The notes under the pieces: generated by a model
The model's input: only the letters and a program-made list of their open reading frames with translations
Database searches by the model: none
What the model was told of the DNA's origin: nothing
Origin: Balanoglossus misakiensis
Lineage: Eukaryota; Animalia; Hemichordata
Length of the DNA stretch: 64,000 nt
Direction: 5' to 3'
Assembly (NCBI GenBank): GCA_040954595.2
Contig: CM082586.2
Location: 4,884,509 to 4,948,508, forward strand
Program-made: the position numbers and the translations under genes
In this document: piece by piece, positions 1 to 64,000 of the stretch
Position numbering within the stretch: position 1 is the stretch's first letter
Layout: each line of letters begins with the position of its first letter

Positions 1-1405
1 AACGACCTGTAAAGTACGTTTAAATCTTCCGTATCGCGCAATGTTATGCGGACACGCTCTGATCGTGGAAATGCTATAATCTTCTCAATTGCGTTTTAAT
101 CCACCGTACTCCGTAATGTTAGACATCTACGTGCTATCAACGTCGGGATCCTGTCTTTACATTCGCCCAATTAAATGATCGCTTCTATGAAGAGAGTAAT
201 GCAAGCAGGTTTTAATTCACACAAAATATGCAAAGTGGGCACATAAGGTGAGATACGTTAGCCAAGTGCATGGATATTTCTGAATACCTTTACATCTAAA
301 GTTATAGATTAGCAACAAATCAAACCGTTACAAACACAGCCCCAACCACTACCAAAACGTTTAAATTCCCATACATTCACACCCAGTCAATTTTCACTTT
401 GATCCGTCACACTGGACTCCAAAATATTACCCGTACACTTCCTTCTTTTGTGGTTACGTTGCAACTATCTTGAAACCGGCGATGTCCCTAAAAAGTACCG
501 TCGGCATGGCAACATGACAGCCGCGCTCCAAGCAGACGTTTGTCGGCATAATTATCATCATCATTAAAAGGGGTTTAATACACGATTAAAATATTTTGTC
601 ACGGGAATATGTCATTGTCGGTGTTCTGAAGGGACAACTCTCGTTGTTCCCATTAATCAAATTGGTCACCTTTAACACGCGATCGATCGCATCACCCCTG
701 CGAGTCGATTCCGTCTACCGCTGGGCCGTATTCAGCATAAATTGTGGGATACAGAGAAACTAAAATTCCTCTTCAATGACATGAGTCGAGGTACATCAAA
801 ATTCATTGCTAAAGCTTATCGGAAACGACAGTCCATACGTTACGAAATATGTTGACTCTCTACAAATGTATATCCTTTTTTGTCTTCAACATTTTGTGAG
901 TTCAGATATTTTCAGAAATATGTGTAGTGTCCCCCTTTACTTTTATGTATCCTGAACAGTAATTCATATGAGAAAATAATTATTATTATTCAAAGTGACT
1001 ATACTCAGCCTGTTGTGGCTTGGTGTATTGCACTAGTCAGTAAAATAAATAAAACGCGCTAGGCTATAAGGTAATGTGACATGCAAAGACTATACCGACA
1101 CCAAGTGATGATTTCTGTACTGTATGAAAATGTCGTTTCAATCATTCTCTCTGACACCACTGCTATATTTACATCTTCCTATGGTTAATAACATGGTCAT
1201 GCATTTTGTAAATCGTACTAACATTTCACTAACTGAATACGATGACACCGAGGTCACGACGGACAGCTAAAATATGACGGTGGAATGACGAAAACCAAAA
1301 CAAGAAAAGTACAAGAGTGCGACAAGAAAAATAGTCCTCTCTCCTGTTATCCCTACCCGACAAACTCTCTCTCTTTTTCTCTCTCTCATGTTACTTTGCT
1401 GCCGT

Positions 1406-1848
1406 CATTGTTGTCTCAAATTGTCACTCGTCACGTTCACATTTTCTTGCGGTTTGCACCAAACTTTGTTTTTAACAAGTCTGTGGTGACGAAGAAACAT
1501 TCCCGTCTCGGCCGTTATAAATTATGCACACCAGGCCGTCTAGTGACGGAGAAGTAACCAAGGTTTCACTTTAAGCAACGCAAAGCAGGGTTGGAGAGAA
1601 AGCAACGTATATAAGATAACTTTAAAGAACATTCGCTAGGAACAAGAGCTTGTCGAGTTCTCTGTGGTAGCGTTAGCAATCTCCCACTGATACGAAACTT
1701 AACCACACACGAGTTTAGACATAAACAATGTAAACCGCGGCTACGTAAAGACATATCGCGCATTTGGCTGGCCTCTACCAAGACGTTGATATATTTCTTT
1801 TTTAACAAATCGCGTTTTGTGGCCTTGCATCATTGTTCAAGGTACGCC
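1406..1848. repeat. Copy 1 of a diverged ~450-bp non-coding direct duplication (partner 2348-2817)
   Basis: Colinear shared blocks: CATTGTTGTC (1406/2348), CTCGTCACGTyCACAwTTCTTGCGGTTT (~1427/~2369), ATAAATTATG (1517/2488), AACCACAC, TAAACAA, AAACCGCGGC, an exact 22-mer AGACGTTGATATATTTCTTTTT (1781/2747) and AGGTACGCC. Both copies follow a pyrimidine tract. Confidence 0.85.
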
Positions 1849-2347
1849 GCTGAAACTATATGTCATTGATATATTTTATTCCTATATCCATTAACGCTTA
1901 CTCATATTGATACGAAAATATGCCTGAATGGTTCGCTGGATGGCTCATATTTTAAAATATCGTAACTTAATTAAAACGTTGTTTTGGTATATGACATATG
2001 TTTGTCTGTGGCATTGATGTCACGGCGAATCAATGGACAACTCTCCAATATCTCGAACAGAATATGAATTTAGAAACTGTCGTTTCATATTCAGAAAAGT
2101 TTAGCACAACCAAAACTTTGTAATAAGTCTAAAAGTCCTATACGATGAATTGATATCGATTGAAGAGTCAGAAATCCACAATTCGTTGAAATTGGAGATA
2201 ATCAGCGTTTACTTTTGAATGCACTTCTATCACACCCACATGAGTGTCGTTAACTTCAGAATGTTGAGGAATTTTGATCGATGGGGAGATGATGTCTACC
2301 CCTCCCCTCCCTTCCCCTCTCTGCCTCCCCCACACACCGCCTTCCAC

Positions 2348-2817
2348 CATTGTTGTCCCTCGTCGTCTCTCGTCACGTCCACAATTCTTGCGGTTTTCAT
2401 CGAAGTTTGCTCAAGAATCAGGTCGGACGTCAGCTTGTAGAACTTGTCAGAGCGACAAAGACGAAAGGGTTTTCGTCCGTGGTTGTCATAAATTATGTCT
2501 TGTCGTGTCAGTTGGGGTACAAGGCGATTTCTGGTGCCAGTTTAAACGCGACTGAGACAGGTAAATGTGACTCCAGAAAGAAAGAGGATAGGCAAGGTTT
2601 GGAAAAATTCTAAACACGTTGTGTTGTGGTCGTGTAAGTTATACTCCATAGATACGGAGCCAACCACACGTCATTTCGAACGTAAACAAGCTAAAACCGC
2701 GGCCGGGCCAGTGCGAAACCTTGCGGATTTTCCCGTCCCTTTGTAGAGACGTTGATATATTTCTTTTTGAGCAGACGACCACCTTTTGCGGCCTTGCAAA
2801 GCAGTGCGAGGTACGCC
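2348..2817. repeat. Copy 2 of the diverged ~450-bp non-coding direct duplication
   Basis: Same ordered blocks as 1406-1848, offset ~940-970 bp. Confidence 0.85.
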
Positions 2818-5800
2818 ACTAACGGGGTGTCCTTGTCACATTTTGTGTTTTCCATTTGCAGACGCTTGATTAATTCCGGTGTGTGTGTTGACAAGAACGA
2901 CACTTGTTGAGTATCGGTTACTGCTTAAATAAGAAAAATGGTGTTCTCTTCATAGATACACGTGTTGTGTCAATACGTTTTCTTGTTATCAAGGACGAGA
3001 TAGAGACACTCGCGGCTCTTCGACTCAACATACCTGGAAGCCATGGTTTTCTTTGATCGACCGTTCGCCGATTTTTTTTTCACTCCGTGCACGCGGGATT
3101 TGGGCGAGTTCTTGGTGAGTGCGACCTGTCGACCTAAACTAAGTTCAAGGCCTCGGGGGCCAGGTTAGCCGAACAGGTTGAGAAACATGGCTTTGGCGAT
3201 GAAGGGGGTTCTTGCAAATGCTGATCTCGCTTTCTCAGGTAAATGTGATCACAGAAAATCGCACGAAAAAGCAACCAACTCCCGGGTCGAAAACACGAAA
3301 TGGAAAGCCTCGCCAGTGTATAATAGCGCCCCCGTGTGTTCGCAAGGCAACCTACAGCATGTCCAGTTTGCATTCATATATTTCGGCCAGCTATTTGGAA
3401 TAGATCACATTTGACCGTAATAAATAAAACATCAAGTGAAATATGTAACTGATGTCGGAACAAAAAGAGGAAGAGATAAAAAAAATTCCAGATAAAATTT
3501 TTTTTCAGACATTGGGACAAAACAGCCAAAGTGGTCATCGTCGAGGGCGGGCGCACAACTGCTCGTAAACGTTTCCCCTACCAGCACGACCCCAAAATTA
3601 TTTTAGATCGGCCAGTTTATTTGCCATAAAATCGTAAAATCCGAGAATATAGACAACAGCGAAAGTTCTGCGTTTACCAGCGTAGCTATTGTTTATCCTG
3701 TGAATTCTCTTCAAAATCTTCAGAGAAGTGAACTTGAATCAAAACAACATACTGAATCATGCGGCCCCAGGAAACATCGAGTATCCGTACACGTGTCTCC
3801 GGCGTTCATGCGACCGCTGGTTTTGCTCGCGTCTCCGCTCTCTCTCAGTCTCTGCGTCTCCTTCTTCGTCAAACATTTCTCAAAAGTCACATTTATGGTC
3901 CTTCCTACCGTTAACTGCCCCTCTTCTAACTTTTGTTTGACGATAAATACATTTATGGCCGTAACTGACGCTCCCCTGTTTCTTGAATAAACATGACACC
4001 CATGGTAATGTCATCCAAACAGACGATGAATATTTCAGCGGTAATTATTTTTTTTTATTCCGAAGGGAAAAAAGACCAGGCTAGGTTGCGAGGGCCAATA
4101 CGTTAAGGTAAAGGTACAGTTCACTATCAGCCAGGCCCCTTGTAGGAAAGATATCGTGAATAACCACACAAAGTGAGCAAACAGTCCCAAATCATCGGTC
4201 ATAGACATGTATGTTTTTTGGACAATTATGCCAATAAAAAATCTCACACGATCGCCGTTGCGTACGTGCAGCCGAGCTCATAAACATGTCAAAACCTCCA
4301 GACTTCTAAAATGAAAAATTAATGTTAAGGGGTTGGACATTCAAGTTACCCATGATTTTTTTCTTTGTCTTTAACTTATCCGAAATGAATCCGCAAATCT
4401 GTATATAGAATTGGTTAAGATCTGGGAAGGAGTGCGATAACGTTTCGTCTTCTGTCAAGATTGACGGCCAGACCCCGTCTAATTTCGATTGCATATCGGT
4501 TGTTGGTGAGTCATCACTTCAAAACAATAGAAGATCTGTCTTAATCTGTGAGTCAAAACTAAGTACAGGCCATTTAAAAAAATAATCTTGAAGTTTGTGC
4601 ACCGGAATAGAGTCGCGACTTTAACATCAACCCACACCATCTTGAGACTTGCATGTAACAATGGTTTGCTATCACGGAACAAAATCAACTACCCAACGAT
4701 CAATTGACTAAGCCGAGCGTTTGAAAACTTTCAATGTATTCATATCGCTCATGAAATTTCGACGCTAATCCCCCTACGACATGACAAAATCCCAATGACA
4801 TAGTTCGCTAAGCCCCCGATAACGCTACATAGTTGGTCATGGTTTCATTTTTTGACCTGCAAAGCTTGCAGTGGCGCGCGGCTCCGTCGGCAACAACGAC
4901 TCGGTTTGTGAAAGTTTTAATTTTTTTTCGTGTTCCTGGAACGGTAAATGCGGAGAATATGGACGGCTTCGTCCACTATTGGCCGGCCACGACATGCCGC
5001 CACAGCCCCGGGGCTTCACCCGCGGCGAGTTTTCCGCTCCTAGACCGATCGGAATTTTAACAACTGGAGTCTGAGCACAGATAACGGCGGAGTTTGCCAT
5101 GTCAGATGGCGAAGATTGCACCACATCAGAGCACCGTGTCGATGTTTGCCGATTTGAGGTGCAGAGTACGCTAACTGTTTTTTTTTTCTGGAGAGTGTCC
5201 ACTGACACAGGCTATCACCGCACTCGAGAGAGAAAAAAGCCTCCATGTTAAAACACGCTTCGGACACTTCTGAAATCGGCTCGGTGTCACGCACGCGCAG
5301 CAGGGTCAACTCGGCGGAGTCGATTTAGGATAACGAGTCTACGTGTAGGGTCAAAGTGTCACCGAGTTATCAGCGGCTACAAGCCAAAAGCGATATAAAT
5401 TGAAAAATTAAAAACGCTTTATGTGCTGCGATTGACAGCGATATGCTTGTTTAAGGTTGTGAAAAGAGTTTGCAGCAACAGGTGGTTGTTGCTTTTTCTA
5501 CCGTCTGCGGCGGCCATTTTGAAGTTGAGCAAGATATCACCAAAAACTTGCGCAAAAAATTCAGCAAGTTGTATTTTCTCCTTGCAGCGATTTGTATTGT
5601 GCTGTCAAAGCAACCTTACTGTCGGATGCTAAAGCTCTTGGCAAATACATAAACTCAAATTTTCAAAATCTCACAGATACGGCCCCGGGCGACATTTTGG
5701 GGATTTGAGCGGAAAAGGCCGTTTAGAAATTGTTGTTTTCGATCTCTCAAGTCGTTTGGAAACCTGCCCATAGTCACCGAAAGCGTAGAGTCATTCTCCG

Positions 5801-8800
5801 CAACATCTGCTAGTTGTTGTACTGACCAAAAATCGGGCTAATTCGTAGCATTTTTCTTAAGTTGATTCTGAATTTTGGCTGGCGTCATATTCGTGTATAT
5901 CATCGTTTGCAGGGTCCCTCTGCAAGTGGCCGCGTTGTAGTCGGTGAGATTCGAATTTGCCCCCCTCGAGACACGATGAACCCCCGGCAGTCCTTTTTAT
6001 CAGTATAACATGAAGGTAACATAGAGAACACTGGATACGTTTTTTCCATATCGTAAAAAGTCTGCCATTCATGTTGATATCGAAGAATAAAATCGAGGTA
6101 CTTGACGAGAAGAGTTTGTTTTCGGTATCATCATCTGTAAGGGTATCTTCAAGCAGAACGACATCAAGAAACCGATTTTTATAATCTTATCTGGGTTTTC
6201 GATACCGAGCGAAAACACAATAAAATTTCTGTTAACAGTGCCCGTTCGCTAGCTCGTATTAAGATCAGCGTTATATCGCAATTCACAACATAGGCCTATC
6301 GTCAAGCCAATACACCGATAGAGCTATTTATGGCCGGATTAAAAAAATACAAATACAATATCGGACGATAATGATGATGTCTGTCTATCTGTCAGGTCAG
6401 ACGGAAAGTGTTTGTTTTGGAATTGTGAACAGACGATAAAAAGTGCTTCAACGATACGATAAGTGGAATTATTTGACGCGTAAAAGACGAATGTGCCAAT
6501 ACATAAAGTGGCATCATTTACAACTTGTCAGTCTGTGAGTTCACACAAAGCCTATATATATGTGACATTATGTGTCTCTCTCTCTTGATAATAGTCTTAT
6601 AAATATTGTTTGTTCCACAAGACTGAATCGAAATCTACAAAGATGAAGACTGGGTCTGAAAGAAGTGTGAAGAATGTGCGCCGGGTGTTGAGCCCGCGGT
6701 ACTGACGCAATGAACAGTGCTCCGGTTATTGATTTATGGAAATGTTGTTTTTTCCATACACGATTTTTCATCATATTTTTTTCTTCGTTGACGGCAAACG
6801 GAAAGGTCCTATCTCTAACTTTGGGAATTCGGCAGATGTGACTCAACCACAATGAGTGATTTGTTGCCAAGGTAACTGCCCTAAAAATAGACAGAGGACT
6901 TTTTTGTGCCAAAGTAAGTAAATTAACCCATGTACACACAAAGAGAGACACTTCGGCCAGCAGTGACCAGGAACCTTCGCCCCCGATTTCAAGTTGTCCG
7001 TCCGACACGAGAGTTGGTATACATTTAACCTGTCTGCTGTAAACGTGGGGGGAGTTTGGCCATATGCTGACGGGCAAAATATTATTAATATAAAAAAAAC
7101 TGTTGCCAGTTTTGAACAGAATCGCACAAAAGTACAGGTCAAAAGTAGAAAGCTGTCAATCATAAATATTAATACAAACTTGCAATAAGTGCTAGCCACA
7201 CGTGATCCACACACAACTCAATAAAAAACCTATAGGCGCGTCGGAGCCAAATGCGCGTCTTGCAACCGGGGACACTTCAACCTACGCTACAGCAGCGTGA
7301 TCGATTCCGGTGCGTGTGGAATAATTAATAACACATTTTTTCATACTTATCGATAAACCCTTCTTGTTTATCGCGCCTTCTGTAGTGCCGACAGATTTTA
7401 AACTGATTATGATCTAACGCGCACGTAAACAGAAAAAAAGTACATATTCATCAGTGAAGTATGATGAGTTTAAGGGACGCAGAGTATTGTAGCTCAGAAA
7501 TAGGTTTTGGAGTTTAATGTTTCGGCGAAGAAAAGGTACTAATATAGTAATGTCATAATGACAGGTAATGCATTGATACTATCGCGGCAAAAGGTGTTTC
7601 TTCTATCTCAGGTTACTCTATTATTTTCCAACTTAAGGACACTTACATTATCCGCAATAGTTTGTAAACTTTTATCAAAGAAGTGATAAAATTGTAGATT
7701 TTACGACACGAATCGTCAGAAGTGGCGCTATTTATGGCTACTTTATGGCGGAGGCTGCCATCGGCGCGACTATTTGCAGCAACGTCTTGCAGCGGTTTGC
7801 GTTGAAGCGTGTGGAGTGGTTGGGTTAGTGTACGAGGCGCCTTCGGACGGAGGCCGTTGATTGACGGGAGGTGTGTGCAGATTGGCGGGTGTGGAGAAAT
7901 GAGCACCGCTGAATGACACTGGCCTCACGCTCTGTAGGATCCCCTTCCCCAGAACACAGACAAATAGAATCTTCTATATAAAATTGAACCCCTTAGATGG
8001 TCCCTTTTTTTTCTCTGTCTGAAAAATCTCCAATCCGACTAGCGCTGCTTTTTAAAACTAGCCTAGAATCTAGCCGACCACGAAGTTTTTCTTGCCCGGC
8101 TGATAACGTGAAAACAGCGGATAGATCTTGGACTCACTCTACCGAATTCAGCACAGCAAATTAATCCTAGACAATTTTAGCGAACTCTGCTCCTGGGATT
8201 GAGCTTGCAGGTAGCTGTCTGTGACCTCACTATTCCTTGAGCAATGTCCATTGGGAGCGATAAAACAGAGACGTAATAGCCCCCTTGATTCCCGCGTATA
8301 GGGCGAACACTTCGTAGGTGAGATTAACTTCTGAACCCCGGGCTTTCATAAAACTCGCCCCGTGTTTGTGGCGATCCTGTCGACGTCGAAATGTGCCCTC
8401 ATATATTCTGCCCATACAAACAACAGCGGGACTGAGATGTACGATCATTTGCGCATAGCGGAAGGGGTTTCTTCCGCTCCCCGGTAACGTGGCTGGGAGT
8501 CAAATCCGGGTTGCCGCTGACCGGACTGCCCTGTGCCGCGTCGAAGTACTCCCGCTCGGCTAGAACCTACGTGCGTGAACCGCCGCCGGCGCCCTCAAGC
8601 GTTCGTCGCTGTATGCGTTACGCGTCGCGACAACTTGAACAGTACTAAAGCTAAATTCAATTTCCAAAAACTTTCTTCGTGGAAAGAGAACACCATAAAC
8701 AGACAATTTGACCCTGTGGTATCAGTAGAGAGACGGAATCATTTTTGTTGAGCGTTGTTACGTCAAAATATGTACATATAACTCCCGTCATGATCTCACT

Positions 8801-11800
8801 AAGCCTTAAACATTAAAAAAAATGTTTTAATTCACCGAAATAGTTTTCACAATGAAAAACGCACTTGAATTTAATTTGGACTGATGCCACAGAGAGGAGA
8901 CACGCAGCTGTTAAATACCATTTTCAATCAATATCTGACGAGAATCGATTTTCTTCCTCCGAACCGCTGTTGACCCCATCACACACGACGGGTAAGCACT
9001 TCACTAAACAAATGAACATCGGCAGACTGAGACTACCCGAGAATTTAGTCATGGAGGCAGCAAAACCGCCCCTTTCGCGAAGGTAGAAATAGCACCCGCC
9101 TCTCTGCGTATATAGTATGTAAAGTCCTTGGCAACTGTACATTATTTGAACATATACATTTAAATAACCTCCGACCGAGCATGGGTATATTTAATATACA
9201 CCACACTGCGTCCTGCGATGAAGGGCGGTACATAAAATCCCCTTTTGAACGACTATCCCGACGTCTGTAGTATATAGTACGTGAAGTACGCAGCAACTTT
9301 CACGCCGATCAACTAGACGTTTTGCAATTGACAGGCCGCGAGATACACGCTGCAATAAACACACATCAAAATATGATATTATCGCCAAAACATGTAATCA
9401 CCGCAGATAGCTAAGGACGGGTCGGACTTGGCTCGGGATTAGCGTACACTAGCTCAGTACACGGCAACCGGCTCAGTTGACTCGGAAATCGGTCGTGAAC
9501 TTGACGCCCCGAAGACCATTTATCTCAATGAATTTCTCCTTAACACTCCACCGCTGCTGTTTGCCGATCCGTCGTTGAATTCCGATAGCGATGTGTCAGT
9601 TTTCAAATACCTCCGGAGCTCGGCTACCGCGCACACGCGAGCGCACAGTTAGTCAGTTCACCTTGCAGAGTTTGCTCGCTGCTTGCACGCCGTGGGTGAA
9701 TTTGACCTTGGGGGAAAATCCCCTAACGTACCCCAAAAAGTGGACGTGCATTGTCGTCTGGTCAAACGGTATAGTGACAGTGAGAAAAGTAAATCACAGT
9801 TAAACTGCATGTCGGTAACGACCTTCCGAACAGACGAGGCGGAGATCATGTAAGCTTACAGTAAACAAACGACCGTCTTTTCTTATTAAAAAAGATATGC
9901 AATTTCGTTTTAACTGCTACTGTGCCACAAAACAGCGTTGATGGGCACGGTGTGCACCATGAAATATTGGCAAAGTGACTTTCTCTGACTTCAATGTACT
10001 TGATTATTTTTAATTTGGTCAGCACAAGTTGTCAACGCAAAGACAAAATTCTGGATAACCAAATCAACAAGTTGAGATAGGCCAGATTTCAATTTTCAAT
10101 TCAAACAGATCTCTGATCGAACTTCGAATAGGATCACCTTGGTTGTCATGGTGACGTTCATGTCTAGACACCAAGTCTGATGTCTGGATGATATTTAAGC
10201 CAAACGGTAAATTTATTTCTTTGAGTTACATCACATCATGAAGGCCAAAATTTTGAATCAGTCGCTTCCAAAATGGACCAAACATTTTTTTAAGAATCGA
10301 TGCGACCCAATCGCGCTATTACTTGTTATGCATCACTCAAACCCCGGAATAACATATACGATATACCGTCAACTGTTTTTCTTTGGAACGCAGTAAAACA
10401 TTTCAAATACATTCCAAATTCCTAGATTTGTAATTTTTAAGGAACAAAACGCTGATCAGAGCCTTAGAGATGTCTGCAGGCAGGCAATGGGAATTCCCCG
10501 CCACCTCTTCAAAATCTCATCTTTGGAAAAGAAACGATAACAGATAAAACCATATTTATTTATTATAGATTTATTACTGATAAACAATATTTATATATTT
10601 GATGTCAATATTTCTACTACACGTAGACCAAAGCATATAGCTGTACCGGCCGCAACCCGGTGTGTCTTTTCTGTATCGTAACTCCAGCATATGTTGTTAC
10701 GGTAGAAATAACCCAGGAGCAAGCAATGGAGTTCTTTGTACAACAACACTATTTCATCAAAACCATCAACTTCTGGTTATAAAAAAAACTTACAATAGAA
10801 ATTATTCTATAGTTTTACCCTGCTTGGTCGAGAGGAAATTTAGTCCGTGACAGTCTCGGTCGAGAAGAAGTTTCTACAATGTCCACGAGTCCTCAGTCTC
10901 ACAGTCCAGGTTGCGTTGAAGAGACTGACATCACAGAGAAGGCACAGAAGCCCGTTGTTCGCAGTCTGTCCTTTCTCACACCAGGCAACGCAGAAAATCT
11001 TGTGCAGGGCCAGTCAGTCAGTCCCCAAAGTCCCCAGTCGTGGCACAACGTTTCAGAATGCATGCTCTCTCACCAATGCAGTGTCAAAAAGTGTCCCACG
11101 TTGAATTTGCGAGCACGCATTCATACCAGTGACCACCTGGCTCAATAATATTATAATGACCATATTGAAATACAAGGCCTTTTGTCATGCAAAAGTAAAA
11201 AACTACTCTCGACCAAGCAACCAAGCGTACACGACAACAAAAGACCGGCGTGTCATGTCGTAACAATGTCTGACATGTGAGTTCTTTGGTGGTGTTAATT
11301 TTTGTACGTACACGATGTTGTGTCATCAGGGTATTTCATATGTAAAGCATACAGGGGGAAGGTGTAAATTATTATGAGCGGAGCAAGAATGGCAGCGACT
11401 CCAGTGAAATAAAACCCACAAACGCCAACTTAGAAACTTTTTTCTGGCGTTCGTTCACTCCTGGACGCAGAGAGAGGGTGTCGTTTGAGAGGCGTACACG
11501 GGGATTCAAGAACAAGCGTATATCGATTATCGAAGAGGGGCTGACACAGTCAATCTCACTCAGGAATAACACAGGGCCCTGGGAACACATTGTTCTGCCA
11601 AAAGTGAGCATTTTGACACCTGACCCGTACTTTGTGCCGAGTAATATATTTGGACACGGACAGGCCGACATAAATATGATTCATAAAGTGTGATTTATAT
11701 TGCGCCTTAATTTTTAGAAGTCGGTTTCAACAAAGTTTGTGAAAATGTGCGATGATGTAGCCACATTTCGTTTGTCGTGTAAGGTTTGCGATAGCTTTCG

Positions 11801-12789
11801 GGACTCACTGTGACGATGAGTCGTTGTGGCAATATCACGGGTTCTATCACTTAAGAGACTTCAAAATGGATAGCGAATTCACCGATATATTTCGATAACA
11901 AGGGAAAGTCAATTGATTCTAGCGTCAGAAAATGAGAAAGATATTCAATGATCGTTGTGCCGGTTTTCGCAAAAACAGAATTTTCGCAATTATCGTTTCT
12001 CCCTGAATAAAAATGAACCGGCGGAATGTAGGTTAAATCGAACCGTTACATGATCCCAAATTTTAGCCACAGCCAGGTATATAGGTGTCTCTCCAACCCA
12101 TTCAAGTCGCCTGTGACACGTTAGTATGATTGATGCCGAGCCACTTGAAGCGCCAGCCGAACCTCCGGGGCGAAAGAGCAACACCCTCTGCGTATAAATC
12201 GGTTCAAACTGACATTCTACATGACTCGTTAGCACGCACCGTGTTACCGTATAAACATCCTTGCATATGACGACGGGAGGGGTCTCATATTTGTCCGTTT
12301 AACTTTATCAAGTGGGTTTTTTGGTCCATGCCGTGCTACTCATAACCGAGTGTACACTTTGCCCCCCCCCCTTCCCAATTTTCTGTGGTGACAATTATCC
12401 CAGCATGGTACACTTTTTTATACCCCAATAAAAATGGCGATCAAAAGAAAAGAAATACCACATGCACGTGAACAAGCCCCAGCTTGGTAGAACGACAGAG
12501 CACTCTGCCTACTCATCGAGTCGAAGGCTATTTTCCTTCTTATTCTTTTCTTCGCATTACTCGAAAATCTTCATAAATCACCGCCCGGGCAATGAGTGAC
12601 CATACAACGATGCGCCTGGTACCACCGTTTCCCGTGTCTCAATGTGCCCACTCTAAAACGTGATTTATTTCCAAGTGAGTGATTGTCCGCGTTAAGAACC
12701 GATGTATCATTCAATAAAGGTGAATTGCCAACTCCAGCGTAGCTTGGAGCCGCGCTCAGGAGAACATGGTGTGTTTATGTTAAGGTGTG

Positions 12790-13000
12790 TGATTGAGTGG
12801 GTTGGGAGAGGGGGTGGGTGGTAGGGGAAATGAGTCCGAGAGGGGGCGGAGGGAGGGAGAGAGGAGAACTGAGAGAGACTGGGGAGGAGGGATGAAGAGT
12901 GAGAGAATGGGACGCCAGACATACAGGTAGAGATAGAGACAGACACACACAGAGACCGCAAACACCAGTCAGCAGAGATAGTGACATAAGAGACGTCAAA
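12790..13000 (+). repeat. Purine-rich low-complexity tract with a G-quadruplex-type motif at 12799-12818
   Basis: GGGTTGGGAGAGGGGGTGGG followed by GA/GACA-rich sequence. Confidence 0.6.
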
Positions 13001-14640
13001 CAAGGAAAAGTGGTGGACGATTAATATTATATCATGGGAATAGACAGGGTTTGGGGAAAAGGCTCGAATATAGAGAAATGACAAACAAGGAAACGGAAAT
13101 AAGTGGTTCAGAACTTGTCCAAACGTGAAAAAATGCAAACTCCAAAATATACCAATATAGCAGGCAGAATGGTACATTGTTCATACAGTTACTCTGGTCG
13201 CATAACCAGAGCCAATTACAGGTTGTCATGCCGTGTCCTCATCGGTGGCCGGGTGAGTAAGTGACAGCGGCCAACAAACAGGGTCGAAATTTGCCAAAGC
13301 AAGGCGACTCCTGCAGAGAAACGTGTACAAATAAAAGAAGACATGTGATTCCAAAGTGGTGTTAATCAAAACTATAGAGGAAACAGGGGATTAAAGGGAG
13401 CAGCGAATATCTTGACCTGTGCGTTGACCGTTTGCTGGCCGACGCTCAATTGCATCGCTGTCAAGCATTTGGATGGCCTTTTTCAATTCTGAATCCTCGG
13501 GCGTTCCATTTGCGTAAATGTGAAGGCGTTTAGTCGCTGAGTCACTCTTATGTGTGTATCTTGTTGGGTATAGTTGGGGTGCTTGGTCGCCACGGCATAT
13601 ACTCAGGTGTTTCACGACATCCAAAGTCACGCAGTGCACCGGTATGAAGCAATGTCCGCCAGACATGCACCTCCCCCCAAAGCGCAGCTACACAAAGTGG
13701 TCAAGTGGCTCTGAACTGCAGAACGGAATACTGATGTTACCCGTCAGAAGAGGCATGTTAGAAATTATGGGAATTTTAAACAGTGTAACACTCATTGGAA
13801 ACTCCATGATACCATGATAGTTCAGTTCGCTTTCAGTCGACGTCCCCCTAAATGTTGATTCCAGAATATTTTTTTAGAAAAAGCAGTAGAAGGGAGACTT
13901 TGTATGCCATTATGACAGTCGGCCCGTTATGTCGAAATTTCGAGACAACAACCCCGGTCAGATTCGGACCAAAGTTTATCAGTGCCACGCGAGTCTGCTC
14001 AGCTGTGATAAACTTTTTTTTGTGTCGCTTGCAAGTTACATCAAAGTTCAGTGAGGTTTTAATTATTTTATAATCCCCGACTCTTAGCCGATCCCAACGA
14101 CGGATTACGCGTTTAGTCCACTCGCTATGCGAGATCACTCAGGTGATTATTACACATGTTACATGTAAATGAAGGGGGTTGGGAAAATGAAATCGGACAT
14201 GCTCATACCTCACCTATCGATATCTACTTTTGAGAAAATTTGACAGGCGCTGAAAATCAAGTATAAAAAAAAACTTTATACCGGGATGTATGCCAAATAA
14301 CATTCACAAAATCTGAACGCTCAGACGGCGTTACAAATCGTTGCCAAACTTCTTATAGGTCGTGATCAACCCTGGTTTTCCTTTAAGCAACGCACATGTG
14401 CGAATGTAAATACTTCTGCGGTTGTCTGACACCATCAAGAGATATATCTCAATTTTTAAACAAATCGACACAAATCATCGGATGTCGTTATTCTGTATTT
14501 TATAACCTTCGTAATCTTTTGTTAGTGCAGTAACTGTTTGTCTGTTTTGTTGCGATAGTTCATAGTCTGTTTAGCATATAGCCAGGTGCCCATGCACCCG
14601 TAATCAACAAGTTAAGCGGCCCAGGCCCAGTAGATTCAGC

Positions 14641-15156
14641 TTATCTTGCAAAAACAACACTGATAAATTCTTAAACCGGGTTATCTGTTTCTTTCTGTTC
14701 GATACAACCTGTACTCCCGAGCCTACATTTCATGACAAATAAATCAAATTAAAGACTTTATGTTGATAAAGAGACGGACGCGGTTTATCGATCGCAAACC
14801 GGTACATCCCCGCGCCTTGTTACACCTGATCGCTATAAAAGCAGGTCGCAGCGCGCGCACAGCGGGCGCACAACCGCGCGCGGCGCGGCGATGTCGATTT
14901 CATCTGCGTAAGACGCGCAACTCTCCAATCTGGGCGCTATCCGACCGTTATCGCCGAGCTTGAAAACGTTTATCTTTAAGATGAGATAGCAAGACTTTTT
15001 CAAGCTTACGAGAGCTCTGAAGGACTAACCTTTACCCTTATCATAACTTTTACAGTTTCTTATCGTGTTCTTTGATAGACTCTGTCAATTACTAGACCGT
15101 AACACACCGTGTCGTGTGTCTTCCTCCCGTGTCCACGTATGAAAACCGAATTATCA
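14641..15156. promoter_or_regulatory. Candidate cis-regulatory module: dense GATA-site cluster around a TATA box and a CpG-rich core
   Basis: About 9 WGATAR/YTATCW sites counted by eye (14641, 14661, 14681, 14764, 14970, 14984, 15038, 15073, 15151). TATAAAA at 14834-14840 is followed by a CG-rich stretch at ~14845-14960. Confidence 0.45.
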
Positions 15157-16979
15157 AGTTTCGCCCTCCCCGCAATAAAAAAATCAGACGGTAAAATAAA
15201 TTATTAGGAAAACAAATAAACAACGGAGGAAATATATTTCAAATCTGACCTATGACCTTTGCAGGCGATGGTCTAGGTGATAGCTTTCGTTCGTTTTCAC
15301 AAGATTAACAAATATGACACAACATGCCAGGCTTAAGGTAAAGTCCACGTGAGAACGCTACTAATTAACCCGCCCGTCAAAGAACAGTGGAGTACATATT
15401 TTAAATAAATCGCACGTTTCATTAAAATTAGCTGTTCTGGGGAAACACCAAACTTGAGTCGTGAAAAGTTACCTCACAGAACAGAAACGTTCACAGGCTT
15501 TGCATACAATTACGTCGATCCACGATAGCAAGAGTGGGTCTCAGTGAATTTCTTAAGGATCCCCCTCTACGTTGACGAGTAAACCTTGAGAAGTGTTGTG
15601 AAGAAGCCAAGGGGTTAAGCTGGTATCATCAATTCTCCATCACTGCATTTTTTTCTGACCAATCATTCCTTACAATTTTAACAAAGTAATTTTTTTCTCA
15701 ACAAGCTGATGGGTTCATGCTCTACTTTTTTCCTGTTTTTTTTACACCTCAGTCATTTATTATTTTGGGTTCGAAGGTCAGACAGCTTCGAAAGCTGCTA
15801 TGTCCCGAGTTTATCAGTTTGACGGGTGATGACGTCATCTGGGGCGAGATTACGTCAATGGGAAAAACATCTCCACTTGAATTGATTTATTCAAATGAGT
15901 TTTAAAACGGTTAAACGAAAATGCATGTAGGAACTAGAAGAGGCCTGTAAAGGCAATCGTTGGTGTCCATGTTTGGTGGAATATAGTCGCCATTTTGTTT
16001 AATTGTAGACCCATCAACTTGTCGAGTATTCGTCTACTACCGAGTTAAAATCATGCTATTCCGTGGGGGGGGGGTCACATTTTTAATCTCTCTTAATATT
16101 TCCATCGTTTCTATTGTACACCACTGCGAAATACACGAGTGTGCACAAGAAAAAAGCTTGATGGTAATAAAAAGAAGTCTCTTGCCGACTTTCTTGTTGC
16201 ATTGATGGTCAGTCCGACTTATAAGCCAGGGTTTTCTCCGCGCATGCTCAAAATGGGTGTCAGCGCACATTAATTAATTTAGCATTTTTCTATCGACAGA
16301 TGAGGGGAAACATCTTGAGCATCACTACGTTAGACGATGATTAAGCAGGTTTTACAAGCACACTAATGATGTAAGGTGGGTTCTAAAGAGTCACGACAAA
16401 CAGCGCCAGAGATCAAAGTACGCCATCACAGACAAACAATCCGAAACAGATAAACGACATGCAGTAATGACAGCAGGGTTAAGTCAGCCGAAACCTCTGC
16501 CCCGGGAATTTTGACACATTTTTGGACGAATGGTGTGCAACTACAACATGCATTTAGCTGTAATCGGGGAGGAGGGGGGGGGGGGGGGTATTTGTACCAC
16601 ACGGTGCCAAAACACAAAAAGTTTTGCAGGCGCGTTCGTGGGCTGTTACGTCACCACCAGCACTTGCGTGAACTATCGACTCGGACTTGGATAACTGATT
16701 TGATGTCAATATGTATTGATGTGTATTTTATGTGTATTATGTATGTGTATATGTATAGGAATTCTATTTGATTGTAATAAACTATTCTTTTTATGGTTTC
16801 TAAACTGAGACAGTCGTAGCTCGTTGTGCAAACGGCAAAGTGCACGTGCTGCAAACCCCCTCAATTTACGTTGCCGAAGTTACAGACACGGCGTGCGCGT
16901 ATGTGGCGCCATGGCGGGTCTTTCAAAGCGCAAGAAATCGATCGCCCCCTCGGATCAGGGTGTTGCTGAAATAATCCAT

Positions 16980-17078
16980 TTAGTCCTTTCGTCACTGAGG
17001 TACATCTTAGCCCAAACCATTGTGTTCCATCGCCCGGGTTGGACATCTATAGGGAATTGGGGAGGGTGTCAGGAGTTA
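16980..17078 (+). mobile_element. Decayed copy of the small TTAA (piggyBac-like) MITE seen at 53306-53390
   Basis: Shares colinear internal blocks with 53306-53390 (CCTTTC, CCAAACC.ATTGT.TTC, GGTTGGAC.TCTATAG, GGAA.TGGGG). The termini are degenerate. Confidence 0.6.
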
Positions 17079-20000
17079 CATCCTAAAGTGATTCTAATTG
17101 TTTTCAATATAGACTGTTGCTCCATCGCTATCGGATTGGTTCGTATACCGTCCGATAAACAGATATACATGTACTTGTCTATAGTTGTATACAGCACTCC
17201 AAGATAGTTACAGGGAGGACAGACAGAGCGAAGGGGATATGTTGGGGATGGAGTGGGAAAAGTGATATAGAAACTGAGAGATAATTAGAGAAATGGAGAA
17301 AAAAAAATTGAGACAGATCAAGGAAAATAGCAACGCCTCCTCCCCAACACATACTTTCCATATTACTTGAAAGTGGGAGGGGCGGAAGACAGACATGTCC
17401 CCGGGGGGATACAGAGATATGAGGGCGATGAAGCCGCCGGGGACAGACAAACCCCTTAGATATGGGGACAGATCGGGACGGTCGCAGACAGTGTTATTAC
17501 AAAGAGATTTAAACAGGAGTAGCGATAAGGAGAAAAGTGATTCCTCGAGACAATGGTTGCAGACATTGGTATTTATGTGGACGGACCTGGTATTCACAAT
17601 ATCAACACAGCCTACACATACACCCATGCGACCAGCATTGTTATTTATCGACAATTTGTTTACAATCGGGACTGAAATTCAATCATCAATATTTGGTGCA
17701 TTTTACGCGTGCAATGTGTTGAGTCATGGCGTTTCAAAACTGGTAACTGCATGCACTGAACATAGGAATATCAAGTTGAAATCTCCTATACCCCTCGGGC
17801 TATGGCCCTGGAACGTATAGGGACTGTTGAACCCTGAATGTACGCCGAGAATCTGGTATTGTGGATTATATACTGACCAGGAGGATGCGCGTTGCTTAAC
17901 ATTTGCTGCATAAAACAGCATTCCAGTGTTGAAACAACTAACACACACAACCTTGTTAAACGTTTTTTTTTTAAATATTAAAACGCGTTTTATTGGTAGC
18001 TGCTGCCGAACCAGACCATTTCTTACAGACCCAATTAGACGGAATTAAAACAGATTGGTTCGGCTGCACCAAGTATGCCGGGAGTAAGAGGGGGTTTGGT
18101 TAGTGTTTAACCATCGCGGCGCCGCTGTGTCGATCTCCAGGCCTGTCGGTCGAGGAGTCGTTGCCTGGGACCGCTCCCACGTAACACCGCGAGCAGCCCC
18201 GTCACGGGACCACAGCGAGGCAGCCGGTTACCAGGCGACAGTCGAGGAGGGGCCCAGCGCGTTTTTTTGTTTCCTTCTTCAGGGCGCAGTTAACACGTTG
18301 TGGGATGTGTAGCTATTCGCATTAATCATCTCCCATAAATACCGATACAGGGTGACGGTATAACTAACGGGGAAGACATTTGGAAGCCGGCGAAATCAGG
18401 TATGGCATATCTCTTATGAACCGTTACGTCAAATAGCTGAGTTGTCAAAAACCGCTATAACAATGATATAAACCCTGCTACAACTCTATACACCGAAATA
18501 TTTTATAGTTTCTGTCAAGTTTCATGTTGTATTTTATTTGCTGCGTGGAGAATATTCAGCTTGTTGGCTGTGCCGAATTCCTATTTACTAAACGGTTGAC
18601 AACTGTACAGCGCGTCTCTCAATAGAGTGTTACACGTGGTATAAAGTTATCAATATTGGATGTGTGCACACAAAAACGTGGGTTTATGACCGGCTACCGG
18701 ACTGTCGGTAGCTATAATATCATGATTGCACTGACAACTCCCGGCCCTACCCCCCATCGGACTGTAGGGGCACGGGGCCGCGGCTTCTAGTCATCTTCTG
18801 GTCTGTCAGCTTCATCTGGCAAACACGGACTTCTTGTTCCGATTTATTTAAATTTCTGTGCGTCGTCCAGAAAACGGGTCGCGGAAGCGCCGCGCCCAAT
18901 CCCTTCTGCCACTGAGACAGAACACATCACAGATTTACAAAACAGACCGAGAAGGTTGTAATGCCAAGCATGTCCAACGCCTCCTCCAAACACCCGCTGG
19001 AAATTCGAGAATTTGTTGGACAATGCTAAGTAGGTTTAAATCGTTAGAAGCACATAGCGAAGAATCCAAAATGTCACTCGGAACTACAGGAAGTAGTAAA
19101 ATGTCAAAGCTGCGAGTTGTGCTTGTAGCGTCGCCACTTCAACTTCTTTATTGGAAATCTTAAAGTACTGGTATCTCCTTGGGACCCCCTTTGCCGTTTT
19201 AGTCATTTGTGGTTATGATATTCTTGCAACTCACGAAAACCCTTGAGTTTTCGAAATTTCTCTTCCGTTTCTCTGTCCCTCTGTCTACTTAATATTCTTC
19301 TTATCCCTCCTCTCTCTCCCCTCCCTCTCTTACTTCAAGAAAACCCAATGTGCAAAATGCATCTTTGAGACGTTTTTTTTCGAAAATCGTCCAAAAAGGG
19401 AAAGTAACAATCTCACAGGTCAGAGCTGAACAAATCCAATGAGCAAGTAAACAAATAAATAGACATATTCATCAAGCCCCATTTCCCGTCTTCATCCATA
19501 AGTGACACGAAAAAGAACTTTCGAACAACTTTTACAGGATGCAGTTTGACCTCCCGGGCAAATAAATAACCGATCTCTTCAAGTGTGCTCCAGAAAGAAA
19601 ACTAACACAAAGCGACTCTGACCCAACAGCGAGTGATATTGACAGGTAGAAGTAAAACGTTACTAAGTGTGGCACTCCCCAGGTCGCTGCTGGAAGGAAC
19701 GGTTGGTAAAGAGAAAAAAAGACATAAAACGCCACCTTGACTCCGTAATCCGGTCAAGTGGGCTGTTTTCCCCCTCTGTGTCAATTCCTACCCCCGGTTT
19801 AAAACGTTTCATTAAAAGCACGCAGCGAGTTTGCATTTGGCATCAACAACAACAGGTTTGCTTGTCATATACTTTGAAAGACTGATGGGTACGACTTACA
19901 TAATGAATTACCATATAACCGTAAAACATGTGTAATGTGACTATTTTATCATCTACACGATCCTATCCGTATTTTCTTTGAATTGCCAATAAATGCATGG

Positions 20001-21829
20001 AATATGGCAGGTTTGGCCGCTGAGAAATCTCTGAAGAAAAGCGAATTACACGCAACACCACCGCTGCCTGTCTGGCGACTAGCGACTGGTGACATGTACT
20101 CCAAACACATCATTCATCGGGGCTTTTGCATTTCGCACTGTAAACTATTAAAGTGCCGTGTGAATTATTTCACAAAGGGGTTAATTTTGCGTAAAATTAA
20201 GTGGGAGGGGAACCATCTGACTAGCCGGTGGTAACTCAAATAGCGCGAATCATCTCAACTGCAGGTAGCTCCATCAAGCCGGTCTTGACAGCGCTCCGGG
20301 GCGTTTATGTTAGTCGTTCACACTACACTGTATGTTGCTGTAATGTTTCGCCGTGAACAGTAATTACATGCAGTGGCTAAATTACGCAAAGAGGAGAACG
20401 CGATGTTCTGACAAGAAAAACAAGCGCGTTTTTTTTTTTGGCCGGCGGTGTTTGACGGGCGCCTGGAGTACTGACTCGAAGACTTGAGAAGGACTAGATT
20501 GAAAAGCACGCAGCTCTAAGTTTATACGGAATGAAGTAATCAGCGCGACTTGGCAATTAAAACACGCAGCACTGCAACACAGCATGACCCCGTCGCCATC
20601 GTCGAAATCTCAGATATGCGAAATGCGAATGCATTAAGCCGAGTTCCCCCCGGGGCAACTCTCCAATCGCCCCGATCGCCGGCACAGCGCGCTGTTCCCC
20701 CACTCGGGCTTCAAGCCTCGGGTCCCTCTCAATCGCTGGAAAATTGATTCACTTTCACTCCCTTTTAATTGAAACAATAGCTTCGGTTGAAAAATTAATA
20801 CCATCTTGTTCAACTTTCAGAAAGACTCTCTGTCGGTGTGTGTTACGGTTTCTTCTTTAAAAAACCTCACGTGCCATAGACTAAAAAAAACGGCCGTTGC
20901 AGACTGATCTTGACGCGTTTCAGGGAACTCAGCGACACTGCGCAATTTGTTTATTAATTGTCGATTTCATCCTAAATGATGTCCCTTTCCGTTCGGTGAG
21001 GAGAGTACATTTGTAATCGGGCAGAACAAATAATTTAAAAGTTACAACTTCCGTTTCGCATTAATTGAATAAATTTTGAGAAGTGGGTGGGAAAGTGGCC
21101 TTAAACAAACTTACTAATTGATGTTAGTTCATTGTTTCCCTAATTTAGTTTCGGGCTTTTAACTTTTCCTGTAGCAGAGGAAATCCTCCGTAAATCTACT
21201 GATAAATTCTACAGATTTTCTGCTTGTCTGTGAGACGTATTGTGCGTGATTTTCCACTCGTCTTGCATTTATATTCTCGAGTTCACGGTCAAACAGGCTT
21301 TCCCCCTTGGTGACTTGAACGCTAAGTTGCAGTCGACTTGGGCAATCCCATTTCATTACAGGGGTTTCCAGTTCATATCGCTCAAAATTCCTGCAGCGAG
21401 TTGTGTATGTGTAGATACTGGTAAACCTATCTGATAGCGAGAATACCCGTTGACAGTAAACAAGCTGAGGAATGGGAAATTATTTTCAGACGAGATGTTT
21501 TTCTCGATTTAGACTTGTGTACATGGGTCTCCTGAATTTCAACTTCTAGACCAATACACCTTACCATAATTATTTACAGGTGATAACTATGTTATAGAAG
21601 GGACAATGGCAAGTATGCCCATACTTTATGTGTGTAGCAGATGGCATGGAGTACACGGCAACCCTCGCAGTGGGTCCTCTTGTGCCTATGACCATAAATC
21701 TTGTGGAAATAACTTTGGACATGCTCGCATTGTGACATCCTCAATGGTCAGATAGCCTCAACCCCCCAATAAAATTATTAAATGTTATCATTGTATGTGG
21801 CGTGATCGGCTTCCGATGCTACACCGTAC

Positions 21830-21847
21830 GCACACACACACACACAC
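21830..21847. repeat. (CA)n microsatellite
   Basis: CACACACACACACACAC. Confidence 0.85.
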
Positions 21848-22192
21848 CGGTCCCTATCATGATTTACACATACGTGTATTGACACGCTCAATTAGATACA
21901 CCTTGCGCGCAGCAATTCGGTTCACACGCACCAACCATATATACAGGAATGCCAATGGCTAAGCTTCGCGTGTGAGTCTTCGCCGCTTCCACCCGACCCC
22001 GGTCTTCGAAGTAACCAGGCAAAAAACCCCAGCGCCGTTGTTTCTAATCTCGCAACTGGGCCCCAAAACCCACACTTGAGATAATTTTACGATATAATTA
22101 CAGTTGTTGAGATACGCGTATGATAACGCGGATCGGGCGTCAAAAACCCACTTTTGGAAATGTCAGGTTGGAAGAAACTCCTGTATTTCGAC

Positions 22193-22261
22193 AAACGGTG
22201 CAATCTCTGCTTAACAGAGAAATTTATTATCATTCGCAAGCCGGAAAAATCAACACTCAAC
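22193..22261 (+). mobile_element. Short relic of a Penelope-like retroelement (C-terminal end of the GIY-YIG endonuclease region)
   Basis: Translates KRCNLCLTEKFIIIRKPEKSTLN, matching the xRCxLCLxEKxxI...xTLN motif typical of PLE ORF C-termini. Recognised from memory of the family; no search was run. Confidence 0.6.
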
Positions 22262-25200
22262 ACATACATCTCACCAGTTACACACATTGTTATGCAAAAC
22301 GGCCCACCCCAACCACCTGTGTACCTGCATATAAACGCGCACATGTATATGACGTCATGCACTCATTACGTCATCACTACGGTGTGTTGACGAGAAAAGT
22401 GAGAGCCGTGATCTCACTGCCGTTAATTCAGCACGCATCAGTACCATAGTAATTGGCCATTTCGATCGGTTCAAATGGAAATTTTGATCGCCGACTAAAT
22501 GTCAGTTTGCTTATTAGAAGAGGAATAAACTCTCTAAACCGTAGAATCACATCATATCTTCAACAAACAAAGTCGTTAGGCGAACCAAGTGTCCTCTTCT
22601 GTTCGGAGATATGCGGAGAGAACGACGCTCATAACAACACAACGGACAGCATATCGGGGAAGTTGGAGATATGGGGACACAGAAACGATGTCATATCACC
22701 AGGGGTGCGATGTCTTGGGCTAATATCGTTTGTTGTCGGTTCTCGAATGTTTTTTATCAGTGCACGATAGCAGTGGGCCAGCCACTAATGCAACACTTGA
22801 TATGATTGGGCGAGGGAAACGTCAGCCGAGCGCTCAGCGTGCTGTGTGGTTCGCCCTTCAAACAACGGATTCGAATTCTATAGATCTTGTCAGGTGGTCA
22901 AAGTTCACAACCATTAATAAACCCGGCCCGCCTTGGTCTTACAGCTTTACCTCTTGGTCAAATGTGGAAGACTTTATACTCGAGAAACTTCGATAGTCAA
23001 TTTTGATGAACAAATGTAAGTCTATCAATGCGCAATCAGGGAAGTCAATTTACTACAGCGCTGAAAAGTTGAAAATCTTGTTTCTGACAGAATCACTTCT
23101 CCTTGCCCGTTATTGTCTGGATACCGATGTATACTGTACCCCCATTTTGCTCGTTTACTCTGTCTGTCTCTCTCCTTGACATTTCTTATAGTCGTCAACT
23201 TTATACAAATTACTCCACTACCCAATTCACTTCCAGAACGCACTGCTAAATTTGTTCATATGTCACAGGGTTCGACCTTCACCAACACGCGTAACCTATG
23301 ACCCAACAATTACCTGGCCAAAATGGCAGCGAGCAAACAAACGAATCCCGGATTATCTAACGGATCGTCTAAATTTTGTTTTAATTACCGAATTCCTGCT
23401 ATTTTTGCCCGGCGTTGATATCGACCCGGCGCCGCCGAGCAACCCGTCGCGGTTTCGCGCTGCACTCGTACCTCGCGTCGAATATGCAGTATCGCCGGTT
23501 GTATCTGTATGGTGTATTTTAAGAGTTTTTGATTAGGTATAGCGTTGTGTAAGTAGCTGTGGCAATTCTATCATAACGTGCGAGATATCCGTGACGGTGG
23601 CGAGTGGGGCACATGTCTGGGGTGACGCTGATAAAAACGATTGTGATGTCGGTCACGGTGTTAGTCGGTCAGTGTCGATTTTCTCACGCGGAAGCATCGC
23701 ATATTTGCGTCGACGGGGAGGTGTTTGAGTGGAGTGGTGGTGTGATTGTGAGCCCGAACAAATGTCCACCTCGCATTTATTTTCTTCAAAACTTTAGTTT
23801 GTTGAGTTTGAGCCACTTGACGAGGGGGGGGGGGCATTGTGACACAAAGGTGACAATGGTACCAGAATCTGAAGTCCACTTGAGTCCGTTCGACGTCTTG
23901 ACAAGCGTGTTGTAAATTGCCGCCCGTTGCTAAAAATACACGGGCGGTACCGTTCTCGCGGCGCTCTGCACACCGCGGCGGCGGGCATCACAGTCGCCGG
24001 GGTCGTGACAACCTCCGGCTCCAACTGCTTGTACGTACCCTCGTATATCATGCGTTCTGTAAACTCCCAGTCACCTGCACTGAAGTGTTATGCCACTTTC
24101 TTCTATACAAGCAAGGCCTGAAATTATCGACGCAGTCTGGAGTGAAGTTGTCATACTAGGGCCAGGTCTACTTACTCCATTCAGTCCTAACGGTGGAAAT
24201 AATTCTTTGGAACGTGAAACTTTCACTTTTAATTTCACGTTAATTAAGTTTAAATGAGGCTCAGGCGACCACCGGTTGAAGCAAGTCACGGATACGTACT
24301 GAGGAGTCGGCGTGGCATACACGATACATTCCATCAGGTGGTTGCCATATACACATACAAATTCTTAGTACACACATACATATGCTGCAAATTGCTTGTT
24401 GATCAGTAAACATATTAGAATTGCAGTGTTTTCATTGAGAATAGGTCCAATCATGTTCACTGTACGCAAACGAAATAAATTTACGAAAGTTAAATGCCAG
24501 ACACAAAGATATTATGCTCTTTTATGTTGACCGTTGTTTACAATGTATGAATACCGTATTTCTATTCATGGCTTCGACGCGTGCTTGAAACCACATTGTC
24601 GCTGATGGTGTACAGTTTCTCTCAGTGAAAACATTTACCCTCAAGAACTTTCACTCAAATAAACAGGCGTCAGTAACATCTGTCAGCTACTCTATCTTAA
24701 TACAGTCACAGGTTTATAATAAACTTCTCCTTATCGCGGAAACAAAGCAAACACGCGCTTCAGTCAGGGCAGACAAGAACGGTCGTGCTATCGATTTGTT
24801 GGAACTTGTGAACTGTAGGGTCGAAGGCACTTTCGTTCGCGGGGGTCAGTAGTTCGCGGCCACTCGTCCGTTATCAAGATATTCCAATAATCTCTCTTCA
24901 ACGAAGGACTTCCAGGAAAATATAAAATCACTGTCTCCTAGCGAGACAGCAACGAAGACCAATATGAACGATGTTATGCTCTATTATGCCAGAAAGTGCT
25001 CGTCTGGCCTTAGGGGCGTACAATCAGCCAGAAATCATCATGGCCGCCCAGACCTGCCGGGCATACATTACGACAACAGCGATGATTGTTTTCCCGCCCA
25101 GAAATTTTGCACCACGGGTTTAAAAAGTGCAAATTTAACGAATATTACTTTAATTCAATTCAATTCCTTTCACCAGTACCACGGGTGTCCACCGTGAGAT

Positions 25201-25605
25201 CGAAAGACACAGGTGGGCCAAACTTAATGCATGATGTGGTACAACTCAAATATCATTCCCTTTTACACCGCTATTCTCGCATTCTCTGGTTTGCGTGCGT
25301 TTTTGATCTGACTGATTCTAGATAAGTCTGGTTCCCCCCGGGCTCTCCATTAAGCAGTGCACCAAATGAGCCATGCCATCGGAAATCGCAATAATTGTCC
25401 GCGATTCGAAACACTTTAATTAATAGTTAGCACTGCCATGTTTTCACGCATTTAGGCCTACCGTCGGAAATCGTCAATTATAGGTCAACAGCGATCAACG
25501 TGTTACTAGATTGCCGAAGCTCGCAGGCAAATGCTTCGACACAGCTCACGGTTGCCTTACAACCCCGGCTTACATCAATGCGCAATCCTCTCCGCTCCGC
25601 TCACA

Positions 25606-25654
25606 GAAGTCAGTTGCTCACACAAAGTCCGTTGCTCATGAAGTCCGTTGCTCA
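25606..25654. repeat. Short tandem repeat, 3 x AAGTCmGTTGCTCA
   Basis: aagtcagttgctca-caca-aagtccgttgctca-tg-aagtccgttgctca. Confidence 0.8.
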
Positions 25655-25938
25655 AAGAGTCCAGACCAGCTAGTTATATTCCAAATTCCCAAGGCGATGT
25701 GGAGTGACGTGCTCCTCCCAGGCAGTGTTGAGAAGTGTTCCTCGTGGTTTTTGTGAGAATGCCTTTGATATGGGTGACCATCTGCAGGGTTAACTAATAT
25801 TTAAATGAAGCTAGTTGAAAAGGCAGGGCCTTTTGTTATGCAAAGAAAAAGCTACCCTCTCTCGACCAAGCAACTAAACAGGGTGTGTCGTAACACTGTG
25901 TAGTTGGCTATATTGATGGGCTGTTATTCAGGTCAAAA

Positions 25939-26004
25939 AGAGAGAGGGGGAGAGAGAGAGAGAGTCAGCCAGCCAGCCAGACAGACAGACAGACAGACAG
26001 ACAG
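25939..26004. repeat. Compound microsatellite (GA)n-(GCCA)n-(GACA)n
   Basis: gagagagagagagagtcagccagccagccagacagacagacagacagacagacag. Confidence 0.85.
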
Positions 26005-27605
26005 AAACAATAGTATGAACATTCTTTTACAAAGCCACAAAACCGCACATTTTCCTCTCCGCCGAAACTACATTCAGGGCAGCCCGTTGCATCTGCAGCT
26101 TTTAATGAATAATGAACCAATCTATAAAAAATACATTCAAAGACAGTCGACGGCACATTTATGCTCTGGAAAGAATCCTGCTCCGATAACGGGGGAGTAT
26201 CGCGAAGTATCGATGGCAATTGATGGGGAATTTTATGAAAGAGACAAGAAAATCCTTGTAAACCGATAGGCCTACAGGCGAGACGTCTGCCAGGGTACAG
26301 CAAGCCACTGGGCGGACTAGCGTTTGACACAAGCCAGAAGGAAACGCGCTCTTTTTATTGGAAAAAGGGAGTACATGTACCGTGTGTGTTTGTGATACGC
26401 TTCTTGAAGAGGGCACGCATAGTTACATGTATTTTTTGCTCTCTTGAGAAAAAACCAATGAGCACTTAGTTACTCTGGGAGCAATTTTCAACACGGTCAT
26501 AGCAACCGCGGTCAGTGGCTGAACAATGTGTAGGAAGTTCTCCCCGGATGTATATGGCGCTTACACAACCGGAAGACGTAAAAGAGTGAAAGGCGCGCCT
26601 GGGCATCAGTATGGGCGTTTTATGGCTTCAACTTAAATCATTTTGACCGTATGACCAGACGATGGCAATATCGAAATGCGTTAACGGGTGAACGAATATA
26701 TAAAAGTGAATTTATGGACATTTCGGGTCGTTCCTGTCTGGTATTACCGCCGCTGACAAAAAAGGTGCCTAAAATGGACCCCGGAATCGCTCGCGGCAGA
26801 CCGTATGCGCGACAATGGCTAAATGCTCGTTACCAACTATCAAAGTCGTTCACAGCGAAATCAGGCCCTCCATCAGAGACGAATAAAGTGTCTATTTTGT
26901 GCAACTATCTCATTAACCCTGACAGAGGAGGACGAGCAGACAAAAAAAATTAACCATTAGTGCCGTCCTTGCTGATTCTCGTCAGCCGTCTAAACGAGAT
27001 CCCGCGATCGTATTTCCCCGAGATAAACGGCTATACGCGCGCTGGTGATTGCCATCAAGCCGGAGACATTGACATTTGCCAATTGGACCCAGTCGAGTCC
27101 ATCGCCCATTTCGAAAATGATGTTTTTCATTGCAGTAACGCAAAAAAGCGCAAAGCCCCTGGTATTCGTTCCGCGCTTAATGGCGCGTCGGATCGGAATG
27201 CAGACCGCGATGCGTTTCCACTCAAAAGTTTTTAAAACGCAACCCACTCACAACGCGCCCGCCCCCAATTCCAAGACACTTCCTCGTCGCCTTCGTGTCT
27301 TCACCGGTGATTGTTTCCGTACCGCGAGAGTCTCGGACCGAGGAAAAAAAAGCACTGGCTAGCGCTCTCTTGGGGATCTGTAACTGCTTAATTTGATTTC
27401 TTTGCGCCGAGCGGAGAGCCACTCGACCGGTGGGTCAGTTTAAAATTCCATCATGTATTTGCGATGGAATGAAAGGCCAAACTACGACAAATTACACAGT
27501 GTGTCTAAAACACCACTGAGAGGAGTCCACGCATTTTAAAAAATAATTATTACGTGTACACAGTCCCAAAATGAGTGTTTTTTTAGCATATCAGAAATTT
27601 ATTGA

Positions 27606-27652
27606 AGGAGAGAGAGGGTTGAGGGAGAGAGAGAGAGAGAGGGGGAGAGAGA
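27606..27652. repeat. Imperfect (GA)n microsatellite
   Basis: GA-rich run. Confidence 0.8.
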
Positions 27653-30600
27653 TAGAATGTGGGTGTGTAGTGGGTTGCAGGTGCAGTGGGCGAAAAGGGT
27701 GATGGGTTGGTGTAGGAGGCCGATGAATAAGGCAACGCTCTCCCAAAACCCAACTTCTTCGAAAGTCGTCCCTTAAGTACAAGCAATGCACAAAAACAGT
27801 TTCTTTCCATTTGCTTGCAAATGTCAGTGCCTGGACGACACGCCGCTGAACAGAGTGGTTTACCTTTGCCCCGACAACCACGACTCTCGTCGCCCGACCC
27901 AAATCGTTAATCCATCTGACAGACTTCGGGTTTAAAAAGCAAAGTAATATTTCATGCCGATATAATGAAAAGTTTGAAAAATGGCTCCTGACAGTGCACC
28001 TCGTACGCTGACAGTTTTCTGAGACTCGTCCCCTTAAAAGATTTTTCGGTATCGGACAGTTTTATCGCCGACATACAGAAAGCACATGTGGACTAATGGA
28101 GTCGCTATAAAACCACGGCGATAGTAGCCGCAGCATTCTGCTAGACGCGGGGTCTGCCAAAGACACGTCCATTTATTAATGTTACACGCATTTAGCGTGA
28201 TAAAAACCATGTAACATATTTGAGGGACAGAACTTAGAAGCCGGGTGGATTGGAGACGGTTTTGCGCCGTTGCTCAAAAAGTATAGGTCTGGGTAGGGCG
28301 TAGGACAGTAGCCAAGTAACTGGTCATCAGTATTTTTTTAGGGAGAGACGCCGTAAAAGCAAAATCGACTAATAAGTCAGGTTAACTTAATGATTCAATC
28401 ACAGCTTGTTAATATAGAGGCTGGATGACTATCTGAGAACCGCAGTATACATAATATAAGAAAAAACATGTTTTAATTAAAATCGAAGATAGTTTCCCCA
28501 GCCGTTATGCGAAATGCCAATCACATGCTTCTGATAGGTAACGCACTTGAATCACATCAGCCAAGAAGGTACATAGAAACGGAAAATTGACAATCTTTAG
28601 ACAGGCTACATAGATGACGAATTCCTTGTTTTCTTTCAAAACTGTTTGTTACTTCGAGAAAACGGATTCATTAACATCGGCGCATCTGGAAAGGCTTCTT
28701 GTGAAAGTTCCGGTACTTGAAGGACAAATGAAGATAATAGTTTTTAATTGTTGTACACCCCATCAAAGATCCTTCTCCGTAAGTGGTCACGAAAGATTTA
28801 TGGCTTTTAAAGAAAAAAGAACACCCATCAAAAAAGATTCAAAAGGTAGAAAAAATGGTAAATTGGTAAAAAGAAACCGTGATTTAGAAAACCGGATGTA
28901 GAACTTCAAAATTGCTATTATGGTTACTTTTGGTACGGATTTCTGTTCTCCGAATTTTCTCCTCATAAACCCCAAATTAAAATGATTTTTAGGATTATAT
29001 TTTTCAACTAAGAAGACGGGTAGGCCCAGGGGAAGTCCGCAGGGGTCAAGGGTCAATCTGGCATTAAAAGTTTCAAACACGTGACCACTGATGGCGGACC
29101 CCACCTATAGCGGTGTCGGTTGAAAATGAAAACATATAGGGACGAAAATAATATTCTCCCCGAGACGTTCTGAGATTTTAATTGGAGTGACAGGCATTTA
29201 CAGCAATCGGAAACCAGCTTCAACGGGCCTGTTATTTTTGTTGACGGTTTGCACAGCATATACTACAAGGCCCCGATAAGATAGCCGGGCCATATCTTGC
29301 CACTTAAAATATTGAGAGCTATATACGCTAGGTAGGGGCTTGAGAGAGTTGACGAATACTAAACAGGCGCACCCGGAGAGGACTGGCCTGGCGACTCCCT
29401 GGCTACCAGCGCAGCGCCACCGCCAATGGCGTGTGGCCACCATCCATAAAAAAAGTCTTAATTCCGTTCCTAAAAAGGCCACCCATTAGAGAAAGGGAGA
29501 GAGTCGAGACTTGGGGGATCTGTCTTTAAAACTGGCTTCATTTGATGCATTCTGCTCGCCAGATTCGCCTGTGATTGGCTTGACGGGGGAGCCGGCATCT
29601 ATATCCAGCGATTATCTGCTCTGAAGGAGTGTTAGGTACTCAAAGAGCTGCTTGTTGTATGAACACGCAAAGTGGGCGCTCTATTTACTCTGCGAGCTGT
29701 CCAGGCACAAGGTATAGATTTTTCTCTCTCCCTTCCTATCATTCATAAGTGTTATATTTTACTTCCTATCGTTTTACTCGAGATTATTTACTGTGTGTGG
29801 CGATAAAAAACAAGTTTTTTTTTGCCATTACATTTGTTCGCTGCGCGTGGAGCGCGTGTAGCCAGAGGCTCGTCCGCGACCGTAGGCTTCCGTTTAACGA
29901 AAACGACGTTTCAATACAAGTTGACGAGTTTCGGGAGCGGAGGTATGAAATTCGAAGAAGACCGACCCGGGTTTACAATCATCAACGAGACTTAACGGTA
30001 AAGTCACCTGTCGTCGAAACACAGTCAAGCACCGAACAAAAAGAGTCAAAGTGATTGGCGACTGACTGATTAAGGAGAGTTTGTAATCCCCAGCGAAACT
30101 TTGGCATAAAGTGCATTTTGCAAAAAGTCGCACTCCCAGAGGATAAACTTTTCTGTGTGAACGATAGTTCCTTTCCCAGAAAAATCTTCAGAACATATCC
30201 ACTGTTAATATTATATCGGACAAAATCTTTTCAAAGCTTTGTTTGATATTTGGAATACTTGTTAGGCTTACGGGGACATCTTTATACATAAAAACCGGGC
30301 ACAGAACGTATTTTTATCACGATTTTCCGATCGACCCGCGTCGAGGGAATACGCATCTAATCGCTTGTTATAATTGAAACAACAAACTCGAAGCTTTAGA
30401 TAATCGCGTTTCGAGCGCCTTTTCCAGTGTTTTGTGAAAACTTTGGCGATTCTAACCGCTCAAAAGGAAAAAAGTAGAGGATTTGCCGACAAGTTGTCAA
30501 TTTTGCTCCACGAAATCAAAGTCACCATTTATCATTCTTCACGAAGTGCTCACTTCAAGTAAGTAAAAAGACGTCAAAGATAAGATTTTGGGCCCTTTAG

Positions 30601-31939
30601 GCGAAATGTAGACCGTCTTCTTTCTGCTAGTTTGAACACGCGACAAATGCGAATGCACGGGTCAGTATACACATATTGGTATTCCTTGTACGAAGATTGG
30701 TTCTGTTATTGTTTATAACGACATCTTGAGACTGACTTGGTTTTCGCAATGTTGTATTCATATTTTCGAACTGGAAATATGTTTTCTGAGCGTTGTCTCG
30801 AACTTGTTGTTTACAGTCCAAAGAAAACCTTCCCCTTTGTGTCAAACCTATACATACATGTAGTTAGAACTTTTGTCACTCTGCTGCCAAACTTCGCGTT
30901 TCCGTGTAGTTGTCGTGAGGTCCATTGGAGCAAACGACGTGATTTACTGCGACAGACATTTTTAACTTAAAGTGGGGATTTTTTGACGGCTCCGGCTTCG
31001 TTCACGACAGGTAAATCCCTAAAAGGCCACGATTTAGGCGCCCAAGCCTCTCGTTTAACAAGAGCGCGCTCGCGACGACACACCTGTATCGCAGATCGAC
31101 GGAGCAATACTCGACTCGGCGTCCGGGCCTAGGCAACTCCTCGTCTGCACGCACGTCTCTCTGCGCGCCGCTCACGCGCCCGCTGGACGAGGCGAGCCCG
31201 CGGATTTTTTAGCAGCACTCGTCGAGTGAGTGCTAAAACAATTTCCACGCCCTGGGATCTACTAAAAGCCGTGTTAGTTGATTCAATCGAGATAATTTCT
31301 CGCCATTCAGAAGTCATAACTCTGTGCAATGCCACGGTTGATGCGCAGCGGACCGTGTCGGAACAGGTGAGAGCGTTTATGACAACGTTAGACTCGGAGC
31401 GACGGATCCCTCGTCGAAGGCTTGATCGGAGACAAGCTTGTAAACCCGGTCTAAGATTAATTACCCTCGTGGAACTGAAAATTAGCGAATTAAGGACAGG
31501 AACTATGGCTTTTGATGTCCCCCTTGTATCAAGCGGAGATTCTCGTTTAGAAGTGCAGTCGCGAACATTCGTCCCAAACTCTTCTACGCAGCCTCTGTAT
31601 CGGTGATCAAGGCTACTGTTGACAACTAAATTTCGGTCCGAACCTGAATATATATATCCACCGTGTAAAGGCATCGGCAGACAGTTTGGAAACTGTCGAT
31701 CCTGTAGCCCAGTGAAGAAGACAAGAACACATTCTTGGCTCGTGGGACAACATATCACCCCCGCCAAAGTTACAAGAATATAAACACCATTTAGGCCTAT
31801 AGGGAGTTAATACTAATACCACTTCGATGATACAAAATTAAGTTATTGTGCATGTTTTGAATAGTTGTCTACTTTGAAGTTACATTGAATGGTCGTTGCA
31901 AGAAGTCATTCCTGCCAGAGGTCTTTTACTTAGCAACCG

Positions 31940-31975
31940 TCACTCACTCACTCACTCACTCACTCACTCACTCAC
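31940..31975. repeat. (TCAC)9 microsatellite
   Basis: Perfect tetranucleotide repeat. Confidence 0.95.
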
Positions 31976-34900
31976 AAAACAAAATATAGATTAGAAATTT
32001 AAATCGCTAAATATGTGTGACATATATGTGGTAATCCCGAAATGGGGTGACCGAATACGCGATTTGGGATCGAATTTCCAACGATTTTTTTTATGATTTC
32101 ATTTATGAGGTGGTTAACCAATATGGGAGATTTTTTCGTGCTTGAAGGGACATGAACGCGGGCAAAGGGGACAGACCTGGGGTCAGGCCTAATTGTTTAA
32201 TTGACTCGAATTTTCCCCTGTGGAGAGCTGCCAAAAGGTGTTAATGAGAAGGACTCGTTGACTCGAAATAAATGAGTCTTGCTTCGGGGGGCGTTTTGAC
32301 GGCACCTTTCACCGAGTCGCGGCGGTGCTCTCGCTCGTCTCGTTCGAAAGGTCGATATTTCACCGCCGTGGTTTGACTGACAATCGAGAATCAGATTTCC
32401 GGTGTGTGCAACAATACATGACTTCAAAAAAAGCAAAACAAAAGAAAAGGGCAATCCATCATACTTCGGTGGTTCGATGTTGAAATTAAATTTCGGGTTG
32501 GATTTTTTTTTTTGCAGAAGGCAGGTTTCCAGACAAATCGAATGATTATATTCACGGAACCCGTTGAACGATATGCCATTCGAAATCTAACCAACGAAAT
32601 GCTTTGCACTAGAAATAAACCATGTCTTGAAACCGTCCCCTCCCCATTCCCGAGTCGCCCGAAGACGGCGCGTAAGCCCGGTTATTCGTATATCTGAATT
32701 CATTTTATCTATATAACGGGAATAAAATCATGTCCGCTTCTCAAATCGGGATAAACAGACGCGATAAAATTCGACCTCGTTAAGGCGATAGCCACCCGAA
32801 GGGAAGTGAGCGCGTCTGGGAAGACGAAAGCTGTTGTCCAAGTTGCTGTGCGCCATTTCAAGGGTCTCCCGGGGGAGAGTGGTGTTCTGCGGCGCTTGTG
32901 TTCTCCTTAGCCGACCGCCGATCACGAAATCTGGTCTTTCACTCGCAACTGCAGTTGATTAGTCGCGTTAACTGCTCGCATTTACTAAAGAGGCAGCGAG
33001 GGTCACTGTTAATTATCGCTTAATGGGGATGAAATGTGACAAGGTATAAGACCTGGCGGGTCACCGCATTCCGATACTCGCGAGATCACACACGTTTTTT
33101 GGCCGCACTGTGAAACTCGTCCATTTCCACCGAGCAACCGGCCAAGACCGGTGTTGACACTAAGTTAAATATTTCGCAATTTCAGATAAAATATCCACCC
33201 AAATTGTAACCTATTTATAGCAACACTCATTGGCTGAGTCGCAAAACGCGTGTTACGGCTGAAGGAATATGTCGTTTGTGTGAGAAGTGGCTGTCCAGTT
33301 TCTCAGCAGGTAGAGATGAACGCAGCGATGTTCATTTGTTTGCCCCCCCCCCCCTTTCTTCGACAGGGTCCGTTAGATCACGTTCTCTCAGTGTTCGGGG
33401 GATTGGATCATTTCATGGTGCATATGCCGTATCACACCCCCCCCCCTCTTGCTTGTGTCAGTAAAACAACATGCGAAAACAAATCTGGAAACGCGACAAA
33501 TTGTGCAACGTGCATAGTCTTTCGTGTTATTAACCCGAGAAGCGTTTTCAGACCCTGCAAAGACAAAATGAGCTGGTATCTCGTTCGGGGGCTGAATAAA
33601 ACAGCGAGAGGTTAACACAGAGGTCAAGGCGGACGTTGATAAGAATTAATAGGTTACTTCATCATAAAACGCGTTGTGTGCGTGTGTATGCGTCACTTGA
33701 AGCCGGGCAGACTGCCCAGAAGAAATTTTAATAATGTCGGCTCCTGTTTTTTAAATGTCTCTGCGGATGACAAACAACACGTCGGACATTCTCATTGAAA
33801 ACAACCTTCAAAAGCTAAATACTTGAAGAATAACGGAAAATAATTATCTGACACTGACAAAAACGGGTTTGAGCGACGCACATTGTGCGCTTTCGTGGGA
33901 AATACGACTTTGGAAAAATGTTCCAGAAATATATACGACTTTGCACCGTCTCTTGAGTGCGCGCTGATTGTTGACAACCGCGCAGATCTAAAATTGACAA
34001 TCACCTGTTTATTTCGCGTCATTGTACATTTCACTTTAATTGAACAAGGGATCTGCCCGAGGCTGAGACGCTAGCCAAAGTCTCGCTAGACAATGGGTAC
34101 GAAATGCGATTAGTTCGATTAGACTTGACGTCGGGTCTTCACAAAGTTATTTTCCCCCCAAGTTGATCAGTATCTGTTGCGTTAACCCACAACGCCACAC
34201 CGTAGCTAATATTTTAAACCAACAAGGGTACCCTAGATAAAAAAAAATCCAAGTCCGCTTATCTCAAAACTGGGAGGTAAAGTTGACACGTGGGTAATTA
34301 CTGTTGGTTCAACCTGGTAGTCCGCTCGTGAATCATTGACAGGGCGTGCGAAAAAGTCGCGCAAACGCTGGCTGCAAGGGAGAGAAAAAAACGCCAGTCC
34401 GGATGAAATGCGCATTTTTAAAGCGTGCGAAAGCGCGCCTGCTTCCAAGCGTTGTTGGGGAATGCGTGGTGGTTTTTTTTAAATGCATGATGTGTGCAAA
34501 GCGAGCGGCCGGGAATCTGTTTAGAGACTTATCTCCTTGTCAGATACCAGGGGCCCTTATCTTCTGATAAATTGCCCCTTTCTTAGATATTGTTATTACA
34601 GATGATTTATACTTGCATTGCCACTATCTGCAACGGGACCCGCTAGATGCGATATGCAAGAAAAATACGGATTCGCTATGATCCCAACAGCCCGCAAAAA
34701 TGTCGGTGGGGTTCCTCTCCCCCTCCTTCTCCAAACCCCGTTGGTCAATCCACCGCAGAGACCACGCAATCTTTCGCCGTAATCTCTCAAGCTCACGTAA
34801 CCAAAATTTCTTCGCAAATCCGAACGGCAAACTTATACAAGGGGGTCCGTGCACTTCGCTGAGACACCAGTCTGTCGACCCCTACTTACTGTAGCAATTT

Positions 34901-37900
34901 GGCCATGTCGCTGGCTACTGGACATAAGCTTCGATACAAGAAACAAACAAATCGGCCCCTTTCATGGAGTCCTTCTAAAACTATTTTCTCATCCTATTAT
35001 AGCATACCAAAGCTGGCGCAGGGCCGTGATCGGACGAGTCAACAACAATTGTGCAACCTATTGGCGTAAACAACTTCTAAAATCTTTAAGTAGCTTAAAG
35101 AGTTGACTTTTCGCATTTGGAGTCGAAATTAATTAAAAAGACCGCCGATGACACCCGCTAAAGACTACCCCGCCCAGGTTTTGCACGGTATCGCCCAAAA
35201 ACATTTGCTTTGGGGGAGGGGGGGCTGGTACAAGACAAACCCCCAGTCCATACATCTATAGAAATACATTAAAATGTTGAGAGAGAAAAATCATTTTCCT
35301 AAAGAACTCCGACCCCAGGTCTTTCGTCTCTGTCTGTACACAGACGGCCTAGCAAAAAACCACTGCAACTCAAACTTCTACAGATTCCACGTTATCTGTA
35401 GATGGTATACGCAACGATAAAGTATCTTAAGTTGAATAAAGTTTCCCTCCTCGTACCACCTCTGCGATAAGATACAGCGCTCATTCAAGCCCCAATAAAA
35501 CCGACTTGGTTACCATGGGGATATGGTGACACACTCTCCATGTCGTTGAACTTTTCAAACTTCATTTGTGTTTCTAACATCACCCAACTGGTTCTTGATT
35601 TTTCGCCTTGTGTGACGGGAAGATTACACTTATATAATGTTGTACGTAGACAAAAAACAACACATTTTTGTATCACTGTATTTAAACATTCCCGTATCCG
35701 TGCGCGTCAACGTTTATAAGCTCTTTTGATTGTTTGTGAAACAGGGAGAAACAGGAAATTTCCCCATCTTTTCTCAGAAGAGACCACAAAATAAAATGAT
35801 TGCGTAATACGATAAATGTTACAACACTTCCCTCCAGACAAAATTAAGAACGTTCAAGTTTTAGAATTGTCGCTATGTATGTACAATGTATTTATGTGTG
35901 ATGTATGTACGGACGTACAGTCATGAGTGTTGGCTTGATATGTGGACGGCTAACGTTAATATCAAACACGCATTTCTAAATAAAATTAAATCAAGGTTCG
36001 TGTGGCGTAATGTGGTGATTGATTGTTCTCGGGTGGTGTAGATGAAAAAAGACTCTCTTTAAATCTCGTGCATACACACGTGAGTTGAACTGTACGGTGG
36101 ACGGTCGACCAACTTCCGTCGCCGAGTCAGCGCCAATCGGCACGTACCTCGGAAACGCGCGCGCCTCTAACCGAGCTCGCCACGCGCGTTGAGTGAGCGC
36201 ACACTGGCTATCAGTTCGAAGTAACAACACAGTACAATCAATCCGGAAACGTATATATTATCTGTAATTATAATGATAGCTCAACTGTCGTTCACAGTCA
36301 TTTTAGATCGAGTAAAAGACAACATCGCTCCATTGTCACCACTGTCGCATACCGACAGTCGGCCCAACCCCGCTGAGTTATTAGACCGTTGTTTTTTGAC
36401 AGCCACTTCAAGTTCAATCACCTGATGGTGACGTATGGCTGTGGTCTGACATTAACAGGTGGTCGACCCGACCTTGCCTGAACGCGTGGAAAATATCTCC
36501 ACCAGATTTACGCACCCTGCTATATGCCACGGGATTGGAGTTGATAAAAACTGTGTACGGTGCGATAGGGGTCTCAGATAATGATAGCGGGTAGTCTGGG
36601 CGAACTTGAAAAGACTGAAGTGAAAACCCCGAGTCGTACACGCACATGTCCAACGCCAATATCTTGGATACCAACGGTAGTTTGTTGTTACTTGGCGTTG
36701 CTGTGAGTCATTTTAAATAAATGACTTGAAGGCACTAGTCGAAAAAAAAACGGGACAAACAAGTTTGGAAATACCAACAGCACCAAGACGTACAGAGCAA
36801 CTGGCTAGTCTTTACCAGGTCGTTTCTACAAATTTACGAGTTCACCGTCGATTTGACTAAAAGTGAAAGACTGAATTACAATTTGAGACACCGACGCGAG
36901 CAGGTTTTTCGGTTGGGGACGTCAAGACCAGTCCTCGCCGCGCACAGTTGACTGTTTACAATCTGAGTAAGAAAAGTTCCAAAGCAGTCCGCAGGTTCAG
37001 AACGTTTGAGCCTGCTACCAATGTACCTTCCTGCTACCGACACAGATAGTGTAAACATCAAACCAACCGTTCGAAAGCCTTGAATTCAAATTAAACATTT
37101 ACCTACACGAAGCAGTGCACGAAGTCGAGAAGTTACGTACGCCCTGGTGGGAGAACGATAGTTAGTGTGAAATTCTCAAATTCACAAGACTTGATTTGAA
37201 TGCTCGTTAATGTAACATAATTTTTGATTTATGGCACTATTATGGGTGTTCTTGGACATCAATCAAAACCATGTCGGTATGTATAGCAAATGACCATTGG
37301 TACGAATGGGTGAATTGTTTCTTCCTGGTCCAATCAGCTCGCAGTATTCATTCTACAAAAATTGTGCATGTGGTCTGTGTCGTGTTCACCTGTCACTGGT
37401 AAATTTAATACGCCAAGTGAGAAAGTTTTTTGGCCGCATTTGCATATTTGCGTGTGTCGTCCAATACACGTGTATAGGAAAACATGTGCAGGCGGTGTGC
37501 ATATGTGACACTGACACATTATGCAAAAATTAACACCTTGTATTGCTGCATTGCACGTATATCCATGGCGCGACATTCTGAAGAATTTGTCCAAAATTCC
37601 AACAAAACTGTTCCTCTCGCCCTGAAGTGTTTATCAAGCGATGGCAAACGCAAATACATGTACATATGCACTTTGAAGCACATGGATGTAGTATATCGAT
37701 CGTTGCCACAGACGGGATGATCATAATTGCCTGTCCAGCTCATCTCATTTCACAGACAGCTCCGCAAAGCAGGAACCCTTGTACGACATAACTGCGACGC
37801 GTTTACGTCTCCAGGGTGGGATTACAGCCTTCGTTGTATATAAATATTGCAAATTTAAGAAAAAAATGCCTTGATGGGGTTTTCAACTGCAGGGTATTGC

Positions 37901-40770
37901 ATTATACGGGCTTTGCGCCTAATCCCCGCGTGCCGAGATGGCGCTGCCATGCGCACATGGCTCTCTCCGATCCTCCACAGCACATAAACATTTCCACTAA
38001 AAAAGAATCCCTTCCAGCCATAATAACTGTCATTATTTGCACGGGCGGATCGACGAGCAAACACCCCCGCTATTAAACTTCCGCAATTTTTGTGGCGAAT
38101 TGAAACCAGAAACGAAATTCAGAAGTGAAATACAATATAATAAAAAAGGTATCCAAGAACGAGGTCGCGACATAATGAAAATCTCTTAGTAGCTCGGCTG
38201 CCGACAGTTCGCTGGTAGCCACGGTAGTAGATGCCATATTTTTGCATTAATATTTTCGGTCATATTTATTCCTCTCAGACTTTGATTAAGTATATTTATT
38301 TTGTTCTTTGCATGAAAAACGGGCATTAGCAGTATGCTGAGTATATTATGATACTGGTATTTAATTCTAACACCTTTGATAAAAAGGACACTAGTAGTGA
38401 GTGGCTGTGCATAGTCATTACAGGAATGCTAACTTGTGATATTGATTTTGCAAAAAAACATGAACCGGAAATATCGTGGTTGTTTCTCGATGGAAAACGG
38501 AAAAGGTTGTCTCTCACTGAAGAGCCAGCACGAGTGCGTTCGAGTGGCGCTTCTCGAAATTCAACAAATACGTCGCGCTGTCCGGTACAGATGTGCAGAT
38601 TTGCCATAAGAACTATAATATGAAGATGGACAAATATCGCTGTTTTAGTAAGCTGTCGGTTGCAAGTGTACTTTCCGCTTTAGTTTTCTTTAGGTCGAAC
38701 GCTGAATGTCTCGTTCTTCGACTTCCAGGCCCAAGCGTTCGGTCCCCGCAGATGGTAACTGTGGCAACAACTTTAACTTGCCCAATCAAATAACTGCGAT
38801 GCTCACAACCGTCCGAATGAAATGCGCAGACGTGGATCGGGTTGCTGACAATCGCGGAGAAACTGGAAAACTTTTCTGGTGCGCGGCGGCGCGAAGTTGA
38901 TGAGCGCAGAGTTTGAAAACAACCGGACTGGCCCATTGCACGGGTACCTAGCAATGGGAGAACGCGACTTGCGGGTCACCTCACCCGGTATTACTAACCA
39001 ATCCTTAGATGAACTAGAAAAGATACTAACACAGCCCCCTTCGGTATTTATAACTAATTATTTGATAAGGCTGGGACAAAATGGGCAAAGCAGATACCCC
39101 CAATTGACGGTTTGGCAAGAGAAGGGCAACACGCGTTGGTGTTTCACAGATCGAAACGATCCGATTATTCTGCAGTGAGTTGGGGCGATGAGTCTCAACT
39201 TGAATGATTTCAGACACCAGTGCGGAGAAGCGAAATCGGTGATTGACAACTGAAAATCTGACGCGACTGCGCACCTCGTGTGCGTAGAAACATAACCATG
39301 GTCATAGAGCAGCGATGACGCGCATGTTTTGACATTGTTCACGCCTTGGGTATTTTATCCTTGCCATAGAACAAGAAACTGTCGTTGATCGAGAGAACAA
39401 AAAAATAGCAAAACGTTGCAGCTTGTGTCATAATTATGCTATACATGTACACAGCTGACCCTTGTTGTCCAATAAACAACTTGAATAGACAAGACGTCTA
39501 TTGTTTACATCAATAGAAATGCTCACCTAAACAAATATTGGTTTTTAACAAATGCCAATCGGGATATTGTCAGGTTTTATTTGGGTAATTTTGCTTCCGT
39601 GAAAAAAAAGAAGACAAAGTAAATTCTGTGAGATATTTTGAAAATAGAATGATAGATGTAAATCTTGATAAGTTACGCCAGTAACAAAACTTTTAGCTTA
39701 TGGCAATAAAAATTTGACGAATGCAAAATTGCAGGGGTCGGAATATGTTTTGTGTCAGTGGCAAGTTCCGCATTGCTTGGGAAGTTGGAGGCACTGGCTC
39801 TAACCACAGTCACCCCACACACAACGTCGTTTCTTGAAGACATATGACGTATCCTTTCCGCGTTTGCGATCGCGTCGTTGCTATAGAAACGTACAGGTGA
39901 TAAACCTCAAGATGGTGCTCGGGCTTCTAACGACGCGGTGACAAAAGAAAGGAGTCCGGGCAGACGATCAACGCGCGAATGGAAGGGAAAGTTCACCCCG
40001 TTTATTTGTGGTTGGTTGGTTGGTTGAAGTCGCTCCCTTCTCTTTCTTCACCGTTTCTCATTTGGTGACCAGAGTCAACAAGAATTCGCGGCAATAAATT
40101 TCCCCCAAAGAATTTTAAGCGACTTTTACGAGTTCCTGCGAGTACATGAGCCCATTTAGCCGACGCTGGCAGAATGTGTCGTAAAAAAGTTGTAAAATTA
40201 TTGGTCGTTTTGGCACGAATTCCTCCTTCCAGGTCGGGCTGTGTGCGATCGCTTTTTTTGCGCTAATTACCAACAAAACGGGGGATGTGTTCGATAGAGG
40301 AGTCAGTCAGGTTTTCAATGGTTCAATTTTCCATAATCTTCTGGTATATTTTACTAAAAATCTAAATGCTATTAAATAATTGCTCCAGAGTTTCATTTCA
40401 TAAGAACGAACAAAGAAACGTTTGTCAGAATTTAGACAGCATTTTATCACATCTGTCAGTGTGTAAAATATAATATTTATTAGACGTACATTAATGGCTA
40501 CTATGTGTGTTCAGGTATTCCTGTCATGGTGATGTGAAATTTAGTTCTGCGAAAATAAAGACCACGTTTTACAGTTTCGATGAAAAGTTGCTTCCAGCCT
40601 AGTAAGTGGGTGGAGGAGGAGATGGTTCTTTTGTTGGTTTTCCATGTCTTTCCATTTTTTGAGGAATTCTGGGTTTGGTGGGTTAGTCAACTTTTTGGGT
40701 CCGTATAGGGGATATCAGCCCCCCAACAGACGGCTGGCTGGCCTGCAGCTAGCTGGCCAGCTACCCCTTC

Positions 40771-40956
40771 TGCGTCACGTGCTGGGGCGTGTCCGATCAA
40801 TTAGGCTGAGTGACAGTTGACAAGGGGAAGCAAAATTCCCCACCAATCAGCGGCCGCGTTCATCAATCACCGCGGCGTCTCGATTAGCTTACAAATAACA
40901 CAGGCACGGGTCACGTGACTCTTCGCCGCAAACAAAAATGTTTCAGTCTATATAAA
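40771..40956 (+). promoter_or_regulatory. Proximal promoter of the GATA4/5/6 gene
   Basis: TGCGTCACGTG (CRE/E-box, 40771-40781), CCAAT (40843-40847), palindromic E-box GTCACGTGAC (40910-40919) and TATATAAA (40949-40956), in canonical order ~1.7 kb upstream of the start codon. Confidence 0.65.
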
Positions 40957-40979
40957 TTACACGGACGCCTGGTCAATAA

Positions 40980-41231
40980 AACTTTGCACTATAGGTAGCA
41001 ATACGCACTGACGCGATAGTCATTATCACCGCTCGCAGTATATACAACTCCAGGAACAAGGCCTCGTCATCTGAACGTGTCACGCTGAACTCTCCGTTGC
41101 CACTGCCCACAGAACTTCCAGTTTTTACGACTGTTCCTAGTGGTCGGTATAGCGATTATGAAGTTAGCCGTCTTATCAGAGAGATATTGAATAACGATTG
41201 GAAACTTGGTCCTCCACTGTACGCAGATCAG
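40980..41231 (+). other. Putative non-coding first exon (5' UTR) of GATA4/5/6, containing a 10-codon uORF (41158-41190, MKLAVLSERY*)
   Basis: Starts ~30 nt after the TATA box. Candidate donor CAG|GTAGGC at 41231/41232, with a matching acceptor TTTCTTTTGGTTACAG| at 42550. Boundaries are inferred. Confidence 0.45.
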
Positions 41232-42550
41232 GTAGGCGGCCATTCGGCGGTTTTAAAGTTATTGCACGAATTTGGGCCAAGCACGAGTATTTTAATTCAG
41301 ACTCGCGTATGCCTTATCACTTCCTAACTTATCGTAAACTTATCAAACTGGATATTTACTGCCAATAGATTCAGTACTCCGGGACTGTAATCTCGGTTTC
41401 TGGAGGAAATCCCTCAAACTTTTACGATCTTTGGTTTTAGGGGAGAGTCACGGAGTTCGAAAGCCTCAAGCTCGTTTACACCAAATGGTGGGGTATAGCT
41501 TGTATGTACAGCGCAGTATATATTGACTGACTATGGTGTTATACGTCTCATTGACATACTGTTGGGGTATAAAGTCCATAGCGTTCCCAAAACCATATTG
41601 TTCCTACTCTGTAAATTAAACTTGGCATATGACCTCGCTGATAGAAGTAAACTTGTTTGTCGTCTCAGCATTTTTTTTTGAAATCTCATAAAAAGTTTTT
41701 CGTTTCAAACTTTGCGCGCTTGTGTTTTTCCTGCTCTATACAGAATTGCCCATCACCTGGTCCATTTCCTGTAAACTAAAACAATTCCACAACCTGTTTC
41801 ACACTTTTTTTAAAGATCAGCCTCGTTAACACCACTTATCCGCTTTTGTGCGAAAACAGGTGACTTTTATCCGCTTTGATCAAACGCAACTTGCCGATGG
41901 CATTGCACGGGCGGGGGAAAGTTTCGTCTCCGAATCTGAAAAGTACATGTAGGCATTTACACACGAGGCGATTTTAAAGTTGTTTGGTCGTACAGCCCCC
42001 GGAACGCACGCTCTCTGTACCCCCGAGTCCGGCCGATCGATCATCGCTCTATCACCAGCAACATCGGGTCGGTAGGCGTTCCCTCGGCCCCAATGAGAAA
42101 TCGTAATTTCTCAATGAAGGCATGTTTTGCTGATAACCCTATCCCAAAATATTTATGTACCGATTTACTAGCCTTGTAACGGAATTGCTGCGTGTGCCGT
42201 GGACGTTTTAAATTGTTTTTGCGCGGTCTTGAATCGTTCCATATGCTGGCTGGGCGTATAAAGTTGGCTGGATGATGAGTAAGCTTTGGTAGTTTATTGA
42301 GAATCAGGAAGGGGTCTTCACTCACTGCCTATTTCAGCATTGCTCAGTCCGAGTCTGAAGTTTATGTTCAAAACGACATCTATCGCCGAACACGCATGCC
42401 ATATTCCTCCAAGTTTAGAGTAAGCTTTTACCTTCCTTGTGTTGATCGTGTTGAAGTTTTGCGCATGTAGACGGCGATATAATTTTCACAAATCGTTGAT
42501 GTTTTCCTAAATATTTTATTAATGGAAAAATTCGTTTCTTTTGGTTACAG

Positions 42551-42648
42551 GTCTAGCTGTGTGAAGTATTTTATTCACACTGTACTTTTTGAAAGTTTGA
42601 GAACTGTTTTGAGCTTCCTTTGTTTTACTGGTTACTATATGGATTCCT
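42551..42648 (+). other. 5' UTR part of the first coding exon
   Basis: Pyrimidine tract plus ACAG acceptor ending at 42550, 98 nt before the ATG at 42649. Confidence 0.6.
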
Positions 42649-43510
42649 ATGGACCAAAGCGACTCAGACTGGATAACCACCACTGACTCGATCAAATCCT
42701 CGCCGAATCACCACCGCACCTCAAGCGTCAGCGACAGTGAGGCAAGGCAGCAGCAGCAGCCCAACCGGACATCCACTCCCACGGCCGCCTCTGGAGACAG
42801 TCCCCGAAGCGCCAGAGTCAGCCACCCGGCGGAACACTCGACGACGCGCTCAGTAGTGGTTCAAAGTTCGCCAGCGGGAACGGAGGAGCGAAGCAGCAGC
42901 AGTAGTCGCGTAACCGCCGCCGCCGCAGACTACGCCAGTCGCCTGCAGGGCACCCGTGGTATGCACCACAGCAGTATCGGACTCAGTCTAGCAGAACCCA
43001 GCCAACTACCTTCGTCCGAGGACGTGGAAGTGTTCTTCAACCACCTCGACCAGCCGCCCACCTCCTCCCATAGCCAGACACCAATGTACCAGACCATGTC
43101 CATGCACTCCGCACCGCCGACGTACGACGCCCCGACCTCCTTCATACACACGGGCACCAGCCCCGTCTACGTGCCCACCACCCGAGCCATGCCACTGCCC
43201 ATGCACGCCCAGTACCTGCCCTCGGGCACGGGCTCCTCGCAGACGCAGTCCAACAGCCACGCGGTGTGGTGCGGCCAGGCGGACACCGGCTACACCAACA
43301 CCACGACGCACCCGACGGTCAGCCCCCGGTTCAGCTTCCCACCGAGCCCGCCGATCACCGCCACCGGCACGATACCCAGGCCGAACGGTCTCAGCCCCTA
43401 CGCTTCACCCTACGACATCTCCCCGTGGCCGTCGTTTGCTGACGGAACACCGGTGACACTGCACCCCAACGCTGTGAACAGAGCCGGATCGGTTGTGAGG
43501 CGACCGAATG
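42649..43510 (+). CDS. GATA4/5/6: GATA4/5/6 transcription factor, first coding exon (N-terminal activation region)
   Basis: 287 codons plus 1 nt, GC3-rich. Carries GATA4/5/6 class motifs MYQT, FIH..TSPVYVPTTR, VSPRFSFPPSPP and SPY. Donor ATG|GTAAAT at 43510/43511 is phase 1, compatible with the next exon. Confidence 0.93.
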
Positions 43511-43533
43511 GTAAATATTGAGTATAGTAACAC

Positions 43534-43536
<3 letters not shown>

Positions 43537-43576
<40 letters not shown>
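43537..43576. repeat. (GA)20 microsatellite just downstream of the donor
   Basis: Perfect dinucleotide run. Confidence 0.97.
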
Positions 43577-43579
<3 letters not shown>

Positions 43580-46500
43580 TATGATATACGTAAAATTGTG
43601 TGAGAAATACGTTCTTACAACTGTTGTGTCCATGTTTGTCTGTGTACATTGCGAAATGAACAGCAAGATAGGGCTTGTGCGATAGGGCTTGCGCGGAATT
43701 CCTACGAAAACCTTATCCTTAATTCCGGGCCAAAATGTTGTAATTTCCTTCCACCTTGCAATAACGCATACCACCATATCTTCACTTGCCTCCTCACTAT
43801 TACGGACAGGAAGTTCGGATCTCAAAAATGTGTCAAACGATAGGAAGCGTTCCATATGCTCGTTTTGAAACCAAAACTCGAAGTTCTGAAACTGAAAAGA
43901 AACCGTAGTAAAACTGACAAAATTGCGCCCACCTACAACAAGCCAGCTACTGTTTTTTCGGACGCGATAGGCGCAGCAAATTATTATTGTGTATTCGAAG
44001 CAAACACGGGCGGAATAAAAAATGGCCCTCTTCACCTGGAATCCATCATTGGCGGGGCCAGTTTAACTCCTCAGGAAATTATGTTTACTCATTGGTCTCT
44101 CGCTTCCCTCGGTGAAGCGTACAAAAATGCGAAGAAAGCGGGGAAAATACTCGGTAATGCGCGAGTGGGCCGTGTGGTTGTCCACGGAGCAATGTCAAAT
44201 ACAAACACGTGTCGAGCGCTCTTTACCAAAACCATCGTGGTGTGGGGTTCTTAATACATCCTATATTTCTCAGTTCCGCGCCGCGCCTCTAATACTCTGC
44301 CTGGTTGCATGGTTCGCGATGAAAGCTTGGATACGGGACCAGTCCTTGTATCACCGTGCGTCTCTCGCTAATTTTCAACTTTCAGGGATTTATGCTGCTA
44401 ATACACACAAACAGGAACTCAATGGGTGGACGAATTTGCGGCCGACGTGCTCACGCTGGCAGCCTCAACAATATAATTGCGATTTTGCGGGAGAATGACT
44501 ACATTTAACAGAAAAGACATTTGTCTCGATGGGTGGTACAAATTAGAGTGATTTTAGGCGTAAATTCGTTAGAACTATCTGAGGTTAAATTACTGTAAAA
44601 TTCGTCTATTCGCTGCGTTGTATAGGCTCACACATGTGTAAGAATGTCGGTTAAAACAGCACTATAGGTATGCGTGCGCGCCTGCTCGTTAGATACAGAC
44701 AAGTTTTTCAATTTAAAAAATAAATATTTGACCATCTGATTTGAATATCATTTTTCATAAGTCAAAGCATTCCCATCGACGTGAACGAGCGGTACCCCAA
44801 TGTGTGCACTGGATTTGACGCAGAAGCGCTTAAATCGGCAATCGTCGGGCAACGTCGGAGTGATTGCGAACTCATTGAAACACGACGTTTTTCGTCGTCA
44901 ATTACGACCGTTTTTGCAACGAGCGACCGGCTCGAACTTTCGCGACACCGAAATCACATCTTATCAAAAATAAGTATCTACAGATAAACACAAATTACGG
45001 AGTGACACGGGTCTTGTCGGGCCGAGATGTTCTTGGGGGCCCTCGGATATGAATTCGCTGTGGGTACTTGAGTCAGACGATGGCGTTGTACACACTAATA
45101 TATAATGACACCATCGAGATAAACATTTCCCCGCAGAAGCATTTGATCGACGGATCAAAACTGTTCAAGATGTCTCCGTTATCAGTGTTTGGCGGGTGAT
45201 ATACACGTATTTGGTTTAAAACGGAAATGTCTTGAGTGACTCAAATTATAAACTTGTGGAAACAATACAGTGTTCAGAGATGTTTAATTATTTGAATTTC
45301 CGACAACGGCAAACAAAACGGGGGTAGTCTAAAAGTGTAACACGAATATGCACGTTTTATCTCAAACTGTTGGATTTTACTTAGATGTCGATCGCAATCT
45401 ACTTGATGATAATAATATCTTCGGTCAAAAAATCCCAAACAATGGTTGTGATTATCATAAAATCATAAATATCAAAGTGTCATCGACAGTTAAGTTTTTT
45501 TTTGAAAAACTTTTCAGTGTCCCGACGCGTAAAGGATCTACATGGTCGTTGCCGTTGGGGGCGTTTTCGAATCGCCCAAGTCCGAAACTTGAGATCCAAT
45601 TGTAATTCTTCAACGCACATAATGTACGCTAACTGCGGTTCATAAAAGTTTAGCCGGGGCTTAATGTGGCATCTCGGAATGCGAAACGGCGGATAAATTG
45701 CAGTAGGAAGGCTAACACAGCCATAAAATTCCTTTAAATGAATTAGGAACGCAACCATTTATACTTTTAAAGATCGCTTGCAGGCCTGGGCTGCAGCTTA
45801 TCAGAAGAGGGTGGAGCAAATTACCCAACACGCGTCTCGTCCAACCGAGGACCACGGTGCGGGGACTTTCTAGCGGAATGGCGTCGAATTTCAGTCGGCG
45901 CCAGGGTGCTATATTTCTCCCGCTGGTTCGTAAGCGATTAAATCACTCCTAATTTTCAACTGTGTTATGTTTGGATAGGCCTACAGCGAAGAAGATGCGC
46001 TTATCAGATCCTGCAAATAGCCGAGGAGAGAGAAATAAGTGCGTTAAAAGCGGATGCGGTCGTCCGCCAGTTTTGCTACTTAATGAGTCAGTCGAATATC
46101 CTCGGTCAAGACTGTCCCAAAGTGATTGATGTCTGGCGTTTATTTAGTTTCCAGTAAAACTTCCAATCTCAAACCAGCCACGGAGAATTCTTCTTGGGGT
46201 CTGAGCACAGTCCGGTCTGACGCGTAATTTAAAATAAAACACCGGATATTCCCTTCGCTTATGCACGTGCGTTTCTTGTTGGAAAAAAAACTGACATGAG
46301 CGTAAACCCGTGGTGGGCTGGGCCGCTGGACGCATGATTCTTCCAGACGACCTACACATTTTTCGTTGCATGTGCGAAAACCTGACAGTGTCGTGAACTT
46401 TGAAAATGTGAAGTATCTCAGCACAGCTACTCGTCTCCATATCGCGACATTATCGAGGACAGCTTAATAAAACTATCGTAAACTCCAGATATAGTACTAC

Positions 46501-47117
46501 CACGCTGGCGATTGAGTAGATACACTACCTGGTGTACTGGCATTCTGAGAAGCATGGGACCAAGCCCCCAGAAAAAAAATCACAATTTGTTTGCGTGTAT
46601 AGGCCCAGGTGACATTTTTTTACAGCTGTAGTCTGTACAGCAAACCTGACTGCCACAAAATAAGTCGTCGTTTCTCAGGAAAGAGGATTCTTACAATGTA
46701 TATCAGGGTAAAGGGGCTTCCCAGAAAACAAAACTTGATATTGCCTGGTTTTCGGCATTGCCAATAGTAAATGCGGGGGGCTATCACCCCCAAACCCAAT
46801 GCTCATAAATCTTAATGGAATTTCTTTAACAAATAACCTCAATTTTCCCGAGAGCCAAACATTTATCCGAATCAGCGGTTGCGGGGTCCTCGGGGTGACT
46901 TGAGCAAAATAGTTTGGTCTCAAGTTAAATTACCCTCTGTCGTCTGCGATATTCCGACGTCTAAAAATCGTCAAGTCGATTGGAAAATAGACTCGCAAAG
47001 GTGAGAGACACTTGCCCATGCGGGGAAGGCAACGAACGAGCGGCCACTTTAACTTTTTATCGGTGAAAAGTTGAAAAGTTAATAAAAAGTCATAATTTGG
47101 GGGGGGGGAGAAGTTTT

Positions 47118-47169
47118 TATCGTTCACCAAGAATGGTTTGACGCGAAACGATATCGTTCACCAAGAATG
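47118..47169. repeat. 18-bp direct repeat TATCGTTCACCAAGAATG, period 34
   Basis: Exact copies at 47118-47135 and 47152-47169. Confidence 0.85.
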
Positions 47170-50100
47170 ACCACGCGACGTGTTTGGGCTTTCTGACAGT
47201 GCATGAGGCCGACAGATCCGTTGAAAAGTGCGCTGTTTTGTCTCGAAAACCACTTCTGTGGTGTCAAACTTTGAACTGGGGCCTGATCGACCTACTTACA
47301 CCCCCGGCGTATCCCAAGCTGGCACCGAAAACATCAATTCCCCCCAAATTGCGACGTGTGATAGACAGCTTGATAGTCCTCGTGTTGGCAACTCCGCCAC
47401 CCGTAACAAATCATCTATTGTGCACCTCTGAAAATCTATCATATTGTTTTCTCGTCTGTCTTTCAATATTTAAAAAATAATATGCTGAGAGTTGACAAAA
47501 CGTTAACAGTTGACGTTAACCTACACGACCCCCGACGTGTTCATAAATTGAATGATACCTTAAATATGGCTAGGACAGATACAGTGTGATATATTGGCCC
47601 TAACCCTACAACATTGTATGCTACTCGTAGAATTCCAGCACTTGAGTAAGGGAGAAGCCTTGTTATTCATGGGGGGGGGGGGCACGGAACATGTTTATGA
47701 GAGTTGATTTCAGTCTTTGCATGCTTAGGTAGGCAAGCCCTACAGTTACCCCCTGTCTTGTGGCATGCAACACACGACAGTGGAGACTCGTGGTGGCTGG
47801 GACGCCTAACCCCATCACAGGTCTAGAGACCTGCCCACTGCCAAAACACAATATTGAGGCTTCCTTTTTCTCTTTTTTGATAGTGCACAATTGGAGTTAT
47901 TCCTGTTATTGGAAGAGGTTGTCATTGTCCCATTGAAAGGCCATGTGTCACTCTTGTTAAAGTTAGTCTACCAGTGTCATTAGACGCGACAAATCCACTT
48001 TTGGTGTGAAAGTGAGAGAAGTCAAATGGATGCGCTTCAGTGCTGGCAGTAAAGAGAGGGGTGTGTAAGTGAGGAAAAAAAATCAATGTAAATGTGCGAT
48101 CATTATTGCAGTGTCCTCTTAGTATCAACCTAAAGTCACCTGTCTCGACCATTGTGTCATAACAAAAATGCTTAAGTCGCCGGAGCCTTTTCTTGTTCAG
48201 AGATGAAAAAATACGCCACGGTTATTTTTAAAACACCACTTCAAAATAAGGGGTATATTCATAGGGTCGGTACATTTGGCCCACCTGCCCGTGTTTGTCA
48301 GTATTAATGGAGACTCCCATTGTTGGGTAATTACAGGCTTACTTGAGCACGTCTCTGTCTCCTTTGTGCGCAAACTGCTGGTGCATTATTATTGACTCGT
48401 GGAGAAATTGCTACAATTTGTTCTGCAAAGGTGTTAATTTAACACCGGTACAGAAAAAAAAAACGTAAACGGTCCAGCGGTCTATTCAGGAGAGAGCACT
48501 TTCAGAAAAAAAGAAACATGGCTTCGAGATCCATCACTGCGAAGCGTTTTCCTTTGACGGATGCGTTAGAGTTGCTTTTGTGTAGCAGGTATTGGGCTGA
48601 CGGCATGCGGACAGCTGACGTTCAAGTCTCAATGCCCCGAAGGGCGCAGAGTGACGCTTGATTTCAAAGTGGTTGACTGATTATCGATTGGAACTTTTTG
48701 CAGCGATACCGCCAGGATAGCAAGAGGTTACTTAAACATTGTTTTGCTGCAGATACACAGGAAATAATGCCAAGGGCGCGTAAAGCTTAATTCACATTAT
48801 TTAAAACTTCCCCTTTGATAGCAAAATATCTAAATTTTGTAGTCTGGCAGTCACATCCAAGCAGATAAAACATCTTCTCGATTTAAATTTAATTTCTCAT
48901 GCATATCAGTTCTTATATTTTAAATCTTATTTGTTGAAATCAATCTCAGAGCTCTCTCCAGAACAGTTATAAATTAGTTGCCCCTGTCCTTTAAAGTTGG
49001 GAAAACAATAGAAGCTCATTAACCTAATAATAACTAGTATTATTATGCAAATTAGCCACAAGACTATAAAAAAATGGAGAATATTAAATCTATTCGGTGT
49101 AAGTATTCAGATTTCTATATCGTTTGAAAATTTGAGTAAATACTAGTATTACAAATTTGATTAAGTAGTACAAAAGTTGCAAGCCTGTTTCGATCTGCTG
49201 TTGCCACTCCAAAGCACTCAGTTATTTGATACAGTGAACATCATAATTTAGTCATGGCCGGCCGCATGATCCTCCTCAACATCTTGACCCCATTACAACT
49301 TTGTATATTTTGGAAAAACACTTTCAGGTCTTAATTCACTTCCCGCGGCCCCCCGTCCAATGACTGTCATTGCTTTGTGGGTAATTCATTGCAGGCGAGG
49401 CATCTATGGGCTATGCACTGCCTTGGAAGACAACTTTCTCCTGTGGACTTGACGCACCTGTAAAAACTCAACTTTTTTTCCTGTCTGATTTTTTTTGTCT
49501 GAGGCTTGGAAGGATCATCAAGGGTGTGGTCAATGAATGCTCAGAGAGGTTAAGGTCACGGTCTCCAAGTTCACATTGTTTTCATCGCAAGCTCAGGAGC
49601 ACTGTATACGAGATGTATGGGTCTTTCTTCATAGTTTTCAGTCAGAAAGCAGTACCTCAAATTAAATAGTTGATAATTAGTAAAATTGCTCTAAATTATG
49701 GATAATTTAGATTTTTTTTATCTAAACTCTTATTTTACTTCATCAATCTTGCTCTCTGAGTGTCCAAGATCTATAGATTCTATTAGCTGGTTGGTGCAAA
49801 TTTAATACACACATGATGCAATATAAAATCATGACATTGAATAATTTACATTTTATACCCCCACACAGAGTGAAAGTTATTCTTATTAAAGGTCCATTGG
49901 TAAAAATTCTATGGTAGGCCTAAGTGTTTGCTCACGGTTGCACAGCAGTATGTACAGATCATTCCAAATTCATTTCTACATAATCGGTAGGAACTCCTGG
50001 TTGAAACTGCAACATCTCACTCAACTCCCTCCTAACCTACCCAGCGCTTGATGTTTCAGATTGACACCGCGTTTATTTACTGACAAATGCGAAACTGTTG

Positions 50101-52827
50101 AGAGACCGATCTTATTTGTACAAGGAAACAAGATCTGCCAAGTTTCCTCTCCACGCATGGGAGGGATATTCTCCGGGGACGCGAACTGAAGTGATCCGAA
50201 AAGTTGTCCCTGGGTCTTCCCACTGGAAAATGGAAACACTTTGTTTTGTTTTCCCAGAAGGACAAGTCTCAGGTTTTTATTATGGTGGGATTTGGGAATT
50301 CGTTTGTAAATATTTTCCCGAAGTTGGTCATAAAGGAAAGTTTTCCCTCCCAGACCGACATAACAATTATTCTTATCAGGTTAGTGTTTTCATTCCCAAG
50401 GAATGATATCCAAAACATAGTGACAATCAATCTTTCTCTTTGTCCCTGTCACATCCCAGCTGTTCCGCCCTGCGTTTGAAAATGATCTGATCCTTCTATA
50501 ATGCTAGGAACGCACCACAGTGCCGGAAATAGGGGCGAAAGGTTAGGGAGAGTGCATGTTCCTGTTTTGAAAAAATACCTACAAAGTGTTCATGTTGTTT
50601 CTAGATTTTAAGGTTATGTTTTTGAATTTCTTATTTTTAGCTGTCACTTAGCTTTGTGCGCAAATGTAAACTCTTCATGCAAATTCTTGTTTTGCACCAA
50701 TTTTTGCATCTGAGGTAAATGGAAAAACATCAGTCTTGTCTTTTGTGGAAAGTTTCAAAGTGAAAATAGCTGAGAAAATGCAGTGTTTTTCTTTTCCATT
50801 GAATAGCCCTGACTTTCAAGTTCAGTGTCAGGGTTTAAAATTTTGGTTTACTTGAGAAAAGTGAAGAAATCAAGGAGAAAACAGAATGTCCCTGAAAGTG
50901 TATCAAGCAAAGTTTACTGAAGTTTCAAATAAACTTTCAGTCTTGGCATTTTTCAGTCTGTTGCAGTTACTCAATACACAGCGATCTTCTCATGTCAACT
51001 ACTACCCCCCACCCTTGTGCTTGAAAAAAAGTGTTTCAAATAAAAATCCTTGGTAGCTGCAATTCTGGTGCGAAGATGGACACAACTTCGACACAATCAG
51101 ACGAGAAATGCCCACTGACGTGTTGAGTGATTCCGGAGTAATTTCAGTGGGGGAAGAAAAAATCAATGGAGGCTCTATTAAGAGTGTATTAGCGGAAGCC
51201 GGCAGTGGCAACAATTTCAATGCCCCGGTCTTCTTGAGTTGGTACAGTTGTTCCACCTGCGCCTGACTTCATACAAAAATCCTCGCGAGCGGTGAAAATG
51301 TGTGAGTGGTTTCCGCCGGGAGTGAGAATTACTCGAGATAATGCAAATTATTCTGTGCACCTTATCAGTCGAGGCGGCGATAAACCTTTTTTCTCCCGAC
51401 GCGATACGGAAGGCGTAGGTGAGAGTGCCCGGAGATAATTTCACCACTTCTGGAGTCTGTGTGCATTTAACATGACCTTCTTAGTCGCACAGCCAAGTTA
51501 TCGCGAGTCGGGCGATTTTTGTCCGCGATCGATAAGCGATATCTCGTGACATGTCCTCTACTCTTAGAACGAAACAACCATTTAAAAGTTATGACCCCAC
51601 CGCTGGCCATAAGACAGATTTTTTTGAAAAATAGAAATTTCATATTGTATCATTACTTGTATCATGTAATTTACTCATAAAAACAATTCCAGTAATGAGT
51701 TTTGGGGGCGCGAACGAAAACCATTGCAACCAGGCAGAGTAAAATGCTTCCAGCATCTTATATGCACCTGCGCTTTGCTTAAAAAAACGGCGATCATGTA
51801 GAATGTTTATCATCTAACATTTTTTTCTGTTCTTTGGTGAGTTTTGCTATATGTACAGGTGAGAGAGAAAGAGATTAACTTCATGTAAGATTGCTTCCAG
51901 GGCAGTTGCCAAGCCGACAGTATCCATGGTGACTTGCGCTGCTGGCTCTTCCCGTTTACTCGGGATCCTTGCTGCCTTGTGACTACAGCCGTGTTGGAAA
52001 AATTCTCAGTGCCTGTTTCCTGTTCACCCAGATATCCATGCTGTGGAAGAATTTGTTGTCGTGTTTTCGTACTGTGCTGTGGTTGTTCGTTTTTGTGTAA
52101 ATGTATACTGTTTTGTGTACGTTTGTTCGACACCGATGTTGAGAATCATGGGGGATGGGGGTGATTGAATTTGACAAAAAATCTTTGAAAAGTAAAAAAA
52201 AATGGCAACGTTCGGACTTAGTTATTCTGTATTACGATGAGAGCTGGGTGAATTGGTGTATGTTGAGGGGGAAATTGACTCAGGAGAGAGAGAGATCTCC
52301 CACAGCATGGTGATTGGTGAACCGGGAGCAGGTAAACTGGTTTTCTTTTCCAACAAGGTAACGTAGAAGACACACACACGGCAGCGAGAGACGATTCAAC
52401 GCCCAGGTAAGGGGAGAGAGCCACCAACACGTTGTCACTCCGCGGTCTGTCAGGTTCACTTTGTTTTACGATATAATCCACCGGCGCTACATTGGTAAAG
52501 TTTGTCAATGGCACTCAGAGGGCTAAGGAGCTGTATGCGGTGTGTGTGTGCGTGCGTGTTTATGGTTTGCGAGAGGGGCGAGGAGGAGAGAAAGGGAGGA
52601 TGTACGAGAGAGGGCTGCACAGTGATTTGAAAAAGTGAGGAAAAAAAGAGTGATATACAGATGATAAGTGAGTTTTATTTTGAGAGATTTGATTTGGATT
52701 TGAACGGATGTGAACTGAAACTCGTAGTGTTAACCCCCCACTCCAAAAAAAAATTAGCGTTTCATGAAATTGCACCAAGAGCTATTCTTTATGGTCAAAG
52801 TAGATTTCTCTACCTTTAACCCCGCAG

Positions 52828-52973
52828 AGGGGAGAGAGTGTGTGAACTGTGGAGCTGTTTCAACCCCTTTGTGGCGTCGAGATGGTACCGGACATTATTT
52901 ATGTAATGCTTGTGGATTATATCATAAAATGAATGGGATGAACCGACCGTTGATCAAACCCCAGCGCCGTCTG
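52828..52973 (+). CDS. GATA4/5/6: GATA4/5/6 N-terminal zinc-finger exon
   Basis: Encodes [49 protein letters not shown] (CX2CX17CX2C; KPQRRL is 4/5/6-type). Acceptor TTTCTCTACCTTTAACCCCGCAG| at 52827; alternative in-frame starts at 52801 and 52804. Donor CTG|GTAAGT, phase 0. Confidence 0.95.
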
Positions 52974-53027
52974 GTAAGTCTTAACGTAAATAATGCCACT
53001 TGCAGTAATATCACGAGAGAAAAAATA

Positions 53028-53237
53028 CTGTAAAGCACTTTATTTTCGCGAGCAATTTAATTTTCGCCAAATACGCGAGAGCCAAAGTAGCGTGAAAATA
53101 AAAAGTCACGTAAATTGTTTTTGAAGATAACGATGCAGTGAATGAAATAATAGAACGCGAAAATTAATACTCGCGGAACAGTGGCCTCTCTCGATATCGC
53201 GAAAAATGTAACTCGCGAAAAATAAAGTGTTTTACAG
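53028..53237. mobile_element. 210-bp MITE with ~25-bp TIRs and TA target-site duplication (Tc1/mariner-like)
   Basis: TA|CTGTAAAGCACTTTATTTTCGCGAG ... CTCGCGAAAAATAAAGTGTTTTACAG|TA (1 mismatch, 1 indel). It forms a CpG-rich patch in an otherwise CpG-poor intron. Confidence 0.88.
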
Positions 53238-53257
53238 TATAATAACCTGGTCGAGGG

Positions 53258-53516
53258 GAAAGTTCGCTTTCAGGGTAGTGTCAGTGGCCGCAGAGTTGCA
53301 TTTAACCCTTTCACCACCATGGTTCAGTCCAAACCCATTGTTTTCTGTGGTATGGTTGGACCTCTATAGAGGGAACTGGGGGTGAAAGGGTTAAAAAAGT
53401 GCTGGAGCCTGGGAAGTCACGAGGGAATGATATCTAGAAAGTGTTGTAATTCTCTCGGGATTTTCCACACTAAGGCCCCCACCTTTACATTGTACCTTCC
53501 CTGAAAGTCAACTTTC
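53258..53516. mobile_element. Probable older inverted-repeat element hosting the TTAA MITE
   Basis: GAAAGTTCGCTTTCAGGG (53258-53275) and CCCTGAAAGTCAACTTTC (53499-53516) are inverted, 16/18 matching. No clear TSD. Confidence 0.5.
53306..53390. mobile_element. 85-bp piggyBac-like MITE
   Basis: TTAA|CCCTTTCACCACCA ... TGGGGGTGAAAGGG|TTAA: TTAA TSD, CCC..GGG ends and a 14-bp TIR with 1 mismatch. A decayed second copy lies at ~16980. Confidence 0.85.
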
Positions 53517-55015
53517 AATTTGTGTCCGAAAGGTAGTAAAATGATCAAAGTCCAGTTGTTAACTCTGCAATATACAAAAATCTAATTTACAAAAATGGCT
53601 ATTTTTGGCGCAGTGGTTTTAAATTCCAAATTAAAATTATTTATCGAAGAAATGCAAAGAAGCTTACACTAGGAAGAAGTTAAGTAAGAATACCAAAAAT
53701 ACACATATTTGTATTGTAAATGTATTTTGTGTATTAGCAGGTTAGGAACTGGACTGTTTGATGCACTGTAATGTAATTAAAACATTTAATCACTATTTAA
53801 GTTGTTAAAAAGCACCTAGTAATCATGCATGATTCAAACACACTACAATCTTGCTAGGCAATCACAGCTTTGATCTTGCCAGTATTAGATTTGATACAAT
53901 CTTCCTGACTTCGGGGGTTGAATGAGGTCAAAAACCACCTGACGACATGGAAAATGGGATTGAATTCAATACTGGACAAATTATTCATGAATAAGTAAAA
54001 GTATTTCATTTGTGCATTCATTACTTTCAATTTGTTCGTAATTTACACAACTTGATTGATTATAAACAAAGAACCACAACCTGACATTTCAATTTTTTAA
54101 AGCATTTTACGAATACCTCAACTTGAAAAAAACTCATATTTGTCTAACATCACTCGCATCATAAAGAGACCATCTTCATTTCAACTTAATTGCATTAATA
54201 ATTTAAAGTAAAAAAAAAAAACAGTTAAAATTGATGTAAAAAAATAATGCATGCATAGTGGTTTGCTATTGCTTTTTGTAGTGTCTTGCAAGATCTTAGA
54301 AGACAAAAACCTTTCTGCCGCTGGCTGCAGGAGTCTTGGGGCAAAGTCTTGGCGCAGCATGTTACTGCACTCAGGTGTTTGTTATTTGATTCCACCACTG
54401 AGGAAGCAACCGACAAATCTCCATGTGCAGTATACCGCTTTTGCTTTTGTGTTGTCATCGTTCATTGTGCCGCAGTGCCGCTGGCGCTATTTTTTGTCAT
54501 TGTTTATGTTAGTCACTACCATTATCATATCATTGCGTGCCCCCCATCTGACGTGGGCAGGCTGGAGCAAAAACAAGGAAAATAAAAGACAAACAAAAAA
54601 TGCCAAACAAAAAAAGCTTTAAAAATTTGCTTCCGGGCTTTAAAGGAAGGCAATTTATGTGCTATCTGCTTCATCACATGCATGTGTTGCTATAGTTACT
54701 AAAAAGGCTTGCGCACACACAAATCATCTGCTTCAAATACTGTTACGATTGAAAAAAAGTTTCAGTGGAACTGTTGAATTTGCACCAATTTTGCATATTC
54801 TTGTTAAAGAATTGACCTGTTTGAATTTTGCTATCCTGTTAAGAAAATTCAAAAGATCTCAAAGTATCTAAATTCAGTGATGTATGCTACAAATTGCCTT
54901 CAGAAAAGAAATCAAGACACTTGTTTTTTTGGAAAAAAAACATGGTGGTTTGCACATGGGTATACTGTTTTGTAGGTTTATAATCGTGGGACTATCTGTA
55001 TATATTTTCCTTCAG

Positions 55016-55141
55016 TCTGCATCACGTCGGGTTGGTCTCCAATGCGCCAACTGTCACACGACACAAACTACACTTTGGCGCAGGAATAACGAGGGGGAGC
55101 CCGTTTGCAATGCCTGCGGACTGTATTACAAGCTACACTCG
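55016..55141 (+). CDS. GATA4/5/6: GATA4/5/6 C-terminal zinc-finger exon, copy A (canonical)
   Basis: Encodes [42 protein letters not shown]. Acceptor TTTTCCTTCAG|, donor TCG|GTATGT, 126 nt, phase 0/0. Confidence 0.95.
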
Positions 55142-55212
55142 GTATGTATAACCAGCCCGGTTCTTCTTCCCTTTTTTTCTTCATCAATTTTTCTTTCCCT
55201 CCCTCTCCCCAG

Positions 55213-55338
55213 AGCGGCTCTCGACATGAGGGTATTTCGTGCTCCAACTGTGGCACCACGGTAACTACTTTGTGGCGTAGGAATAATGAAGGTGAACCGG
55301 TGTGCAATGCCTGTGGGTTGTATTACAAGCAGCACAAA
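55213..55338 (+). CDS. GATA4/5/6: GATA4/5/6 C-terminal zinc-finger exon, copy B (alternative/duplicated)
   Basis: Encodes [43 protein letters not shown] ~50-nt pyrimidine tract precedes the CCCCAG| acceptor; donor AAA|GTATGT; 126 nt, phase 0/0. All four Zn-ligand Cys are intact. Confidence 0.88.
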
Positions 55339-58300
55339 GTATGTATCCCTACAACATGTACCTGTATACACGGACGCTAGCTGTGTTTGTTCTCGTGTCT
55401 CTCTGTCTGACATAGAAGTAATCCCTCTTGTACCCATTAAAAAAACACGGCACAGTTACACCTCATTTCAGATAAGAGATTAACTTCAGGTTAGATGTAA
55501 CTCCATGCTTCACTGTACTAAAGATTCAACATGATAAAATGGGGCAAAATCCTCCACAAACAGAATTAAATCGTAATTTTCCAAACGACAAAGGTGATTT
55601 CTGTGGGGTTATGTCACCCTAACATCAGATATCCATCCCAACTTCATGTACAACTCTGTGTTCCCAACATTCTGTGAAACACGTACCAGTTCTTTGGTTA
55701 ACGATGTAGTTGTTCGTCATAAATGTATCTTAGTTCTTTTTAGAAGAAAAGAAAACTGTAGAACTTTTGTGGTGTAAACAACACTTGGTATTGTTAAGGA
55801 TCCAGTATAGATGTTATTTACAATGTATATCATAAATGTGAAAAACAAATTGATGAGATACATGCATATTGAAGGATTATCTTATCAACTTCTGTAAGAA
55901 CGGAAGCAATCTTTTCAGAAAAAAATGTATAAAACTTGTTATTAGACTTGTGTTACTGTCTTTAAGACTTTATGGACATTTTAAAACTGGATTTCAGTTG
56001 AAAGTTTAGAACTTGATCTCAAAAGTTGTCCAAAAAGCAAGGTTCTCAAAGTTGTTCATGCAAATCTGCAAGCTGTTGATAAGATGCCAGGCTGGCCAAC
56101 CAAAATCTGTCGCCTCCAAGGTTTGTTCGAATCTCGCTGAAATCTGTCAGACTTGGGCAAATAAGAAGCAGTACTTTTGCCTTCACTCGGGGCAAAATGA
56201 CAAGCAAAATTCAACTGAGTAAATCTTTGACAGCGTCCCGTTTGATTTATACCATTGGCAGGGGAGGTTACATCCTTGAAGTGATGTTGACCAACAGTAA
56301 ATCTGTGTTTAACTTGCGAAAGGTTGCCAGTCCAAAGCAAGAGCCCAGAGTGTCAATCCCCGGCAATCAAGTTGTTTAGTGTGAAAAAGTCGTAAACTAT
56401 CTTCAAATGTTTGCAGGTTCTAAAAAACCACTGCTCATATAGGTTTCTTTGCATTTATTTATTGCCGGGGGACATAACTGAAATTGTTTGAAACATGCGA
56501 GAATTCTCATTTATTGTGCGTAGACTAACAAAAAAAAAAGCATGATCTGGCTGGTGAGATATTTTTATAAAAAGGAACTTATGTTGCTCTATGATGACTC
56601 CAGTGGAATCTCGTCGGTAATTTTAGATAGTGCTTTTGACGCAAGTCACGATAACATTTGAACATCGAACGTGGGGTAGGGTGTCAGTGCGTCCCAGTCA
56701 AATATCATGTCAAGATAGAGGTTATCTCGGTTGATAAGTCCGAAACTCCATATCCTCCACAAACCAAGGCACACAGGGGAATATGGAACCGCTGTGACTT
56801 GCCTCGGTTGTTCGGTTTTAGTACTTGCTTTTCTTGAGCGCAAAGAAACCTTAGTTTCCACCTATGTGCGAAAAATGCCACCTGAATTATGCTAATTTTG
56901 AAGGGTACGTTAGTTAAATTTTCACCAGTTGTTTTCCAGACCTTTCTATTTCTGAAGAGCTTATTTCACATTGAGAAGCAGTGCAGTATATGTGTCCATA
57001 GGTATCATTTTATCAAACTTCAGTTGTTGTTTTTTCGGTGCGTAAAAAAGTTGCAAGTTTTTTTTTGTTATTTGTGCCCTGGTATGTCATGACAGCCCCA
57101 AGTTGTTTGTTTGTACTGTGTGCTTAAAAGCCATTGGGAAGCCTACAAAAGCCAGCGCTTATCTGAAATCCATATATCACTGCTCATAAAGCTGACACAT
57201 TAAGTCTTTTATGATCCCCAATTACCTCAGCCCAACAGTACTTGTTTAGCTAGTGAGCAGCGGGCAAACATGACAGGAGCCAGGGGGCGCCAAATTAACC
57301 TGAATGAAAAAAAAGAGAGGTAAAATACCTTTACTCACGCGATTAAGGGACATTGAGAAAAAAATTCTGATTTTTCATTCACATGTTCAGAGATTTGTAT
57401 ATTTCTTGATAATTATTATACATGTATCTATAAAGAAAACGGCCCAAGTGAGTTTTTTGGACAGTGTCGGCGACCACCCTGTGAAACTTGATGGAAACCT
57501 GCCCTGTATTGACGCATGACATTAATTCAATCCACCTGCAACACGTCCGAGATATGTGACATTCAAAATGAGTTTTGATGAAAAAAATCGATACTACATG
57601 TCGAGGGCATGTCCGCATAGGAAAACAATTCCGTCATGTCTATGAAATAGTCGGATTTGAACTGCACGAAATAATTCAGTGGTGGAATTTTTGCGTTTCC
57701 TAGTGCATGATTGCCAGGGTGTTAATGCAGCGGTCAAATATTGCCTGTGCTACTTCAGGTTGTAGATGCGTCCCAGATAGAGAGATGAAACATTGTTAGA
57801 GAAAAACTGTTGGGTCCATTTGGGACAAGTGTATCTTGACTGGTTCAACTGTGACTGTGACTTCTGACTGTTTTTCAGTATTTTTGTTTTATATATCAGA
57901 TGAGTTTTGTTTGAACCCCTGGAGCTTAATGAAATGGCCAGTAATTAGCTTATCGACACAGCCTAATTATGTACAATTAGCATTGTTTATGTTGTAAACT
58001 GGGGTAGGTAGGGTTGGGTGGGTTGAGAGTGGCACTCACAGAATGATTGAATCATGGCAGTTGTACGTGAGCGCCATTTTTCAATTGCAAACAGCCACAC
58101 CTGGAAGTTGTGAGGAAAGCTCCGTGGAATTTGGAACCTTGCCTTGTGAGGTCCCATTGCTTCCATTCTCTGCACAGAGTACGTGTCGTAATGACAAAAG
58201 CGTGCAGGTTTACCACCCAGACAGTCTGCAACAGGAAGGAAGGCAAAACCCCGCAAAAATCATGTCCTGAAACCCATCACAAACAAAAATCCTTTTTTCC

Positions 58301-61300
58301 ATGTTCAAATCAAAGGGGAAAAAAATTCTTTCCTAAAGTTTGAATTCTGTCTGTGTGTTCCATACTAGTACTGTTTATGGGGTTAAATTGGTGCAAATAA
58401 GGTTGTGATGGAAACTGAAATTATAAACCTTTTTGTTGATCTTTCTCTGGCCTCATTTTTTTGCTAAAATATAATGAAGTCTTATAGCTCTGGATGTGAC
58501 ATAGTGCTGTTGATAAAAAATATTTTGAGATTCAAATCAAAATTATGAATCATTTAAAAAAATTGTTATATGTTTTGGCTGTTTTTTCTTGGTCTATCAA
58601 AAACAAAGTCCCGTAAGTGGTGGGCGTATGAAACTGTTTATACAACATAGTGAAGCTGTGTACATCAGCTGGCATGTTTTTTATTCCCCAAAATCTGAAC
58701 TGGTTGCCTTATAAGTAGTCTGAATAGAGTGTCACTCGGCTAATCTCACAGCATGGATGAAGTGGTCAGCACGATAAAAGTTTAAGTTTTCCTTACTCGT
58801 TTCAAATTATTAAATCGTCAGGAGAGAATAGTCTACAGTCATTGCAAATACTGGTCATTAGGAGAACTGGTTTACTTAACAAAATTTATGCGTTGAAAGC
58901 AATGCCACGTTTGGCAGTGTAGAAACTCTTGATATTGTCTCGCCGCTTGATAGTCGCATCTGACAGCACGCTGAACAAGCCAAGCGTTGTTTACCCCCCC
59001 CCCTCGAAAAAAAACAACCGAATTTCCCAGACCCCAGCCATCACCTGCGCCCCTCCCAAACCGTTTCCATTTTTCACAGGGCATTCTTTTCCCCTCGCTT
59101 TGAAGGAATTCCGTCCACGTTAAGTAGGGTTGTACCCCCCTGGGAGATGTCTTTCTCATGGCTCGGGCAGAAGGCGGCACCACGAGACTCCCCTGTTTCA
59201 TTTCCACGCACCGGCAGGCACCCCGATGAAATATCGGCAATCGTCTGATCTTTCCCCCCGGCCCCGGATCGCATGTAGCTGTCAGATGCGCTTAAGAAGA
59301 GGAAATAAGTGGCCGTGTCAAATAATTGGGAAGCTAGGGTGTCGGGTTTGGTCCAGTTTTTCTCGCTGGAAACACAAAGACAGTTAATTAAATTGAAAAC
59401 TTACACCCGTATACCCGTTCACATAGAACATCTATCATGCTTGTTCAGTCTGACCGAATTGTCTTCTACTCTAACCCAACAGGGAATAGATTCCCCCTCG
59501 TAGACTGTCCCCCAACCAGGTTTTGAGTGATGGCTCTGTTACCGTGACAACGTGTTGACGGATGTCTTGTTGTTTTGTTGGTCCTGCAGCAGACGTAGTT
59601 CGAAAGTTTTTTGTGCTTCACTGAAACTGCTAACTTAGTAAATTTCTCTATAAAAGGTTGATTTATATTTTCAAAAAAAAAAGTTTTCAAAAGTCTATCA
59701 GTTCTGTTGCCCAAACATCATAAAGAAGTGAAAATCTAAAACAAAGTTGTGTCTTTCCGTCATTGTAAGGAGTGAAATCTGAGATAATCAAGTCCAAATG
59801 AAAAACAATTTTGAAGCAGCATCCATGAAAACACATATTGCAGAGAAAATGTGTGTCTCATTCTTATCGCAGCCGAATTGATGACTACCAAACCCACTCT
59901 CCACTTGAGCCCAGAAAAAATTCCACAGCCCTCTCTAAAAACACAACCACCACTATAACACCGAACAACATAACAGCCATCCCATTCCACTAAAAGTTTA
60001 ATTAAGGCCACCTTTAGACCCCCACAAAAACGCTGATCTGTTCCAAATTGTTACAGTTTAGAAGTGACTCGCCCTGTCATTAGCGGGGCACCGTATCGCA
60101 CTCCGTGGTATGCCAGAGCTCTGTCATCAGAGCTCGGAATGACCACATCTTGTCTGATTTCATGGGTAATGACAAGACCGTTTCTCGCAGAGTAGCGGCC
60201 AGGGGAAATAACAAAACATGTGTTTGTCCTCAACGAAAGTATTTGATGACTGGGACGCATGAAATACATTAAACAGTGGTCTGTTTTCTTCCGTCAGACT
60301 ACAGAACTTAAACACTTAAAATATTTTGGAAAGATTATGGAAGTCAGTGTCGCTAGCAATTTTTTCCCCCAATATAATAGAGATTTTTCATATAAGATTT
60401 TCAGTATCTTTTACCCTACAACAGGGAGATAAAAATTTGTATGATATTGGAGTTACATAATTGGAATGTTTGAGAATAGTGACTGAGCTAGGCTTCTGCT
60501 GTGGTGATACTAATTGTCTCTCGGTAATCATCAAGAAGAAAATGACCGTTTGGAAACAGACAGGACTTAAATCTACAGTCGTAGTCAGGGTGATTCATAT
60601 CTTAAAATTCAATGTTTCTCTGTACATCTGCAAGTATTTATAAACTTCAGTGGTGCAAGTCCGTGCAAACATCCCTGAGCCCTTCACACTTCTGTAGCTC
60701 TTCCAGTTCGCAGTCGACTGCGCGGAGAACTCCCTCCATCTGTAAATCTTTAGAAAATCAGTCGGGCGTACCACCGAGGGGAAATTAAAAGTCTAGGTGA
60801 AATGGGCTATCAAGATCACACAGTTCAGCGCGTGCTAATCGATCATTTCAGGAAGGTGTCAAATTTGCCGTTTTTTGGAGATAACTTCTTCAAGGAGATA
60901 TAGCGGGGCGTGCGGTAACATGCAAGCGAAATGGACACAGTTAAACTTGGTGAAGGGCCCTGCTTATGTTTGGAAGGCTCTTCAATAAATCGTGTCCAAT
61001 ACAGAACAAATATTAGCAAACTACTGTAATGAATCCGTAACTCGGAACTCCACCTCCATTTTTATCAAAACACCCCTTGATATTTAAAAAAAAAATGAAG
61101 CAGATTTATTTTTTCCGTGTGACATTTTCAGAATGTATCAGATAACACGAAAAATTTCTAAATTTGATAGAAAATAGGGAAATATCCAGTCTTTTCAGTA
61201 TCTTATCTTTGCCTTTGAATTGTAATTGATAAATTAGTTGCTTGTTCTTTGATGTCCGATAAAAAGTGACATATTGCTGATTGCTTTTTTTCGGGGAAGT

Positions 61301-63533
61301 TAACAATTTTCAGGAAGGAATATATTCCGTTAGGTTAAAATACGTTAGGCCTCAGTTGAATCTTTGATCAGATTAACTGTAGTGTCAGCTAGTTTCCATG
61401 GTGACATGTTAGTTGAAATCACCTGGCGCACACTTCCCTAGTGATCTCAGGATGTCTGTGTGATTGCCCTCACAGTTAAAAAGGGAAAATTCAGTTACAG
61501 TTTGCTTGACCTCGCACGATGACAATCAAGGAACGAAAAGTAAAGTTTGGAAATTAATCATGTTTATCGATTAATTATGATTGATTAAGTTTAGTTGTCA
61601 CTGCCTTTACATATTGTTGCATGTAATGAGCTTTTTCATGGCTGATGAGAGATTGCAGAATAGAAACTGGGCTTGCTATGACAGTGCTGCATCTGTTCAG
61701 GTTTGATCAATTCTTCCATGATAACAATAGCTATACCACTGAACTTCCTTTACACTAAAAACTCCGATATTTTCACCATCTCTGCCCTTATAGTTGAAGG
61801 TCAAGTGTACTTTCTAAAGATTGACAACTTGTTTGTGCATTCGGCCAGTTGTGTCTTGGCGGACTCAATATATATGACAAGGGGTTGTTTACAGAAAGTT
61901 TGAAAACTATATATCTGTCAGTCGTAAACTGTGACACGTAAGCTGAATTCAATGAGCTTTCATTTGTTTAAACTTTTACCACAGTGGCATAAAAAACGCC
62001 CCAAGTGGAAAATAAAAATTTAACATACAATGGGAGACAGAAGTGCCTCATGGCAGCCCAGAAATTGTTTTTCTGTCTTGTGTCTGGGATATTCATTTGG
62101 ATTTATTGATTGGTGAGAGCTGTGCTCTGAAGTCGCTAAACTCTTGGGAATTTATGAGGCAACAGACATTATAATCAACACATTTTAGAAGTTATTGTAA
62201 ACTCTAGCCTCTTAATTCGATCAGTACAAGTGAACCACTGCCTAGTTCTCTGAGTTCTGGCGTGAATTGCATCGACAGATTTCAAACTTTGAAACATTAT
62301 TTCTGTTGAAGCAAAGTAGATAATATAAATTTGTTGATCATTATGGTTTTAAGATGCATGGGTGAAGACAGTCTTTGTGTTACGACTGTTTTTCCAGACT
62401 TTATAGCCACCCCCTCACCCAACCTCAATTTTACCATGTGATAATTTATCTGTCTGCCCCCAAAATTGCCTGGTCTGTTCACCCGGCCTAATTAGTCTCT
62501 GGTGAACATTGGACCGTTCCACGTGAATTTAGGGTTGCCAAGGGTGAAGGACGTTGCCTTTTCTGGCTTCTCTCTGCAACGCGCCGGTCCCTCCCGGGTT
62601 TTCAGAAAGATGTGGGAAAGTTTTTCGGCGGAGGGCAGGGGTGATTTTTCTTGCCGGGGGGATGAGTTGTCACGGGAACGGTCCGCTTGTATATCATGTC
62701 CACTCCAGAGTAATTAAAACATAACAAATATCGAGCAATCATCCCTGGAGATTCCATTGAAATTCTGAGATACTTTTTCGGTCTCGTGAAAGAATTCCTT
62801 GCAACAGGGAAGAGTAGTGTGTGCCACATTGCAGACTGTCTGCAACTCAAGTGGGGAATTAGACACTGCTGTTTAATTTCATCACTAACATTTTTCTTAT
62901 CGCTAAAATCTGATCGGATGACAAGCATGAAAATTACGGGGGAAAGCAAAATCAGATTTTTGTTGTACATGTACTAATTGCTGCACATTATGTGACAGAA
63001 AAGAAGGGGATAAAAATAGCTGAAAATTCAAATTTCAGAACAGAACAATAGTCAGCTGTCTATTGTTCATTAGTACTGTTAAACCCTGTCCGTGGTTTTC
63101 GTTTGATGTGTTTGCCAGCCAGCACCTCCCCAAAATCACACCAGACTTTCGGTCCCCCTTGAAAGGCCTGCTGTCATTCCAAATATGGTCTCGGCTCGCA
63201 GTGGACGAAGACAGGCCCAAGGGGTTACAGTATTGGCGCATGTCACCGTGTTTGAAATATTAATGGCCTGATCACTTCTCTCTCACTTCAAAAGAATCGG
63301 TACGGTCAGCTCATAGTGTGAGGAGAAATAAAAGCAAACATTATTTCAGGGAGAAACTGACAGTGACGAAATGCATGTCGGAGAAATGAGAGGAAAACTT
63401 AATGTGCACTGAGTGTAGTTATGGCATCAAAAACACAGCTGAAAAGTACATATTACTATATTATACGAATCTCGACTTAGGAACTTCTGAAACACATTTT
63501 GATGTTTACCCTGTGCTTCTTTTTAACTCGCAG

Positions 63534-63722
63534 GTGAATCGCCCATTGGCTCTTAAGAAGGACAGCATCCAGACGCGCAAACGCAAACCCAAGAATACTT
63601 CTCAGCAGGGCCAGCCCGACATGAAGAGCAGCCCAAACGTTGGCATGCACGACGACAAGTCCAACATCGTGGCCAGCTCCGCCCCGACCTGTATTGGAAT
63701 GTCGACTCCGACCATCAAAAAG
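63534..63722 (+). CDS. GATA4/5/6: GATA4/5/6 basic-region exon after the C-finger; gene continues beyond the window
   Basis: Encodes VNRPLALKKDSIQTRKRKPKN...PTIKK (TRKRKPK is 4/5/6-type, versus TRNRK in GATA1/2/3). Acceptor CTTCTTTTTAACTCGCAG|, donor AAG|GTGAGT, 189 nt, no stop codon. Confidence 0.93.
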
Positions 63723-64000
63723 GTGAGTCAATTTCTCTCGCCGTTTCTCATCCTATAATATCAAGAGCGATCTCGATGCAATGCAGTCAGATACTGCGTG
63801 AAATATAGTACTGTGCGGTACAGAGTGATGTAATATATATGATAGGAGATGTGATATGATTTGAAGAAGAATGATATTGTGAACGCACTGTGAAGGGTAC
63901 AGCTGATTGATGGGACTGGCCATGTTGCGGTAATATTTCTTACAGGTAAATGACAGATGTTATCCGAGACCGATTGTTTTATCTTTGCTTTTCTGATAAT

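Follow-up and report, generated by a model that had tools for sequence, protein, structure and literature searches.

The window, meaning the whole 64-kb stretch of DNA analysed, carries a gene of the GATA4/5/6 class on its forward strand. This class had been proposed in the initial annotation and was supported by the presence of both PF05349 and PF00320 domains and by the best matches, which were GATA4-like proteins; judged from these comparisons, the gene is the GATA4/5/6 of a hemichordate, likely an acorn worm close to Ptychodera flava but of a different species. Coding begins in a single large 5′ exon (42649–43510), which runs from the start codon to a phase-1 donor at 43511 and encodes a GATA-N domain (PF05349, E = 6e-14). 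The N-terminal motifs of the GATA4/5/6 class are therefore located in one large 5′ exon, a layout like that of the GATA4/5/6 genes described in PMC2857956. Identity over this exon was 81% to P. flava (P0067), 66% to Glandiceps talaboti, 54% to Saccoglossus kowalevskii and ∼40% to other proteins. A probable acceptor is located at 42540–42551, ∼100 nt 5′ of the start codon, and non-coding 5′ exons probably lie further upstream in the window.

The finger domain is distributed over three exon types, for the N-finger, the C-finger and a lysine-rich tail, of which the C-finger exon is doubled. The N-finger exon (52804–52973, identified from the sequence and by tblastn) has two in-frame acceptors, at 52804 and 52828, which are 24 nt apart; both leave the frame open and the resulting products differ by eight residues. 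Isoforms X1 and X3 of P. flava differ by the same eight residues, and the Saccoglossus proteins P0081 and P0145 show a seven-residue difference at the same place, so that this choice of acceptor looks conserved as well. The two C-finger exons, designated A (55016–55141) and B (55213–55338), are followed by a basic-tail exon (63534–63722), which completes either C-finger and is in frame with A or B; the remainder of the gene lies downstream of this exon, beyond the window. The positions given in the initial annotation for the donor of the N-finger exon (52973) and for the acceptor of the tail exon (63534) were confirmed. Either splice form would encode two PF00320 fingers and an in-frame basic tail, as is characteristic of GATA4/5/6. 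In the intron after the N-finger exon there are several short inverted repeats, nested in or next to one another (53021–53755), for example with arms at 53025–53046 and 53219–53240 that are 95% complementary, and these are like small non-autonomous transposons.

Exons A and B are 126 nt each, are preceded by AG and followed by GT, and are phase 0/0 at both ends. Each encodes a full CX2CX17CX2C finger (PF00320, the Pfam GATA finger; E = 4e-17 for A and 3e-16 for B), and the donor sequence is the same in both, GTATGTAT. The two exons are identical at 32 of 42 amino acids and 85 of 126 nucleotides. Adjacent, homologous and equal in both length and phase, they have the form of a tandem duplicate, and a tblastn search with seven related proteins (E up to 10) located no third copy of the finger within the 64-kb window. 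The lengths, phases, splice sites and residue identity agree with the initial annotation, as does the comparison of codons 18–39, in which 12 of the 22 codons differ and all 12 differences are synonymous. A is the ancestral-type copy. B is the derived one, and has His, Gln and Lys at exon positions 5, 40 and 42 respectively.

Across the whole exon, synonymous divergence between A and B greatly exceeded non-synonymous divergence (pS 0.74, pN 0.19; Fisher p = 4e-8), and identity at fourfold sites was at chance level (3/13). Recent gene conversion across the whole exon is excluded by the chance identity at the fourfold sites. Because the synonymous sites are saturated yet the residues have been kept, the pair is an old duplicate and not an echo of the assembly. 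The suggestion that exon B is dead or was created by the assembly is largely refuted and can for practical purposes be set aside; one of three other acorn worms has no listed B protein, but the splice sites of B are intact, and despite the synonymous saturation the B residues recur at 42/42 and 40/42 in two other genera. The two exons descend from an old tandem duplication of the C-finger exon of GATA4/5/6 and are under selection. The previous claims that the duplication was old, that both copies had been under purifying selection and that neither was an artefact or dead copy are thus upheld by the ratio of pS to pN, the saturated synonymous sites and the conservation of B in relatives.

To place the pair in other acorn worms, seven hemichordate GATA4/5/6 proteins, belonging to three clusters, were compared by a cluster-member look-up; the B isoforms were found among the cluster members and were not visible among the cluster representatives. 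Five of the seven proteins carried A, two carried B and none carried both. Exon A was identical at 42/42 residues to P. flava isoform X1, at 41/42 to Saccoglossus and at 40/42 to Glandiceps, for which the one listed protein is A-type. P. flava isoform X2 (P0144, XP_070533215.1) contains exon B of the window at 42/42, exactly in the place of A, and Saccoglossus P0146 (XP_006818360.1) contains B at 40/42 where P0081 has A. P0067 and P0144 are equal in length and their 10 differences all lie inside the 42-residue exon block; the same was true of the 11 differences between P0081 and P0146, which are also of equal length. Replacement of A by B was therefore present in the predicted proteins of two of three related genera. 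The Ptychodera–Saccoglossus split is some 370 million years old. All 10 B-specific residues are kept between these two genera, while the N-terminal regions of the same pair of proteins are 59% identical.

Both B isoforms are predicted (XP_) RefSeq records produced by automatic annotation, a collection in which alternative models are, as a rule, admitted only with transcript support. The Saccoglossus B record was listed under UniRef and nr only and the present NCBI isoform X1 is A-type, so this B model may have been dropped from the newest annotation. For the P. flava B isoform, the structure predicted by AlphaFold was of too low a quality for use (mean pLDDT 42, pTM 0.21). At exon position 38 the window and Ptychodera have Tyr in A as well as in B, Saccoglossus has Phe in each of the two, and the first eight donor bases are common to A and B (donor regions 55127–55149 and 55324–55346). 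This shared change and the likeness of the donors may reflect either local gene conversion or parallel change; position 38 often varies in other fingers (Tyr in 95 and Phe in 49 of 160).

The initial annotation had left two outcomes for the pair, mutually exclusive exons or a three-finger protein. As B exactly replaces A in the models from two acorn worms, and none of the seven proteins has both, mutual exclusion is likely and a three-finger product unlikely. Exons A and B are thus probably mutually exclusive alternatives, which would yield two two-finger versions, equal in length, of a regulator of the gut. The reading frame cannot enforce such exclusion, because A joined to B stays in frame. 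The N-A-tail, N-B-tail, N-A-B-tail and N-tail combinations are all open, a stop is encountered only when the 71-nt intron is retained, and double skipping is likewise in frame; frameshift or decay upon double inclusion is consequently not the means of enforcement.

The A–B intron (55142–55212, 71 nt) is a pyrimidine tract apart from two groups of adenosines. The eight internal adenosines are located at +3, +7, +9, +10, +13, +42, +45 and +46, and the intron is 94% pyrimidine over +20 to +69, so that every candidate branch adenosine lies no more than 46 nt from the donor of A. Donor-to-branch-point distances of <50 nt are regarded as potential steric interference (PMC5740500), and on the predicted branch points all candidates fall within ∼50 nt. 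A comparable arrangement is described for exons 4a and 4b of OGDH (PMC7969005), which are mutually exclusive, have branch points 25–46 nt from the donor and a long pyrimidine tract, and for which a steric limit of ∼50 nt is given; OGDH differs in being a vertebrate enzyme with mapped branch points, whereas the branch point in the acorn worm is only predicted. Because any adenosine branch point would be inside the ∼50-nt limit, A and B are likely not joinable. Steric exclusion, in which the 71-nt intron would fail to splice because the branch point of B is too close to the donor of A, is the probable mechanism, with the proviso that the 50-nt limit derives from studies of vertebrates and that the candidates at +42 to +46 lie near it. 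Under such a mechanism the joining of A to B would be blocked, while the acceptor of B would stay usable from the N-finger donor. A search of 11 kb for competing RNA structure gave 77 inverted pairs, of which none clearly exceeded what chance would produce, and there were no Rfam matches in the window. One 18-nt inverted pair (54227–54244 and 55174–55191, 89% complementary) has its second arm over the +42 to +46 candidates; it is A/T-rich, is one of the 77 and is likely due to chance.

Joining of both exons would give a three-finger N-A-B protein, in the manner of vertebrate COE/EBF, in which a duplicated helix exon is always included and which provides a precedent for obligatory inclusion (PMC2394523). 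A and B are in frame without a stop and both have good splice sites, as such a product would need. The COE/EBF pattern, in which both copies occur in one protein, was however seen in none of the seven hemichordate proteins, and the spacer between A and B would be 17 residues. In a survey of 398 finger pairs from 439 proteins every spacer was of at least 23 residues (29 in 272 pairs) and none was of 22 or fewer. Finger A would furthermore lose its basic tail, and the A–B intron has the dimensions expected for steric exclusion. These data make the three-finger protein very improbable.

The GATA C-finger is nearly invariant across animals. It does most of the DNA binding of a GATA factor (PMC8844375), and the differences between A and B were compared with contacts described for GATA3. 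By alignment to PDB 4hc7, with the numbering of PMC8611019, exon positions 5, 40 and 42 correspond to GATA3 Arg312, Leu347 and Asn349, at which B has His, Gln and Lys respectively. According to PMC8611019, Arg312 forms a hydrogen bond with the DNA backbone, Leu347 contacts bases, and both Leu347 and Asn349 contact the tail of the partner finger; the same source gives GATA3 L348R, which affects the same leucine as Leu347, as reported in HDR syndrome. A literature search found no GATA2 variant at the position equivalent to Leu347.

The frequency of these residues was assessed in a set of distinct 42-residue non-N finger segments that matched A at 25 or more residues, taken from 439 proteins and comprising 171 segments from other animals, eight from echinoderms and five from hemichordates; as the product of similarity searches, the set does not represent animals evenly. 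Position 40 was Leu in 169/171 of the other fingers and in 8/8 echinoderm fingers, and Gln in none; position 5 was Arg in 161/171 and 8/8 respectively, and His in none. Since B replaces the equivalents of Arg312, Leu347 and Asn349, it is predicted to differ from A in its contacts with DNA and within the dimer, and altered binding by B is predicted. On balance we favour the reading that A keeps the ancestral WGATAR finger and that B would bind with altered strength, flank preference or cooperativity. A and B do not differ at the core base-reading positions (19, 20, 22, 32 and 36), and the WGATAR core itself may be read alike, because positions 18–39 are identical.

That identity, over the region with most of the base contacts, is also what would be expected if splicing were exclusive but both fingers read DNA alike, B being kept for a cofactor surface, a modification site or a tissue-specific level. 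Seven of the 10 differences fall in the linker and first knuckle, where several of the B residues are common in other C-fingers. Set against this, His5 and Gln40 occur in none of the 179 other distinct fingers and are located at positions that contact DNA in GATA3 (PMC8611019); fingers that read DNA alike are a plausible but less favoured outcome. A long-conserved natural pair of alternative fingers in an otherwise identical protein would amount to a ready-made experiment on how the equivalents of Arg312, Leu347 and Asn349 act in the choice of sites and in cooperative binding to them.

The age of the duplication was considered in relation to echinoderm GataE. The echinoderm sample comprised 37 listed proteins, 33 of which included the C-finger, with a few unnamed members placed by cluster or similarity; the first eight residues of the C-finger were identical in all 33, which represent all five classes. 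Gly2, Glu6 and Ile8 occur together in B and in all eight distinct echinoderm fingers and in none of the 171 others, among which no two of the three co-occur and each alone is found in 7–17. Exon A has Gln9 and Gln17 in common with amphioxus, and amphioxus is also its neighbour in a tree built on 42 columns from 28 selected rows, in which B and the echinoderms lie on one side of a branch (support 84/79, unstarred). Forcing the hemichordate A and B into one clade cost 9.4 log units and was rejected (p-AU 0.007), the groups for this test having been named after the tree was seen. Over the whole finger the echinoderm sequences were not nearer to B, with 31–36 identities to A and 31–34 to B.

An early duplication is suggested because Gly2, Glu6 and Ile8 are shared between B and the echinoderms and because the A + B clade is rejected. 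It appears somewhat probable, from these alignments, that the duplication predates the hemichordate–echinoderm split and that echinoderms kept the B-line exon as their only C-finger; A would then have been lost in echinoderms and B would have changed further in acorn worms. A duplication within the hemichordates, with the three residues shared with echinoderms being convergent, or ancestral and later lost from A, is a serious though less probable alternative. The signal is confined to three sites, each of which is found alone in 7–17 of 171 other fingers, the branch support is 84/79, and an A-type finger was present in none of the 33 echinoderm proteins. Such an origin is harder to reconcile with the lack of any pair of these residues among the 171 other fingers, with the rejection of the A + B clade (p-AU 0.007) and with the residues Gln9 and Gln17 that A shares with amphioxus, so that A would have had to revert. 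The GataE isoforms P0288, P0286 and P0300, from sea star and brittle star, have 22–32 extra residues in the inter-finger linker, with no evident likeness to exon A.

A fuller scenario, which we put forward only tentatively, begins with duplication of the DNA-reading finger exon in the only GATA4/5/6 gene of the common echinoderm–hemichordate ancestor. Acorn worms would still alternate between the ancestral finger and a derived one with a different reading of, or dimerisation on, GATA sites, and echinoderms would have lost the ancestral finger, so that GataE of sea urchins and sea stars would use the descendant of the alternative exon. If the early-duplication switch is real, splicing would give acorn worms what gene duplication gave vertebrates. 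Were the echinoderm link true, an alternative exon would have become the sole exon in a whole phylum, and comparisons of GataE with chordate GATA4/5/6 would have been comparisons of paralogous exons. Hemichordates possess only a single GATA4/5/6 gene (PMC2857956), so that work with probes or knock-downs in acorn worms would to date have treated two proteins as one.

Comparable switches are known in other transcription factors. The alternative exon of FOXP1 changes DNA specificity, and the alternative exons of TCF3 constitute the E12/E47 switch. TCF3 is named among genes holding mutually exclusive clusters (PMC5740500). The A/B pair would resemble the FoxP switch in its working. FoxP/FOXP1 (PMC3002244) likewise shows a tandem exon duplication in the DNA-binding domain, two isoforms of which one is near-ancestral, loss of one copy in some lineages and a predicted difference in DNA contact. 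It differs in fold and gene family and in that half a domain is swapped, across Bilateria, whereas the acorn worm gene exchanges an entire zinc finger, a swap seen to date in acorn worms alone; the FoxP isoforms were seen by RT-PCR (PMC3002244) and the acorn worm pair is known from predicted models.

Nearer in gene class are Drosophila serpent exons 4A and 4B, encoding SrpNC and SrpC (PMC8844375), which are mutually exclusive finger-region exons of a GATA4/5/6-class gene and are thought to come from exon duplication. In serpent the N-finger is replaced by a poorly conserved fingerless exon and the C-finger is constitutive; in the acorn worm gene the swap concerns the C-finger, and each of the alternatives encodes an intact and conserved finger. 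Isoform b of amphioxus BfloGATA456 (PMC2857956) shows finger-region alternative splicing in a deuterostome GATA4/5/6, but the first finger is removed and a fingerless exon is used instead. Isoforms with a fingerless stretch replacing the N-finger, like SrpC, were also observed among the amphioxus proteins P0003, P0004, P0148, P0149 and P0152 and the bivalve proteins P0010, P0014, P0015 and P0026; tblastn with P0149 and P0014 located no such substitute exon in the window.

In the accessible part of PMC2857956, each finger of Saccoglossus GATA456 is assigned a single exon, and a second C-finger exon is not mentioned there. A text search of four of its five supplements returned no B-specific string, a search that sequence set as a picture would escape. 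A literature search, in which subscription journals were poorly covered, found no description of two intact alternative GATA C-fingers, and the available parts of PMC7614390 and PMC12768270 held nothing on the A/B exon pair. The B-for-A isoform itself is present as RefSeq XP_070533215.1 and XP_006818360.1, annotated automatically and without comment, function or test; the isoform is therefore unremarked rather than unseen.

To investigate the layout more widely, 79 metagenome loci with a C-finger, from the best 80 of 157 matches, were surveyed. None of these 79 loci had an adjacent pair of C-finger exons or a recognisable echinoderm or hemichordate source, and because of the former result among the best 80 of 157 matches the doubled layout does not appear to be general. 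Two non-standard fingers were found in 13 of the 79 loci, of which 12 were explained by divergent N-fingers. The remaining locus, L036, has one N-finger and two similar C-fingers 3.9 kb apart (L036:74–199 and L036:4001–4126), which are more likely tandem genes than alternative exons. Among the proteins, P0171 is a 147-residue frame with two 42-residue GATA1/2/3-type C-fingers, one of them with Ile at position 40 and Lys at 42. The 22 residues between the two fingers start with Val and end with Gln, resembling a 66-nt intron read through, and P0171 is possibly an independent duplicated C-finger exon pair in a GATA1/2/3-type gene.
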